64,000 bases of DNA from Ostreococcus lucimarinus (taxonomy: Eukaryota): the NCBI GenBank assembly GCA_000092065.1, contig CP000583.1; one strand, 5' to 3'. Position numbers and translations under genes: made by a program. Under the pieces are notes generated by a model. The model made no database searches. It was not told where the DNA came from and saw nothing but the letters and a program-made list of their open reading frames with translations. Shown one piece after another: positions 1 to 64,000 of this stretch (the stretch's first letter is position 1; each line of letters starts with the position of its first letter).

Positions 1-1068
1 ATGCCACCGTTGCCCGAGGAGACGTCAGAGAACGTTTTGAAAGTAGTCAAAGAGTACGGATTAAACGGTAGAGGATGGTGGCTTGAAAATCTTCAACCGT
101 CAGAAAATCCGTGCGCGACGACGGACGCTGTCCTCGCGTGGGCTTCTCTCGTTGATCGATATCTACAAAAGGTTGCTTCAAGCGTCAAGCCAGAGCGTCT
201 CATTTTGTTACCCACCGGAACCGCGTCGGATGTGAGTGAAGAGGTTTTACTCTCTCTGTTTCGCCCAGGAGTCCAATTAGCTGGGTTAGAGTCTGAAGTT
301 CTCATCATGGGGGAGTTCCCAGACAGAGCATTGGTGAAAGGAGCTGCAGTCGGGGCGCACATAGAACTCCAATCGCGAGCCGCGAGCGGCGTGTTGCGAG
401 ACGCAATTTGCAAAACAGTCACCGAAAGCCCGATTCTACGTGCGCTGACTGACGTTGAGCTCGACTGGGTGTTTAAAAAGCTCGATTCCGATAAAGACGG
501 CGAGATATGCGAAAATGACCTGGTCACTGGCGCGAGATTCTTTGGCGCAAATCTGTCAGTCGCAGAGGTGAATGGCGTGCTTAAGGAGTTACATTGTGGC
601 TTAACAGGAGCAATCACCCGCGAACTCCTCGTCAAGTGGTGGAGCTCAGAAGTGTCTCACGGTATTGTCACTCAAATATCTTCATCTATTGAATTGGATG
701 AAATTCTTGCAGCCTCAAAAGCGGAGATGGAAGTTAGCAATCTCGCTGGTGTCTTAGTGGCGTCGAATGTAGATAAAGTCGTCGTCGTCCAATGTGGGTT
801 TTCATATTGCCGTCCGTGCAAGAAGTTTGAAGCGTCGTATGAGCAAGTCGCGAGGAATTATCCACAGGTGTCGTTCTTAAAAGTAATTGGTGATAGTACC
901 CCAGCTGCCGCACACTTGTGCAAGGATGTTCTCGCAATTCAGTCGACTCCTGACTTTCGCATTTTCAAAGGGGCGACATTAGTGCGTCAATTTACGGGCG
1001 CGAATAAAACTAAGCTCGAAGAAGCTATTAACGCCGCGCTCGAGTATAAGGAATTTACCGTACAGTAG
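1..1068 (+). CDS. EF-hand plus thioredoxin-like (CxxC = C-R-P-C) domain protein; possibly 5'-partial at the window edge
   Basis: 355-aa ORF beginning at nt 1. EF-hand-like loop DSDKDGEICENDL. C-terminal thioredoxin fold motif VVVVQCGFSYCRPCKKF...STPDFRIFKG. Confidence 0.55.
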   Translation: MPPLPEETSENVLKVVKEYGLNGRGWWLENLQPSENPCATTDAVLAWASLVDRYLQKVASSVKPERLILLPTGTASDVSEEVLLSLFRPGVQLAGLESEVLIMGEFPDRALVKGAAVGAHIELQSRAASGVLRDAICKTVTESPILRALTDVELDWVFKKLDSDKDGEICENDLVTGARFFGANLSVAEVNGVLKELHCGLTGAITRELLVKWWSSEVSHGIVTQISSSIELDEILAASKAEMEVSNLAGVLVASNVDKVVVVQCGFSYCRPCKKFEASYEQVARNYPQVSFLKVIGDSTPAAAHLCKDVLAIQSTPDFRIFKGATLVRQFTGANKTKLEEAINAALEYKEFTVQ

Positions 1069-1104
1069 CAAATCCGTAATCATAGCAGCTAGCATGATTG
1101 TCAA

Positions 1105-3156
1105 CTACAAATCTATTTGCAAGTCAGTCCAGTCCCCAAGCCCGTTTAGGATTTCGTTCAAACGCGCTTCAACTCGAGCGCGATCGTCGAGGTTACCAAT
1201 ATCTTGAAATTTTGCTCGTGACGGATGCCAAACTATTATATTCGATTTGTGATCCTCGAATACTTCGTTCCATTGAAAAGCATCCACGACTCGCTCGCTG
1301 GCCTCAACAAATGCCAATAACTTTTCACTCTTGAAATCTTTCGCAAAATCTCTGAAGCTAGAGTTACTGTCTGATTCAAGCACCATGGCTATGTAAACAC
1401 TTTTCTCCTTCAGACGTGTGCCATGAACATCGACAAGGTTGACTATCTGTGGTTTTCGAGAAGTTTGTTTTGCCGTCTTACGCATCGCCGGCGCGCGAAT
1501 CACCAAAACTCTGAACCACCCAGCGGCAACAATCGCAAAAATAGTGCCGACTAAAGGTAAAATTCCATTTTCTAAGCAAAAGAACCATAAACTCTCGGCC
1601 ATGTCGGAGACATCTGTGCGTAGCGCTTTCATCAAGAGCCTCCAATCAATGGGTGCTCCAGGGATTGGGAAAAGAAGGTGCGCATCAAATTCCGCGGCTG
1701 GTAAGCCTTCTTCTGTTACCAAGACGCGAGATATCCATGCCACGAGTGTGTCACGAGTGCTCCAATCTTTCAGCTGATCGTAATATACGTGCCCACGTTT
1801 ACCGCGGTGAAACATAAGGGCGACTAATTGCGTTCCATTTGCAAACGTCTTGACAAATTTTTTATTTCGCAATCCATCAATCCATCCGAAAGCCACTTCA
1901 TCTTCCGTCAAAGATAACTTACCACTACTTCTAACGTTAGCAAGCTCTTGCATTAAGCGCACAAAAGACGGGCTCCTTTTACTGCCGACCGCTACGAAAC
2001 ACACTCTCGTCAATCCCCCCGGCTCGCAACCGACTCCATGAGCATTGGACGCGGTTAGTCTAGGAATGACTTGAAATCTATACTGGGCTAAAGTTAGCCG
2101 TATTTTATCTTTCGAGTTCACATTGTCGACGACAGTGCGGTCGAAATCCCTGAAGATGATCATCGCGGGTTCCTTCTTTACGCCCAAATCCTGTTCCCAA
2201 AATTTGGTGTCACCAGTCTCGTAGTCTACCCATACAACGTCGACATCCGCGCTGTACTCTTCAGCCAAGTATCGCACCATCAATGGCGGTCGTTTAGAAG
2301 AAACGTACACAAATTTTACCTTATCTTCATAGGAAGTCATCGATTGCACATCGTTTGGGGTGATGGCAACAAGATCTGGTAACGTCAGCATTTTCTTGCC
2401 GACAAAGGACAGGAGTAAGTTCACCTTAATACTACCGCGATATCTTTTGATGCAAGAGTAATGCCGACAATTTGGACGTACACCAACAATAACGGGTAGG
2501 TCTGATCGACGAATGGGACGAGAAAATAAGCCACTGCTCCCTAACAATTGCACGAGCCGAGGCGATGTGAGAGTGTTTACCCGTCCAAAGTTTGCCACGC
2601 CGTTGGTCATCCTCGAAGCCTGCTCCCATACTGGCCCCGCTCTGTGGCATGAATCGCTCGCATCATCGTATATTTGTATTAACCACGTCTTTTGGCTCCT
2701 GAAAACGAGTTTTTCGATGTTCTTTTCGTTCAACAAAGTGGTTTCAGAAGCAATCAGTTCCGCCTCTTGGAAGCCGCTTTGCTGTCGAAGGCCTTCTTGC
2801 GTTGATCCCGAGTCCCAGGTGCCACGTCCGCGGAACCCAGCACCTTGATTCGTTTGTGTTTCAGATTCGTCCAAATATATCTGCAAATCGTACACGCGTT
2901 TACTTTCTTCATCCGACAACACTGCGTAAGCCTTTTGTATCTCAACGAACCGTTCGCCAGCCTTCGCTTTCTCGACGTCGTCAACGTTTCTTTGCTTATC
3001 TGGGTGGTAAATGAGCGATAGGGAACGATACGCTTTCTTAATATCTCCCGCACCCGCCCCCCGTTCGAGTCCTAGGGCACCGTACAAGTCGTTCGCGCCC
3101 TCGCAAACTCGCACGTGAACGCAAAACAGAAAGGCGAGTACTAGAAAGCGCCGCAT
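1105..3156 (-). CDS. ER-lumenal DnaJ protein, DNAJC16-like: signal peptide, J domain, degenerate Trx-like domain, C-terminal TM
   Basis: ATG at 3156 (MRRFLVLAFLFCVHVRVCEGA signal peptide). J domain DLYGALGL...IYHPDK...KAYAVLSDEESKRVYD. Trx-like stretch IQIYDDASDSCHRAGPVWEQAS. TM ILPLVGTIFAIVAAGWFRVLVI near the C-terminus. Confidence 0.65.
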   Translation of the reverse strand: MRRFLVLAFLFCVHVRVCEGANDLYGALGLERGAGAGDIKKAYRSLSLIYHPDKQRNVDDVEKAKAGERFVEIQKAYAVLSDEESKRVYDLQIYLDESETQTNQGAGFRGRGTWDSGSTQEGLRQQSGFQEAELIASETTLLNEKNIEKLVFRSQKTWLIQIYDDASDSCHRAGPVWEQASRMTNGVANFGRVNTLTSPRLVQLLGSSGLFSRPIRRSDLPVIVGVRPNCRHYSCIKRYRGSIKVNLLLSFVGKKMLTLPDLVAITPNDVQSMTSYEDKVKFVYVSSKRPPLMVRYLAEEYSADVDVVWVDYETGDTKFWEQDLGVKKEPAMIIFRDFDRTVVDNVNSKDKIRLTLAQYRFQVIPRLTASNAHGVGCEPGGLTRVCFVAVGSKRSPSFVRLMQELANVRSSGKLSLTEDEVAFGWIDGLRNKKFVKTFANGTQLVALMFHRGKRGHVYYDQLKDWSTRDTLVAWISRVLVTEEGLPAAEFDAHLLFPIPGAPIDWRLLMKALRTDVSDMAESLWFFCLENGILPLVGTIFAIVAAGWFRVLVIRAPAMRKTAKQTSRKPQIVNLVDVHGTRLKEKSVYIAMVLESDSNSSFRDFAKDFKSEKLLAFVEASERVVDAFQWNEVFEDHKSNIIVWHPSRAKFQDIGNLDDRARVEARLNEILNGLGDWTDLQIDL

Positions 3157-3343
3157 CTTGCGCAGTGTCGCTGAATCACGCGCGATTTGGGCGACGACAC
3201 GAGCGTGCACGACGCTTCAATACTTTATCTCTTCATTTTTTATCCTCAAGGCGGCCGATAACGAATCGCGTTTCGGAGTGCGGGGATGGATGTCTGCGCG
3301 CGCGCTCGGTGTCGCGCGCTGGGGTTTGGGCTCTGTTAACAAT

Positions 3344-4786
3344 CTAATCTTCCTCGTCTAATGCCCCCGAGTACTCCGCGATGGCGTCCAAGGGAAGCAT
3401 GTGCGCTTCAAAATCATCGCTTAGCTGGATAGATGCCGTGTCAGTTGACTTATTCTTCTCGAGGAGCTTGCCGCGCCTGCCGCGGAACTTTCCTGAGACG
3501 ACACAAATGCGCCCACCGGGCTTCGGTACAACCGTCTCCAGCGCGCTTTGACTAACTTCGATCGTAGTTCCGTTTTCTTCTAGTTGTAGCATGCACTCGG
3601 TTGGGGTCAAAACGTCCACAACGACTCCCTTCATGAGGTAGAATTGTCCACGTTTAAAGCTTTTGCTCACAACCCGCACACGAATGTTGGCAAACAACCA
3701 AGGCTTTGCCGACATTTCGGAGTCTTTACCTGCATCACTTCTACCACGCTTCTCCCCAACTTTTGCATATTGACTTTCATGCATCTCTGCAAGTTCACTA
3801 GACCTAACTGTCACTACTTTACCGCTATTGGTGAGCTCAACGCTGACTTTCCCGTCGGACATTCGCAAAACGCGCCCAGATACGCCTGCATGACGTCCAT
3901 CGACGATGTACATGAGCTTGCCTTCGCGCGGTCCAAGCTCTTGGCGCCTAACAAGCTTCTCATCTAACGTTTTTACATTCCTCAGTCCCGCATTAGCCAT
4001 CATTTGTGGGTCTCGCACCATGTCAGCCTTCTTCTTGCGAGAATCACCCGGTTTGATGTACTTCTTCTGTGGCTCATCTTTCTCCACCGGTTGAGCACCC
4101 AAGCCAAGACGGCCAGGTCGTGGAATAAATTCTACCGCTTCGACCATACCCTTATGCATTCGACCGACTGCCTTACCCTCCTCCCAACCCATGCCGCGCA
4201 ACATCGCTTTGCCAAAATCCTCAATTGGCATGTCCTCGTATTCGTCCATCGATGCTTGATTCGGTAAATCTTCCATATCTTCCTTGAACGCTTGAAGCTC
4301 CTTCTCTTGCAAACTTCTACCTATGAAACTCTCCCTCGCGCGATCTTCGTTGCTTATCTTGGGTGCGGCGGAGCCGTCTTTCGGCCCCATCTTCGTCAAC
4401 CCATATGATACACCTTTCTGAGCCACCTCACCACCACCCGCCGCGATGGTTTCCGCCACGTGGAATCGCTTCTGATCTTGTTCTATTTCTTCCTTTGTTG
4501 GTAGAAAACTTGGTGCCTGCGTGAGAAAATTACATTCGTCAGCAGTCGCTTTGTCTCGAGCTCGTCGCGTCCCTACACTCACCTTTCTTTGTCGTCCCGT
4601 GCCCACTTCGAACGTATTCGCAATCTTAGGGATGACCTTCACCTCTGTCACTTTCTCCTTCTTCGTCCCCTCCAGCGCGTTATCGTTGACGGCGGTGAGG
4701 TAATCCACGTCTTCCTTTGCCTCCTCGTGCTGCACGGCCACCTTCACCTGCGGCGCCTTCTTTTTCGTGAACGCGAAAGATTGCAT
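3344..4786 (-). CDS. GPKOW: G-patch and KOW-motif protein (GPKOW/SPP2-like splicing factor)
   Basis: G-patch MLRGMGWEEGKAVGRMHKGMVEAVEFIPRPGRLGLG. Two KOW motifs (GKLMYIVDGRHAGVSGRVLRM...; KFRGRRGKLLEKNK...). ATG re-anchored to 4786 (MQSFAFTKKK). Confidence 0.7.
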   Translation of the reverse strand: MQSFAFTKKKAPQVKVAVQHEEAKEDVDYLTAVNDNALEGTKKEKVTEVKVIPKIANTFEVGTGRQRKVSVGTRRARDKATADECNFLTQAPSFLPTKEEIEQDQKRFHVAETIAAGGGEVAQKGVSYGLTKMGPKDGSAAPKISNEDRARESFIGRSLQEKELQAFKEDMEDLPNQASMDEYEDMPIEDFGKAMLRGMGWEEGKAVGRMHKGMVEAVEFIPRPGRLGLGAQPVEKDEPQKKYIKPGDSRKKKADMVRDPQMMANAGLRNVKTLDEKLVRRQELGPREGKLMYIVDGRHAGVSGRVLRMSDGKVSVELTNSGKVVTVRSSELAEMHESQYAKVGEKRGRSDAGKDSEMSAKPWLFANIRVRVVSKSFKRGQFYLMKGVVVDVLTPTECMLQLEENGTTIEVSQSALETVVPKPGGRICVVSGKFRGRRGKLLEKNKSTDTASIQLSDDFEAHMLPLDAIAEYSGALDEED

Positions 4787-5059
4787 GGCGTGCGTGGGGA
4801 TCAGCCTACCGTCGAACAACTGCACGCGATATGCCCTATTGCGGTGCGCGCCTCTCGCGCGATTCTGTTCGCAACGCGCCCGGCACTGCGGACGAATGCG
4901 GCGAAAGTTTCGCAAGGCAACGACGGAGCGGGGGCGGAATTGAATGCACGAACCGCACTGCGCGTCGCTCGAGTGGGTGTGTCGAGCGTCGTCGTTCTCA
5001 AGGCGAGAAGAACATCAAGAGTGCGCGACTCAACCAATCGAACCTCGCGCGCGATCAGG

Positions 5060-6043
5060 ATGGCGGACGAAAAGCCGACTTTGCTGGAGCACGAGTGGGT
5101 GGAATTCAGTGCCAGAGTCAGAAGAGTGTGCAAACGCTCAGCGGCGCTCACGCTGAGTGCGGCGATAATTTCGTTTGGGTTACTCATCGCGTCGATCACG
5201 TGTGTGTTCGCGCTGCGATATATCGTCGTTCCGCGCGGTCCGGCGTCGCTCTCGCAAGATCTAGTGTTCGACTACACCGCCGCGGCGCCGGTGGCGAGAG
5301 TGAGTTTCATACCGCAGAAGTTCGCAAATACGGGCGAATCGAAACCGCGGAAAGGACGAATTGTGAGCGCGAAGCAAAACTTTGACGTGGACATCGAGTT
5401 TGTCGTCCCAGACAGCGAGTATAACGTAAACGTTGGTATGTTTCAAGTGAATGCAAAGTTGCTGACTCCAAGTGGGAAAACTTTACTCGAGAGATCTCGA
5501 CCTGGAATCGTGAAATACACGTCCAAGGAAGTGAAATGGCTCAAAACAATTGTATGGTGGCCGTTTCACGCTCTGGGGTTGATTGAAGAGCAGCAAAACG
5601 TGCGCGTCGCAATGGTACAAAACTACAAAGAAGATAGTGAGTCTCCGTTCACGGACATTGAAGTGACAATGAAACCGCACGCTGGAAGTGCCAGGTTACC
5701 GCAAATATATGAGGCCCGCGCAATCGTTCATTTAAGTATGAATTTTGTTGCCAAGCTGCTATATTTCTACCCCATCGCGTCGTCCTTTGTTCTCGTTGGG
5801 CTGTTCTGGTCGGGTTTCAGCTTTGCCGCCTTTGTGTCGACGGTCATTTCTTTGCTTATCATGGGGAGTAAAATCGACGAAAAAGATGCAGAATCTCCCA
5901 TGAAACCGGACGAGATCGGAAAATACGCTAGAGCGATCGCGGATGCGATGGATTCCGCCGAAAGCTCGCAGGCACCGGCGCATACGACAAACGGGATGAT
6001 GGACGAAGGTTTGCGGCGGCGAAATGTCTCTCCGTCATCTTAG
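5060..6043 (+). CDS. Seipin-like ER membrane protein
   Basis: N-terminal TM (LTLSAAIISFGLLIASITCVFAL), a luminal beta-rich core (...NVNVGMFQVNAKLLTPSGKTL...WPFHALGL...), and a C-terminal TM (FVLVGLFWSGFSFAAFVSTVISLLIMG). ATG at 5060 (MADEKPTLLEHEW). Confidence 0.5.
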   Translation: MADEKPTLLEHEWVEFSARVRRVCKRSAALTLSAAIISFGLLIASITCVFALRYIVVPRGPASLSQDLVFDYTAAAPVARVSFIPQKFANTGESKPRKGRIVSAKQNFDVDIEFVVPDSEYNVNVGMFQVNAKLLTPSGKTLLERSRPGIVKYTSKEVKWLKTIVWWPFHALGLIEEQQNVRVAMVQNYKEDSESPFTDIEVTMKPHAGSARLPQIYEARAIVHLSMNFVAKLLYFYPIASSFVLVGLFWSGFSFAAFVSTVISLLIMGSKIDEKDAESPMKPDEIGKYARAIADAMDSAESSQAPAHTTNGMMDEGLRRRNVSPSS

Positions 6044-6125
6044 TGTTAATTCATTCTTTCATTAGTCGAAGCATACGGTACGCTTGTAAATCATTTCTAG
6101 TACAGCTAATCGTAAACGTAACATT

Positions 6126-6998
6126 TCATTTCTTTTGCACCTTCTCTTCCACAAACTCGTCGATCAAGTATGGCCATGCGTCGTTGGAATCATAAGTGTC
6201 CAAATTCTCGCCCACTTGTCGACTAAACTGAAGAACTTGCGACCAGGTGTCGTTCGAGATGGCCTTGCCGTGATTCTTCTCCAGAAAGTCGCACCATTCA
6301 TCCGTAAAGCACCATTTGTCCGCCATCAAAACTTTCCACAAACCGATGGCGGTATCGAGTGACAGCGCCTTCGCGTTTGGTTCCTTAGCGAAGCCAAACG
6401 TAAACTCGTACACATCCTTGAAGGCATTCGGCCTGGTGAGCTCACTTCTCAGTGCATCCATTTTTGCCTTTAATTTAGCCACGGAATCGCACTCCAAATC
6501 CATCATTCCTCGAGTAAACTCCTCCTTTGTGTATTTCCCCATCGTCTCGGCGTCCATCTTCAGTGAAAGCACGAGCGTCACTGGATCGAAAGGATCCACA
6601 CCTAAATCTTTGCAGAGCTGAATGATACCCTCCGCTTCGATTCTCTGCTCTTGCTGGTCGTCTTGGGCTTTGTACACATCGAACATCGCGTCAATACCGG
6701 CCGAGTTAGTGGAAGACCTTTTCGAACTCTTCGAGCGTGCCGAGTAAAAGTACACCTCGAACGCGCTTTCCATGTTCCAAGACGCCTCTTTGAGCGCGTG
6801 AATCGATGCACTCTCATCACTCGTATCCGCGACTTCCATAAATCGTCGCACGATAGCTTTTTGGTTCTTGTTGAGCTTATTCTGTTCGTCAAAGTGCGCG
6901 GTCAGTGATTTAAATTCATCTTTCACGAGTCTTCGTTCGCGCGAGCGCTGCACAGAGTGTGCTTTCAAGGTAACTGGCAATGTGAGAGTGCGTACCAT
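6126..6998 (-). CDS. DCN1-like cullin neddylation protein (UBA-like N-terminus plus PONY domain)
   Basis: PONY-domain matches CKDLGVDPFDPVTLVLSLKMDAETMGKYTKEEF...NDAWPYLIDEFVEE. ATG at 6998. Confidence 0.75.
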   Translation of the reverse strand: MVRTLTLPVTLKAHSVQRSRERRLVKDEFKSLTAHFDEQNKLNKNQKAIVRRFMEVADTSDESASIHALKEASWNMESAFEVYFYSARSKSSKRSSTNSAGIDAMFDVYKAQDDQQEQRIEAEGIIQLCKDLGVDPFDPVTLVLSLKMDAETMGKYTKEEFTRGMMDLECDSVAKLKAKMDALRSELTRPNAFKDVYEFTFGFAKEPNAKALSLDTAIGLWKVLMADKWCFTDEWCDFLEKNHGKAISNDTWSQVLQFSRQVGENLDTYDSNDAWPYLIDEFVEEKVQKK

Positions 6999-7236
6999 GG
7001 TGCCAACTATCTCTCACTCTCGTCTTTGACGCCGTTCATAGACGTACGCGACAGGCGTGCGAGCGCTTATGACGATGGTCGCTGTCTCCTTGTCCAAGGC
7101 GCGTCGCATTGGTTTTTCAGAATGCGCGGTAAAATCGACGACGTCTGCAGACGAATTTGCACGATGGGAATGGCTTTGAGAATGACAAGGTATACTATTT
7201 ACATCGCGTGGTGTCATGTCTTCGAAGAAGCGAATA

Positions 7237-8595
7237 CTACACTTGCGTCGGCGCGGCGCCGCGCAGAGGAGGGCTCGTGATGATTTCGAGCTTGCGCTGC
7301 AAGTACGCAGCAGAGACCAAGAACAACGAGCACATAGCAAACATGGCCGTCAGAGGGAACAAAGCCACGTTGTACAAAATAATACAGACGAAGAGGTTGA
7401 GTGGGATTCTGAAGCAGTTCATCACCGTGCTTCTGATTTCCTCGGGAACGTACGTCGCGCGCATCTTCATCATGCTTGGCCAGAAAATTCCAACCAAACA
7501 TTCAAAGACTAGAAACCCGAGCATCGTGATTTGCCCCTCGAGCGTAATCGACTGCCCCGGAGTATAGTTCGCTTGGAACGGGAAAATCTTGAGCACGATG
7601 GGCAACGCCAAGGATGCGGCGGACGCCAAGAAGACGTATTGCATATACTTCTCCGGTCGTAAGTCCTTGTCTCCCAAGAGCTGACCCGCGAAAGATGAAC
7701 CGATCATGCACGCGACCATCATGGTCGCGAAAATCATCCCATGAGGAATGATTTCGTCGTTCGGGCTCAGGGCGGGGGTCCACAAAAAGACGAACGAATA
7801 CATCGCCGCCTCGAAGAGCGACTGCATCGCACCAAGATACAGCACCTTCTTGTCGTTGAAAATGGCATGCTTCGCCGCCGAGAAACTGGCTTCGAGAGAA
7901 ACGTTAGCATTTACGGCGCCTCTATTTTCTGTCCACGTCAAAGCGATGATAACACCACCGATTGCCAAAAACGTAGCCGCGGCGTCAAACGGCGCAACGG
8001 GACCAAAGTTCATATCAGTCACCAAATAGTTCGCCAACAAGCCCGCGACGATCGACACCACACCGTTGCCGATGAAGATCGCTTTTGAAAACGTCCCATT
8101 CAACCACTCCGGGTCGTAGTTCCGAGAGAAGTGTTCGGACACGAGCCAAGATTCGAACGCGGTGAACAACAGCGACGTCGCGATGCCGCCAAAAAAGCGA
8201 CCGAGCATGAGCACGCCGTAATCACTCCAGTGCTTCGTGATGCAGGACGCGATGTACGTGGCGACATATGTTAAACCCGCGAGCTTACGTCCATATCTGT
8301 CCGCTAAACTACCCACGATGGTTCCGAAAATCATACTCGACCCGAAACCAGCGATGAAGAGTTTCCCGATATCTCCGGTGCCGTATCCGTAGTGTTTGTA
8401 CAGCGCGTACACGTACGGTCCTTGCAACCAATCCCCAGCCATCATCAACGCGTACACGACCAAGTAATTGGTCCTAAACGCCAAGAAATTCGCCGGTAAA
8501 CTCGCCCCCTTCCCGCTCGTCGGACGCTTTCGCACCTCGAGCGCCGCGCACACGGACGCGAGGGCGCCGAATGTGAGCACATAAAACGACTCCAT
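7237..8595 (-). CDS. MFS_5-family transporter (molybdate-anion transporter/MFSD5-like)
   Basis: 452 aa, about 12 TM helices. N-terminus MESFYVLTFGALASVCAALE and overall pattern are typical of the MFSD5/MOT2 family. ATG at 8595. Confidence 0.6.
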   Translation of the reverse strand: MESFYVLTFGALASVCAALEVRKRPTSGKGASLPANFLAFRTNYLVVYALMMAGDWLQGPYVYALYKHYGYGTGDIGKLFIAGFGSSMIFGTIVGSLADRYGRKLAGLTYVATYIASCITKHWSDYGVLMLGRFFGGIATSLLFTAFESWLVSEHFSRNYDPEWLNGTFSKAIFIGNGVVSIVAGLLANYLVTDMNFGPVAPFDAAATFLAIGGVIIALTWTENRGAVNANVSLEASFSAAKHAIFNDKKVLYLGAMQSLFEAAMYSFVFLWTPALSPNDEIIPHGMIFATMMVACMIGSSFAGQLLGDKDLRPEKYMQYVFLASAASLALPIVLKIFPFQANYTPGQSITLEGQITMLGFLVFECLVGIFWPSMMKMRATYVPEEIRSTVMNCFRIPLNLFVCIILYNVALFPLTAMFAMCSLFLVSAAYLQRKLEIITSPPLRGAAPTQV

Positions 8596-9665
8596 CGCGC
8601 GCGCGAACCGTCAGCGCGCGAACGACGAAGACGATGCGCGCGCGCTCGATCGCGTCGGTGTTGGCGTCGAGGCGGCGTGTGCGCGCGCGCGCGCGCGTCG
8701 CGCGCGTTCGACGTCAAATGCTCCTCCGAGGACGGGTTTTCGTGAAAACACGCCAGAGATCTCCAGATCTTCGTTTTCACCCTCGAGCGGTTAAATACGT
8801 GACTTGATGGCGAAAAGCCGCCCGCGCCCGAGCCGTCGCGCCGGAGCTTTCTTTGGCATCGCGCGCGCCGAATCCAGGTTGCGCCCTTGGCGTGCGCGCG
8901 ACGCGCGGTGCGACACAACGTGACGTCCGCTCGAAACGAACGCGATGCAATCTTTGACGCACACCCCGCTCAGGTACGACGCACGCGCGACGACGCGCAC
9001 GCGCGACGGCGCGACCGCGACGACCGCGGAACCGCGGACGGTGTTTATCCATCCGCGCGCGGGCGCCATCGGCGATCTCGTAAAATCGCGCGACGCGCGC
9101 GCGCGACGGACGACCGAGGATACTGACAATTGAAAATTTCCTTCTCCAGATCCACGAGCTCGCCGCTCGCGACGCGCCGATCGAAGGCGTCCAGGTGCGT
9201 GACGGACGTAGAACTCGCGCGCCAGCCCGATAAGGAAGGATATCGGGGCTAGACCTCGCGCGCGCGTGCGGGCAGCGTCGAACGCGCGCGCGATGCGGAC
9301 TCGCGATGGAGCGCGGCATCGCACCGTCGGAAATGTTTGCGCCGATGGCGCGCACGCTGGGGAGCATCGCGCGATCGATGCGGGCGTCGTTTGCGTGGGA
9401 TTGGAAACCTGAACGATCGCTTCAATCGACGCTCCTGGCTGGACGCCCAAGGGCGAGTGGGACGACGAGGAGAGAAGAAACGACGACGATGCGGTCGTCT
9501 CGAGAGCGCTCGAATTCAAATGACTAACGCAATGCGCTTGTTTAATCACATCGCAGAGGTGTCGTCGCCACTGCGACGACCGAAGGTCGCAAGACGGCGC
9601 CGCTCGAAACTGGCGGCACGCTGAAGGGTGAAAAAGCGTTCGGTAAGGCTGCGGGCGCCGCGGCC
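8596..9665. promoter_or_regulatory. About 1.07-kb GC-rich divergent promoter island with (CG)n and GCGC-rich tracts between the MFS_5 gene (-) and the LHC-like gene (+)
   Basis: Alternating CG run around 8679-8705 (gtgcgcgcgcgcgcgcgcgtcgcgcgcg). Only arginine-rich low-complexity ORFs on both strands. Confidence 0.4.
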
Positions 9666-10178
9666 ATGACTGGTGCGATCTTCGCCGGTGAACAGTCCCA
9701 GTGGAAGGATCCGCGTTGGAAGAACGGTAACTGGGACCTCGACATGTTCAAGAACGCAGCTGGCGAAGTTGACTGGGATGCCGTGATCGACGCAGAAGTC
9801 GTGCACCGCAAGATGTTGGAGGACAACCCGGCCGTCTATGATGAAGACGGTCTCTTCGATACCTCCATTGTGCCGTGGCAAGTGTGGATGCGCCGATTCC
9901 ATCTTCCGGAGGCGGAGAAGGCGAACGGCCGCGCCGCCATGGTTGGCTACGCGTTTGCGTACCTCATTGACGCCGCCGGCGGCGCCGGTCTCGTTGACTT
10001 GCACAACTCCTTCTTGGGCAAGACTGCCATTTTCGCTACCATCCTTTTCGTCACCCTCGTCCGATCTCTCAAGGACATTGACAACCTCAAGGATCTCGCG
10101 GCTGAAGCTACTTTCTACGATAAGCAGTGGAATGCGTCCTGGGAAGGTGTCGACCGTCCGTCTGAATCGCAGAAGTAA
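9666..10178 (+). CDS. Light-harvesting-like (LIL/OHP/SEP-type) chlorophyll a/b-binding-motif protein; the N-terminal transit peptide may lie on an undetected upstream exon
   Basis: Canonical LHC helix motif PEAEKANGRAAMVGYAFAYLIDAAGG (ExxNGRxAMxG) followed by a second hydrophobic helix. The frame stays open upstream to 9546 with no ATG before 9666. Confidence 0.7.
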   Translation: MTGAIFAGEQSQWKDPRWKNGNWDLDMFKNAAGEVDWDAVIDAEVVHRKMLEDNPAVYDEDGLFDTSIVPWQVWMRRFHLPEAEKANGRAAMVGYAFAYLIDAAGGAGLVDLHNSFLGKTAIFATILFVTLVRSLKDIDNLKDLAAEATFYDKQWNASWEGVDRPSESQK

Positions 10179-10580
10179 ACGCTGAAACGCTTGGCGTGTT
10201 TTCTTTAGGATCGTAGCTGGCTTGCTGAAAGTTTATCGAGCGGAAGTATCGGTGAACTTCAAACAAACATTTTATACAACACATTAATTTGTTACAAACT
10301 CTTCGCATGCGTCATTTGCGTCGTAGGTGACCCCACCGCCGTCTTTGCCCTTTGAGGTGTGCTCCCCAGAAACCACAAAACGTGGCGCTTTGGCTCTGAA
10401 GCACCGCGCGAACCGACCCGGTCGTCGTGCGCGAACGATGACTTACTCACACATACCTTTCGCGCACTGATGCAAGCGCACTTTCCCTCAATCACGAGCG
10501 AGCACCGGCCAACTGCTGTTCGGATTGGGCGCACAAAACACAAGGCGGCACGAAGGCAATCGTCGAGGTTCGTACCGACA

Positions 10581-12314
10581 ATGGCACTCGACTCGACGAT
10601 AGATCCTATCTCGTTCGCCCCCGATGAAGCTTTGACGAAACTGTCCAACTTAATGACCCAAGGAGTGAAATACCCGCAACTGAGAGCGGTGGTCGTGAGC
10701 TGGCTCGCCGAGGTGCGCGAACCATCGACTCTCGTTGCGGCGTGCATCGACGTCATCTTCACCACCCTGCGCGATCAGTACGAGATCGGACGCGAAGAAG
10801 ACGATGATGGCGAGTTACTGATTTGCATGTACTTGTTGTTGGAGTGCCTCGGTAGAACTCCCGGAACGCGGGAAGGGCGAGAACGGAGACGCTTTACCAG
10901 CACCGTCACGAGAGGCGTAGTTTTGTGTGATCGAAGTCGCGCACACGTAGGTAAATTGGTACATTCAGCGATGACCACGACAAATGATGTCATACCAAGC
11001 CGTGCGATCGTTCGCTTGATCGAAACATTTGGGCTTGAGTTTGAGGATTTGAACTTTACGAGCTGCGCAGCTGCTGCCGAAGGCGTCTCAGGCTTCGTTC
11101 GACAGCTTTTAGAAGACGGCAAACAGAGCTCGGCCATGGCGCTCATTTTTCACTTCAACCTGGAAGAGTTCGCAACAAATGAAACACTGCAAGGTTTGGC
11201 GCAGTGTAATGAATTTTCACTCGCTCTTGAGTTTGTTCAACTCGAACCAACTCTGGCCAAAAATTGGATTGAGTTTTGCGTGCACCAGGGCGTCCACGAG
11301 CACCATCACGCTGCTTTGCGACAAGCACACAAAGTTGTCACGATATTTGAGATGGAAGCCGAGTTTCCGGACGTGCGCACGCAGTATTACAAGTCGACTA
11401 TTGCGAGAATGATTGCGAAAGGACAATTTGAAGTCGCGCTCAAGCGCGCAGGCGCCGAAATCAATCTTCAAGAGTTTGTTGTCGAATCTCTTGCAGCGAT
11501 CGAACAATTCGAATACGCTTTGGAGTTCGCAAATAGGTGTGGACTAGAGTTTGACTGTGATCCAGTGGAGCTGGAGAAGTTAGTCGCACGCAGGAGAGCA
11601 ACGTTTTTCCAGCTTCCAGAGCATCTCTCTCTCGACGCGAACGTCGTCTTTGTTGACGATGCAAAGAGCTTGCATTACATCTCAGAACGGTACCTCGCAA
11701 ATAAAAAAGACATTGGAATAGATACTGAATGGGGTGCTGCGGTGGGTGAAGACGCGGACAAGGAAGACACGAGTCAGGTAGCTACTCTACAACTTGCGTC
11801 AGAAGACGGCGTAGCAATTTTAGACTTGCCAGTTCTAGTTCAGAGCTGTCCCGAGGCGTTAGAGGCAACGATCGGGCGAATGTTTCAGGACGATAAGGTG
11901 TTAAAATTAGGGTTCGCAGTTCAAGAAGACTTGCGACGCTTGGCAAAATGTCACCCTGCGTCTTTCGGCAACGTACGCAATGTGGCCGACTTGCAATCGT
12001 TGTGGAAATTAGCTGTGTCAAAGGCGCGAATGACGAAAGAGACTCGTGATTTTCCATGGGCAACCGACGAAGAACTGTCACGATATCAACCCGTTGGCTT
12101 ATCGACTATGGTCGCTGCCGTACTCGGGAAACCGTTGGACAAGACGATGCGGATGTCTGATTGGTCGAAACGTCCGCTGACCGCACAACAGCGAGTGTAT
12201 GCGGCACTCGACGCGTGGACTCTGGTCGAATCGCATCGTTCGCTCCTCGCATCTCACGCCGATCGATACATCGCACTAGTCGATCAAGTGAACAAATCAT
12301 ATGAGTTCAAATAG
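10581..12314 (+). CDS. DEDDy 3'-5' exonuclease domain protein (Mut-7/EXD3/WRN-exonuclease-like)
   Basis: Exonuclease motifs IGIDTEWGAAV...VATLQLASEDGVAILDL..., VLKLGFAVQEDLRRLAK, YAALDAW. ATG re-anchored to 10581 (MALDSTIDPISF). Confidence 0.65.
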   Translation: MALDSTIDPISFAPDEALTKLSNLMTQGVKYPQLRAVVVSWLAEVREPSTLVAACIDVIFTTLRDQYEIGREEDDDGELLICMYLLLECLGRTPGTREGRERRRFTSTVTRGVVLCDRSRAHVGKLVHSAMTTTNDVIPSRAIVRLIETFGLEFEDLNFTSCAAAAEGVSGFVRQLLEDGKQSSAMALIFHFNLEEFATNETLQGLAQCNEFSLALEFVQLEPTLAKNWIEFCVHQGVHEHHHAALRQAHKVVTIFEMEAEFPDVRTQYYKSTIARMIAKGQFEVALKRAGAEINLQEFVVESLAAIEQFEYALEFANRCGLEFDCDPVELEKLVARRRATFFQLPEHLSLDANVVFVDDAKSLHYISERYLANKKDIGIDTEWGAAVGEDADKEDTSQVATLQLASEDGVAILDLPVLVQSCPEALEATIGRMFQDDKVLKLGFAVQEDLRRLAKCHPASFGNVRNVADLQSLWKLAVSKARMTKETRDFPWATDEELSRYQPVGLSTMVAAVLGKPLDKTMRMSDWSKRPLTAQQRVYAALDAWTLVESHRSLLASHADRYIALVDQVNKSYEFK

Positions 12315-12341
12315 CGCATAATCCCATGGTTGTTGTATCAA

Positions 12342-14600
12342 ATGTATCAAATAAGCATCCCGCCGGCTTCAATGCTGTGTTCAGTAAGAACGCACGTCGT
12401 TGCACGTCCGCACTCGTGCGCTCGCGCTCGAGTCCCCATGGCGGTCGAAAGCCAGATGAATGCGCTGCAAATAAACCCGGGTAAAATATTGATCGACGAC
12501 ACCTTCGTTCGCGACACCTCGCGCGCGGTTTCGACGTATTGGTTCCCCAATCGAGCGCAAACGCTGGAGGCGGCGTATAAAAAAAAGTGGTTCGCCACGG
12601 ACGATACCGTGACTATCGTGGACGAAGAGATACGCACAAGGTTCGCCGATATCATCCATGCCTTAGAACTCGCGGTTGATGGCGACGATATCGATCGAAC
12701 GCGTGTTTTGGGCGCGCACGCTCGGTGGTTGCAAGCGCCGGCGACGACGGCTGCACTCGTGGTGCTGTTGGACCAGTTCAGTCGCCACGTGTATAGGAAC
12801 AGAGACGATCGAGACGCGAAAGTCAAGGTAAACGATACCGTAGCTACGATAATTGCCGAAGACTTGCTCGATAACAAGCGCGAATGGTTGGTCGAGCTTA
12901 CAGTACCCGAGCAGGTGTTTGTGCTCATGCCATTTCGTCACACCCAAAAGAGTTGTCCTCGCCTGTTGCGATGCTTGGACACGATCGACGCCCATGTAGC
13001 GATGGAGAGTGAGAACAAGGCGTTGTTGGAACGGTTTCGTAAAACCACGCTGCGTTGTTACCAGGATTTACAAGGTAAGCAGCACAAGGCTGGTGATAAT
13101 ATTTTAGAACGAGAAGAGTTCACGCCGACGGAGGGTGTCATGACGGCGATGGCCTCGCACACACTGTACAAAACCATAGAAGCGTTTATGCGCGATAGAA
13201 TGAGTGAATTTGGGAACTCAATAGCCGTTTCGCTGAGTGGAGGCGTGGACTCCATGGTCCTGGCGTATATTCTCAAGCATCAAGGGTACGACGTCGTGAC
13301 GCTTCACATCGATTACAAGAACAGGCCAGAGAGCACGGAGGAGGCTGACTTCGTCGATGATTGGAGCCTGAGACATGGCATGAAATTCGAGAGATGTACA
13401 GTGGATCAAATTAGACGCGGAGTCACGCCGAGAGAGCAATACGAGATCGAGTCGCGGAGAATACGATACGGTTTCTACAAGGAAGCCGGGGCAAAGCATG
13501 GCTTTCCCGCCGTATTGCTTGGACATCACCACGGAGACGTGCAGGAAAATATAATCACCAACTTGATGCGTGGAGCGAATTTATTATCAGTAAATGGGAT
13601 GAGTGACGAAGGTGTAGTGGAAGGTGTTCGCATTTGGCGTCCGATGCTCTCCCATGTGAAGGATGACGTTCTGACTTTTGCGCACGCTTATGGCATTCCG
13701 TATTTCCTAGACTCGACGCCGACTTGGAGTACGCGAGGAAAGCTCCGAAATCAGCTCGTACCTTTGCTTGAAGACATGTTTGGGATTGGTTTATTGAGGA
13801 ACCTCAGCGTTATTGGTGAGAATAGCGAGCAGCTTTCTGAAATGGTCGATAAATCTCTCTTCAAACCTTTTTGGGACGCTACAAAGTCGAGCGACGTGGG
13901 CTGTTACGTTGATTGCGAACCATTCATTTCCCAGCCTATATTCTTCTGGAAACAAGTTATTCGCGAAACATGTCATGGTCTCGGAGCGAGTATGATGAAA
14001 GATCGCTCTGTACGCTTGCTATTGGCCCGAATCAAGAGAGAAAGATCGACAAAAGATGGTTGGTTGTGTTTAAAGAAGGAGAACGCGACTTTCATGCACG
14101 GCAATACGTTTGGTATGTTTACAACAGAGTTTATGCCTAGGTCTGATACCATCGTGCCTGGAACGCCCATAGTCGTGAGCTCCAGTGGAGCATCTTTCGA
14201 TATCGGAAATTGGCATATCGACCTCGAAGTGGTGTCGAACGTGAGCGTCGACGGGAATCAGTGCCCTTTGGAGGGCCCCGCAATAACTGTGTGGAACGTG
14301 CTCGAGAACGATATTTCCTACCACATTCCGTACAAGGACGGAACCAATTCATACGTCATAGATCCAGAGATTAGATTTCCCCCGACACAGAACCTGGATA
14401 CCGCGGTACGGGACGCGCTCCCGCTTGTCGTCCCCTCGGCGCTGAGTTTCGCCCACCTGCCTAAGGAAGACAGACCACCTCGCAAGGCGAACCGTTGGGA
14501 CCGAGCGATGATGGAGCTCCCGACGTGCGTTAAAGTGACGCTTAAGTTTAGGAGAACGAAGCTCTACGTCGTCTCAAATGACGACGACGACGCGTCCTGA
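12342..14600 (+). CDS. DUF924 N-terminal domain fused to a TilS-like tRNA(Ile)-lysidine synthetase PP-loop ATPase; probably organelle-targeted
   Basis: DUF924 signatures FWFPNRAQTLEAAYKKKWFATDD...LLDQFSRHVYRN...VLMPFRH. PP-loop SLSGGVDSMVLAYIL. TilS-like LGHHHGDVQENIITNLMRGANLLSVNGM...IWRPMLSHVKDDV...YGIPYFLDSTP. First ATG at 12342 with a transit-peptide-like start. Confidence 0.7.
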   Translation: MYQISIPPASMLCSVRTHVVARPHSCARARVPMAVESQMNALQINPGKILIDDTFVRDTSRAVSTYWFPNRAQTLEAAYKKKWFATDDTVTIVDEEIRTRFADIIHALELAVDGDDIDRTRVLGAHARWLQAPATTAALVVLLDQFSRHVYRNRDDRDAKVKVNDTVATIIAEDLLDNKREWLVELTVPEQVFVLMPFRHTQKSCPRLLRCLDTIDAHVAMESENKALLERFRKTTLRCYQDLQGKQHKAGDNILEREEFTPTEGVMTAMASHTLYKTIEAFMRDRMSEFGNSIAVSLSGGVDSMVLAYILKHQGYDVVTLHIDYKNRPESTEEADFVDDWSLRHGMKFERCTVDQIRRGVTPREQYEIESRRIRYGFYKEAGAKHGFPAVLLGHHHGDVQENIITNLMRGANLLSVNGMSDEGVVEGVRIWRPMLSHVKDDVLTFAHAYGIPYFLDSTPTWSTRGKLRNQLVPLLEDMFGIGLLRNLSVIGENSEQLSEMVDKSLFKPFWDATKSSDVGCYVDCEPFISQPIFFWKQVIRETCHGLGASMMKDRSVRLLLARIKRERSTKDGWLCLKKENATFMHGNTFGMFTTEFMPRSDTIVPGTPIVVSSSGASFDIGNWHIDLEVVSNVSVDGNQCPLEGPAITVWNVLENDISYHIPYKDGTNSYVIDPEIRFPPTQNLDTAVRDALPLVVPSALSFAHLPKEDRPPRKANRWDRAMMELPTCVKVTLKFRRTKLYVVSNDDDDAS

Positions 14601-14637
14601 AATAGTCATAGTCGTCCCGTCCCCTCGTCGGCGTCGC

Positions 14638-14889
14638 TCAGTCCCCCGTATGCGGTCCTTTTAAAGAAACTTGCCATTGATTCGACTTCGAGTCCATGTT
14701 CGAGAATGCATTCAGGCGATCTAAACCGTCTCGCGCCATCGCTACCGCCTTCTCGATCTCCTTGGCGTCCGTCAGTTCGCGCTTTTGCCTAAACTCAACC
14801 TTGATTTCCTCCACGATGGCCATCTTGTTCTTGCTCGGAAACTTTGTCGCGGATTTCAACACCGCGCGGTACAATCGTACGGTGTCCAT
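14638..14889 (-). CDS. LYRM4: LYR-motif protein LYRM4/ISD11 (cysteine desulfurase partner)
   Basis: LYRAVLKSATKFPSKNK...IKVEFRQKRELTDAKEIEKA is collinear with LYRM4 (LYRAMLRESKHFPS...IRQEFRENKNVTDPVKIQ). An alternative start exists at 14904. Confidence 0.7.
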   Translation of the reverse strand: MDTVRLYRAVLKSATKFPSKNKMAIVEEIKVEFRQKRELTDAKEIEKAVAMARDGLDRLNAFSNMDSKSNQWQVSLKGPHTGD

Positions 14890-14998
14890 CGCGCGCGCAC
14901 CCATGCACGTTCCGCGTCGCTCGTCGCGCTACGCGGTATGCGTCGAATCGCGTCGCGTTGTGTGTTCGTCACTCTCGCGCGCGCCTCGTCGTCTCCCG

Positions 14999-16654
14999 AT
15001 GGCGTCGCGCGCGCTCGCGATCGGTGCGACGGCCACGACGGCGGCGTTTACGGCGTACGTCGCGAGTGAAGAAGGCGCGCAGCGCTCGTGCGTGTTCTGG
15101 GCCAACGCGTTTCCCGTGTACGCGCGCTATCGCGCGGTGCAAGCGCGACATCGCGACTTCGCTCGCGCGGGCGTCCCGCGCTGGACCGGGATGGTGCTGA
15201 GCGATGACGAGGCGAACGAGGCGTACGAAGCGCTGCACGATCAATACGCGACGCCAGTGCGAGATTTAGTGTACGCGATGCGGGGATTTTATCTGAAAAA
15301 CGCGCAGTTGCTGTCGACGCGGGACGACTTTGTGCCGCGGCAGTACTTGACGTGGTGCAAGGACACGCAGGATAGCGCACCCGTGGAGATGAAACCGGGC
15401 GAGGCGAGGGCGATCGCAATAAGAGAACTGGAGAAAAATGGACACACGGACGTGTTCGAGGCGTGGGACGAAACTCCGCTCGGAGTGGCGAGTATCGGAC
15501 AGGCGCACAGGGCAAAGCTGACGAAAAAGTACGGCGGCAGAACCGTCGTCGTCAAGGTGCAGGCGCCCGGAATCGAGCGACGATTTCGAGCGGACATTCG
15601 TACATGCATTGACTTTTGTAAGCTCGCCATGCCGCAACACGTGCCACCACTGGAAGAAATAGAGAGGCAGTTTTTGACTGAATTCGACTATCGCGCCGAG
15701 GCGGAAAATCTCGACGAAGTCAGATCTGCGGTGATGCCGCGGTGGGGGAACAAGGTGTACATTCCGGCGCCTCACAAGGAACTGTGCACAAAGGAGGTGT
15801 TAGTGATGGATGAAGTTCCTGGGAAGCGATTAGTAGACGGTATTCGCGATCAGTTTGACGCCATTGCTCGGTACAGGGGCACCAGTGTGAGTAGTCTGGA
15901 GGAAAATGAGCGTAGAAAGATTGAGAGCGGGAGGTTGCGAAGTCGAGACGCGAAACAAGCGGCGAAACACACAGAAAGAGTAAATACTTTCATGAAACTT
16001 CAGCATCACTTACTGATGCCTCTGAAGCTCGCGTACAACGTGTCGCCTCTTCGGTTGGTGACCGGTCCCGTGAATCGACAACCGCCGCCGAAGCTCGTGA
16101 ACCTGGGAGCGCTCCTTCAAACCTTGGTCGACGTGCACGCGTATGAGATTTTCGAGACAGGAGTGTTCAATGGCGATCCACATCCGGGAAACATCATGCT
16201 GATGCCTGACGGTAGGCTCGGACTGATTGATTACGGGCAGGTGAAACGCATAGACTCTGATGCGCAGCGGGCGTACGCCAAACTCATCTTAGCTGTAGCC
16301 AAAGGCGACGCTGAAGAATGCCACAGGTTGGTGCAGTCTAATAAACCAGAAGGTTTCGGAGCCCGAAGTAAGAATTCAGATGCAGAGGTCAGTTTTAAGT
16401 TGGCGACGTTTTGGAACGATCGAGACACGCCCGACGTTACCGAGGGACTCAACTTGCAAGAGTTTTTGGACGAAATGCAAGCGCGTGATCCGGTCATCAA
16501 GGCTCCCGATGAGATGGTCATGATTGCACGCGTTTCGGTACTTCTACGAGGTATGGGCAACGCGTTCAACATTAGGCTTAGAATGGCCGAGGCGTGGAGA
16601 GCAGATGCGGAGAAGCTCTTGGCGCGCACGGACCCAGATTACTTTCTGTTGTGA
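14999..16654 (+). CDS. ABC1/ADCK (UbiB-family) atypical kinase
   Basis: ABC1 motifs ASIGQAHRAKL...VVVKVQAPGIE, FNGDPHPGNIMLMPDGRLGLIDYGQ. Conservative ATG at 14999 (MASRALAIG). An alternative ATG at 14903 overlaps the ISD11 start codon. Confidence 0.75.
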   Translation: MASRALAIGATATTAAFTAYVASEEGAQRSCVFWANAFPVYARYRAVQARHRDFARAGVPRWTGMVLSDDEANEAYEALHDQYATPVRDLVYAMRGFYLKNAQLLSTRDDFVPRQYLTWCKDTQDSAPVEMKPGEARAIAIRELEKNGHTDVFEAWDETPLGVASIGQAHRAKLTKKYGGRTVVVKVQAPGIERRFRADIRTCIDFCKLAMPQHVPPLEEIERQFLTEFDYRAEAENLDEVRSAVMPRWGNKVYIPAPHKELCTKEVLVMDEVPGKRLVDGIRDQFDAIARYRGTSVSSLEENERRKIESGRLRSRDAKQAAKHTERVNTFMKLQHHLLMPLKLAYNVSPLRLVTGPVNRQPPPKLVNLGALLQTLVDVHAYEIFETGVFNGDPHPGNIMLMPDGRLGLIDYGQVKRIDSDAQRAYAKLILAVAKGDAEECHRLVQSNKPEGFGARSKNSDAEVSFKLATFWNDRDTPDVTEGLNLQEFLDEMQARDPVIKAPDEMVMIARVSVLLRGMGNAFNIRLRMAEAWRADAEKLLARTDPDYFLL

Positions 16655-16743
16655 CAGAGGTTTGTTTTAGCGACCGGTACTTAGTGATATAATGTCGAAT
16701 AATGAGATATTGTACTAGAAATGATACGATATATGGTGTGTGT

Positions 16744-18300
16744 CTATTTCCCCTCGTCGTTGAAGGTGACGCAAACTTCGACGCTTTGTTCGTTTTCGTT
16801 CGCGACGAGAGAAACCGAAAGGCCTCGCGTGGCCTTCTTACCGCCCTTCTTCTTGCCCTTGCCGCCGCTCTTCTTACCATCAGCTTTTTGACTCTTCTCT
16901 TTGCCCTTCTCCGCTTTTTCCTCCTTTTCTTTCTCATCTTCATCCTCCAAGCCGGCGGCGATTCTCTCCTTCTTGATCTTGCGCCGTTCCAAAAACTCTT
17001 CCTTCTTCGCCTTGATGACGTCCAACGAGGCGGGCACGTCGGACACCTTGGCGACGACGGCGATTTTTACTTTTGAGAAGAAGGTGAGAGTATCGAGAGA
17101 GTGCTGAATACGTTCGTTACCGCTCGGCGCACTCTTCCCGTTGCTCTTCTTACTCTTCTTCTTGTATGCGGTGCTGACGGCGAACATGTCATCTTCGTCG
17201 TCTTCGTTGCGTCGACTCAACTGAGTGGTTTTGACGGCGGATACATCGACTTTCTTGGTATCCCACTTTGCCAAATAAGCCAGCAAAGCATCACATGCCG
17301 ACACTTCGTCCTCGAATGGTTCTGGAGCGTTCTCCTTTTCCCACTGCTTGCGCTCCTCGTCGCGCGCCTTGCGCTCCTCTTGCGAAGCCTCCCACTGCGC
17401 CTGCTTGATTTCCTTTTGCTGCGCGCGGAACAGCTTCTCACGAGCCCAATAATTGTCCTCAATCTTCTTTTGATTCGCTCGAAGCCGGTTGATTTCCTCT
17501 CTCTTCGCTTTGATCACCTCGTACGCCGCGTTCTTCTCTTCGATGAGCTTGGGCACGTCGGCGTTGGCGGTGTCGTCTTTGCTCTTCACCTCGTTCAATT
17601 GCGCGCGAATTTTAGCTTGTTCAGCTTTGATGCTATTGATTTCCGCGTCCTTCGCTTTGATGCGATCCATGCACGCTTTTCTCCTCGCGTCGTGCGCGGT
17701 GATCAGGGCTTGCTTCTCCGCGTACTCGCGCACGAGGTCTCTACTCTTGTTCAAGCTCTTGATTTGGTCGACCAACTTCTTCTCTTGCGCCAGTGGCATG
17801 GTTTCGTGCGCCAGCTTCCCATCGATTCTCGCGATCTCTTGATCAATCGATTCATTGGTGAGGAATTTCGATTGCGCCCGCATGGCGTTCGCCTCCTCGC
17901 GAACCCGATCGCGTCGCTCGTCGTTCGCCGCGAGCTCGGCGCGAACCTCGTCCCGCTGCGCGATCTTTTCGTTAGCAATCGCGTTCAGCGCCTTGACCTT
18001 TTCCAGCAACGGCGCGTTCGTGGTCGAGCTCGTCGTGCGTCTTTCACGCGCCGCGTTCACCAACGCCTTAATCTCCACGATGCGAGCCTGTTTCTCGTCC
18101 GTAATCGCCACGAGTGCCGCGATCTCGGCGTCGTGCGCCTCGCGGTCTGGACGTGGCAATCGCTCTATGCGTTTCGGCTTTACGACACCATCGACGGTCT
18201 TCAGCACGCTCTCGGGCGAGCCTTGTTCCTCATCACACTTCGTCGTCGTCGTCGTCGTCGTCGTCTCGGGCGCCTTCGCGGACGCGGTGTCGGCCGTCAT
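16744..18300 (-). CDS. Lys/Glu-rich coiled-coil protein, Bfr1/PPI-like
   Basis: Long heptad-rich region and a Lys-rich tail (KKSGGKGKKKGGKK). ATG at 18300 (MTADTASAKAPETTTTTTTTK). Confidence 0.4.
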   Translation of the reverse strand: MTADTASAKAPETTTTTTTTKCDEEQGSPESVLKTVDGVVKPKRIERLPRPDREAHDAEIAALVAITDEKQARIVEIKALVNAARERRTTSSTTNAPLLEKVKALNAIANEKIAQRDEVRAELAANDERRDRVREEANAMRAQSKFLTNESIDQEIARIDGKLAHETMPLAQEKKLVDQIKSLNKSRDLVREYAEKQALITAHDARRKACMDRIKAKDAEINSIKAEQAKIRAQLNEVKSKDDTANADVPKLIEEKNAAYEVIKAKREEINRLRANQKKIEDNYWAREKLFRAQQKEIKQAQWEASQEERKARDEERKQWEKENAPEPFEDEVSACDALLAYLAKWDTKKVDVSAVKTTQLSRRNEDDEDDMFAVSTAYKKKSKKSNGKSAPSGNERIQHSLDTLTFFSKVKIAVVAKVSDVPASLDVIKAKKEEFLERRKIKKERIAAGLEDEDEKEKEEKAEKGKEKSQKADGKKSGGKGKKKGGKKATRGLSVSLVANENEQSVEVCVTFNDEGK

Positions 18301-18737
18301 CGCGCGAAGCGTGCGCCGATCTGTCGCGACTTCTGGCGTTCTGTCGAAAACGTCCCGTCGCGGCAAAAGCTGGACGATCGGGCATGTGAAGTAGTGAGGT
18401 GATATAAATAAAAACACTGAAAATGATCGATAAAAAAGAATGTTGTACTTGGGGATGGCCGAGAATCTATGACGTGACAGTGACGACCGGTCAGTTGTCC
18501 GAACTTCCTGCTCGTTCCCGCGCCGCGCGAGCACACGCGAGTCGCACACTCACCGAACTCGGGACCTCCTCGACGTCTGCGGACGTGTCGTGTTTTGATG
18601 TCGTATCGCATCGTTTCGCGACTCGTTCGGTGGGCCCAAACGAGGAATCATACCACTAGACCACCATCCCGTAAAGAACGACCGTTAAGCCTATCAGTTG
18701 AGGATATAGAAATATTGGAAACACATTTGCATGGCGA

Positions 18738-19712
18738 ATGGTGGAAGTTATGGGTACTTCGGACGAAGTGTTCGTTCGGAAACTGCGTTCGTTCGCGTCG
18801 CGAACGCACCTCGAACTTCACATCGACGCGGCGATGCGAGGCGAAAACGCGGAGGAGGATTACATCGACGTCTACGCATCGTCTCGCGCCAGACGAGTCG
18901 CACGCCACGCGAAAGCGGCGTCGACGACGCTCGAGAGTCAACGACGCGAAAGGCATTTGCTCCTCGAGGCGGTGACGCAGCAAAAAGAGCTGTTGGATGT
19001 GGAACAGAAACGCGCGGACGACGCGGAGGATGAGCTGGAGAAAGTCACCGCCCAGGCGGACGCGTTGTCGAAGAAATTGGACGATTTGATGTCGACGTTC
19101 ATGTCGAGGAAACTGTTGGAGAGAACGTGCGAGACGCCGACGCCGTCGTCCTCCGTTGCGGCGACCTCGACACTGCAGCTTGAAAACGAGCGCTTGAAAA
19201 GAGAAATGTACGACATGGAGAAACGCCACGCGGCGGAAATTGCTGATCTTCGCGCTGATCTTCGTGCTGATAAGCCGAATGCGCTCACGGCGGAGGAACG
19301 AAGGCGATTGTTGACGGAAATCGCCGAGGCGCGGAAAGAGATTGCAGTCGCGAAAGAAGCGCGCGCGAAGGCGCTTTCGGAAGCCATCGACCTACGTACG
19401 AAATTAGAATCTTTAGGAGCGGCGGCGAGTGTGAACGGTGTGAGTGGCGCGAACAATGCTTTCACACCGGCGGCGAGTGTGAACGGTGTGAGTGGCGCGA
19501 ACAATGCTTCCACACCGCCTAAAACCCCCGAGTGGGCAAACATAGACTGGGACGCGGCGCACGCAGAGATGGATTCCATCAAGGCGGAGAAACAGCGCAT
19601 CACGCCAAAGTTAGATAGTGGGAAACTACCCTCATTAGAAGAAGAAATAGATTGGGAAGCCGCCTACTCGGATATCGACGCGACGCGTGCGCGACGGAAA
19701 ATATTATCATAA
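18738..19712 (+). CDS. Hypothetical coiled-coil protein containing a 16-aa tandem duplication
   Basis: ATG at 18738. Coiled-coil region ELLDVEQKRADDAEDELEKVTAQADALSKKLDDL. Duplicated AASVNGVSGANNA(F/S)TP. Confidence 0.5.
   Translation: MVEVMGTSDEVFVRKLRSFASRTHLELHIDAAMRGENAEEDYIDVYASSRARRVARHAKAASTTLESQRRERHLLLEAVTQQKELLDVEQKRADDAEDELEKVTAQADALSKKLDDLMSTFMSRKLLERTCETPTPSSSVAATSTLQLENERLKREMYDMEKRHAAEIADLRADLRADKPNALTAEERRRLLTEIAEARKEIAVAKEARAKALSEAIDLRTKLESLGAAASVNGVSGANNAFTPAASVNGVSGANNASTPPKTPEWANIDWDAAHAEMDSIKAEKQRITPKLDSGKLPSLEEEIDWEAAYSDIDATRARRKILS
19424..19519 (+). repeat. Near-perfect 48-bp tandem duplication (2 copies, 1 mismatch) inside the coding sequence
   Basis: gcggcgagtgtgaacggtgtgagtggcgcgaacaatgctt(t/c)cacaccg occurs twice, back to back. 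Confidence 0.8.
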
Positions 19713-19724
19713 ATAAATGTGTAT

Positions 19725-20375
19725 CTACTCCATTTCGAGCGTGGTAAAGTACTTAAGCGCGTCGAACTTCTCACCCTTCGCTTCCTTGATCAATCGTTGC
19801 AACTCGCGCGGCTTCTTGATCTGACCTTGAATACCGATTTCGTCGTCTTCGCCCTTCGGCACGACCCAGAGTGGCCACGCGCTCGTGTATCCGGTGCAAA
19901 TCCCGTCTGGCTTGATCACATCTTCGTGCCCTTCGGCGTTTTGGTAGACTCCGTTCGGGAAGCATTCAACGTAATCGATGTACTCCATCGCTTCTTTTCC
20001 CAACAGTTCCTTTTGCTTGTTGCAGTTTTCGCACCAAAACGCCCCGTACAGACGCGCCCCCGCCTCCTTCAACTGCTTCGCGATGGCGATCGCTTCTTCA
20101 CTCGATTCCTTCTGGACAACGTACTTGGTGTACGGTACGGCGACCACTTTCTTGGCCTTTTCTTCTTCATCCGCGATCGCACCGAGCGGCACACCGAACG
20201 CGGACGCGAGTGCGGCGGTAGACAGTCCGAAGAGCGCCGCGCGACGGTCGAGGTGTTCGTCGTTCGCCGACGCCGACGCGCGAGTCGTCGTCGTCACGCG
20301 CGCGCGCGACGTGGAACGACGCGCATTGGTGCGCGCGTTGATCACCGGAACGTTCGAGCGAGCTGGAGCGAACAT
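19725..20375 (-). CDS. Thylakoid-lumen-type thioredoxin-like protein resembling the soluble Trx domain of LTO1 (VKOR-Trx), with no VKOR membrane domain
   Basis: YGAFWCENCNKQKELLGKEAMEYIDYVECFPNG matches the LTO1 Trx domain (YGAFWCSHCQEQKE...YVECFPDG). A transit-peptide-like N-terminus is followed by a twin-arginine signal DRRAALFGLSTAALASAFG. ATG re-anchored to 20375. Confidence 0.6.
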   Translation of the reverse strand: MFAPARSNVPVINARTNARRSTSRARVTTTTRASASANDEHLDRRAALFGLSTAALASAFGVPLGAIADEEEKAKKVVAVPYTKYVVQKESSEEAIAIAKQLKEAGARLYGAFWCENCNKQKELLGKEAMEYIDYVECFPNGVYQNAEGHEDVIKPDGICTGYTSAWPLWVVPKGEDDEIGIQGQIKKPRELQRLIKEAKGEKFDALKYFTTLEME

Positions 20376-20493
20376 GGACGATACGAGGGGCGCGTAAGAG
20401 TGGCGCGAGCGAGCGATCGGTTGTGGATATGTTGGAATCGGCGAGCGGCGGATGGTACAACGAAATGCTCTCTTCACACGAGTCACGGATCTA

Positions 20494-21198
20494 TCACGAT
20501 CCCATTTGCTCCGCTTGGAGCTTGTCTAAAATGCTCTGTACGCGATGCTTCATCACTGGCTGCCCGCGCTTGGTCTTCTTGCGCATGAGTTGCTTTTTGT
20601 CCTGACGCTTGACGCGTTGAGCTTTGAGCTCGGCGTCTCGTGCGGCTTTTTCTTCTAAAAATACTTTCCTCTGCGCCTCACGCTCGGCGCGCTCGACTTG
20701 GCCTTTCTCCCAAGCCTTTTTCAAATAATCAAATTTCTTCTTCTTCCCTTTCACCGTGAGCTGTTCCTCGGGCGCCTCGTCGTCTTCGGCGGCGGCGGCG
20801 CGCGTCTTCGCGTCTTCGTCCAAATCTTCGTCCTCATCGTCCCCTCTCTTCGCCCCTTTCGCCTCTCGGGCGAGGTCTGGGTTATCAATCGCCGCCAATC
20901 GTCGCTCGTACGCCTCTGGATCGAACCCTTCGTCCCGTTCTATCTTCTCCCCGAGCTTCTTTTGCAATCTCTCATACTTTGCCTTTTTCGCCGCCGCCTC
21001 GTCTCGCGACTGTTTGATTCGTGCCCGCTTGTCGTACGTCGACTTGCGGGCGTTGATGAAACGACCGATGGACAGCGCGCTGCGTCCATCGCGCTTCATC
21101 TCCGTCCGTCGCAAGGTTTTGTCCCCGCGTTTCGCATCGCGCGACGTCGACGCTAGAATTTCACCCATGCCCTCCGCGCGTCGCGGAGTGCGGCCCAT
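20494..21198 (-). CDS. Basic Lys/Arg/Glu-rich coiled-coil protein (nucleolar-type, function unassigned)
   Basis: 234 aa, highly charged (KKKKFDYLKKAWEKGQVERAEREAQRK...). An alternative start is at 21168. Confidence 0.4.
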   Translation of the reverse strand: MGRTPRRAEGMGEILASTSRDAKRGDKTLRRTEMKRDGRSALSIGRFINARKSTYDKRARIKQSRDEAAAKKAKYERLQKKLGEKIERDEGFDPEAYERRLAAIDNPDLAREAKGAKRGDDEDEDLDEDAKTRAAAAEDDEAPEEQLTVKGKKKKFDYLKKAWEKGQVERAEREAQRKVFLEEKAARDAELKAQRVKRQDKKQLMRKKTKRGQPVMKHRVQSILDKLQAEQMGS

Positions 21199-21251
21199 TC
21201 GTCGACGCGACTCGTCGCGACGGCGCGCGCGTCGCGAGCGCGGAGGGCGCG

Positions 21252-21989
21252 ATGGAGCTCCCGGCGTCGATAAATAAGTTTATCGAGCGCGCGCGGGGCG
21301 TCGTCGATGGGGCGTCGAACGCGCGCGCGGCGCTGGATGAGCGGATAGATCGAACGAGCTCGGACGCCGCGTTCGCGGTGGCGAAGACGATCGAGACGAC
21401 GAGGGAGCGGGTGAACGATATCACCGATACCGCGGTCGCGCACGCTGAGGCGTTGGCCGAGCACGCGCGGGAGAGCGAGGATGAGTTCTTTAAGATGGCG
21501 AGCAAGCGCGTGGTGGAGACGGTGCGGGAGAACCCAGCGAGCGCGACCGCGGGTGCGCTGACGTTTCTCGCGCTCGCGCTTCCGGGACCGAGAGCGTTGC
21601 TGTGGCGATCGACGCTCGGGAGATTGCAAAGCGAGGAGGCACTCTTCAACGCGTGCGTGCGTAGGAGCGAAACGCTGGCGCTCGACGCTGAAGCGGCGAG
21701 CGGGGAGATTCAGCGCTTGACGGAAGCTGCGAGTGCCGCGGAGGTTGAGATGAAGCGTGGGGCGGCAAATTTGAAATCGGCTGCCCGAGAGCTTCGTGCG
21801 ATGGAGTCGAGGACGTACGGTATGGATAAGAAGGCGACGACACTCTTGAACGACTTGCGCGTCTTGCCGAGCAAGGAGGCGGTGGCGCTCCAAGAACAGG
21901 TGGCCTCGACGGTCGATAAGGTGGCGGCCCATCGCAACGTCGCCCTGTCCACGCTTAAGCGTATTTTCAAGAGCGGTATCGAGGTGTAA
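21252..21989 (+). CDS. Hypothetical protein (Ala/Glu-rich, one hydrophobic segment)
   Basis: 245-aa non-repetitive ORF with an ATG at 21252. The overlapping antisense ORF 21153..22139 is arginine-rich low complexity and judged spurious. Confidence 0.45.
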   Translation: MELPASINKFIERARGVVDGASNARAALDERIDRTSSDAAFAVAKTIETTRERVNDITDTAVAHAEALAEHARESEDEFFKMASKRVVETVRENPASATAGALTFLALALPGPRALLWRSTLGRLQSEEALFNACVRRSETLALDAEAASGEIQRLTEAASAAEVEMKRGAANLKSAARELRAMESRTYGMDKKATTLLNDLRVLPSKEAVALQEQVASTVDKVAAHRNVALSTLKRIFKSGIEV

Positions 21990-22379
21990 ATCTCCTCGAA
22001 CGTCTTCGTAGTCCAGCGCATTAGATGTGTAAGTAGCAGCACCCGCGGCGAAGCCTTCTCCTCTCGCGACGTTCGCGGGAGTGCCTCCGCGAACGAAACG
22101 CCCTCTCGTCGCTCTCGCGAGCGATCGAGCGCACGTCAAGACTTCACACGAGCTCGCGCGACGCGTAATTCCGACTCTCGCGAATCGACGGACCGAACGG
22201 GGGGGGAGGCGAAGTCTTTCGTTCGCACTGGAGAAATGTAAAAGATTGTGAGAAACGTGGCGAGGAGGGCCCTGTTTTAACTGCGATCGCGTCCGATCGG
22301 TTCGCGTGTTTCGGGCTTACGGTTCCGAAACACTGAAAAAAGCTGAAATCCGCGTCAGAGTTCGTTGCGCGTCATCGGT

Positions 22380-23036
22380 ATGAGAGCGTCGTGTTCGGCG
22401 TCAGGAGTTCGAGCCCCCAGCGCGTCGACGGCGGCGAAGCGCAAGCACGCTACCCCCTCAGCGAATCGTCGCGATTTCCTCGCTTTCGTCGCTTTTCTTT
22501 CGTCCTCCTCGGCGCCTGCGTCGCGAGCGCAATTCTACAAGCGAAGCTTTCGCGAGCGATTCGAGACGTCCATCTCTTCCGCCACGCACGATTATTCCTT
22601 CGAGTATCCGGAGGATTGGAGCGCGGATATCGTGTCGTTAAATGATGGCAAACTCTACGGCGTCGATACTCGCTATAAGTCGGACACAGGGAACGGTCAG
22701 CTCGCCGTGAGTGTTTTGCCTTTCGTCGGGGCGGACGGTATCAAAGACGCCGGGACGCCGGAGGATGTTTTGCAAAGATTTGAAGAGCTCATCGGTGCCT
22801 ACTGGGAACAAAATGGTTTTGGACAACCAGGACGAACGCCATCGTCAACGTCTGTGTCGACGAAAAACGGTGTCGATTATTATCTATACGAACTCGTGTC
22901 GCCGCACAACTTGATTTCCGCGTGCATCGTCGAAGGTGAACTGTATCTCATGGTCGCCTCTTGCGGCGCTCGGTCTTGGAAGAGCGCCGAAGGCGATCTA
23001 CGATCAATCGTTGATTCGTTCAAGGTGCCACCATAG
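22380..23036 (+). CDS. PsbP-domain (PPD-type) thylakoid lumen protein with a twin-arginine signal
   Basis: Tat motif NRRDFLAFVAFLSSSSAPASRA after a transit-peptide-like N-terminus. PsbP-fold region DYSFEYPEDWSADIV...LYELVSPHNLISACIVEGELYLMVASCGARSWKS. First ATG at 22380. Confidence 0.7.
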   Translation: MRASCSASGVRAPSASTAAKRKHATPSANRRDFLAFVAFLSSSSAPASRAQFYKRSFRERFETSISSATHDYSFEYPEDWSADIVSLNDGKLYGVDTRYKSDTGNGQLAVSVLPFVGADGIKDAGTPEDVLQRFEELIGAYWEQNGFGQPGRTPSSTSVSTKNGVDYYLYELVSPHNLISACIVEGELYLMVASCGARSWKSAEGDLRSIVDSFKVPP

Positions 23037-23103
23037 CCTTAGCGTTCGTTGTATTACAAAATTCTCATTTCCAACAAGATTTCGTCGGTGTCATTTCATG
23101 CAT

Positions 23104-26100
23104 TCATTTCCAAGTGTTTGGAAATTGTTGCGTTCGCGATGATGATATTCTCGTGAATCGGTGCTGCGTTAAGTCTCTGTTCGAATCGAAACAATCAAGC
23201 GTCGAGTTTCTTCGCCCACGCTCGGGAGGCGCGGGCATTCGGTAAGACTCGAGCATTTGATTGAATTCCTCAAGTGACGGTTCAGGTTGCTGCCGATGCT
23301 TCTCCAGAATCATGTTTGCGCTCGTCGAGGGTCCGTCGCTCGTCCGGGTCGGTTGCCAGAGTCGACCACCGCCGACAGCGCCAACATTGACAGGGGGCGC
23401 TCTTCGTGGTGACGCCGCTGGCGGTGATCGTAAGAGTGATCGCGGCGCCGACGTGGGAGACGTCTTGAAGTCCACGATTGGAGACGGCGTATCGATATTG
23501 CGCCGATGCAAAGATTGGTAATAATGCGGAGTCGCGGTGTTTGTCGGCGAATCTAAAGACAAAGATTCGAGCTCCCATTCGTCGAGTCGTGGTCGCTTCG
23601 AAATGGGCGAGTAAAACTCTGTGATTGGACGTTCCGTGAAGACTTGCCTTCGTTCTTGCGCAGCTCCGCCGCGGGGCGAATACGGCGGTGGTACATCCTT
23701 CGCCGGCTCTTCGGCACCGAAGACATCGAGTGGGCATCCAAGGTATCCATCGCGTTGCAAGTACGCCTTAGTATTCGAAGACAGATTACCAATGCGTTGG
23801 AGTTCATCGCAAACGAATTCATCCGCCAATAGAGCGCATGCGGAGATTGGATTGAGCAAAGGAAACATATCACACAACTCCATTTCTTCAATCGTTCGGC
23901 TCTCTGGCATTGGCGCAGAAAATTCTGAGAAACGACCATCTTGTGGCTGCAGAATCTCATGTAGCATCGACGCGGTTTCATCTTCGAGACTGTACCTGAG
24001 ATCGATGGAAAAATGCATGTGCGCGGCGTCTGAATGGATTCTTCGATCAAGCGTTTGCGCAATGTTTAAAAAGTCCAAATCACCCTCAAAGACCATCGTT
24101 CCTGACACAAACGAGTGCGCCATAGCAACCATCAAATCTTCCACCAACGAAAAAAGTTCAATTTGTGTCGGTAACCCTTCAACAAAATATTCTGGCACGA
24201 TCAATATCACTGCGTGAACTTGCTTGCCGACGGTGAAGCATGCGTCAACGTCGATCCCAAACTCTCGCAAAATCACGTCGCACCCGTCGTCGAGTAAGTT
24301 TCGCTCAACTTGACCAAATAGTTGCTCTCGTACCTTGATAATCTGTCTAGCGACGTTGAGCACGACGACGTGCCTCGGAACGCCATCGAATTGTACAGGA
24401 GGCGATACATTGGGATCTTCGTCGCGCACGACGCTTGCAGCATGTTGATTATTCTCCACGTACGGTGAATGACGCAACGCCGATGACGCAGGCTCTGGAT
24501 CTTCACTAGGTATAGAGACACCCCGTTTCATGGCGAGCACTCTCACAAAGCGATTTGCAGCGTGGCGCGAAGAACCAAGCAGATGAAGATCTTGAAGCGC
24601 ATTCGGCGACGGAGCGTAATAAACGCACGTCGAAAATAGCTCCAATGGAAATGCCTCATGAGCAATATGAGCCTCGAGAGCGATTAAAACTTGTACATTG
24701 GCCGTCGCGAGCGTAACCGCGCGAGCGAAATCCTCAACATCGTCTTCGTGTAGATTTTTAAACTCTTGCTTACCATCAAACTGAACTGCTTTTGTACCAA
24801 GCTTACTGATAAATCGCACGATGGAGAGTATACCCATCGCGTCGGGAAAGATAATGAGCATTTTCGATTGAGTCACTATGAGATCTGCGATGTACGCTCT
24901 GATCATTCTCAACTTGGGATGATCGTCAAACTCGCCGCGCTCCACGGCAACGTCGTTGTTTTCGACGAGGCTCTTGATGTCTGATAAATCTTGTTCATCC
25001 TTAGCGTAACTCCGCATCAAAATGTGCGCTTGATGAATTCCATACACATGAATTAAATTCGCCGCACTTTGACAGCACAGCAAGTTCTTCAAATGTCGAT
25101 TGATTGACGACGACTCATTCGCAAAGTGTTTCATTGCGTGCGCGAGCTCCGTAGATTCGCCGACTTGAAATCGGGGAATAGCTCGCTGAATATCCAGAGG
25201 TAAAATTTGCGATATGTAACCATAACGTTCCGCGAGCACTTTGATCACATATGTGTGTTCTGGATCAAGGTCAAGCTCGACGAAATCGATCAAGCACGCA
25301 TCCTTGTGTTTCTCAATCTTCGAAAGAGACAGCGATTCACTCAGCGTCGGTGGCTTTGGAATGGCTTCAGGCGCTGACTTTGGCGGTTCTTTCGTCGTTC
25401 GTGGTTCATCGTTCTTATCCATCATGTCGTCCCAAGTCCAATCGAGATCATCATTATCCATCTCGGCTTCGCGAAATAAAGTTGCCGCCGCGGTGTGCTC
25501 TTCTTCTTGAAATCGCGCCAACGTATCGAGGGCGTTTGGGATAGCAACTTTCCATTCGGATAACGCGGGCGCGCGGTCTTTTACTGCTTGCACACTCGCA
25601 ATCACGTCTCGCATTGCGCGATCCGTACGAACATTCGCATCTTCTTCTTCTTCTTCATCGATCTTCGGTACAATCATTGGTTTGGTGACGAATCGGTCGT
25701 CGACGTTTAGAAGCTTCTTTGTCATTTGCGCTTTGGCTTTGGACGAGAAATCATTCGACACCGCGAGGGTGTGCTCTTCCACAGGCGTCGTTAAAGTCTT
25801 CAACTTTGAGTCCAGAGCAATATCCATCGAATCTGGATCCACGTTCTCCATGAACCTTGGCGCGGTGTCTTCACAAATCAACGGAGCGATCTTCGTCGGC
25901 ACGGCTTGGAAAGGGTCTTTCGTCGACGGCTCGGGGATCCTTCCTTGAAACAGGAGATTCTTTAAGTACTCCTTGCATGAACTATCAATCTTTATCTCAT
26001 TTTCCCACGGCAGCACTTTGATCTTTTTCGCCATCGAGAGCAAGAACGTGATCGGAGACGCGAGAAGAGAAGGCTCGTCCATCGCAAACGAAGTCTCGAG

Positions 26101-26766
26101 TGGGCGCGGAAACAAACTCATGAAATCCTTCAACTTACCAACCTTCGTCGTCGACTCAAACTCTTTCGAACCTTCGCTCTCTCGCTCAACGTCGTATCTC
26201 TTCTGCAAGTCATTCTCAACGCAATCCAGCGCCTCCAGGGCGTCTTCGTTCAATCGAAACAAACAGCTCTCCGAATTTGTCGAGAAACTCGCCTCGCGAA
26301 TCGCTCTTCGCAGCGCTCTTCGCGTCTCGTCTTCATCGACGATCACGGGCGTCTCCATCCTCTCCATCCACCGCGAATCCATCGCTACTACCAATGACTT
26401 ATCGATGCCACCGCGCTTCTTCCCATGATCGACCGATATCTTCACCGGACGCGAAGCCACCGCGCCGAACGCCATCGCTCTCTCGTCTCTCGTCTCGCGA
26501 CCCGTCTCCACCCAATCCATCGTCTCCACGCACTTCTCCACCGGCACGGCGGCGATGATGTCCATCGCCGTCAGCGACGCGCACCGCACTTTCGTCCTCC
26601 CCCCCCCCGTGGCGACGTCATCGAGCGTCACCGACCCACCGCTCGTCTCCGACGTCGCCTCGTTCTCGTCCTCCCCCGCCGTCGTCGCGTCGCCTTCGAT
26701 CGCCCTCGCCTTCGCCTCCCACTTCCCACCCCCGTCCTCGCTCGGTTTCGCCCCGATGTGCGTCAT
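23104..26766 (-). CDS. Large (about 1220 aa) orphan protein with no confident domain assignment
   Basis: Continuous non-repetitive ORF. A stretch (QSKMLIIFPDAMGILSIVRFISKLGTKAVQFDGK...) faintly resembles degenerate SF2/XPF-like helicase folds. ATG tentatively at 26766 (MTHIGAKPSEDGG), because the upstream part of the ORF is Arg/Asp-rich repeat-derived. Confidence 0.45.
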   Translation of the reverse strand: MTHIGAKPSEDGGGKWEAKARAIEGDATTAGEDENEATSETSGGSVTLDDVATGGGRTKVRCASLTAMDIIAAVPVEKCVETMDWVETGRETRDERAMAFGAVASRPVKISVDHGKKRGGIDKSLVVAMDSRWMERMETPVIVDEDETRRALRRAIREASFSTNSESCLFRLNEDALEALDCVENDLQKRYDVERESEGSKEFESTTKVGKLKDFMSLFPRPLETSFAMDEPSLLASPITFLLSMAKKIKVLPWENEIKIDSSCKEYLKNLLFQGRIPEPSTKDPFQAVPTKIAPLICEDTAPRFMENVDPDSMDIALDSKLKTLTTPVEEHTLAVSNDFSSKAKAQMTKKLLNVDDRFVTKPMIVPKIDEEEEEDANVRTDRAMRDVIASVQAVKDRAPALSEWKVAIPNALDTLARFQEEEHTAAATLFREAEMDNDDLDWTWDDMMDKNDEPRTTKEPPKSAPEAIPKPPTLSESLSLSKIEKHKDACLIDFVELDLDPEHTYVIKVLAERYGYISQILPLDIQRAIPRFQVGESTELAHAMKHFANESSSINRHLKNLLCCQSAANLIHVYGIHQAHILMRSYAKDEQDLSDIKSLVENNDVAVERGEFDDHPKLRMIRAYIADLIVTQSKMLIIFPDAMGILSIVRFISKLGTKAVQFDGKQEFKNLHEDDVEDFARAVTLATANVQVLIALEAHIAHEAFPLELFSTCVYYAPSPNALQDLHLLGSSRHAANRFVRVLAMKRGVSIPSEDPEPASSALRHSPYVENNQHAASVVRDEDPNVSPPVQFDGVPRHVVVLNVARQIIKVREQLFGQVERNLLDDGCDVILREFGIDVDACFTVGKQVHAVILIVPEYFVEGLPTQIELFSLVEDLMVAMAHSFVSGTMVFEGDLDFLNIAQTLDRRIHSDAAHMHFSIDLRYSLEDETASMLHEILQPQDGRFSEFSAPMPESRTIEEMELCDMFPLLNPISACALLADEFVCDELQRIGNLSSNTKAYLQRDGYLGCPLDVFGAEEPAKDVPPPYSPRGGAAQERRQVFTERPITEFYSPISKRPRLDEWELESLSLDSPTNTATPHYYQSLHRRNIDTPSPIVDFKTSPTSAPRSLLRSPPAASPRRAPPVNVGAVGGGRLWQPTRTSDGPSTSANMILEKHRQQPEPSLEEFNQMLESYRMPAPPERGRRNSTLDCFDSNRDLTQHRFTRISSSRTQQFPNTWK

Positions 26767-26860
26767 CGCGTCTCGTTTCAAATCATCCCTTCGCGTCGAC
26801 GCGTACCGCATCCTCGTCCGTCGCGCCGTCGTCGCGGTGTGGCCGTCCAGCCGTCGCCCG

Positions 26861-27060
26861 TCCGTCCGTCTCGTCCCGTCTCGGGACGCGAATCGCCGGA
26901 TCGGCGAATCGCCGGATCGCGCGATCGGCGGATCGGCGGATCGGCGATCGCGCGATCGATCGTCCGTCGATCGCGCGATCGCGTCGATCGATCGATCGTC
27001 GATCGACGTCCGTCGACGGACGTCGATCGTCGATCGTCCCGCCCGGCGCGTCGATCGTCC
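26861..27060. repeat. CGATCG-type palindromic microsatellite/GC island in the divergent promoter of the large orphan gene and IF-2
   Basis: cgccggatcggcgaatcgccggatcgcgcgatcggcggatcggcggatcggcgatcgcgcgatcgatcg... Confidence 0.7.
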
Positions 27061-27070
27061 CGCCCGCACA

Positions 27071-29716
27071 ATGACGTCGTCCGCGTCGGCGATGTTTGCG
27101 CACGCGACGACGGGCGCGCGCGGCGCGTCGACGGTGCGCGCGCGCGCGAGGACGTCGGTGACGACGACGGGCGCGCGCGCGACGATCGCGCGCGGCGCCG
27201 GGGCGCGGCGAAGCGCGCGCGCGACGGCCGAGGACGGGCGCCGCGATGGAGGGTTTCGTCTCGGGACGGCGACGACGGACGGATGGGCGCGAGCGCGCGC
27301 GATGCGCGGCGAGGGACGAGAGGACAGAGCGGTGATGACGCGCGCGGTGGCGGACGCGGAGGCGGCGCGGGAGGACGACGATAAAAAGTCGCGCGCGAAG
27401 CTCGTGCGAGGGGCGGACGGGAAGTTTTACCGCGAGGGCTCGGAGGGCGGCGGTCGCGGCGGCCGCGGCGGTCGCGGCGGTCGCGGCGGTGGACGCGGTG
27501 GTGGACGCGAAGGTGGACGAGGTGGATTCGGGCGCGGTGCGCGCGGTGGTGCAGGCGGCCGCGGCGATGGGGGTCAACGAAACTTTAGAAACGCGGCCAA
27601 GCCGAGCGGCGGCGGTCGCGCGGGTCGCGGCGGCCGCGGTGGACGACAAGACTTTCGATTCCAAGACGGTCGCAAACCGGGACGCGGCGGTAGACCAAAG
27701 ATGAATATGAGTGGTGCGAGTGGTAGCGATCAAGTGAAACAGCGACGAGGAAGCAAAGCGGCAAAGAGCGCGCAGCGCAAAAAGGCGCTCGAGGAAAACA
27801 GAGCCGTGGCTGTGGAGATTCTCGAAGTTCCCACGGATGGCATGGCGATCGAAGATCTCACCGAACTTCTCGCCACGACGCAAGCGCAAATTATCAAAAC
27901 GCTTTTCATGAAGGGTATCGCGGTTCAAATGGGCCAGTTGCTCGATAAGGAAGCTGTGATTGCCGTGGCTGAGGATATGGAAGTGGAATGGATAGACGAG
28001 GCTGAACAGGGCGTCGCGACGGCGGCAAAGAAGGTGACGCAGTTCTTGAGCGAAGACGACTTCGACTACTTGGTACCGCGAGCACCCGTAGTTACCATCA
28101 TGGGTCACGTCGATCACGGTAAAACATCGCTGTTGGATTACATTCACAAGTCCAAGGTTGCCGCGGGCGAGTCCGGCGGCATCACGCAAGGCATCGGCGC
28201 GTACCAAGTCAGCACCATGGTTGGTGATGAAGAGAAGGATATTACCTTCCTCGACACTCCGGGTCACGAAGCGTTCAGTGCGATGCGTGCTCGTGGTGCG
28301 CGAGTGACGGATATTGCCATAATTATCGTCGCGGCCGACGACGGCGTTCGACCGCAAACGGAAGAGGCTGTATCTCACGCCCGAGCCGCCGACGTTCCGA
28401 TCATCGTCGCCGTCAATAAAATTGACAAAGAAGGCGCGAACGTCGACCGTGTGCGTGATGAACTATCGCGCATCGGTATCATCAGCGAAGAGTGGGGCGG
28501 GGACGTTCCGTTCCTGCCCATCAGCGCCAAGTCTGGCGAAGGTATCGACGAGTTGCTCGAAACTATTTCTCTCACCGCCGAGCTCGCCGAGCTCGTCGCG
28601 AATCCCGATCGCGAAGCTCAAGGTACGGTCATCGAGGCATTCCTCGACAAACAACGTGGTCCGATGGCGACTGTTCTCGTCCAAGCCGGCACTTTGCGCA
28701 TCGGCGATGCGATTCAAATTGGTGGCGCGTATGGCAAAGTGCGCGCAATGGACGACGCAGATGGCACCAAAGTCGAAGAGGCTGGACCATCTATGCCTAT
28801 TCAAATCATGGGCCTCAACGGCGTTCCAGCCGCGGGTGAAGAATTTACCGTCTACGCGTCCGATACCGCGGCTCGTGACAAGGCTGAGCAAGTCCAAAAT
28901 GAGATTCGCAACAACCGCTTGATTGAGGGCAACGTTGTTTCGCTGAGCAACTTGCCGGGCGATGAGGATGGATTACAAAAGATCAATCTCATCGTCAAAA
29001 CAGACGTTAGTGGTTCTTGCGAAGCAGTCAAGGCTGCTCTCAGTGCGTTGCCTCAAGACCGCGTCCAGCTTCGTTTCCTCATGGCCTCTGCAGGCGAAGT
29101 GAGCGAGAGCGACGTCGATTTGGCTTCTGCCTCCGAAGGGATCATCTTGGCTTTCAATACGCCTTGCAGCGACCGAATCGGCGAGATTGCGAAAAAGAGG
29201 AAGGTTGAAGTACGTACTTACGACGTTATCTACGATCTGGTCGATGAAGTTCGTGCGGCAATGGAAGGCATGTTGAGTTCGATCAAGGAAGAAATACCGT
29301 TTGGCAAGGCGACGTGTAAGGCTGTCTTTGGCGGCGGTAAGGCGAAGGTTGCCGGTTGCGAGGTGACTGACGGTTACTTCCAGTCCAAAAAGTACTTGAG
29401 AGTCACTAGAAGGGGCAAAGAAGTGTTCTTCGGTAAGGTCGGCTCACTTCGTCGCGTCAAGGATATCGTCAAGAAGGTTGAGGCTGGCTTAGAATGCGGT
29501 ATCGGCGCCGATCCCGAGTGGGACGGCTTCAAAGCGGGCGACGAACTGGAGTGCTTGGACTTGGTCGATAAGATTCAAACACTCGAAACTGCGAGTGAAA
29601 TTTTGGCAGAACGTGTTGAAGAATACCAAGCTGGTGAGGCCGAGCGTGAAGCCGCGCGAGAAAAGGCCAAGGAAGGTTACCAGCGACAACAACGACGGGC
29701 CGCTCCGTCAAAGTAG
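27071..29716 (+). CDS. Bacterial-type translation initiation factor IF-2 (organellar, probably chloroplast) with transit peptide and RGG/GAR-rich N-terminal extension
   Basis: GTPase domain VVTIMGHVDHGKTSLLDYI...DTPGHEAFSAMRARG...NKIDK, plus the IF-2 C-terminal domains. N-terminus GGGRGGRGGRGGRGGGRGGGREGGRGGFGRGARGG.... ATG at 27071 (MTSSASAMFAH). Confidence 0.85.
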   Translation: MTSSASAMFAHATTGARGASTVRARARTSVTTTGARATIARGAGARRSARATAEDGRRDGGFRLGTATTDGWARARAMRGEGREDRAVMTRAVADAEAAREDDDKKSRAKLVRGADGKFYREGSEGGGRGGRGGRGGRGGGRGGGREGGRGGFGRGARGGAGGRGDGGQRNFRNAAKPSGGGRAGRGGRGGRQDFRFQDGRKPGRGGRPKMNMSGASGSDQVKQRRGSKAAKSAQRKKALEENRAVAVEILEVPTDGMAIEDLTELLATTQAQIIKTLFMKGIAVQMGQLLDKEAVIAVAEDMEVEWIDEAEQGVATAAKKVTQFLSEDDFDYLVPRAPVVTIMGHVDHGKTSLLDYIHKSKVAAGESGGITQGIGAYQVSTMVGDEEKDITFLDTPGHEAFSAMRARGARVTDIAIIIVAADDGVRPQTEEAVSHARAADVPIIVAVNKIDKEGANVDRVRDELSRIGIISEEWGGDVPFLPISAKSGEGIDELLETISLTAELAELVANPDREAQGTVIEAFLDKQRGPMATVLVQAGTLRIGDAIQIGGAYGKVRAMDDADGTKVEEAGPSMPIQIMGLNGVPAAGEEFTVYASDTAARDKAEQVQNEIRNNRLIEGNVVSLSNLPGDEDGLQKINLIVKTDVSGSCEAVKAALSALPQDRVQLRFLMASAGEVSESDVDLASASEGIILAFNTPCSDRIGEIAKKRKVEVRTYDVIYDLVDEVRAAMEGMLSSIKEEIPFGKATCKAVFGGGKAKVAGCEVTDGYFQSKKYLRVTRRGKEVFFGKVGSLRRVKDIVKKVEAGLECGIGADPEWDGFKAGDELECLDLVDKIQTLETASEILAERVEEYQAGEAEREAAREKAKEGYQRQQRRAAPSK

Positions 29717-29792
29717 AGTGCATGTGCGACATAGATAAAATCAAGTTGAACGAATGTGTATAACTAAAACCAACCATTTTTTACAACGTACT

Positions 29793-30331
29793 TCACTCCC
29801 GCCCTGCTTCCTCCTCTCGCTCCCGCGCGCGACGTTTCTCCTCCGCCTTTTTCTTGCGCGCCGCGCCGAGTGCTCGTCTGTCCGCGTCGCTTCGATCCGG
29901 CGCATCGCCCAACTTCACGTTCAACGCGTTCGCGATCATTCTTCGGGCCACCGAAGCGTTCGTCTTCGGTCTCGCCCTCGGCGGTCGCAAATCAAACTCA
30001 GAAACGTCCCCCCTCAGCGTTTCGCTCGTCTCCTCCCACCGCGCGCACCTCGCGTCGCTCCCGAGCGTCCTCGGCGCGCCATCCTCGAGCAACTTTTTCG
30101 CCAGCGCCTCGCTCGCGAACACGCACACCGCGCTCGTCTTCGTTCCCCACGCGATCTTCACCGCGTTCGCGTCTTCGCTCTCGACGATCGCGCGCTCGAT
30201 CTCGCGCGTCTTCGTCGTCGGTCGCAGCCCGAGCAGGACGACGACGTGCGCGGTCGACGTCGTCGCCTTCGACGCGCTCGCGACGTCGAGCGTCCCGACG
30301 CGCGTCGCGAGGTCGTCGACCGCATCGCGCG

Positions 30332-30390
<59 letters not shown>

Positions 30391-30410
30391 GCGCGCGCGC
30401 GCGTCGTCAT
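29793..30410 (-). CDS. Hypothetical protein with an N-terminal (DG)n repeat, a possible RRM-like fold (R3HCC1-like?), and a basic C-terminal tail
   Basis: MTTRARADGDGDGDGDGDGDGDGDGDARD...HVVVLLGLRPTTKTREIERAI.... ATG at 30410. Confidence 0.4.
30333..30390. repeat. (GTCGCC)n hexanucleotide microsatellite, about 9 units, encoding (Asp-Gly)n on the minus strand
   Basis: gtcgccgtcgccgtcgcc... run directly inspected. Confidence 0.8.
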
Positions 30411-30436
30411 ATCGCGTCGCCGCGTAACGACCCGCG

Positions 30437-31216
30437 ATGTCCCGACGCGCGCCCGCGTGCGCGCGCGAGCTCTTCGGCGCCTACGCCGACGGCCCGCGAC
30501 GGGCGACGCCCGATCGCGTCGACGCCGTCGCGCCGAACGGCGAGCGACGCGCGTTCGGCCCGTTCGAGCGCTGGGACGCCGACGAACTCGGAAAAACGCT
30601 TTGCGTGTACGTGTACGACGGCATCGACGGCGTCGACGACGACGCCCTGGTCGCGCTCGCGATGCGCGAATCCCGGGACGCGGAAAGCATGCGCGTGTCG
30701 AACATCGGTGGGTTTCACTCGCAGCCGGACGTGTTCGAGCGAGAGAGGCGCGAGACGCGGGCGCTCGCGGCGCTCGCGGAGCGCGCGTGCGCGCGCGCGT
30801 GGGAGGAAAACGACGCGAAGACGACGTTCGTGAAGTCGATGATGGGGAGAGGAGACCCTGCGAAAGTGAGCACGTCGTGGATAAACGTGTGCGAGCGCGC
30901 GGGTGATGGGCACGGGTTGCATAATCACGCGAACGCGGTTTGGAGCGGGGTGTATTACGCGTCGGCGGGCGATCGAGGCGACGACGACGACGACGTCGAC
31001 GAACCGGGCGATTTGTTGTTGCGCGTCTCCGCCGGTGGCGTCGATCCGATGGCAGACACTAGCACTGGATACTGTACATACACGTGCATTAAACCCAAAC
31101 GTCGGCGTTTGGTGGTATTCCCGAGCTGGGTGCTGCACGGCGTGTTGGCGTCCCCCGGCGGAGCGCCGAGAGTTTCCTTTGCGTTCAACACGGGCGAGAC
31201 GGGGGTGAAGTTTTAG
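30437..31216 (+). CDS. Putative 2OG-Fe(II) oxygenase of the bacterial/marine TIGR02466 / PF13759 type
   Basis: WINVCERAGDGHGLHNHANAVWSGVYYA...VVFPSWVLHGV. ATG at 30437, 26 bp from the divergent ATG of the preceding gene. Confidence 0.5.
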   Translation: MSRRAPACARELFGAYADGPRRATPDRVDAVAPNGERRAFGPFERWDADELGKTLCVYVYDGIDGVDDDALVALAMRESRDAESMRVSNIGGFHSQPDVFERERRETRALAALAERACARAWEENDAKTTFVKSMMGRGDPAKVSTSWINVCERAGDGHGLHNHANAVWSGVYYASAGDRGDDDDDVDEPGDLLLRVSAGGVDPMADTSTGYCTYTCIKPKRRRLVVFPSWVLHGVLASPGGAPRVSFAFNTGETGVKF

Positions 31217-31245
31217 CACATGTAGCAGATATATAGAGATACAAA

Positions 31246-32109
31246 CTATTGCCCACCGCAGCTCGTGGCTTCGTCGTCCATCAAACCCAACGGAGAGTAA
31301 GTTTCTAAAGTAACGCGCTTCGCGTAAGGTCGTTTGTGTACCCACGCCGCGTACGCGAACGCGCTGCCGAGCAAAGCGCCAACGGTGACGTCTTCCCAGT
31401 GGTGCCAGTAATCTCTAATGCGCGTCAAACCGATGAAACCGGCGAGTATGGTTGGTGCTAAAACTATCACTAACTTCCAAATACCCTCCCATCGCCCCAA
31501 TCGACGATCTTGCCCCCCTATTTTCAACCAAGCGGCGAGGTAGAGCGAGCAGTACACGAAGCCGCTAAACGACATCGACGTGTGCCCGCTTGGAAAGCTC
31601 CGCCGTCCTTGCTGCACGACGTCATTCACGCCCGAGCACGAAGGCACACCTACCGAGGCCCACACCTGGTTCCCATCGGGCCAGCATCGCGCGACAAAGT
31701 CTGGTCGAATGCCTCCGATGATGTTTTTCATAGCGCACGTCACGACCCAAGTCAAACCGACGCTCGCGCACAGTCCGCCGATCGCCCGTTCTTTGTGCAC
31801 CGCCGGATTCAACCTCTTCGGCATCAACAGCATGCAAATCAACGGCACGACGAACGCGATGAGCGGCACCACCACCGCCGGCACCGTATTTTCCCCGTGT
31901 GGATACGAATACCGCCACAACAAATCGCCCTGTATGAAGCGTTGATGCGGCGTCGCCACCTCGAGCCACGCCCCGATCCCGAACGTCGACGCGAACAGGA
32001 TCAGATCGATCGCGATCGACCGCGCGCGGTCGCGTCTCATCGTCGCATCCCTCCGTTCGTACACCTCACCGTTCGATCGCGCGCTCGTCGCCCCGACCAT
32101 CGAATCCAT
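31246..32109 (-). CDS. PAP2-family lipid phosphate phosphatase
   Basis: PAP2 motifs KNIIGGIRPDF, PSGHTS, SRIRDYWHHWEDV. Six TM helices. ATG re-anchored to about 32109 (MDSMVGATS...); the upstream part of the 767-aa ORF is arginine-rich repeat-derived. Confidence 0.7.
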   Translation of the reverse strand: MDSMVGATSARSNGEVYERRDATMRRDRARSIAIDLILFASTFGIGAWLEVATPHQRFIQGDLLWRYSYPHGENTVPAVVVPLIAFVVPLICMLLMPKRLNPAVHKERAIGGLCASVGLTWVVTCAMKNIIGGIRPDFVARCWPDGNQVWASVGVPSCSGVNDVVQQGRRSFPSGHTSMSFSGFVYCSLYLAAWLKIGGQDRRLGRWEGIWKLVIVLAPTILAGFIGLTRIRDYWHHWEDVTVGALLGSAFAYAAWVHKRPYAKRVTLETYSPLGLMDDEATSCGGQ

Positions 32110-33020
32110 CGAGAATGTTTTGGATAATCCAACCGCGAGGGAACACGATGTGAGGCGCCGTCGCGGGCGCGCGCGTCGTCGGTCGGTCGACGCACCGACC
32201 GCGCGTTCGTTCGCGTTCGTTCGCGTTCGTTCGCGCTCGTTCGCGCTCGTTCGCGCTCGCGCTCGCCGTCGACCGCGTCGCGCTGTCGCGCCGCGTCCCG
32301 TCGCCGCCGCGTCGCCTCGGCGTCGCCTCGCCTCGCCTCGACGCGTCGGCGGTCGGCGGTCGGCGGTCGGTCGGTCGGGACGCGCGCGCGCGCGGACCGC
32401 GATCGCGATCGATCGCCGCTGTGTGCGCGTCGAAACCGCGATCTCGATCTCGATCGCGCGATCGATAAAAGATAAAAACGCCATCGACGCGAGGGTTCGG
32501 AGGGGAACGACCTCGCGCGCGGACGCCGCACTCGGCGGACGCGGCGCGATGACGCGCGCGTCGAAGCGAAAGGCGGCGGCGCCCGTGGCGACGACGAAAG
32601 CGGGTGCGCGCGGTGCGATGCGCGCGCGATCGCGCGCGCGAGAGACGGGCGCGAGAGACGGGCGAAAAGTCGAACGATGATGGAAACGATGCGTCGCGCG
32701 CGCGCGAACGACGACGCGAACGGGGGGGCGAGGGACGACGAACGGGCGCGCGCGGGCGCGTCGAGCGAAGACTGACGAGCGATTCGCCATCTTGACGCGA
32801 AATAGTGGCGTTGAAAGAGAAAAAGGGCAAGGTAGGCGCGCGATTCGGTCGAGTTCGAGACGCACTTGAAACGGTGCAAATGCGCGTTGAAGGCGAAGAC
32901 GACGACCGATGTCTTGCGGATGCAGCGTCGCGAGGCGCGGTCGCGCGCGAATGGTGTGGGAAAAATATGTGCAAACGCGACGACGACTGACGATTAACGC
33001 GACGAACGCGCGCAGGCATC
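32110..33020. repeat. About 0.9-kb GC-rich intergenic island packed with microsatellites: 10-bp (TCGCGYTCGT)n, 7-bp (GGCGGTC)n, (CG)n
   Basis: Around 32203-32262 tcgcgttcgt x6, around 32347-32378 ggcggtc x4-5, around 32381-32396 (cg)n. Only arginine-rich spurious ORFs on both strands. Confidence 0.7.
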
Positions 33021-33021
33021 G

Positions 33022-33183
33022 GTGAAGAGTGCCGGAAAACAAACGGCGAACGACACTGCGACGTCGAAGCGCAGGACGAGCGACGACCCTTACGACTTCG
33101 ATGTGGATCAGGAAATGTACGGTGTGACCGTAAAATGGGTCAATAAGGGACAAACGACGTCGGAGTGGAAGTTTACGGTGCCG
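33022..33183 (+). CDS. Tentative first exon of the UBL-Myb gene (encodes beta1-beta2 of the ubiquitin-like fold)
   Basis: MYGVTVKWVNKGQTTSEWKFTVP is followed immediately by GTACGT. The downstream ORF lacks any ATG before its UBL helix. The exact splice junction is unresolved because of a frame mismatch. Confidence 0.3.
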
Positions 33184-33235
33184 GTACGTCGAGTTCGCGC
33201 GCGTCGACGATGAACGCGTAAACCCTAATCTGTCT

Positions 33236-33811
33236 TTGAACCCTAGACTAACCGCCGACGCCCTCGAACAGACCGACGCGACGGTGGACGCCTTGCGCGG
33301 CATGGTGCATGAGACCACGGGGGGTGTTTTGACTAAAGATAATATCACTTTGAAGCATAAGAGTCGAACGATGGAACCCACTGACGCGCAGTTGGGATCT
33401 TTTGGAGTCCGCGATGGCTCAGACATCGTGCTCATCCTGAACAACGACGGCCAAGGCGTACCCGCGGCACCAACCATGGTGAACACGCAATTTCCGGGTG
33501 AACCCGTGGCGAAGAAGTCCAAAAAAGCGAAGGATAAGGGTGGCGACAAGAAGCGAGAGCGTTTCTCTCAGAGTGAGGCTGAAGATTTGATCAAGGGAGT
33601 TCAATTGTTTGGTTTGGGGCAGTGGGCGCACATTAAAAGTTCCTTTTTCCAGGACACCTCTCGTAGCGGCGTCGACTTGAAGGACAAGTGGCGCAATCTC
33701 GTAACCGCTTCCGAACGACCGCCTGGTTTCAAGTTTCGTGTGGAGTATCTTAACGACGCTTCGTTTTTGGCCCGCGTCGCGCAAGTGAACGCCGAATCTC
33801 AAGCAAAGTGA
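33236..33811 (+). CDS. Ubiquitin-like domain plus single Myb/SANT (telobox-like) DNA-binding protein (main exon)
   Basis: UBL helix and strands LTADALEQTDATVDALRGMVHETTGGVLTKDNITLKHK...DGSDIVLIL. Myb RFSQSEAEDLIKGVQLFGLGQWAHIKSSFFQDTSRSGVDLKDKWRNL. Confidence 0.6.
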   Translation: MNPRLTADALEQTDATVDALRGMVHETTGGVLTKDNITLKHKSRTMEPTDAQLGSFGVRDGSDIVLILNNDGQGVPAAPTMVNTQFPGEPVAKKSKKAKDKGGDKKRERFSQSEAEDLIKGVQLFGLGQWAHIKSSFFQDTSRSGVDLKDKWRNLVTASERPPGFKFRVEYLNDASFLARVAQVNAESQAK

Positions 33812-33869
33812 GCTGAGACTAATACGCGCGTGTCGGTAACAATGTTCGAAAATGTAAAACTTTACAACA

Positions 33870-34652
33870 TCACCCTATGGGCTTGTTTTCCATCCCTTCC
33901 ATCGGCGTGTCTTCGCTCGCCGTCTTCGCTCGCTTCGCTTCCTTTGTTCCGTCCTCTTGGAATTTCCCTTCGAGCTCGAATCGCGCTATTGACTTCTTTT
34001 GGAAGTTCACAACCGACGCCGTGGCGTCGACGATGAACGCTATAGATTCTAAATACTCTTCCTCAGTCAACGCACCGGTCGTGGAGCACCCGACTATGGC
34101 GATTTCCTCCTTTTCTCTATACTTGCTCAGCGCGCACGCGCGCACCACCGCCCTCGCTTCGTTTTCCTCTCGCTTCGTCGGGTCGATCACCTTCGTCCCA
34201 TCGCTCAATATCGCGCACGCATTCGCACATATCAACCCATGCATGGCCACATCCGCGTCTATGAGCGCGCAACAAAGCGCGTTCACGCACGCCGCCTCGG
34301 CGTTACCGTCGTCGCTCACGATTCGCGCCGTCGCTCGCAAGCCGAGTCTCGGAAAATCATACCGCACCACCGTCGCCTCGATCGCCCCTCGCACGCGCGC
34401 TTCGCACGCTCTTTCTTCCTCTCTCGTCATCCCGCTCGCGCTCGTGAGTTCAAACTCCACGATCCCGCGCTCGACCTCTTCGCGCCAAGGTTTCACTTTT
34501 TGCGGCCCGTGCACGGTGGCGACGACGATCGTACCGTCGATGGCGTACTCCGCGCTCCCGTGCGCGCCCGCGACGTAGTGTCGGTGCAAGCGTTGTCTTC
34601 GCAGCATCTCGCTCGAGCGTCCATCGCCCCGGAGCGCGGTCGCGGGCGCCAT
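33870..34652 (-). CDS. Exosome complex RNase PH-like subunit (RRP46/EXOSC5-like)
   Basis: RNase PH fold signature GSAEYAIDGTIVVATVHGP...RYDFPRLGLRATARIVSDDG. ATG at 34652. Confidence 0.6.
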   Translation of the reverse strand: MAPATALRGDGRSSEMLRRQRLHRHYVAGAHGSAEYAIDGTIVVATVHGPQKVKPWREEVERGIVEFELTSASGMTREEERACEARVRGAIEATVVRYDFPRLGLRATARIVSDDGNAEAACVNALCCALIDADVAMHGLICANACAILSDGTKVIDPTKREENEARAVVRACALSKYREKEEIAIVGCSTTGALTEEEYLESIAFIVDATASVVNFQKKSIARFELEGKFQEDGTKEAKRAKTASEDTPMEGMENKPIG

Positions 34653-34838
34653 GCGCGTCGAGCGCGTCGCCGTGTGACGCCGCGCGTTCGGGCAGTTTCC
34701 GGACGGTCGCGTCGTCGTCGCGCGTCGTCGTCACGCGCGTCGTCGAGTCGATTGAATCTGATCTTAATACAACACGTCCCAACGCGGCGCGACGCGCGAC
34801 GCGCGTCGTCGTCGTCGCGCTCGGCGTTTGGTTCGCCC

Positions 34839-35195
34839 TCACTTTCCTACGATGGGATCGAACAACGACTGATACACCAACGCCGCCGGTTGCATCACCA
34901 CCCCGATGAACAACTGGCTCCCCGCGAACACGACGAACTGAAACCACCCGGGCGGCTTGCCCGTGCGCTCGTCCACCGGCCACCACGGCTCCGGGGCGTC
35001 GGGCTTCGGGACGTAGTTGATCAAGTTTTTCGTCGACCCGCCTCGTCCCTTTGATCCCTTTGACGACGACGACGACGTCTTCGTCCCGCCCTTGGACGTC
35101 GTCGCGCGTCGCACCGCGCGCGCGCCGCGTCGCGGAACGCGCGCCGTCGTCGCGATCGCGCGAGGCGGTGCGCGCGCGCGCGCGACGGACGCCAT
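34839..35195 (-). CDS. Candidate small tail-anchored protein (RAMP4/SERP-like?), uncertain
   Basis: 118-aa ORF with a basic S/G/K/R-rich N-terminus, then PPGWFQFVVFAGSQLFIGVVMQPAALVY (compare SERP1 [22 protein letters not shown]). Its ATG shares the palindrome CGCCATGGCG with the divergent RGP1-like ORF. Coordinates are from the ORF track. Confidence 0.25.
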   Translation of the reverse strand: MASVARARAPPRAIATTARVPRRGARAVRRATTSKGGTKTSSSSSKGSKGRGGSTKNLINYVPKPDAPEPWWPVDERTGKPPGWFQFVVFAGSQLFIGVVMQPAALVYQSLFDPIVGK

Positions 35196-36645
35196 GGCGT
35201 CGCGAAGTGCAGACCGTTCGCGTCGCGTTCGCGTCACGTCGCGACGCGACCTCGACGGCGCGGCGACGATGACGGCGTCGACGGTGCGGATAGAGATGGA
35301 CGCGCGCGTCGGCGCGGGCGATCGCGCGCTGCGCGCGTTCGCGTCGTCGAGCGGGCAAAGTCGAGGCGCGAGGACGCGCGGGACGGTGACGACGACGAAC
35401 GATGACGACGACGACGACGACCCGCGGTGGGTGGTGTGCTCGGGACGACCGTTTCGCGGACGCGTGCGCGTTATCGCGGACGCGAACGCGCTCGCATCGT
35501 TGGTCGTGGAGCGGGTGACGGTGGAGTGGGTGGGACGCGAACGCGTGGGCGCGGAGGAGCGAAGCGTCGCGCGGTCGCCGCCGGGCGAGGTGGCGCGCGC
35601 GCTGACGCTCGAGCCTGGAAGCACGGTGGGGCTGAAGTTTGGCATTGATTTACCTCCGGGATTAGCGCCGAGTTTTCGAGGCGAGCACTCGAGGTATTGG
35701 TATCGCGTGACGTGCAAGGCGACGACGGCGAGCGGGGAGACGCTCGAGGCGAGCGCGCCGTTGACGGTTCGCGCGGGGGATTGGGATCTTGAACGCCGGG
35801 GAGAAGATGACGGTGAATTGTGTGACGATGTGGGCGATGATGATGATGTAGGCGAGATGCGAGAGACGTACAGCGCGCGTGATTTAACTGCGCCGTGGAT
35901 ACACATCGAGGACACCGTGCCGCCCGAGTCGCCGCGATTCAACGGTTCACTAGCGTCGCCTCGCGCTTTGCAGATGTGGGGAGACGTCGAACCGCAGGTG
36001 AGGACACCTCGCGAAAGCTCGACACCGCAAGCGGGCGAAGGATCGGTGTTCACTCCGCAATCGCACGGGCAGAGAAAAAAATCAAAGGCGTACGTCGTGA
36101 GCATGGGCGAGGATCGACTCGTCAAGGTGACGCTGCGCAAGCCCGCACCTAAGTGCGCGATTGGGGGCGAAGTGGCGGGTATACTCGACTTTACGTGCGC
36201 CGAACCTGGAAAAGCGCGAGCGTCCCATGTGCTCATTACGCTCGAGTCGAGTGAAATTATACACGCAGAGGCCAAGACGGTGCACGGCGGCAAGCCGCCG
36301 GTATATAGGAAAATTTGGGTACAAACGCACGAGCGAGTCGAGCATCTCAATACCTCGAATTTCGCTCTTAATTTACCTGCAAATTCCCCTGGAAGCTTTC
36401 GAACATCAAAAGTTGAGCTCAAGTGGCAGCTCAGATTCGAAATTACGTCAGTTAAGAAGACTCCGGCAGGAGAATTCGCGGCGTTTTTCAAAGGCCAAAA
36501 GCACCAGAGCGAGATTTCGACGCTCGAGTGGATACTTCCTCTCGACGTGGGTACAGATTGGCTGACTAACGTTACGAAAATACCCAAGATTAGCAGTTCG
36601 TCAAAGATTCGGAGAGAGTCATCGTTAGTTGCGATGCATGATTAG
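35194..36645 (+). CDS. RGP1-like / arrestin-fold hypothetical protein
   Basis: C-terminal two-thirds is non-repetitive (VSMGEDRLVKVTLRKPAPKCAIGGEVAGILDFTCAEPGKARASHVLITLESSE...ELKWQLRFEITS). The N-terminus overlaps GC-rich low complexity, and the start at 35194 (MASRSADRS) is tentative. Confidence 0.4.
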   Translation: MASRSADRSRRVRVTSRRDLDGAATMTASTVRIEMDARVGAGDRALRAFASSSGQSRGARTRGTVTTTNDDDDDDDPRWVVCSGRPFRGRVRVIADANALASLVVERVTVEWVGRERVGAEERSVARSPPGEVARALTLEPGSTVGLKFGIDLPPGLAPSFRGEHSRYWYRVTCKATTASGETLEASAPLTVRAGDWDLERRGEDDGELCDDVGDDDDVGEMRETYSARDLTAPWIHIEDTVPPESPRFNGSLASPRALQMWGDVEPQVRTPRESSTPQAGEGSVFTPQSHGQRKKSKAYVVSMGEDRLVKVTLRKPAPKCAIGGEVAGILDFTCAEPGKARASHVLITLESSEIIHAEAKTVHGGKPPVYRKIWVQTHERVEHLNTSNFALNLPANSPGSFRTSKVELKWQLRFEITSVKKTPAGEFAAFFKGQKHQSEISTLEWILPLDVGTDWLTNVTKIPKISSSSKIRRESSLVAMHD

Positions 36646-36692
36646 CGATGCGATGCGCTATTAGCACTACTTGTGATTATAAACACGAGAAT

Positions 36693-39113
36693 TTAGGCAG
36701 TCGGCGCTCCCGCCGCGACATTTGACCACAACTCGTTGAACGCGTCTGAATTGGTGGAGACGACGCCAAACTTTTCCATTTGCACGGCGTACTCCTTGGC
36801 GTCTAAATATAGCTGACGACAAATCTTGTCTGTGTCGCCCACACCCGTGCTGCTAGTTTTCCCTTGTCGATCTTTAAGACGATTCAGACTTGCCTCAGTC
36901 TTCTTGACCGTCGCCACAAGATCGCTCGCCATTTCAGCGTATCTTTCAGACACGGAATCTACGACCTTATCGACTATTTCTTGTCTCGAAGTCTTAGAAA
37001 ACATTTTTGTGCGCTCATTATCCAAAAATGCTTGCAAGGGAGCGAGAATCGTGGGCACGAAATGACTGTGTCTTGTCGGCATGGGCTTGTTCGTCATGCG
37101 AAATGTGGCGGTGATCCCCTTGAGCTGCTTCAATGATTCAACGCATCTCTCGACGTATACTTTCACGATGAATGCGTCGAGCTGCGGAATAATTTCTTGC
37201 AGCTCGTTTGCGCCTTCTAAGACGCAATCCACCGCGATTTGAGCGGTGTCTTCGCCGAGAATGCTCGTGCTCGCTTTCACGCACGCTGCACCGTCCGAAC
37301 GCACTTTAGCGCACAACTTTTCAACATCCAAGCGCACTAAAATTAACTCATCTCCACCCGCTGTGGCGCCCCAACTAGAAGAAGACGTAACCATGGTGAC
37401 TTTACCTTCTTCAGCATTCGAATCGGAGCTTTGCTGAACAGATAAAGCCTCGATGCCGGCTTTCACCCAAGTTCTATATCGCGACAACACCTGCGCAAAC
37501 AGTCTAATAAATTTGTCCGTGAGGGCTGGAACGAAGACTTCCTCCGCCATGCATTTCGCCATCGTCAGCCATGTTTGCGTTGTCGGTGTGAGTAAAAATC
37601 CATCGCTCGCTCGCGAGGTATCAAGACCCGGCTCGTTCAGCTCTTCATCGACATCGCAAGCAAACTCTTGGAAGCGCAAATTAAAGTACACCGAAAGATT
37701 CCACCTCTTCATGTACGATTCCAAGTACCTGGACGCCCGGAAATGATTCAATGACGCCATCGTTGGTGCGAGATCTTCTAATATATCCACAAACTTCATC
37801 GCCGCGCGATAGTTCTTGATGAAATCCTGTGGGATTCCCGGCGAGTACGCTTTCTCAAAAGCTGAACTCAGTTGCGAATCAACCTCTGCGAGTACAGTTC
37901 CAGCGAGAAAGTCGTGCGACTGTAGGCCCGATTCGGCGACTCGCGTAAGATCAAGTACGTAAGAGCACGATGTAAGCGCAGTTTCACTTAGTTTTGGCAA
38001 CACTGACGCAAAATCTTCCTCGGCAATCGATTCAAGCGTCTTCTCCACCGCTGGGCGGATCAATACAGTTCGAATCGCGCTTTCCACAACGTCAAACTTC
38101 CCGATCGCGGTGCAACCGTGCAAGCAATGACTTATAACGTTCGCGTTCTTTTCTTTTAAACCATCGATGAGCGCAGTTTGCGCCAAAGAAGTGAGCTTCA
38201 ACTCGCAATACTCGATTCGGTCGGCGAGGTCTCGAATCGCCGAAAGATCTTTTCCTTGCTTTTGGTAAAACTTTAAGCGATTTACTTCGCTCGAAATGCG
38301 ATCGAGCATCCGCGCGCGCTCGTTCACATCTCCACTGATGTGCTCTCGATGCATATCGTCCGTTTCAGCTCCGCTCGGCGTCGCTTGATCGTCCTCAAAC
38401 GCTGGAGCCAACATCTCCAAGCCTTCGCGATCCTCCGCGCCGATCACCACCGAGGCGAGTAAGTCTCCAGCTCTCTCCCCACCCGTCGCACCATCGCTCG
38501 CCGATGACTTTCCACCGACGACATCTAACTCTCCGAGCAATCGCTCAACCTTTGAAACCGTATGTCCGCACTCATCCGCCAGGCGCTTGCTCGCGCTCGC
38601 GCGCGCCTGCGCCTCTCGCTCCTCCGCGCTCGCCTCCAACCGTTCCAGCGCTCGCACGATTTCCTCCCTCCCCTCGCTCACCTCTCGTTTCGTCTCAATC
38701 TGTCCCGGCATTATTTTATCCCTCAACTCCGCGTAATCCCTCAGATCATCCCCGAGCGACGCAAACTCCTCGTAGTTTTCGTTCACCAGTCGCTCCAGCG
38801 CCTCGCGCGTCTCCCGCTCGTGCCCGTCCAGCGCCTCCCTCAGCGTTTCCGATCCCACGAACGTCGTGATCTCCTCCACGTACTCCCACGGATCGAAATC
38901 ATCCCTCTCGAACGCCCGCGCGTCGAACCACGTCGGCCTTCCATCGCGCGCGTCGTCGAGATCGCCCGTCCCGTTCGCCTTCGCGACGCTCGCGTCGTCG
39001 TCGTCGTCGTCGTCGTCGTCCCGCCGTCGTCGTATGCGCACGTCCTCGTCGTCGCTCGACGTCGTCGTCGTCGTTCGCGCGTCGTCCTCGTCGCCGTCCA
39101 TCGCCGCCGTCAT
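36693..39113 (-). CDS. COG2: Conserved oligomeric Golgi complex subunit 2 (COG2)-like
   Basis: N-terminal COG2 pattern FERDDFDPWEYVEEITTFVGSETLREAL...LVNENYEEFASLGDDLRDYAE. Acidic Asp-rich N-terminus. ATG at 39113. Confidence 0.6.
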   Translation of the reverse strand: MTAAMDGDEDDARTTTTTSSDDEDVRIRRRRDDDDDDDDDASVAKANGTGDLDDARDGRPTWFDARAFERDDFDPWEYVEEITTFVGSETLREALDGHERETREALERLVNENYEEFASLGDDLRDYAELRDKIMPGQIETKREVSEGREEIVRALERLEASAEEREAQARASASKRLADECGHTVSKVERLLGELDVVGGKSSASDGATGGERAGDLLASVVIGAEDREGLEMLAPAFEDDQATPSGAETDDMHREHISGDVNERARMLDRISSEVNRLKFYQKQGKDLSAIRDLADRIEYCELKLTSLAQTALIDGLKEKNANVISHCLHGCTAIGKFDVVESAIRTVLIRPAVEKTLESIAEEDFASVLPKLSETALTSCSYVLDLTRVAESGLQSHDFLAGTVLAEVDSQLSSAFEKAYSPGIPQDFIKNYRAAMKFVDILEDLAPTMASLNHFRASRYLESYMKRWNLSVYFNLRFQEFACDVDEELNEPGLDTSRASDGFLLTPTTQTWLTMAKCMAEEVFVPALTDKFIRLFAQVLSRYRTWVKAGIEALSVQQSSDSNAEEGKVTMVTSSSSWGATAGGDELILVRLDVEKLCAKVRSDGAACVKASTSILGEDTAQIAVDCVLEGANELQEIIPQLDAFIVKVYVERCVESLKQLKGITATFRMTNKPMPTRHSHFVPTILAPLQAFLDNERTKMFSKTSRQEIVDKVVDSVSERYAEMASDLVATVKKTEASLNRLKDRQGKTSSTGVGDTDKICRQLYLDAKEYAVQMEKFGVVSTNSDAFNELWSNVAAGAPTA

Positions 39114-39180
39114 CTATCGCGCGCCGCGTCGCGCGGCGTCGACGCGCGTCGCGTCGTCGCGCGCGCGCGCGACATCCAAT

Positions 39181-39300
39181 CCGTCACCACGAAACCCCGT
39201 CCCGCGTCGCGCTCTTCGCGTCACCACGAAACCCCGTCCCGCGTCGCGCGTCGCGTCACCACGAAACCCCGTCCCGCGTCGCGCTCTTCGCGTCGCGAAC
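39181..39300. repeat. About 36-bp tandem repeat x3 in the divergent promoter between COG2 and the downstream hypothetical gene
   Basis: gtcaccacgaaaccccgtcccgcgtcgcg(ctcttcgc/cgtcgc) repeated three times. Followed by (GACGCGG)3 and a (GAC)7 run ending at the ATG at 39590. Confidence 0.75.
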
Positions 39301-39589
39301 GGGCGAGTCGACCCGACGTCGACGCGCGCGCGCGCGTCGGCGCGTCGGCGCACCGGCGCGCGGCGCCGACGCCGCGTCTCGACGGCGCCGCGTCTCGACG
39401 GCGACGCGCCGACGCGCCGACGGCGCCGACGCGCGACGACCGTCGAGGGCGCGCGCGAACGCGCGCGGGCGAGAACCCGAACGCGCGAGAACCTGAACGA
39501 ATCGTCGCGGGGCGTCGAACCCGCGGACGCGGGACGCGGGACGCGGGACGGCGCGGACGACGATCGGAACGACGACGACGACGACGACG

Positions 39590-39919
39590 ATGGCGGAGGA
39601 CGGCGACGATCCGGGGCTGGTGTCGTTCGATGAGCTGGCGAGCGTGGGGACGATGCGGGCGGAGGACGCGCCGCGAGGGTCGTCGCCGGCGGCGAACGAG
39701 GAGGATAGTTTCGGGAGCGCGACGAGCGAGGGGCAGGCGTCGCCGGCGCCGACGATGATGAGGAGCGTGTTGACGCGGAAACCGTCGGTGGCGGCGCTGA
39801 AGGCGATGTTGATGAGCGAGCGGGATGAGGAAGGGGCGGGGGAGGGGAGCGAGACGGACGAGGACGAGGGGGTGTGCTCGCTCAGCGAGTTCGCGATGGT
39901 GTTGAACGCGGCGGCGTGG
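39590..39919 (+). CDS. Hypothetical acidic protein, exon 1
   Basis: ATG at 39590. The exon ends before a consensus GTGAGT donor at 39920. Confidence 0.45.
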
Positions 39920-40000
39920 GTGAGTGTTGACGATGCGCGCGCGCGCTTTTGGGAAATGAATCGTTGTTTGGACCCGTACTGACGTTTTTGACGCGCGTAG

Positions 40001-40885
40001 GACGATGCATCGGTCGGGGCGTTGGGCGTCGAAGTCATCGTGAAGCAGCTCGAACTCTTGCGAGGGAAAATCGCGCCAGAGGCGTCTCTGAGCAGCATGT
40101 TGGGGTTTGATCTCGCGGAAGACTTGTCGGTACGCGCTAACAGCGCTGGTATGGTGAGCGTAGGTGCGATCGGAAACGTTCTCTACCGCGGTTTGTCGCG
40201 ATCACGGAGCGTGGCGACGCTCTCGAGCGACCGGGAAAGATTTGAAGACATCCTCGATCGACGCGCGGTGAAGAATATATCAAAGGTGCTCGGTGGAGGC
40301 GATGAAGACGCGATCATCACTTCTGAGGATCTTAAAGCTAAGCTAGATTACTATGGAGTGCGATCAAGCATGACGGACATCATTTCCATCATGACACAAG
40401 CCGACATCGAGAGCACGGGCGTGGTCAAGGTTGGGGATCTCAGTCGGTTGTTGGCGCGAGAGCTCGAGCAGTTGCGAGGTTTGCTCGATGAGAAAGTCGA
40501 TAATTCGAAAAGTGAAAGATTTAGAGTTTCTTTAGACATTGAACGCGACGGCGCAGAAACGAGCAACAGTCTGTTGAAAGGCCAAGCCACCTTTGGCGTA
40601 CTTCAACGGTTTCCGACGGCGCGCAAAGACAGACAAAAGCCGGGGCGTTTGCTGTGGGCGAAAGATGACGAAATGTGCGCGGTGTGTCTATTCGATCGAT
40701 CCGGGACGATGATGGTAGAAGAACAAGGTCAACTGATAGATCTACCCACCAAGCTCGATTATTTCACCGATGTTGCGCGCGATGCAGACACGCGAACCAT
40801 CGTCCATCTTCCCGCGCCGCCGCCTCAGGAACAGGAGAAAAAGAAGGGTGGATTCGCCAGCTTCTTCTGCTGCTTTTCCGCTTGA
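40001..40885 (+). CDS. Hypothetical protein exon 2 (degenerate EF-hand-like loops, C-terminal CCFSA possible acylation site)
   Basis: The same frame as exon 1 resumes after TAG at 40000. An 81-nt, in-phase intron removes the intervening stop. CTGAC lies 17 nt upstream of the acceptor. Confidence 0.45.
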   Translation, partial: DDASVGALGVEVIVKQLELLRGKIAPEASLSSMLGFDLAEDLSVRANSAGMVSVGAIGNVLYRGLSRSRSVATLSSDRERFEDILDRRAVKNISKVLGGGDEDAIITSEDLKAKLDYYGVRSSMTDIISIMTQADIESTGVVKVGDLSRLLARELEQLRGLLDEKVDNSKSERFRVSLDIERDGAETSNSLLKGQATFGVLQRFPTARKDRQKPGRLLWAKDDEMCAVCLFDRSGTMMVEEQGQLIDLPTKLDYFTDVARDADTRTIVHLPAPPPQEQEKKKGGFASFFCCFSA

Positions 40886-40943
40886 GCGCTCGCACAGAAC
40901 GATAATTGATGTCAATCTTTCCATCGCACGCATCATAGTATTT

Positions 40944-42182
40944 ATGAATACAAGATTCATTTTGCGCCCGCGCCCCTCCGCTCCGCTCGCGTCCTCACAC
41001 GCGAGCGCGTCGTCATCGTCCATCATGTCTGGGACAGAGCGCGCGCCGGCCGCGGGCGACAACCACCACCTATCGCACACCCGCGGTGATTCTGTATCCT
41101 CGCTGAACGCCGCGTCGTCCACGTCGACGACGCGGCCTTTCGAGATGCGCGACTTTGTCACCGTGGACACAATCGGCGAAGGGTCGTATTCGTCCGTGCG
41201 TGAGGTGTTTCTGGCGAACAAACCCACGGAGAGGTACGCGCTGAAGATAATGGATAAGTCACACATCGTGCGCGAGGGTAAAGCGCGGTACGTGGCGACG
41301 GAGAGGGCGCTCTTGGCTGGACGGTTGGCGGATTGCGACTGCGTCGCGGCGCTGCGGTTTACGTTTCAAGACACTTACTCGCTGTATCTCGGCATGGAAC
41401 TGTGCACGGGGGGAGATTTATATTCACAATTGAAACGCTCGGAAGGCGAGGTGATGACGGAGGAAAAGGCGGTGTTTTATGTGTCCGAGGTGACGCGGGC
41501 GGTGCAACAGTGTCACGCGCGCGGCATCGTGCACAGAGACGTCAAGCCCGAGAACGTTTTGATCGATTCGACTGGTCACGTAAAATTGTGTGACTTCGGT
41601 AGTGCGCTTGATTTACAACCTGTGATGACGAGTGTGCTCACTGCGATCGCGGAACAGGCGGTGAAGAAGGATGCAAAGCATAAGAAGAATCGCTGCGCGT
41701 CCTTCGTTGGCACAGCGGAATACGTGGCGCCAGAAATCTTAGAAGGGTGCGCAGAAACCACCACGGCGGTGGATTTGTGGTCTATCGGAGTGATGACGTT
41801 TCAACTGTTGACCGGACGCGTGCCGTTTAAAGATAAGACGGAGTACTTGACCATGCAAGCCGTGCTCAAGGGGAAGTATGTGTACCCACCCGAGGCAAAC
41901 GTCTCGAGCGCCGCAAAGGATTTCATCGATAAACTCCTCGTTCGAGAGCCCAAGAAACGGCTCGGGTTTGAAGACGAGACGTCTATCCGCAGTCATCCGT
42001 TTTTCGCTTCCGTGAGCGATTGGTCTACGCTCCGAGCACGAAAAGCTCCGAGCGTGCTCACCGCGACTGGCGTCGGTTCCGACGCCACCGTCTCCGAAAG
42101 CGAATCCGAGAGCGATACAGACGACGACGAAGAATGGCGCGCGCGCGTGAACGCCGCGACAGCCGCTTTAGACGCGCTTTAG
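40944..42182 (+). CDS. 3-phosphoinositide-dependent protein kinase 1 (PDK1)-like AGC kinase without a PH domain
   Basis: Collinear with the PDK1 kinase domain: IGEGSYSSV...YALKIMDKSHIVREGKARYVATERALL..FTFQDTYSLYLGMEL...HRDVKPENVLI...DFG...SFVGTAEYVAPEIL. An alternative ATG is at 41025. Confidence 0.8.
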   Translation: MNTRFILRPRPSAPLASSHASASSSSIMSGTERAPAAGDNHHLSHTRGDSVSSLNAASSTSTTRPFEMRDFVTVDTIGEGSYSSVREVFLANKPTERYALKIMDKSHIVREGKARYVATERALLAGRLADCDCVAALRFTFQDTYSLYLGMELCTGGDLYSQLKRSEGEVMTEEKAVFYVSEVTRAVQQCHARGIVHRDVKPENVLIDSTGHVKLCDFGSALDLQPVMTSVLTAIAEQAVKKDAKHKKNRCASFVGTAEYVAPEILEGCAETTTAVDLWSIGVMTFQLLTGRVPFKDKTEYLTMQAVLKGKYVYPPEANVSSAAKDFIDKLLVREPKKRLGFEDETSIRSHPFFASVSDWSTLRARKAPSVLTATGVGSDATVSESESESDTDDDEEWRARVNAATAALDAL

Positions 42183-42440
42183 CTCACTAGAATCTACGCG
42201 CGTCGTAGTACATTTGTTTGACACCGTCTTCCGCGCCTGCGCCAAGTAAAAACAAACTCACGTCGTCAGCGGTCGAATCGGAGCACAGACTTAAAAATCG
42301 ACCCGCGAGCGAATGAACGAAGAAGCCTCATCATTTTCGAACAGGTTTGGCATCAAACGCGCCGTCGTCGTAAAAACGTCAACGCATATTCTGTTCTAGT
42401 AGCTGTGTTGTGCATCATCGGCTTTCGTCGTTCGCGCCTT

Positions 42441-42464
42441 TCGCGTCGTCGCGCGTCGCGTCGT

Positions 42465-42495
<31 letters not shown>

Positions 42496-42510
42496 TCGCC
42501 TCGCCTCGCA
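42441..42510. repeat. (GCGTCGC)n heptanucleotide microsatellite upstream of the WDR55-like gene
   Basis: cgcgtcgcgtcgtcgcgcgtcgcgtcgcgtcgcgtcgcgtcgcgtcgcctcgcctcgc. Confidence 0.75.
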
Positions 42511-42731
42511 TCGACGCACCTTTCCGTAGACGCATCGCCACCGCGCGCGTCGCGCGATGCCGTCGTCGCCCGTCTCTGTTCCGTGAAAAAGCGCACCGGC
42601 GGCGGCGGCGAACGGGACGATCGCGCGTCACTCAGCGACGCTCGACGCGCGAAACGCGGGATACGGTGAAACGCGCGTCAAAAACCTCGGTCGTAGCCTC
42701 GCGAGCGCGCGTGATCGACGCGAAAGCTGCG

Positions 42732-43829
42732 ATGGACGACGGCGGCGAAGCGTGTCGCGCGGAATGCGCCGAGCAGCCGTTCGACGTCGCGTTCGCGCCC
42801 ACGACGCACGTCTTCGCGGTCGGGCTGATCAACGGTGACGTCGAGCAGTGGTCGCACACCCAGAGCTCGTGCGCGAAGCTGGAGACGCTGCGAGGGGTGC
42901 ACGCAGGGGAGACGTGCAGGACGCTGGCGTACGTGGACGGAGGGAAGACGCTGCTGAGCGGCGGCGCGGACGCGTGCGTCGTGGCGACGGATGTAGTCAC
43001 CGGAGCCGTGGTGGCGAGGCTTAAAAACGCGCATACCGTGGCGATTAATCGATTAATCACGCTGAATGAGCACCTGATTGCGACTGGAGACGACGACGGA
43101 TGCGTGAAGATTTGGGATACACGCGCGCAGACCGAATGCGCAAAACACAAGCCTTTCGTGGATTTTGTGAGCGATATGAAGTACGCGGGGGAGGGTAGAA
43201 ACGAAATCGTGATTTCGAGTGGCGATGGTACGCTCGGATGCTTAAATTTGACGACAAACAAAATGGTGGGGCAGTGCGATAACTTGGAGGACGAGTTATT
43301 AAGTTGCGAAATCGTAAAGAATGGCCGTAAAGTCGTCGCCGGTTCGCAGGAAGGAGTGCTGGACATTTTCACTTACGGTAAATGGGATGATATATCTGAC
43401 AGATATCCGGGACATCCTCAAAGCGTGGACGCCATCGCGAAGGTGACGGAAGACATGGTTGTCACCGGCTCGAGCGATGGTTTGATCCGCGTGATTTCAG
43501 TCCTTCCGAACAAAATTTTGGGCCTCGTGGGTGAGCATAGCGACATGCCCATCGAGCGTTTGACAATGAGCTTCGATAAGAATATGCTCGCGTCGTCTTC
43601 GCACGATAAGACGGTCAAATTGTGGAAGGTTGACTGGTTGACGGAGGAGGGCGCGTGGGACGACGCCGAAGAAATGGACGTCGAAGAAGCAGACGACGAC
43701 GACGATAGCGACGATGACGGAAAATCCAAGAAACGAAAATCCAAAAGCAAAGGGAAAAAGCAAGTCGCCAATCAACAGAAAGCGGAGAACAAGAAGAAGG
43801 CGGTTACCAAATTTTTTGCTGATATGTAA
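42732..43829 (+). CDS. WD40-repeat protein, WDR55-like, with a Lys-rich acidic C-terminus
   Basis: WD repeats throughout. ATG re-anchored to 42732 (MDDGGEACRAECAEQPFDVAFAP); the upstream part of the ORF is repeat-derived. Confidence 0.55.
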   Translation: MDDGGEACRAECAEQPFDVAFAPTTHVFAVGLINGDVEQWSHTQSSCAKLETLRGVHAGETCRTLAYVDGGKTLLSGGADACVVATDVVTGAVVARLKNAHTVAINRLITLNEHLIATGDDDGCVKIWDTRAQTECAKHKPFVDFVSDMKYAGEGRNEIVISSGDGTLGCLNLTTNKMVGQCDNLEDELLSCEIVKNGRKVVAGSQEGVLDIFTYGKWDDISDRYPGHPQSVDAIAKVTEDMVVTGSSDGLIRVISVLPNKILGLVGEHSDMPIERLTMSFDKNMLASSSHDKTVKLWKVDWLTEEGAWDDAEEMDVEEADDDDDSDDDGKSKKRKSKSKGKKQVANQQKAENKKKAVTKFFADM

Positions 43830-43999
43830 TGTGGAATAAAATCTTGAGAAAAAGCGTGCGTGTTAACAACTTTTGACGAGCGTTTTTCACTGCCAGAAAA
43901 ACGGTTGTGCCTCGATAGAAGTCGACGCACGTACGACGAAGACTTGATGAAAACCCAGTCGTTGTGTTGTGTTAGAAACACTGAGATTGACGCGCTTGG

Positions 44000-44878
44000 A
44001 TGGATGCTACTTCCCTCGGCTCGGCGTTTGACTTGTGCTGGCCCGATGATGGAACGGTCGAGGTGTTTGGCCTCCAGCTGAATCCGTTCTTGCACTTTGA
44101 TGCCAAGTTGGCGCGAAACGAAGAGGATGAGATGTCTAAAATGGCGATGGAAATGTTTGATTTTGAGAACGAAGCCGATTGGGATTTGCCATGCGAGGAA
44201 AAGGCGGAGCTGGACACGTCGCAAGTCGAGCGACATCGCCAGTCGAAGGACCGAGAAGTTCTCAGGGCAAATCGTAGGACGACTCCGATGAAGAGTACGA
44301 ATCGTAGTAGTAAATGGAAAGGCGTTACTCGTCATAAAATCACAAGTCGGTGGGAAGCACATCTGTGGGATGCCACGTACGAGCGTGTGCGCAAGAAATC
44401 GTCCGGCGGGCGCACGCGCGGGCGACAGGTTTATTTAGGAGGATGGATCTCCGAGCTCGACGCCGCGCGTGCGTACGATCTTGCCGCGTTGCGATTCTTC
44501 GGTACTCGACAGGTTCTGAATTTTGATGTGAGTAATTACACCGAAGAAATCAAAGCCATGCAGGAGTATTCACCCGCTGATTGGGTTTGTGAGCTAAGAC
44601 GGCGATCTTCCGGCTTCTCTCGCGGAGTGAGTGCTTACAGAGGAGTGACAAGTCATAAAGGGAAAAATTCCAAGGGAAAATGGGAAGCGCGCATTGGGCG
44701 AGTTATGGGCAACAAATACCTTTATTTGGGCACGTATCCAACCGAGCGCGCAGCGGCTGAGGCGTACGACTGCGCGGCGCTTCTTTATCGCGACTCGAAG
44801 GCGGTGACAAATTTCGATCGCTCGAATTACTCAGAGGAAGAGATCGCGAACGCTGGACTCGGCGCAAAAATATTGTAA
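44000..44878 (+). CDS. AP2/ERF-family transcription factor with two AP2 domains
   Basis: Two AP2 domains: KGVTRHKITSRWEAHLWD...YLGGWISELDAARAYDLAALRFFG and YRGVTSHKGKNSKGKWEARIG...YLGTYPTERAAAEAYDCAALLYRD. Confidence 0.8.
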   Translation: MDATSLGSAFDLCWPDDGTVEVFGLQLNPFLHFDAKLARNEEDEMSKMAMEMFDFENEADWDLPCEEKAELDTSQVERHRQSKDREVLRANRRTTPMKSTNRSSKWKGVTRHKITSRWEAHLWDATYERVRKKSSGGRTRGRQVYLGGWISELDAARAYDLAALRFFGTRQVLNFDVSNYTEEIKAMQEYSPADWVCELRRRSSGFSRGVSAYRGVTSHKGKNSKGKWEARIGRVMGNKYLYLGTYPTERAAAEAYDCAALLYRDSKAVTNFDRSNYSEEEIANAGLGAKIL

Positions 44879-44944
44879 AAGAATTGTTGTTTACTTTTTA
44901 TTGCAATGTTCGTCACGAACGCTTCATCATACATGTCTTCTCGC

Positions 44945-46345
44945 TTATCTGGATCGCTTTTTTCGAGACTTGCGGCTGTTTTGTGGGCGACCATCGTTAG
45001 ATTTTGGCGGGGCCGAGTTCGGGACATCCATGATTTCGGGAGTCACGACCTCAACAACGTTTGCGGGACCATCGTCGAAATCGGCGAACTCGGCAGCTAC
45101 GGCATCGCTAACTTCTTCAACTCTCGGTGGCGGTCTGACGGGCATTTGCGCGCCGCTTCTTCTTTGAGACTTGGGCACGTATTCAACACGCACGGGCTCC
45201 GCACCGTTCGCACCACCAGCAGCACCGGACTTTGCGACGGGCGGCTCGGGCGCCGTAGTCGTTTTTCGGAGGATGAGCGTCTGGGCTGTGGTGATGATGT
45301 TGTTCGCGAACCAGTACAAGGTGAGACCGGCCGGAACGTTGAGAGAGAAGAAACCAATCATGAGCGGAAGGAACTTCAAAATGGCCTGGCTTTGTTGTTG
45401 GGCCGGGTCATCGGTCTTCGGCTGAGGGCTGACAATTTGCTGCGACACGTATTGGGAGGCCACGAGCAACACCGGGAGCACTAAGTAGGCGGTGGTGTCG
45501 TGCCAGCCGAGCGGGGGGTGACCGTCGACGAACGGCCAAAGCCAGGCGAAGCCACTTCCCGCGTTACGAGAAGCGATGGACGTCGGACCACCGAGGGAAG
45601 GAATCCAATAGAAACCATCCGTGAGCAAGCCTTCGGACGCGGCGTTGCTCAACGCGCGATACAACCCGATAAACACTGGAAGCGTGGCGAACACTGGCAA
45701 GCACCCCGCGAGAGGGTTGAAGCCCGCCTCCTTGTACAATCTGGCTTGCTCCATTTGCAATCGCTCCGGATCGTTCGCGTACATCGCTTGAAGTTCCTTG
45801 ATTCGCGGTTGCATCGCTTGCATCTGCATCGAGCTCTCCACCTGCTTCTTGGACAACGGGAACGTCGCGAGCTTCACCAGCACCGTCAACACGATGATGG
45901 AAAACCCGTAAGAGTACGGCACCCGTCCGTCCAAGACGCTATCGATCCCCTCGAGCGCGGACTCCAGCCCATCCGTAATAGGTCCTAACCACCCACCCTT
46001 CTGTAATCCCGCCGCCTTGAGCGCCTCCGCATCGTTCAAATCTATCCCCGCCGTCGCCGCCGCGGCGTCCGCCACGTCGAACACGCGCGACGTCACGAGC
46101 GTCGCGTGCGCGTTCGCCGTCGCCGCCTGCGCGCGTTCGGCGAATTCACCGAGCGCATCGATCGCGCTCGCGCCCGCGACGACGCTCGCGCGTCGCGCGT
46201 TCGTCCGCGTCGCGTTCGCGCGTCGCGCGCCGGTCGAGCCGCCGCGCGTCGAGGTCACGACCGCGCTCGTCGTCGTGCGTCGCGCGCATCGCGTCCCGCG
46301 CGTCGCGCGATGCGCGCCGACGGCGGAGGATGACGAGGCGAGCAT
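44945..46345 (-). CDS. ALB3: ALBINO3/YidC/Oxa1-family membrane insertase (chloroplast ALB3-like) with transit peptide
   Basis: YGFSIIVLTVLVKLATFPLSKKQVESSMQMQAMQPRIKELQAMYANDPERLQMEQARLYKEAGFNPLAGCLPVFATLPVFIGLYRAL. ATG at 46345. Confidence 0.85.
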   Translation of the reverse strand: MLASSSSAVGAHRATRGTRCARRTTTSAVVTSTRGGSTGARRANATRTNARRASVVAGASAIDALGEFAERAQAATANAHATLVTSRVFDVADAAAATAGIDLNDAEALKAAGLQKGGWLGPITDGLESALEGIDSVLDGRVPYSYGFSIIVLTVLVKLATFPLSKKQVESSMQMQAMQPRIKELQAMYANDPERLQMEQARLYKEAGFNPLAGCLPVFATLPVFIGLYRALSNAASEGLLTDGFYWIPSLGGPTSIASRNAGSGFAWLWPFVDGHPPLGWHDTTAYLVLPVLLVASQYVSQQIVSPQPKTDDPAQQQSQAILKFLPLMIGFFSLNVPAGLTLYWFANNIITTAQTLILRKTTTAPEPPVAKSGAAGGANGAEPVRVEYVPKSQRRSGAQMPVRPPPRVEEVSDAVAAEFADFDDGPANVVEVVTPEIMDVPNSAPPKSNDGRPQNSRKSRKKRSR

Positions 46346-46635
46346 CGTGTGTCTCGTTCGGGCGTGCTTCGAACGCGAGGACGCGCGTCGTCGTGTGCCG
46401 ACGCGCGAGGGGCAAAATCATCTTTTGCGGGTGACGTTGTCAAAAAATCGGCGAATCAGGACTCGCCGATTTAGGACATCGCGACTGGGGACTTATCTGG
46501 GCGTCGCGAGACGCGCTCGGATTACAATTGAGTTGGTAAATGATCGCGAACGCGTGCGGTTGAGACTAAGACGCGCGCGAGCGATGCGCTCGATTCGATT
46601 GTCAATTTGCCGTTGTACACGGCGCGGGTGGAAGT

Positions 46636-49460
46636 TTACCGAATGGCGTCGGCGACGAGTTGGGCTTGCTCTTGCGCGTGCACGGCGGCGTACCCGGTTG
46701 CGGGCGAAGACGCGGGTTTGCGACCAGCGTAGCGCGTTTCGCCCGATCGACCGAGGTCTTTGAACAACGTACTCATTCTCGGTTGGACGTGCCACCACGC
46801 GCCCATGTTCATCGGTTCCTCTTGGCACCAAACAACTTCGGCATTCGGGTAACGCTTCAATTCGCGCTTGACGAGATCCCACGGGAACGGCGCGAGTTGT
46901 TCGATGCGGCAGATTTTCACCCTGTCGATGTTCTTCGCCGCATCGCGTTCGTCGTCGAGATCGTAGTAAACCTTTCCGGAGCAGAAGATGACTCTTTCCA
47001 CCTCATTCTCCGCAGGAGAGTCCATGCTGCGCGACTTCGAAGTCTTGTCCATGATAAGTCGCTTGAAGCGAACGCCTTGAAGTGAATCGTTGTCGTCGCT
47101 GTTATCGAACTCGCTGATATCGGAGACCGCTTTCGGATGACGCAATAGATTCTTCGGGCTCATCACGACGAGCGGCTTGCGGAATTCACGATGAACCTGT
47201 CGGCGCAACATGTGGAAATAGTTTGCGGGCGTGGTGACGTTGCAAATTTGCCAGTTGCATTCTTGCAACTGCGTGCGGCGTTCCATTTCCATCTCAGGGA
47301 TCTGCGTCGGATCTTCGTCAGCCATTTGCAAGAAACGTTCAAGTCGAGCGCTACTGTGCTCGGGACCTTGTCCGTCGTAACCATGCGGAAGAAGTAGCGT
47401 GAGACCGCTTTGACGTAACCACTTTGCCTCACCGCTGCTGATAAATTGATCGATGATGACTTGAGCCGTATTCGAGAAATCACCAAACTGCGCTTCCCAT
47501 AAGATCAAACAGTTGGGATGCTCAAGAGAGTAGCCAAGTTCGAAACCGAGCACACCGTACTCGGACAAAGAAGAGTTGCAAACCGTGAAGAAGTTCTGAC
47601 CTCGACCCGGGTTGCCGCTGTAGACGTTTCGCAAAGGAATGAAACGCTCGCCCGTGATTTGATCATGAATCAGCGCGTGACGATGAGAAAAAGTGCCACG
47701 CTCGACATCTTGTCCAGACAAACGCACATGGTTGCCTTCATCGAGTAAAGAAGCGAACGCCAAAGCTTCGCCCATGGCCCAATCGATACCGTTGCCGTTT
47801 TCAATCATGGCGCGACGATTTTCATAAACGCGCTTCACGACTCGATGTGGTGTAAATCCCGCAGGAATCGCGGTGATAAGTTGTCCGAGATTCTTTATGT
47901 GATCCATCGGTAAGCCAGTGTCTGCGATGCGCGAAAGCTGATCCGGGCTCTTGAAACCTTGCCAATGCGATGCGAGCCAGTCACGTTGCTTCGGAACATA
48001 GTCCTTTGACGCCGTGAACTCCTCTTCCATAATGTTATTGATCTTTTCCTTCATGCTGACGAAGTCTTCCGGGGTGATGATGCCTTCGTTGACGAGTTTG
48101 GCGCTATATTTCGTCAAAACACTGGGATGTTGCTGAATCACCTTGTACATAAGAGGTTGCGTGAACATGGGTTCATCAATCTCGTTGTGACCGTATTTGC
48201 GATAGCACACGATGTCGACTACGGCGTCCGTCTTCCATTTCATTCTCCATTCGGTGGCGAGTTCCATGACCCACGCCACCGCTTCCACGTCATCACCGTT
48301 AACGTGAAACACTGGAACTTCCATGCCCTTAGCTACATCGGTGCAGTAAGCGCTCGAGCGTGAGTACTTTGGATCAGTCGTAAAGGCGACTTGGTTGTTC
48401 ACGACGATGTGCAAAGTCCCACCGACGCTGTACTCGGGCAATTTGCTCATGTCAAGCGTCTCGTACACAATCCCTTGACCACTGAAAGCACCGTCACCGT
48501 GCAGCAAGATAGGCATAGAACGATCGCCGTTCGGATCTTTCGTGTAGAACTGCTTCGCACGAGTCTTTCCAGTAACCACCGTGTTTACCGCCTCAAGATG
48601 CGATGGATTCGCAACCAAGGAAAGATGGATTTGACCGCCGCGTAACGTCGGACGATCGAACGAAGTCCCGAGATGATATTTCACATCGCCTGATCCAGTA
48701 TACTGCGATTCCGTGTTCGGTAACTCGTCCACGAGTTTTGGACCACCCTTAAACTCGTTGAAAATCGTTTGAAGCGGTTTGCGCACGACGTTCGCGAGCA
48801 CATTTAAACGACCGCGGTGCGGCATACCGATCGTGATAGCTTCAACCCCCATCTCGGCCGCCTTATCGATCGCTTCCTTAAATCCAGGCACGAGGCTTTC
48901 ACAACCTTCCAAACCGAATCGCTTCGCTGCGCTGTACTTGTTGGACAAGAAACCTTCGAAAAGTTCGCCCCAAGCTAAGCGGTCCAAAATAATTTGTTTC
49001 CGTTCCGGCGAATACTGCTTCTTGCGCTCGGTCTCGATTTTCGCTCGAAGCCAGTTACATTGCTCACGATCTTGAATATGCATGTACTCGTAGCCCACCG
49101 TGCCGCAGTACGTCTCTTTGAGCCTGGTCAAGATTTGACGCAACGTCTGCACCGGACGGTCTTCGCTCAAGAAGCCCTTCATTTTCCAAGTTCCAATAAA
49201 GAAATCTCGATCCATATCGTCTTCCGTGAACCCGTACAGGCTTGGATCGAGAGAGATTGGCATCTCACGCTCATCAAGCGCCAATGGATCGAGATTGGCG
49301 ATGCTATGTCCGCTAATTTGATACGAGCGGATCAACATCATCAACCGCATGGATTCCTGAATCGTTTGCGCGTCCAACGGTCGCCCCACAGCCATAGGCG
49401 CCGTACCCGTCGACATCGCGGTGTACATTTCAGATATTTCAGCTCCACTCACGCCCGCAT
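46636..49460 (-). CDS. OGDH: 2-oxoglutarate dehydrogenase E1 component, exon 2
   Basis: 938-aa ORF collinear with OGDH E1 (TPP-binding and transketolase-like domains). Joined to exon 1 through a 164-nt intron. Confidence 0.85.
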
Positions 49461-49624
49461 CTGTTTACGCGAAAAAATGCACGGAATTCTCGTCAGTCTT
49501 CGTTCGCTCCGAATTTGGATTGGTCCGCCAACCGAATTGAGGGAATTGAATCGCGCGCCGTTCCAGTTCGCCTTCAAAACCTCATCCTCGCCGTCTCGCG
49601 CATCCATCGACGATCGCTACGTAC

Positions 49625-50045
49625 CCATCTGTCTCAACAACGACGCCCACGATTCCGGTACGCTCTTCGGATCCTTCCTGTACTCGTCCTCCATCGCCTC
49701 CAAGTACGCCGCGCTCGAGGCGTTTAAAAAGTCATCCCTCATCTCTCGATTCGGCGTCGGTTTCGGCGGCGCCACGCTCGCGCTCGCCTTCGATCGCGCG
49801 AACACCGCTTCAGCCATATTTTCACGCGTCGCTCGTTCGCCGTGAACGCGCGCGCACGCCGACGCGGGCATCATTCGTCGCGGAGAATTCGCCAACGACA
49901 TCAATCCGCGACGGCACGGCGCGATCGGCGCGCGCGTCGTCGCCGTTCGCGCGGCGCACGCGGCGCGCGCGCGATCGAACGCGCGCGCGACGCTCGGCGA
50001 TGCGAGCGCGCGGATGACGCGTCGACGCGCGTGCGACGACGACAT
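49625..50045 (-). CDS. OGDH: 2-oxoglutarate dehydrogenase E1, exon 1 (transit peptide plus conserved N-terminal motif)
   Basis: FLNASSAAYLEAMEDEYRKDPKSVPESWASLL matches the OGDH N-terminal box FLSGxSSxYVEEMYxAWLENPKSVHKSW. The exon ends CAGATGG|GTACGT (phase 1). The acceptor is AAACAG at 49463..49461, with CTGAC 33 nt upstream. Confidence 0.6.
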
Positions 50046-50214
50046 GGTCGACTCGCCGCGCTCGCAGCGAGCGGTTCGTTATGCCGTGCCGCCCGTCGCG
50101 CTCGGGTGGTTGACCAGACAGACGGACGACGGCTCGCGCGAGGGCTCGCGCGACGGCGAGACGTCCGATGACGAAAGTGATCGAGCGATGACACTGGAAG
50201 AAAAAAAATACTTA

Positions 50215-51315
50215 TCACTTTTTGGCGAACACGCCTTGGTATAAATAGACGGCGACGATGCTCGCGGAAACGGCGAGCGCGCCGACGTAGTTGTAGACGC
50301 CGCCGCTCGCGTTTTCCAGTTGCGCGGCGGTCGGGGAGAGCGCGGTGGCGGCGCCGAAGGTGTAGATGGTCATCCAATCGATCAATGCGATCGATGCGGC
50401 TATGGATAGATTGAGTTTTTTGAACGTGCCGCCGCCCAAGCGACCGCGCTTGGCGGCGTCAATGAGTATGTACTGCGTCGGCGCGAGAAGAAAAACCGTC
50501 GCGAGACCGAACGCGCGTTGAATCAGTTGCGAGCTCGGTTCCATCTCGTTCACGATAGCCAACGGTGAAAGCGGGCTGAAGGCGAAAGAGCCACCAACGA
50601 CGAGGCTAGTCCAGAACGAAACCTTGTAGAAGAGCTCGAGATAGCCACCCGTTTCGGAGCGCTCGTTGAGGTTCTTCGCTTCTGCGAAATCTTTGCCTAC
50701 GCGCGCCCACGTCTCGTCGTGTCCCGGGCCGTATTCTCGAATCGCCTTCACACTCGTCGCGAACGCCGGCGCGAACGTCACCAAGAGTCCGCCCACCGCC
50801 GCCGCGTTCGGTCCCGTCTCGCCCGTCGCCTGACTTTGTAAGTACGCGCCTAAGAAAGCCACTGCGAAGCTTCCCGTGAACAAAACCATCGCCAGCGCCA
50901 ATCGCTGATACGTCTCCGAATTCAACCGACTATTCTTCGCCGCGTCTGCGAGCGTGTACAACGCCGTGAGCGCGATCAAAGCGAACGCATCCGTCCCAAA
51001 GGCGTTACTAAAGTGCTGCACGCTCGCGAGGCTCGAAAAGCTTTGTCCAAACAGCGGCGTCGCGCACTCCAACCCGAGCCCATTCGTCACGAGCGCGCTC
51101 GGATACGCCAAAGTCGCAAGCGTGGGCACACCCATGGCGATCGCCGAGGCGATAAACGCGCCCTCCTCGCCGCCGTCGTTCGTTTTCGATGAAGATGACG
51201 AAGACGCGCGGTTGGCGGTAATCATCCGTCCCACGCGCGCGCCTCCTCGCGCGATCACGCGTTTCGGCTCGACGCGCGATCGCGCGTGACATCGCGCGTC
51301 GATCACCGCGCGCAT
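50215..51315 (-). CDS. Polytopic membrane protein with an internal duplication (two similar hydrophobic modules), possible transit peptide
   Basis: Repeated modules FALIALTALYTLADAAKNSRLNSETYQRLALAMVLFTGSF and FLLAPTQYILIDAAKRGRLGGGTFKKLNLSIAASIALIDW. ATG tentatively at 51315. Confidence 0.45.
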   Translation of the reverse strand: MRAVIDARCHARSRVEPKRVIARGGARVGRMITANRASSSSSSKTNDGGEEGAFIASAIAMGVPTLATLAYPSALVTNGLGLECATPLFGQSFSSLASVQHFSNAFGTDAFALIALTALYTLADAAKNSRLNSETYQRLALAMVLFTGSFAVAFLGAYLQSQATGETGPNAAAVGGLLVTFAPAFATSVKAIREYGPGHDETWARVGKDFAEAKNLNERSETGGYLELFYKVSFWTSLVVGGSFAFSPLSPLAIVNEMEPSSQLIQRAFGLATVFLLAPTQYILIDAAKRGRLGGGTFKKLNLSIAASIALIDWMTIYTFGAATALSPTAAQLENASGGVYNYVGALAVSASIVAVYLYQGVFAKK

Positions 51316-51407
51316 GCTCGTTGACGCCGGTCGAGACGCCGCGCGCGTCTGTGCCGCACACGTCGACGCGCGGCGACGACGCTCAACGCTTTGCCGCGTC
51401 GACGACG

Positions 51408-52394
51408 ATGTCCAACTACCCGACGTCGACGCAGAAGAGCTTTTGGCTGTACGACACGCACGAGGACGTGCGCGCGGCGCGCGAGGAGACGCGCGCGACG
51501 ACGCTGAAGAGTGCGACTTTGAACGATGATGGAGAATCCACATCGGCGAAAACGGTGGAGAAGGACGCGTTGACGAGCGAGGAAGAGCGATTGATCCTGC
51601 GGTATCACGAACATAAGATTCAGACGATATGCGCGGCGTTTGTGCTGCCGCGAAAGGTGAAGAGCACGGCGGTGATGTTGTTTAAGAGGTTCACGCTGCG
51701 ACACGGCGTCGGAGCGCACAGCCTGAAGATTATCATGTTGACGAGCATATACGTCGCGTGTAAGGTTGAGGAGAGTTACATCAGCGCTGATGAGTTTTGC
51801 AAAGGGGTGAGAGAGGATCCGGCGCGAGTGCTCGCGGCGGAGGTGACGTTTTTGTCGGGATTGAAGTTTCAGCTCGTGTGCTACGGCGCCGCTCGACCGC
51901 TCGACGGGTTCCTCAGAGACGTGGAAGATGGAGGGTGTAAGGTCACAGGCGCACAGCTTGTGGCGTGCCGAAAGAGCGCTTTAGAGACGATCGATGCGTT
52001 GATGCTCACGGATGTTCCTTTAGTGCGTCCTCCGGGACAAATCGCACTGTGCGCGCTTCGTCGCGCTGCGCGCCAAGCCGAGGCAACGGACCTTGTCGAG
52101 TATTGTGAAGCCGTCGGTGCGCGCGCGACGGGGATCGTCAAAGCGCCCAAGGGGGCGTTGTTGAAGGGCATTTTAGATGAGATCGAGACGCACGTCGAGG
52201 ACGGCACTGAGCCCGACGAGGCGGTGGTGAAGAAGATCGACAAAAAGCTCAAACTGTGGCGAGCAAAGTACGTCGCGGCGAGCAAGGCGACGGCGGAGGA
52301 CGAAGCGAAGAAGACCGAGCGCGACGCCAAACGACGAAAGAGCGAACAATTTCGCCAAGAAATGATCGCTGCCGAGGAGGACGCATTAGGATGA
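51408..52394 (+). CDS. CCNH: Cyclin H (CDK-activating kinase cyclin)
   Basis: MSNYPTSTQKSFWLY..., KSTAVMLFKRFTLRHG, LKIIMLTSIYVACKVEE are collinear with human CCNH (MYHNSSQKRHWTF..., VGTACMYFKRFYLNNS, IIMLTCAFLACKVDE). ATG at 51408. Confidence 0.75.
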   Translation: MSNYPTSTQKSFWLYDTHEDVRAAREETRATTLKSATLNDDGESTSAKTVEKDALTSEEERLILRYHEHKIQTICAAFVLPRKVKSTAVMLFKRFTLRHGVGAHSLKIIMLTSIYVACKVEESYISADEFCKGVREDPARVLAAEVTFLSGLKFQLVCYGAARPLDGFLRDVEDGGCKVTGAQLVACRKSALETIDALMLTDVPLVRPPGQIALCALRRAARQAEATDLVEYCEAVGARATGIVKAPKGALLKGILDEIETHVEDGTEPDEAVVKKIDKKLKLWRAKYVAASKATAEDEAKKTERDAKRRKSEQFRQEMIAAEEDALG

Positions 52395-53068
52395 CGCGCT
52401 CGCTAAATGCACTTTGCTTTAATATACTTCAATAGCTCTGCGCACGCTGAGGTTAACTCACTCCACAACTTCGCGCGCGTGTGTCGTGCGCGCGCGCGCG
52501 CGGACGTCAAAAAGCGCTCACCAGTCGAAAGGACACGCGCGGATGTATTAACGCACGTGGCGTGCGCATCGCCCGCAGAGTACGTCGTTCGCATTCCTCT
52601 TCCGCGTTCGCGCCGCCTCTCCTCTCAACAAGCGAACTTACCCCCGCCTCGGCGTCTTTCATCGCCGTTGGCGGTTTTTCAACCTCGCAAAACTAAAGAT
52701 GGATTTTTTAGGACACCTCCGAGAAACACTTTGGAGCCTCTCCCTGTACAACACCGCGTCGGCGACGAATTAACTCGGTCGAGGTTGGTGTGCCACGGGG
52801 CTACATTCTGCGTGTCGAACTTTTTTTGTTGTTCTCATTCAGCGTCGAATCGTCGCGAGCGTGCGTTCGATGTGCGTGGCGTTCGATCAACTGACAAGTT
52901 TCGTGTGTCTTATTCGCGTTCATTCGTGCAGGTCGACGCACGCGGAATCGGCGTCGACGCGTCCACACGCGTCCACTCGCGTCCACTTGATTTATTTGTA
53001 ATTTGTAACAACCCACTGTAAGCTATAGTGCGCTCCTAATACAATGTCGTCTAATCTATATGCTCGCG

Positions 53069-53411
53069 CTACTTCTCTACGTGCCCTGCTGGTAAGAGCG
53101 CCGCCGCCACGCTCCGTCCTTCCTCTACCAAGACATTGAACGTGCTCGTCGCGTTGACGGTGTCGCTCGCGTCCACAGCAACGCCGAGCTCCTTCAAATA
53201 ATTCAGCGTCTCCTCGTTCAGCGTCGCGACGGTTCGCCCCGTGCCAACGATAAGTAAATCAGGCGTCGGGTCGAGAATCTCCAGCGCCGCCAAGGTCTCG
53301 GGCGTGATCTCACTCACTCGCGTCGGCGACCACGCCGCGTGCAGCGAGTCGTACGCGAAGACGCCGCCGACGCAATACGCGCCTTTGATCGCGAACCCAC
53401 GCGCGTCGTAG
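53069..53411 (-). CDS. NDUFAF3-like (DUF498/MTH938 domain) protein, exon 2
   Basis: YDARGFAIKGAYCVGGVFAYDSLHAAWSP...LLIVGTGRTVATLNEETLNYLKELGVAVDASDTVNATSTFNVLVEEGRSVAAALLP is collinear with NDUFAF3 (YIDSYNSRGFMINGNRVLGP...VVVGTGDRTE...). Confidence 0.6.
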
Positions 53412-53501
53412 CTGTCGAGCGAAAGCATCGCGTGCGGTCAGTGCTTGATTCCATCGCGTGGATGTCGTGCGTGTCGCGCGCGCGGCGTCGTTTGCGCGTA
53501 C

Positions 53502-53686
53502 TTGTCGAAGATGACTCGTCCCTCTGGACCTTGCAGCAGCTCAAACGTGTTCGGATCGGATAACTGCCCGTACGCGCGCGCGAACGGCAGCTCGCAGCGC
53601 GAGCAAGACGTGGACGCTATCATGACGTGTGATGGCGCGCGCGCGATGAGCCTACGCGCGAGACGAGACGCGGTGGACGCGAGCAT
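53502..53686 (-). CDS. NDUFAF3-like protein, exon 1 (presequence-like N-terminus)
   Basis: ATG at 53686. The exon ends ...TTCGACAA|GTACGC. A 90-nt intron follows (CTGAC 27 nt upstream of the GACAG acceptor at 53413..53412), giving the junction IFD-N-YDARGF. Confidence 0.5.
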
Positions 53687-53757
53687 GCGGGCAGACTTGT
53701 GCAGTTGCGCGCGCGTTAAGTTACAAAATTGTTGATCCGTGTTCTAGGGCATCAATA

Positions 53758-55413
53758 CTACTGCATTAATTCGGCCTCGATTTCTTCGAGCGTTTTACCG
53801 CGAGTTTCAACGACGGTGAAGTAAATCGATGCCAAAGCTAGGACGCCGACGGACGCGAAGCCCAAATACGTGCCGCGCAAGCCGACGGTTTCTTGCACTG
53901 TTGGAAGGAACAAGGACACGAGAAAGTTGCTACCAAAGTTACTCAGCGTAGCCAATCCTACGGCTGCGGAGCGCACCTTGGATGGAAAGACCTCGCCCAC
54001 GAGCAACCACGCGATCGGGCCGAAACTTAACTGATACGCGCCGACATAAAGAAAGATGGCGGCGACGGACGCTTGCGCTTGCGCCGTCGTTTGCACCTCT
54101 CCGGGCGTGTTCAGCGCCGCCAATGCAAACAAACATGCAGTGATGATGCTAATACCACCGAGCAACAGCGGACGTCGTCCCAGGCTGTCCACTTTGGAGA
54201 CGGCGATGCCAGTCATAAATAGCTTCCAGATGCCGAGAATGACGGAGACATTTGCCGCGTCCTCGACGCTCCAACCGGCGGCTTCGAACGTCTGCGTCGC
54301 GTAGTACAGTACGCTCGGTTGCCCGGTAAATTGCTGAAATAAGACCACAGACAGTCCAATGTACAACGGCCGCACATATTTCTTGTCAAACAAACTCATC
54401 GCGCCCGAGCCGCCGGCGGAGCTGTTGTTGCTCACCGCGGCCATGAAAATATCCTCCAATTCTTCGTCAATCTTCATCATCTCCACGTCACTCTTCGCCT
54501 CTCTAATTCTAACTAGTGCCTCACGCGCCTCATCACGCGTGTCTTTCCCATCTCCACTCTTGGACGCGATCCATCGAGGCGAATCGGGCAACCAAATCGC
54601 GCCCGCGAGCAACAAACCGATTAGAGGCGTCGCCTCCAGCGATAGTTGCCTCCAGCCTCCGTCAGCAGTGATCACGCCTTCGCTCGCCAAGTAACCGAGC
54701 AAAATACCGCCCACGATGAATCCTTCCTTAAGCGAAATGAGACTTCCACGCAACGAGCTTGGCGCGGTTTCCGCGATGTACACCGGCGCGCTGTGCATCG
54801 CAAAGCCGATTCCCAAACCATAAATCAACTTGGCCAGAACCAAAGGCTCAAATCCTGGCGCGACACTCGACGCAACACTCCCAACCAAATACAGCGTCGC
54901 CGCCAATATGAGCTCTTTCCTCGAGCCTAATCGATCGCCCACGCCGGCGCCGGCCGCTGCGCTCGCCGTCAACGCGCCGAATAGCGAAGCGCTCACAAAC
55001 TGCCCACTCTGTATGCTGGTCAGCGCAAACCCGTCCCCTCCACTCGCCGCACTCGCGGTGATGTTCTCCAGTGCCCCCGAGGAGATTCCGATATCCCATC
55101 CGAAGAGTGCGCCCGCGAGCGCCGGGAACAAAAAGTTTCGAAGCACCGCAGCGTTGAGTTCACCGTCGTTCCCGCCTTCGTTCGACGTCGACGCCGCACG
55201 CGCGGTCGCACACCGTCGTGCATGACGCGTATGCGCGCGTAACACGCCGCGGGGCGTCGATATCGACTTTCCAACCCCTTGGATGCGCGTCGATGCGCGT
55301 GTGCCGCGTCGCCGCGGCAACGCAACGTTCGCGCTCGTGGACGCGCGCATCGAGCGATTGGTCGTGTACAGCGCGCGCGATGTCGTCGGTGAGGCGACTC
55401 GCTTGGCTAACAT
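53758..55413 (-). CDS. MFS sugar-porter family transporter, plastidic glucose transporter-like, with transit peptide
   Basis: 12 TM helices. Sugar porter motifs (GR.., PESPRW, ...). Ser/Thr/Arg-rich N-terminal presequence. ATG at 55413. Confidence 0.7.
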   Translation of the reverse strand: MLAKRVASPTTSRALYTTNRSMRASTSANVALPRRRGTRASTRIQGVGKSISTPRGVLRAHTRHARRCATARAASTSNEGGNDGELNAAVLRNFLFPALAGALFGWDIGISSGALENITASAASGGDGFALTSIQSGQFVSASLFGALTASAAAGAGVGDRLGSRKELILAATLYLVGSVASSVAPGFEPLVLAKLIYGLGIGFAMHSAPVYIAETAPSSLRGSLISLKEGFIVGGILLGYLASEGVITADGGWRQLSLEATPLIGLLLAGAIWLPDSPRWIASKSGDGKDTRDEAREALVRIREAKSDVEMMKIDEELEDIFMAAVSNNSSAGGSGAMSLFDKKYVRPLYIGLSVVLFQQFTGQPSVLYYATQTFEAAGWSVEDAANVSVILGIWKLFMTGIAVSKVDSLGRRPLLLGGISIITACLFALAALNTPGEVQTTAQAQASVAAIFLYVGAYQLSFGPIAWLLVGEVFPSKVRSAAVGLATLSNFGSNFLVSLFLPTVQETVGLRGTYLGFASVGVLALASIYFTVVETRGKTLEEIEAELMQ

Positions 55414-55670
55414 CGCCTCTTCTATTAGTCCTCTCTCGTGCGCGCGTGCGTGTGAAGCAAACTATGAAGTGAAGTTTGGATAAAGTCACCGCGGCGTGGC
55501 GCGGCGACGGCGAATGGTGAGATGCGAGGCGTGATTGAGAGGGACGATGAGTATTGTTGATGATTATTGATGTTATAAACTGCGCGTGCGTGGCGCTGTT
55601 GTACACGTGGCGGTACGTGGCGGCTGTCGTACGTGTATTTGTTTCACAGTGAAGTACAATTCTCGCGCTC

Positions 55671-56847
55671 TCACATCGGCACGTCTTCGACGTCTTCAAC
55701 TTTACCGTCATATTCTGGCTCTTCCACGACTGGTTGTTGTTCGTCCGATTCCGGTAATGCCGCAGTTGGATTTGTCTCGGTGGCTGGTTCGATGAGCGCC
55801 GCGGGGTGATCGCCCGAGACTTCCACTTGCACGGTGTGCGACTTGTTCGCTGATTCGTCGCGGTCGGCGGAGACGGTCAAGACGCCGTCAGCGCACGAGG
55901 CGCGAATGCTGTGGAAATCGATGTTTCGTGGCAAGCTTTGCTGAAACACGGCACGACCGTGAGAAGTTGCGATATTGATGTGAAGCATACGGTCGGCGGC
56001 CAAGCGGCAAGTGACCTTGTCGGCGGAGACGCCAGGCACGGATCTTCGAACCAAGGTGACGTTTTCCTTTGTAGAATCTTCCTCGACGACAGAGTTCACA
56101 CTGGAGACGATGATATCCATGGGAATAATCGCATGCGGATCCGCCATCTTAATGTTCAAAAGACCGTGGCGCACGGTGACGTCAATGTGCTTCACCTCGA
56201 GATCTGTCGGCAAGTTTTTAAACGTCTTGGCGAAGGTGCCAAACGTCTTCGAGTCGCCCCGAACGACCAACATATCCTCCGGTTTGTGCAAAGTCACGGT
56301 GATATCGCGTTCGCCAAAGCCCGGCACGCTCAAAGTTATCGTGCTCTCATCACCATCGTCGTCGGTTTCCATGTCTTCCTCGCCCTCCGCGATCGCCGCG
56401 CGCGCCGTCGCGTTGATGGGCACCCGAACGGCTTCCGACGTCTTCTTTAGCACCGCGATTCTCAGAATGCCATCGATGCACGACGCCTTGGGCGTGACGC
56501 TCATGTCGATGTATTTCGTCGGCAAGCCGAGCTCGGTCATCGAACGCTCGCCCGCGCTCACGCAAAGCTTGGCGTTCCCCCGGGCGTCCGTCGTCACGTG
56601 GACGTGGACGTCCTTCGCCGCCAGTCCCGGCGCGTGCGCCGAAATCAAAAATCCTCTTTTCGTCTCTTCCACCTTCGCGCGCCCGATCGCCCCTCGCATC
56701 GCGCGCATCGCGCGTCCATCTCGCACAAAATTGAAGTTCCCCTCGCCGACGTCTCGCATCACGTGCTCAAACATCGAATCGACATCGCTCGCCGCTCGCA
56801 TCATCGCACCCATCGCACCCATCGTCGGCATCATCGGCCCGAGCATC
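55671..56847 (-). CDS. Protein with three tandem Hsp20/alpha-crystallin-like domains and an acidic tail
   Basis: Three ACD-like modules (GFLISAHAPGLAAKDVHVHV...; ITLSVPGFGERDITVTL...; VTLVRRSVPGVSADKVTCRL...GVLTVSA). ATG re-anchored to 56847 (MLGPMMPTMGAMG); the upstream part of the 808-aa ORF is antisense to NFS1. Confidence 0.5.
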
Positions 56848-57161
56848 TTTTCCCTTGTTCTTGTTCTCTTTGTTTTCGTCCTGCGCCGTACGTCGAGTAC
56901 CGCGTGTGTTTGTTTTTTCGCGTTCGATTCCTCGCTCGCGCGCGTGTGACTTCGCGTCGAAGTCGCTGTGTTGCGTGTAGTTGTGACGCCGCGTCCTATG
57001 CGCGCGCGCCGTTTCGAGTCCTCCTCGCGTCCAACGCCCCTTGACGAGTCACGAATCATCAAAGACCCCCCTCGATTCTCGCGTAGTTTACTCGCGAACG
57101 TTCTAGAATCGTCGAGAATGTTCGCCGACGCCGCACTGCGCGAGGGCACCCCGCGCGCGAC

Positions 57162-58610
57162 ATGCGACGCGCGATCCGCGCGTTCGCGCGCGGCGCGCGC
57201 GCGATCGACGACGCGGCGTCGGCGTCGGCGTCGGCGACGGCGACGGCGACGGCGCGCGGGACGTCGCGCGGGACGCGCGCGGAATCGGGACGTCGATGGG
57301 ACGCGCGCGAGCGATCGCGGGCGCGAGGGATGTCGGCGCTGGCGCAGCCGGTGAGCGCGCCGATCGAACCGGAGTTTGAGATGAAAGGCGTGACGCTTCG
57401 CGGGCGGCCGCTGTACTTGGACATGCAGGCGACGACGCCGTTGGACCCGCGAGTGCTGGACGCGATGTTGCCCTATTTCACAGAGCAATACGGGAATCCG
57501 CACTCGAGAACGCACATGTACGGCTGGGAGACGGAGGATGCCATCGAAAAGGCGAGAGGAGAATTGGCGTCGCTCATCGGGGCGAACGCGAAGGAGATTG
57601 TGTTCACGAGCGGGGCGACGGAGTCGAACAACATGTCGCTCAAGGGGGTGGCGCGCTTTTACAAGGATAAAAAGAAGCACATAATCACAACGACGACGGA
57701 GCACAAGTGCGTGTTGGACTCGTGCAGACAGCTCGAACGTGAAGGTTTCGACGTGACGTATTTGCCCGTGAAGGAAAATGGATTGGTAGACTTGAAGGAG
57801 CTTGAAGCGGCGATGCGCGACGACACCGCCATCGTCTCCGTCATGGCGGTGAACAACGAAATAGGGGTGATTCAGCCTTTGAAAGCGATCGGTGAGCTTT
57901 GCCGATCGAAGAAAATATTTTTTCACACCGATGGCGCGCAAGCAGTTGGGAAGGTACCGATGGATGTGAACGATATGAACATCGACCTGATGTCGATTAG
58001 CGGGCACAAGTTTTACGGTCCCAAGGGGATCGGCGCTTTGTACGTCCGTCGTCGTCCTCGAGTTCGGATGGAGCCTATCATCAACGGCGGCGGTCAAGAG
58101 CGAGGGTTACGCTCGGGGACGCTACCGACCCCGCTCATCGTCGGTATCGGTGAAGCTGCTCGCGTGGCGCAGAAGGAGTTGCAGCGCGACGAAGAGCACG
58201 TCAACCGCTTGGCTAAGAGATTGATAGAGGGCATCGAATCTCGCGTCGAGCACACGCAATTAAACGGTGACCGTGAAGCGCGCTACCACGGCAACGTGAA
58301 CATGTCCTTTGCATACGTGGAGGGTGAATCCATGCTCATGGGACTTAAAGAAATCGCGGTGAGCAGCGGCAGCGCGTGCACGAGTGCGTCTTTAGAGCCA
58401 TCCTATGTTTTGCGTGCGCTCGGTGTGAACGAAGAGATGGCGCACACGTCGGTAAGATATGGATTAGGCCGATTCACTACTGAAGCCGAGGTCGATCGCG
58501 CCATCGAAGCCACAGTGCGTCAAGTCGAAAAGCTTCGTGAGATGTCTCCGCTCTGGGAGATGGTCCAGGAAGGCATAGATTTAAAGACGATCGAGTGGAG
58601 TCAACATTAA
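57162..58610 (+). CDS. NFS1: Cysteine desulfurase NFS1/IscS (group I, mitochondrial type)
   Basis: [48 protein letters not shown]...[20 protein letters not shown]...[22 protein letters not shown]-terminal presequence. Confidence 0.9.
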
Positions 58611-58791
58611 CAAGCTCGCGCGCGCGTCATTTTTCGTAGAATTCAATTAGTTCAGTTCATGTTATCATCACCACGTTTTGTTCGTAATATTCCTAAAAGT
58701 CTTGTATAAAAAGTTCGCGCTACTGGCCGAGCGCTCGGCGTCTAATATTCGTATTGTTAAACGTTCGCTTGGTAATCGACACCGTCGTTTA

Positions 58792-59295
58792 TTACGCAGA
58801 CGGTGCCGCATTCTTGTTCCCCGCATCACCCCTTCTAGCTTCATGCTTCTTCGCCTGCGCCTGGTGGAAAGCTTTTGCCATTTTCTTCTTCATCGGCATC
58901 GTCGCCTCTCGCTTGAAGCTCATGGTCGGCTTTCGCTTCCGCGCTGGGGAAGAAGTCCCCATACCAGGTTCTTGGTAACCCGGCGACGTGACGTCCAAAA
59001 CAGAGCTCGACATCGCCAATTCGATTCGAATCTGCGTGGCTTTGGCGTTCTTCACCGTCACCGGCGCGTACGTCGTGCACTGATGCACCCCCAGCATCGA
59101 TCTCTTCACCAGTTCCGCCGCCGCCACCGTCTTGCTCACCTGTAACCCAACACCAACCAGCGCCACGACCTCCGCGGTGCCTTCCTCCAGCGCTTTCACC
59201 GCTTGCTGGGCGCGTTCGCGCGCGTCCGAATCCGCGACCACCTCCACGTCCACCGTCTTCGCCGTCGCCTTCGTCTCTCGCTTCGCGTTCGCCAT
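58792..59295 (-). CDS. Alba-like nucleic-acid-binding protein (Alba/Rpp20/Rpp25 fold), tentative
   Basis: AQQAVKALEEGTAEVVALVGVGLQVSKTVAAAELVKRSMLGVHQCTTYAPVTV...IRIELA has the Alba-like pattern. Basic C-terminus. First ATG at 59295. Confidence 0.45.
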   Translation of the reverse strand: MANAKRETKATAKTVDVEVVADSDARERAQQAVKALEEGTAEVVALVGVGLQVSKTVAAAELVKRSMLGVHQCTTYAPVTVKNAKATQIRIELAMSSSVLDVTSPGYQEPGMGTSSPARKRKPTMSFKREATMPMKKKMAKAFHQAQAKKHEARRGDAGNKNAAPSA

Positions 59296-59671
59296 GTTCT
59301 GCGACACAAAGACGTACGAGTTTTCGTTCTCAGCCTTCTTTCGATGCGCGCGTCCTTCAAATCGAGCGTTCGCGGGAGATTCGCGAATCGAATTTCAAAT
59401 TTGACTGTTTGCGAGCGGCACCAGACGAGACGTTTTCTCGCGGATATCCACGTCGCGCGCGGACGTTGACGATCGCGAGCGCGTCTAGCGACGTGCGTGA
59501 GGAGGTTTAGTCTCCGGGCGAGCGTTGACGGCGAGCGATTCACGCGTCGCGTCGTGCGGAGTGCTTTCGCGAGAATTTCGCATTTGCTGACGCGGCTCGA
59601 GATATTTCGGGTGTGGGATGTGAGACGCGCGCGCGAGAGCTAGAAATCTCCAAATGTCTAAAAACGCTAGG

Positions 59672-61327
59672 CTAAGGGTAACGGACGCGATGCACGGTTA
59701 ATTGAAGGGATTTCTTGACGAGCGCGAAGCGCTCGCGGCGGTTGCCAGACGCGAAGGCGTCGAAGACGTCGTCGAGGTGGTCCAAGGAGAGGTGCGGAAA
59801 GATGGATAAGACGCGCTCATAGTCCAAATTCTGTGTGCGTTCGCGCAGACGTTCGAACGCGAGGGCGGGAGCGATGATGATGATATTCTTGGCCGAAGTC
59901 GTGCACATGGGCTGGTCAGCGACGCAAACGCCCTTGGAAGTGGCGGCGAGGAGGAGTTCCCGCACGTCATCGACGCTCGCGCCGGCGGCGTCATAGACCG
60001 AAACGAGATCGGACTCACCGCTCGATTGGGCGAGAATCGAGAGCGGGGGTGAATATGTCTTCCAGAATAGCGCGAAGCGTCCGCTCGAGCCGCCATCGAA
60101 TGCGGCATCTGTTTTCGCTAGAGTTCGCATCGAGCGCACGACTCCGCCTTGATGTAATACGCCAAATAAACACGCCAATAGCGCGTTAATTGCGATCCAG
60201 ATCGCGAACAATCGCCGCTTTCGAGAAACTAATGTACTTCTCGAGTAGTGCGCCGCCAAGACGCACATAGGAAGAATCATCGGCGTCAGAAATCGAGGCT
60301 CTTGATGCGGCGCAAGCGAAAGCGCCGCGAGAGGAAACAAAACACTCGCCCAAAGAGTTCGCACGATTAAATCTCTCGACGATGCGTCTCGTCTTCTTCG
60401 CATCAGTGCACTGAGACTGACGAGCCACAGCACGCTGAACATCAAAGGACCATTGACGAGGACGTGCAAATACCTAGGATGTAAACCGTGCCGCGCTAAG
60501 TTATCGGCGTTGACGTTATATCTGAACGAGTTCCACGGCGTGATGATCCAGTTCTTTGACGTCCAAACCCACACATTGAGCATATTCGTATCGCTAAAGT
60601 ATGCCGTGTCGATCACGATGCACACCACCGCGGTGAGAATCGCCGCCATCGCACCACTCCAAACGCCGACCAACATCGTCAGTGGCGACTTTTCTCGCGC
60701 TCTCGCAACCACATACACCGCCCAAGGCGCGATGAACGCACCGCTCGTAAACCTTATAAAACTACTCACCATCCCTATCGTGCCGATAGCGACACAGCGC
60801 GAGACGGGTCCTAAATACTTGCGTTCAGTTGTCGCGACAAGCGCGCAAGCCGCTGTCGCATATGTCTCCAAAGAATTACTAAAAGGCCGAACGAGCAGCA
60901 CTAAAGTCACCCAAGATGTCGCAAACAATACACCCGCTTCATTCACCGCCCCAGTCGTCGCCGATCCCACCGCCCTCGCGCACGATACCACCGCCAAGTC
61001 AACCGTAGCCGACGCCGCGCACAGCGCCAACCGCGGCGCATACGTCGTCACCCACGATACGTCTAACGCGGCGCCCGTCGCCCGCGCGATCGCGCACGCG
61101 ATGAGATACGATAATCCACTACTCGCGTACGCGCCTAAGATTGATCTTGCGGGCGCGTCGGCGGTGTATTCCCACGGCAACTGCGTCTCTGTCCCGAACA
61201 CGTTCGCAGCGGTGACTTCGTTGGATTGAAACCACTCATCCGGATGGACGTATCCAGGCGCGAACGCAAACGCGAGTCTCAAGAGTGCGAGACCGACAAG
61301 CGTGGCGCGCGCGAGGGTCTCACCCAT
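59672..61327 (-). CDS. GT22-family mannosyltransferase (GPI mannosyltransferase PIG-Z/SMP3-like)
   Basis: Signature HPDEWFQSNEV near the N-terminus. Multi-TM protein. ATG at 61327. Confidence 0.65.
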   Translation of the reverse strand: MGETLARATLVGLALLRLAFAFAPGYVHPDEWFQSNEVTAANVFGTETQLPWEYTADAPARSILGAYASSGLSYLIACAIARATGAALDVSWVTTYAPRLALCAASATVDLAVVSCARAVGSATTGAVNEAGVLFATSWVTLVLLVRPFSNSLETYATAACALVATTERKYLGPVSRCVAIGTIGMVSSFIRFTSGAFIAPWAVYVVARAREKSPLTMLVGVWSGAMAAILTAVVCIVIDTAYFSDTNMLNVWVWTSKNWIITPWNSFRYNVNADNLARHGLHPRYLHVLVNGPLMFSVLWLVSLSALMRRRRDASSRDLIVRTLWASVLFPLAALSLAPHQEPRFLTPMILPMCVLAAHYSRSTLVSRKRRLFAIWIAINALLACLFGVLHQGGVVRSMRTLAKTDAAFDGGSSGRFALFWKTYSPPLSILAQSSGESDLVSVYDAAGASVDDVRELLLAATSKGVCVADQPMCTTSAKNIIIIAPALAFERLRERTQNLDYERVLSIFPHLSLDHLDDVFDAFASGNRRERFALVKKSLQLTVHRVRYP

Positions 61328-61397
61328 CGCGCGCGCGTCTATGCAGGGACAGTTGCGTGTGCTTACGTTGCTAGTACGCGCTAAATCTATTCTACGT

Positions 61398-62237
61398 CTA
61401 GTCTCTGAGGTCGAAGCCGTAATCTAACCCTCTGCGCTCGTCTACGATCATTGAATTCCCTGAAATGATCTTCCCGTGCCGGTTTTTCACCCGCGCCACG
61501 TAATCATCGTAGCCGTCGGTGTACTCGACTCGGCGAATGCTAGTCCCGTATCCTGTGAGCTTGGTAAGAGACTCACACGATTTGAACACCTCACTCGGTA
61601 TGGTGTGCACACCGACGTTGTCATCGATGTTAAGCTTTCGAAGCCTTTTTAATCGCCCCAGCGCGGCGGGGATGACGGTGAGTGCGCACGCGCTCGCGTC
61701 GATTTCCTCGAGTCGCTCGCAGTCGGCGAGCGCATCCAACGCGCTCGAATCGAGCGACTTATTCCTCGCAAACTTCACCGTCGTCAGCGCGATACACGTC
61801 GAAATCGTCGTAGGAATCGTCGATAACTCGCATTCACACGCACTGAGCGTCTGCAGCGCCTTTAACGATCCGATGGTCGCCGGCAGCGCGCGCAGTCGGT
61901 TGCCGTCGACGATGAGCGTCTTGAGCTTTACCAGCGCCCCGATTTCATCCGGTAGCGTCTCTATGACGTTCGCCGCGAGCACAAGACGCGTAATGTTGAC
62001 GCAATTTCCAATTTCTCGCGGTATCTCGCGCAGCTTGTTGTTCGTCGCGTCGAGATTGCGAAGTTTCAGTGCGAATTCACGCTCTCTGTCGAACAACTTT
62101 TGTGGCAGCTCGCGCAAGTTCGCATCGCGCAGGGCGACGATTCCAGTGCTTTTCCACGCATTTTCTCGAGATTCTGTTTTCGATTTCGCCGCAGGCGCGC
62201 GCTTAGACGTTTGGGGAGCGCTCGCGACACAGCCCAT
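61398..62237 (-). CDS. Leucine-rich-repeat protein (LRRC57/SHOC2-like) with a predicted N-terminal myristoylation/palmitoylation site MGC
   Basis: About 9 LRRs (LxxLxLxxNxLxxIPxxIG). Starts MGCVASAP. Confidence 0.7.
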   Translation of the reverse strand: MGCVASAPQTSKRAPAAKSKTESRENAWKSTGIVALRDANLRELPQKLFDREREFALKLRNLDATNNKLREIPREIGNCVNITRLVLAANVIETLPDEIGALVKLKTLIVDGNRLRALPATIGSLKALQTLSACECELSTIPTTISTCIALTTVKFARNKSLDSSALDALADCERLEEIDASACALTVIPAALGRLKRLRKLNIDDNVGVHTIPSEVFKSCESLTKLTGYGTSIRRVEYTDGYDDYVARVKNRHGKIISGNSMIVDERRGLDYGFDLRD

Positions 62238-62347
62238 GTCTCATAGTGAGGACGGCTGGCGCCCGCGAGGCGACGGCAAGAAAGTTTCGCATTGTAATCG
62301 CAGCTGATTACTACATCGCTAAATGGCTATGATGACAGCGTACGCGA

Positions 62348-64000
62348 TCACTTCTTTTCCTTTTCCTTTTTCTCCTTGGACTTGGACTTGCCTTTCCACT
62401 TTTTCGGTAGCGGCGGCATCGCCTCGTCGTCATTTTTCTTGCGCGGCGTCTTCTTGCGCTTCTTCTTGTCGGGCGCGTACACTTTCGGGTCCGCACCCAT
62501 AGGCATGTCAAGAGGCGCACGTCGCGGATTGTCTTCTTTGCCGTCTTTACGCTTCCGACGGCGCAAACCCTTCTCGCCGGTGTGATTCAACATCCACTCT
62601 GGCACTTCGCAGCCGCTATTCTTCATCACGTTGGCGATCGGTTTCAAGTCTCCTCTTTGCGCGTCTTCTTCGGTGAAAAACGTAATCGCAGCTCCAGGAC
62701 GACCCGCGCGACCACTACGACCGATGCGATGGATGTAACTCGTGGGAGAACCAGGAAAATCAAAGTTGATGACGGTGGAGACACCGACGAAATCCATCCC
62801 GCGCGCCATTAAATCCGTCGCGATAAGAACCCACGTCTCGCCCATGCGGAATCGATCGACTTGCTCTTCGCGCTTAGAATCTGACATTTCGGCGTGAATC
62901 AGTCCGATGTGTAATCCATCGCCCGTGAGCTCTTTAGCGAGATGCTTCGCTCGCTCCTTTGACTGCGTGAAAATAATAACCGGTGGCTTGATGCCTTCGC
63001 GAATGATTTGACGTAACGCCAACAGCTTCCCCGCCTCGTGCCCACAAAATACCATACGCTGTGAAATCGTATTCGACGCGCTATTTCGCTCACCCACGGT
63101 GAGCCGAATCGGGCGCGCCATGACGCTTCGCGCGAGTTCCTCTACTTTTTCGGGCAGCGTCGCGCTGAACAACGCGCGGGTCACGTCTTTGTTGTCGCAC
63201 GCCGCGACAACGGCGTCAATCTGCTCGACAAAACCCATCTCGAAGAGTTTATCCGCCTCATCCAACACGAGATAAAGCACCTTGGATAAATCAATCTTGT
63301 CGTGCTGCAACAAAATCTTGAGTCGCATCGGCGTCGCGACGACGATGTCCACCTTGCTAAAATCGTTCCCAGCCGTCGCTTTCGTCAACAGACACGACTT
63401 CAACCCACTGACTCCTCGCGAGAGAATGCGTAAGATTCGCGCCGACTGCCCCGCGAGCTCCTTGGTGGGCGCGAGCAAGAGCGCTCGCGCGCCGCCCTCT
63501 TCGTGCGTTCCGAGCTTCATGATAATCGGCAACAGAAACGCCAGAGTTTTACCGCTCCCCGTGGGCGCGATGGCGAGTAATTCGCTCCCCGAGCACAAGA
63601 TCGGCACCGCTTGACGCTGAATCGGCGTCGGTTCTTTGAAATTCGCCTCGCGCATGCGCTCGAGCAGGCGCCGGCCGCACTTGTACCTCTCGTGCAGTTC
63701 CTCAAATCCTTGCAACGGCGCTGGACACGCCCCGTCCGCGCCTTGCACGCGCATCTTCAGACGTTTTCGCATCGCGTTTGCCTCGTTGTCCGCGAGCGGG
63801 GTCCACGACGTCGAGACGTCGCGCGCGTCGCGCCCAGCGTCCGAATCCGATTCGTCCGAGTCCGAGCCCGACTCGTCGTCGTCGTCGTCCGAATCCGCGC
63901 GCGCGGCGCGCGAACCCTCGTCCTCGTCGCGTTTTGCGTCCTCACCGCGTCCTTCCGCGAAGCTTCGCGCCACCGCCGCGTCCACGGGCTTGAAGTTTTT
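62348..64000 (-). CDS. DEAD-box RNA helicase, DDX52/ROK1-like; 5' end runs off the window (no ATG in frame)
   Basis: Q-motif TPIQRQAVP, Walker A APTGSGKT, DEAD (LVLDEADKLFEMGF), SAT, HRIGRSGRAGRPG. Acidic Ser/Asp-rich N-terminal region. Basic C-terminal tail. Confidence 0.8.
   Translation of the reverse strand, partial: KNFKPVDAAVARSFAEGRGEDAKRDEDEGSRAARADSDDDDDESGSDSDESDSDAGRDARDVSTSWTPLADNEANAMRKRLKMRVQGADGACPAPLQGFEELHERYKCGRRLLERMREANFKEPTPIQRQAVPILCSGSELLAIAPTGSGKTLAFLLPIIMKLGTHEEGGARALLLAPTKELAGQSARILRILSRGVSGLKSCLLTKATAGNDFSKVDIVVATPMRLKILLQHDKIDLSKVLYLVLDEADKLFEMGFVEQIDAVVAACDNKDVTRALFSATLPEKVEELARSVMARPIRLTVGERNSASNTISQRMVFCGHEAGKLLALRQIIREGIKPPVIIFTQSKERAKHLAKELTGDGLHIGLIHAEMSDSKREEQVDRFRMGETWVLIATDLMARGMDFVGVSTVINFDFPGSPTSYIHRIGRSGRAGRPGAAITFFTEEDAQRGDLKPIANVMKNSGCEVPEWMLNHTGEKGLRRRKRKDGKEDNPRRAPLDMPMGADPKVYAPDKKKRKKTPRKKNDDEAMPPLPKKWKGKSKSKEKKEKEKK

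Follow-up and report, generated by a model that had tools for sequence, protein, structure and literature searches.

The locus described here lies in a 64,000-nucleotide stretch of the Ostreococcus lucimarinus genome (contig CP000583.1), which we call the window in the following and whose numbering is used throughout. It holds what is almost certainly the nuclear gene for the mitochondrial 2-oxoglutarate dehydrogenase E1 (OGDH) of strain CCE9901, encoded on the minus strand and split by one spliceosomal intron. In a listing of open reading frames (ORFs), this gene appears as two entries: a 938-aa ORF at 46636..49452 (-), in which the first in-frame start-type codon is GTG, and an ATG-initiated 142-aa ORF at 49617..50045 (-), with 164 nt between them. 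The original prediction had pointed out both, an OGDH reading frame of 938 aa beginning at a non-ATG codon and a 142-aa ORF upstream of it, and had proposed that a 164-nt intron divides the gene at this point. The elements of the gene are as follows.

46486..50087, minus strand: OGDH (2-oxoglutarate dehydrogenase E1) transcription unit, defined by six transcript contigs
50046..50087, minus strand: short 5' untranslated region without an upstream ATG, with ATAACGAACCGCTCGCTGCGAGCGCGGCGAGTCGACC before the first ATG at 50045
49625..50045, minus strand: coding part of exon 1, 421 nt, residues 1-140 and base 1 of codon 141
49770..50045, minus strand: putative mitochondrial presequence, about residues 1-92, Arg/Ala/Ser-rich, assigned from composition and poor conservation
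49625..49736, minus strand: conserved OGDH N-terminal box (Pfam PF16078), residues 104-141, DFLNASSAAYLEAMEDEYRKDPKSVPESWASLLRQM
49461..49624, minus strand: U2-type GT-AG spliceosomal intron, 164 nt, phase 1, 53% GC, from sequence and transcripts
49618..49624, minus strand: 5' splice site GTACGTA, donor GT at 49624-49623
49491..49498, minus strand: branch-point motif GACTGACG, by motif match, presumed branch A at 49493
49461..49477, minus strand: 3' splice region TTTTTTCGCGTAAACAG, T-run at 49477-49472, acceptor AG at 49462-49461
46636..49460, minus strand: coding part of exon 2, 2825 nt, bases 2-3 of codon 141 to residue 1081
46638-46636, minus strand: stop codon, included in the coding part of exon 2

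The two coding parts (421 + 2825 nt) add up to a length divisible by three and join into a stop-free ORF of 1081 aa. The codon split by the intron, G/AT, encodes Asp141, and the intron is hence in phase 1; that joining restores the frame across a phase-1 intron had also been predicted. Base composition is uneven along the gene: the presequence-coding stretch at 49818-50045 (-), 228 nt in length, has 72% GC and a GC3 of 78%, compared with 52% GC and a GC3 of 61% in exon 2 (46636-49460).

The evidence for splicing comes from six transcript contigs (L001-L006) of 3.0-3.5 kb, which occur in the five SRA runs SRR11178176, SRR28369223, SRR28369019, SRR33975909 and SRR33975910 and in the JGI sample IMG 3300020013. 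They represent environmental or related strains with 99.8% nucleotide identity rather than demonstrably CCE9901 itself. In BLASTN comparisons with the window, all six yield two collinear blocks at 99.6-100%, of which the first ends at 49625 and the second resumes at 49461, so that exactly the predicted interval, 49624..49461, is skipped in six out of six. The blocks overlap by one nucleotide, a shared G, but the junction is canonical under the GT-AG placement only, and the GT-AG rule thus resolves this ambiguity. The fusion is also visible in the proteins encoded on these contigs (P0001, P0002 and P0003), where the N-terminal box is joined to the catalytic body through ...ESWASLLRQMDAGVSGAEISEM..., the predicted junction. 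An exhaustive search for GT/GC..AG pairs returned the 164-nt interval as the sole junction that reproduces the transcript proteins; its other rows are artefacts at the end of the extracted region. Outside 49624..49461, transcripts and genome correspond without interruption and no further introns were found in OGDH, which therefore has one intron only.

These conclusions require that the contigs derive from RNA, and we take them as such from contig features alone, namely poly(A), adaptor and mRNA-sized ends. Three of them (L002, L003 and L004) carry terminal runs of 22-24 A's, located at 46486 or 46498, while the genome at these sites continues with AGTCGCG... and AGATAAG...; since the terminal A-runs have no genomic counterpart, they are non-templated poly(A) tails. 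The two addition sites lie 12 nt apart, with 46498 used in L003 and L004 and 46486 in L002. At its 5' end, L002 carries TGGTATCAACGCAGAGTACGGG, the SMART template-switch oligo. Poly(A) tails and adaptor together identify the contigs as cDNAs. The 5' ends of the transcripts fall between 50087 and 50054 (-), and as the contigs are collinear from about 50087 to 46498/46486, the upstream ORF resides in the same mRNA as the 938-aa ORF. Neither unspliced transcripts nor a separate transcript for the upstream ORF, the two findings that the original prediction had named as speaking against it, were seen: six contigs skip the interval, and the contigs span both ORFs.

Could these contigs instead be genomic intron-less alleles or retrocopies, which would leave splicing undemonstrated? 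Precisely intron-less orthologues do occur on genomic contigs of sister species, and the library types are known to us from the features of the contigs rather than from metadata. However, all six contigs start and stop at mRNA-like boundaries without any flanking gene sequence, three bear non-genomic A's at defined sites, and one begins with the SMART oligo. Furthermore, wherever a near-identical copy sits on a long genomic contig (10 kb to 983 kb), its ORF is split, so that the fused contigs do not reflect a common intron-less allele. We therefore consider this explanation extremely improbable. A still smaller chance, close to nil, is left for the idea that two separate genes are present, or that the gap reflects a faulty assembly, a frameshift artefact or a lesion in a pseudogene. 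While metagenome catalogues, built with prokaryote-style gene callers, do list the 142-aa and the 930/938-aa proteins apart, a single mRNA spans both ORFs, and dozens of independent assemblies, as well as five other species with canonical splice signals, show the same architecture. The interval 49624..49461 is thus an intron that is excised from mature, polyadenylated OGDH mRNA.

At its donor side, the minus strand reads ...AGACAGATGG/GTACGTAG..., or in a longer view ...TTGAGACAGATGG/GTACGTAGCG... at 49625/49624, in agreement with the predicted end of exon 1 at CAGATGG/GTACGT. At the acceptor side it reads ...GCATTTTTTCGCGTAAACAG/ATGCGG..., and in a longer view ...GACTGACGAGAATTCCGTGCATTTTTTCGCGTAAACAG/ATGCGGGCGTGAGT... 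at 49461/49460. The intron accordingly reads GTACGT...AACAG, opening with GT and closing with AG. The motif CTGAC, which had been placed 33 nt upstream of the acceptor boundary, is contained in GACTGACG (49498..49491); the presumed branch A at 49493 lies 33 nt before the first base of exon 2, with 32 nt in between. Judged from this motif match, A49493 would be the adenosine used in splicing. If the intron were read through, translation would meet an in-frame TAG two codons in, and one may speculate that regulated intron retention could tune OGDH output.

We also considered a functional RNA, such as a snoRNA, within the intron and rejected it. In an Rfam E-value scan covering 49300-50200, no family fell into the intron, the intron does not fold more stably than shuffled sequences (z = 0.29), and a comparison of orthologous introns found nothing in common beyond the splice signals. 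Matches to symR and Mcr7 fall into the GC-rich exon 1 and are at chance level, far under their gathering scores (28 bits against 61 for symR). Apart from such chance matches, the GC-rich presequence-coding stretch also yields long shadow ORFs on both strands.

On the protein level, the four OGDH domains are distributed over the two ORFs. The 2-oxogl_dehyd_N domain (PF16078) is found in the upstream ORF only, well beyond chance (residues 104-141; E-value 1.6e-12; 47 bits, with the cut-off at 27), while E1_dh, Transket_pyr and OxoGdeHyase_C are found in the 938-aa ORF only. This is the distribution that had been predicted, with the N-terminal box missing from the long ORF and present in the short one, and after exon joining all four domains exceed their Pfam cut-offs. 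The joined protein was aligned over its N-terminal region with six chlorophyte orthologues, from O. tauri, O. mediterraneus, the P0060 organism (86% identical), a Micromonas-like alga, the P0084 organism and Cymbomonas. The alignment, a check that the original prediction had suggested, is free of gaps across the junction and has invariant columns in the N-terminal box. By its domains and homology, the joined 1081-aa protein would thus be a 2-oxoglutarate dehydrogenase E1 (OGDH/SucA).

N-terminal to the box, the protein has an unusual composition. Residues 1-76 comprise 16 Arg, no Lys, one Asp and two Glu, amounting to a net charge of +13 with 61% R+A+S+T; for comparison, the net charge over residues 101-200 is -7. 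This segment is unconserved between species, and conservation begins at PKPTPNREM. Arg-rich, acid-poor and unconserved N-terminal segments are the standard signature of mitochondrial matrix presequences, and the Arg-rich segment of exon 1 probably directs mitochondrial import. The transit peptide that had been placed on the upstream exon thereby gains the support of this composition and of a start region in common with O. tauri, while targeting itself stays at the level of a deduction.

Translation most likely starts at Met1. All 5'-complete transcripts have their first AUG at 50045, in frame and followed by no stop, and the resulting N-terminus, MSSSHARRR, aligns with the start of the O. tauri protein, MTLAIARRR; scanning and orthologue alignment therefore both point to a product of 1081 aa. 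It has to be weighed against the possibility that the splice is correct but translation begins at Met77 (MAEAVF...), with the stretch for the first 76 residues serving as 5' untranslated region. This start was chosen both in RefSeq and by prokaryote-style gene callers on the transcript contigs. Yet it would bypass the first AUG of each 5'-complete transcript, treat a segment of classic presequence composition as untranslated, ignore the start region M-x-x-x-x-ARRR that the P0060 ORF shares with the O. tauri reference model, and leave only about 16 residues before PKPTPNREM as a targeting signal. We regard it as unlikely and retain Met1 in the following.

As for the N-terminal box, the corresponding region (PF16078) of characterized OGDH complexes docks E1 to the E2/E3 core. 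Given this role, a product of exon 2 only would be expected to be neither imported nor assembled, and the upstream exon may well be indispensable to OGDH, to the extent that the established docking role and the presumed import apply here.

The gene is already present in public databases as a 'predicted protein' of 994 aa (XP_001416923.1 / ABO95216.1 / A4RUA4) on a record of 982,987 bp, with one intron modelled. That it is the same gene is clear from the exon-2 protein of A4RUA4, which is identical to that of the window, including strain-specific residues at which environmental variants differ. Its intron, which an exhaustive GT..AG search recovers as a unique solution, is a different one.

49448..49644, minus strand: intron implied by RefSeq, 197 nt, phase 2, GC/GTCGTT...GTGAG/T

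Compared with the transcript-proven 164-nt intron, the 197-nt model loses the residues SLLRQMDAGVS. The RefSeq protein (P0126) reads ...ESWAGAEISEM..., or more fully ...KSVPESWAGAEISEM..., and shows an 11-column gap against all aligned orthologues in the N-terminal region. One could argue that 49644..49448 is the true junction or at least a significant isoform, as ...ESWAGAEISEM... is reproduced by one GT..AG pair and the splice is formally legal. Against this, the 49644/49448 junction is missing from all six transcript contigs, the 11 deleted residues are found in all Mamiellales orthologues, intron-less ones included, and the donor GTCGTT is unlike the strict 5' splice site consensus of this genome. 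The 197-nt intron is thus very unlikely to be used and seems to stem from an erroneous ab initio prediction. By the transcripts, the RefSeq/UniProt OGDH model is wrong in its intron bounds, and the 164-nt intron takes its place. The model differs at its N-terminus, too: it starts at Met77 (49817) and omits 76 presequence residues of the transcript-supported 1081-aa product. Since A4RUA4 lacks 11 residues in the region of the N-terminal box and 76 at the N-terminus, it would mislead localization prediction, phylogeny and models of E1-E2 docking, and the direct value of our analysis lies in the curation of this reference protein.

A related problem affects metagenome catalogues. Searching with the joined sequence yields hundreds of protein entries at 99-100% identity. 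Among the catalogue entries (P0004-P0079, P0121) are dozens of 'complete' OGDH proteins of 919, 930 or 938 aa, and a 142-aa orphan entry is present on 96 contigs. These 919-938-aa and 142-aa entries result spuriously from applying prokaryote-style gene calling to a gene with a eukaryotic intron, a practice that loads databases with truncated picoeukaryote OGDH and orphan fragments.

To place the intron in an evolutionary context, we compared it with the corresponding gene region in relatives. In five further genomes, an intron interrupts the same codon, likewise in phase 1.

L007 2316..2468: O. mediterraneus, 153 nt, with GTACGT and TACTAAC
L009 2276..2492: Micromonas-like, 217 nt, with GTGCGT
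L019 2238..2468: Micromonas-like, 231 nt, with branch motif GACTGACG
L017 619..707: Cymbomonas tetramitiformis, 89 nt
L015 919..1129: Coccomyxa sp. Obi, 211 nt

The donors of these introns are GTACGT in O. mediterraneus and GTGCG(T/C) in the Micromonas-like, Cymbomonas and Coccomyxa genes. The intron in L009 was read directly from the sequence, with one residue differing from the MMETSP protein, and the labels 'Micromonas-like' and 'clade-B-like' were assigned from GC content and a single-gene tree. As position and phase coincide in Mamiellales, Cymbomonas and Coccomyxa, the intron is older than the split between these sampled chlorophyte lineages. In the OGDH gene of Populus (L016), the first 260 codons contain no intron.

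O. tauri (L013), the P0060 organism (L011, L012) and the P0084 organism (L018) precisely lack the intron: their syntenic genomic contigs run straight through the site as CAGATGGAC or CAGTTGGAT. In a neighbour-joining protein tree, O. lucimarinus pairs with the P0060 organism, followed by O. tauri and then O. mediterraneus, i.e. ((O. lucimarinus, P0060), O. tauri), O. mediterraneus. Taken as a lead, this single-gene tree with its metagenomic relatives would imply that the intron was lost precisely and independently at least twice within Ostreococcus. The P0084 lineage would require a third loss, because L019, which belongs to the same 90% protein-identity cluster, keeps the intron. We lean towards the view that at least three separate, base-precise excisions took place in Mamiellales (O. 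tauri, P0060 and the P0084 lineage), while neighbouring lineages kept strong splice signals. If this holds on the species tree, OGDH would offer a compact natural setting in which to study how an intron is precisely and repeatedly lost and, possibly, how selection keeps it in a highly streamlined genome. In any case, the recurrent precise loss in sister lineages provides a small, clean data point for intron-loss studies.

The order of cyclin, a 350-442-aa ORF, OGDH, Oxa1/60KD_IMP and AP2 is largely conserved among the relatives. The downstream Oxa1-AP2 pair is found in five relatives other than O. tauri, and the upstream cyclin in Ostreococcus-level loci only. In the window, the two upstream genes are the following.

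50215-51543, minus strand: 442-aa ORF upstream of OGDH, with counterparts in relatives that have no recorded Pfam match
51321-52394, plus strand: cyclin upstream of OGDH, syntenic with L007, L011 and L013

Between the stop codon of the 442-aa ORF and the start of the OGDH transcript lie about 128 nt.

Taken together, we propose that the gene is expressed as follows. Transcription of the minus strand would begin near 50087, and the mRNA would receive its poly(A) tail at 46498 or 46486. A U2-type spliceosome would then excise 49624..49461, guided by the GTACGTA donor, the GACTGACG branch motif, the short T-run and the AG acceptor, and thereby complete codon 141 (G/AT, Asp) to give a single 1081-aa ORF from the first AUG at 50045. 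To the product, exon 1 would contribute the Arg-rich presequence, probably for mitochondrial import, as well as the PF16078 box, which from established knowledge would mediate the docking of E1 to the E2/E3 core, and exon 2 would contribute the ThDP-dependent catalytic body. The intron itself would be an ancient chlorophyte intron that has been retained here and precisely lost in several sister lineages.

How does this gene compare with known systems? Among the closest known proteins is its orthologue, the OGDH E1 of O. tauri (XP_003078135.2 / CEF97097.1, 1077 aa), which shares 85% identity, the same four Pfam domains and the same start region. The O. tauri neighbourhood is shared as well, with the cyclin, an ORF of about 350 aa and OGDH, and with Oxa1 two genes further on. 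Unlike that of O. lucimarinus, however, the O. tauri gene is intron-less, its genomic contig reading CAGATGGACTCC across the intron position.

Among solved structures, the joined protein matches human mitochondrial OGDH (PDB 7WGR, 8I0K) at an E-value of about 1e-278 and E. coli SucA (2JGD) at about 1e-226. The catalytic body is similar over its full length to both of these characterized enzymes, and the predicted function is that of a ThDP-dependent 2-oxoglutarate decarboxylase in an E1-E2-E3 complex. The alignment with SucA starts at query residue 104 and covers the N-terminal box, whereas those with the human chains, which were solved without the region of the box, begin at residues 172-181. 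The algal presequence is the gene's own and is unrelated to human OGDH and E. coli SucA.

The intron, finally, can be compared with the 560 EST-confirmed O. lucimarinus introns analysed by Irimia and Roy (2008; PMC2483917). In this dataset, introns outside chromosome 2 have a strong and atypical 5' splice site, GTGCGTG, and the confirmed ones among them contain ACTGAC in 87% and the extended GACTGACG in 66.5% of cases; the mean intron length in the genome is 168 nt (PMC2483917). With its GT-AG termini and an exact GACTGACG, the OGDH intron resembles this non-chromosome-2 class in its signals, and its 164 nt are near the reported mean. Its donor, GTACGTA, fits the generic GTRNGT but differs from the consensus at positions +3 and +7. 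The GACTGACG motif occurs six times in the window, on both strands, compared with about 2.2 occurrences expected from shuffles. A crude window scan for GT[GA]CGT ... ACTGAC ... AG returned eight candidate introns that may belong to other genes, five on the plus strand (29210-29383, 33184-33407, 37955-38036, 52861-52931 and 59835-60430) and three on the minus strand (60741-60657, 18809-18467 and 7047-6882).

The OGDH intron had been called the clearest template for the intron grammar of this genome. This stands for the branch motif, which is exact, but not for the donor, which is a variant, and the grammar had been published before (PMC2483917). What we add is small, namely a transcript-proven correction of the intron bounds in the gene model along with a probable one of its start codon, a case of recurrent precise intron loss, and a reminder of how catalogue entries become truncated. 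The OGDH intron is an ordinary, ancient, textbook spliceosomal intron in an annotated gene, with splice signals that were described in 2008, and is best seen as a good example of that published grammar rather than its archetype.
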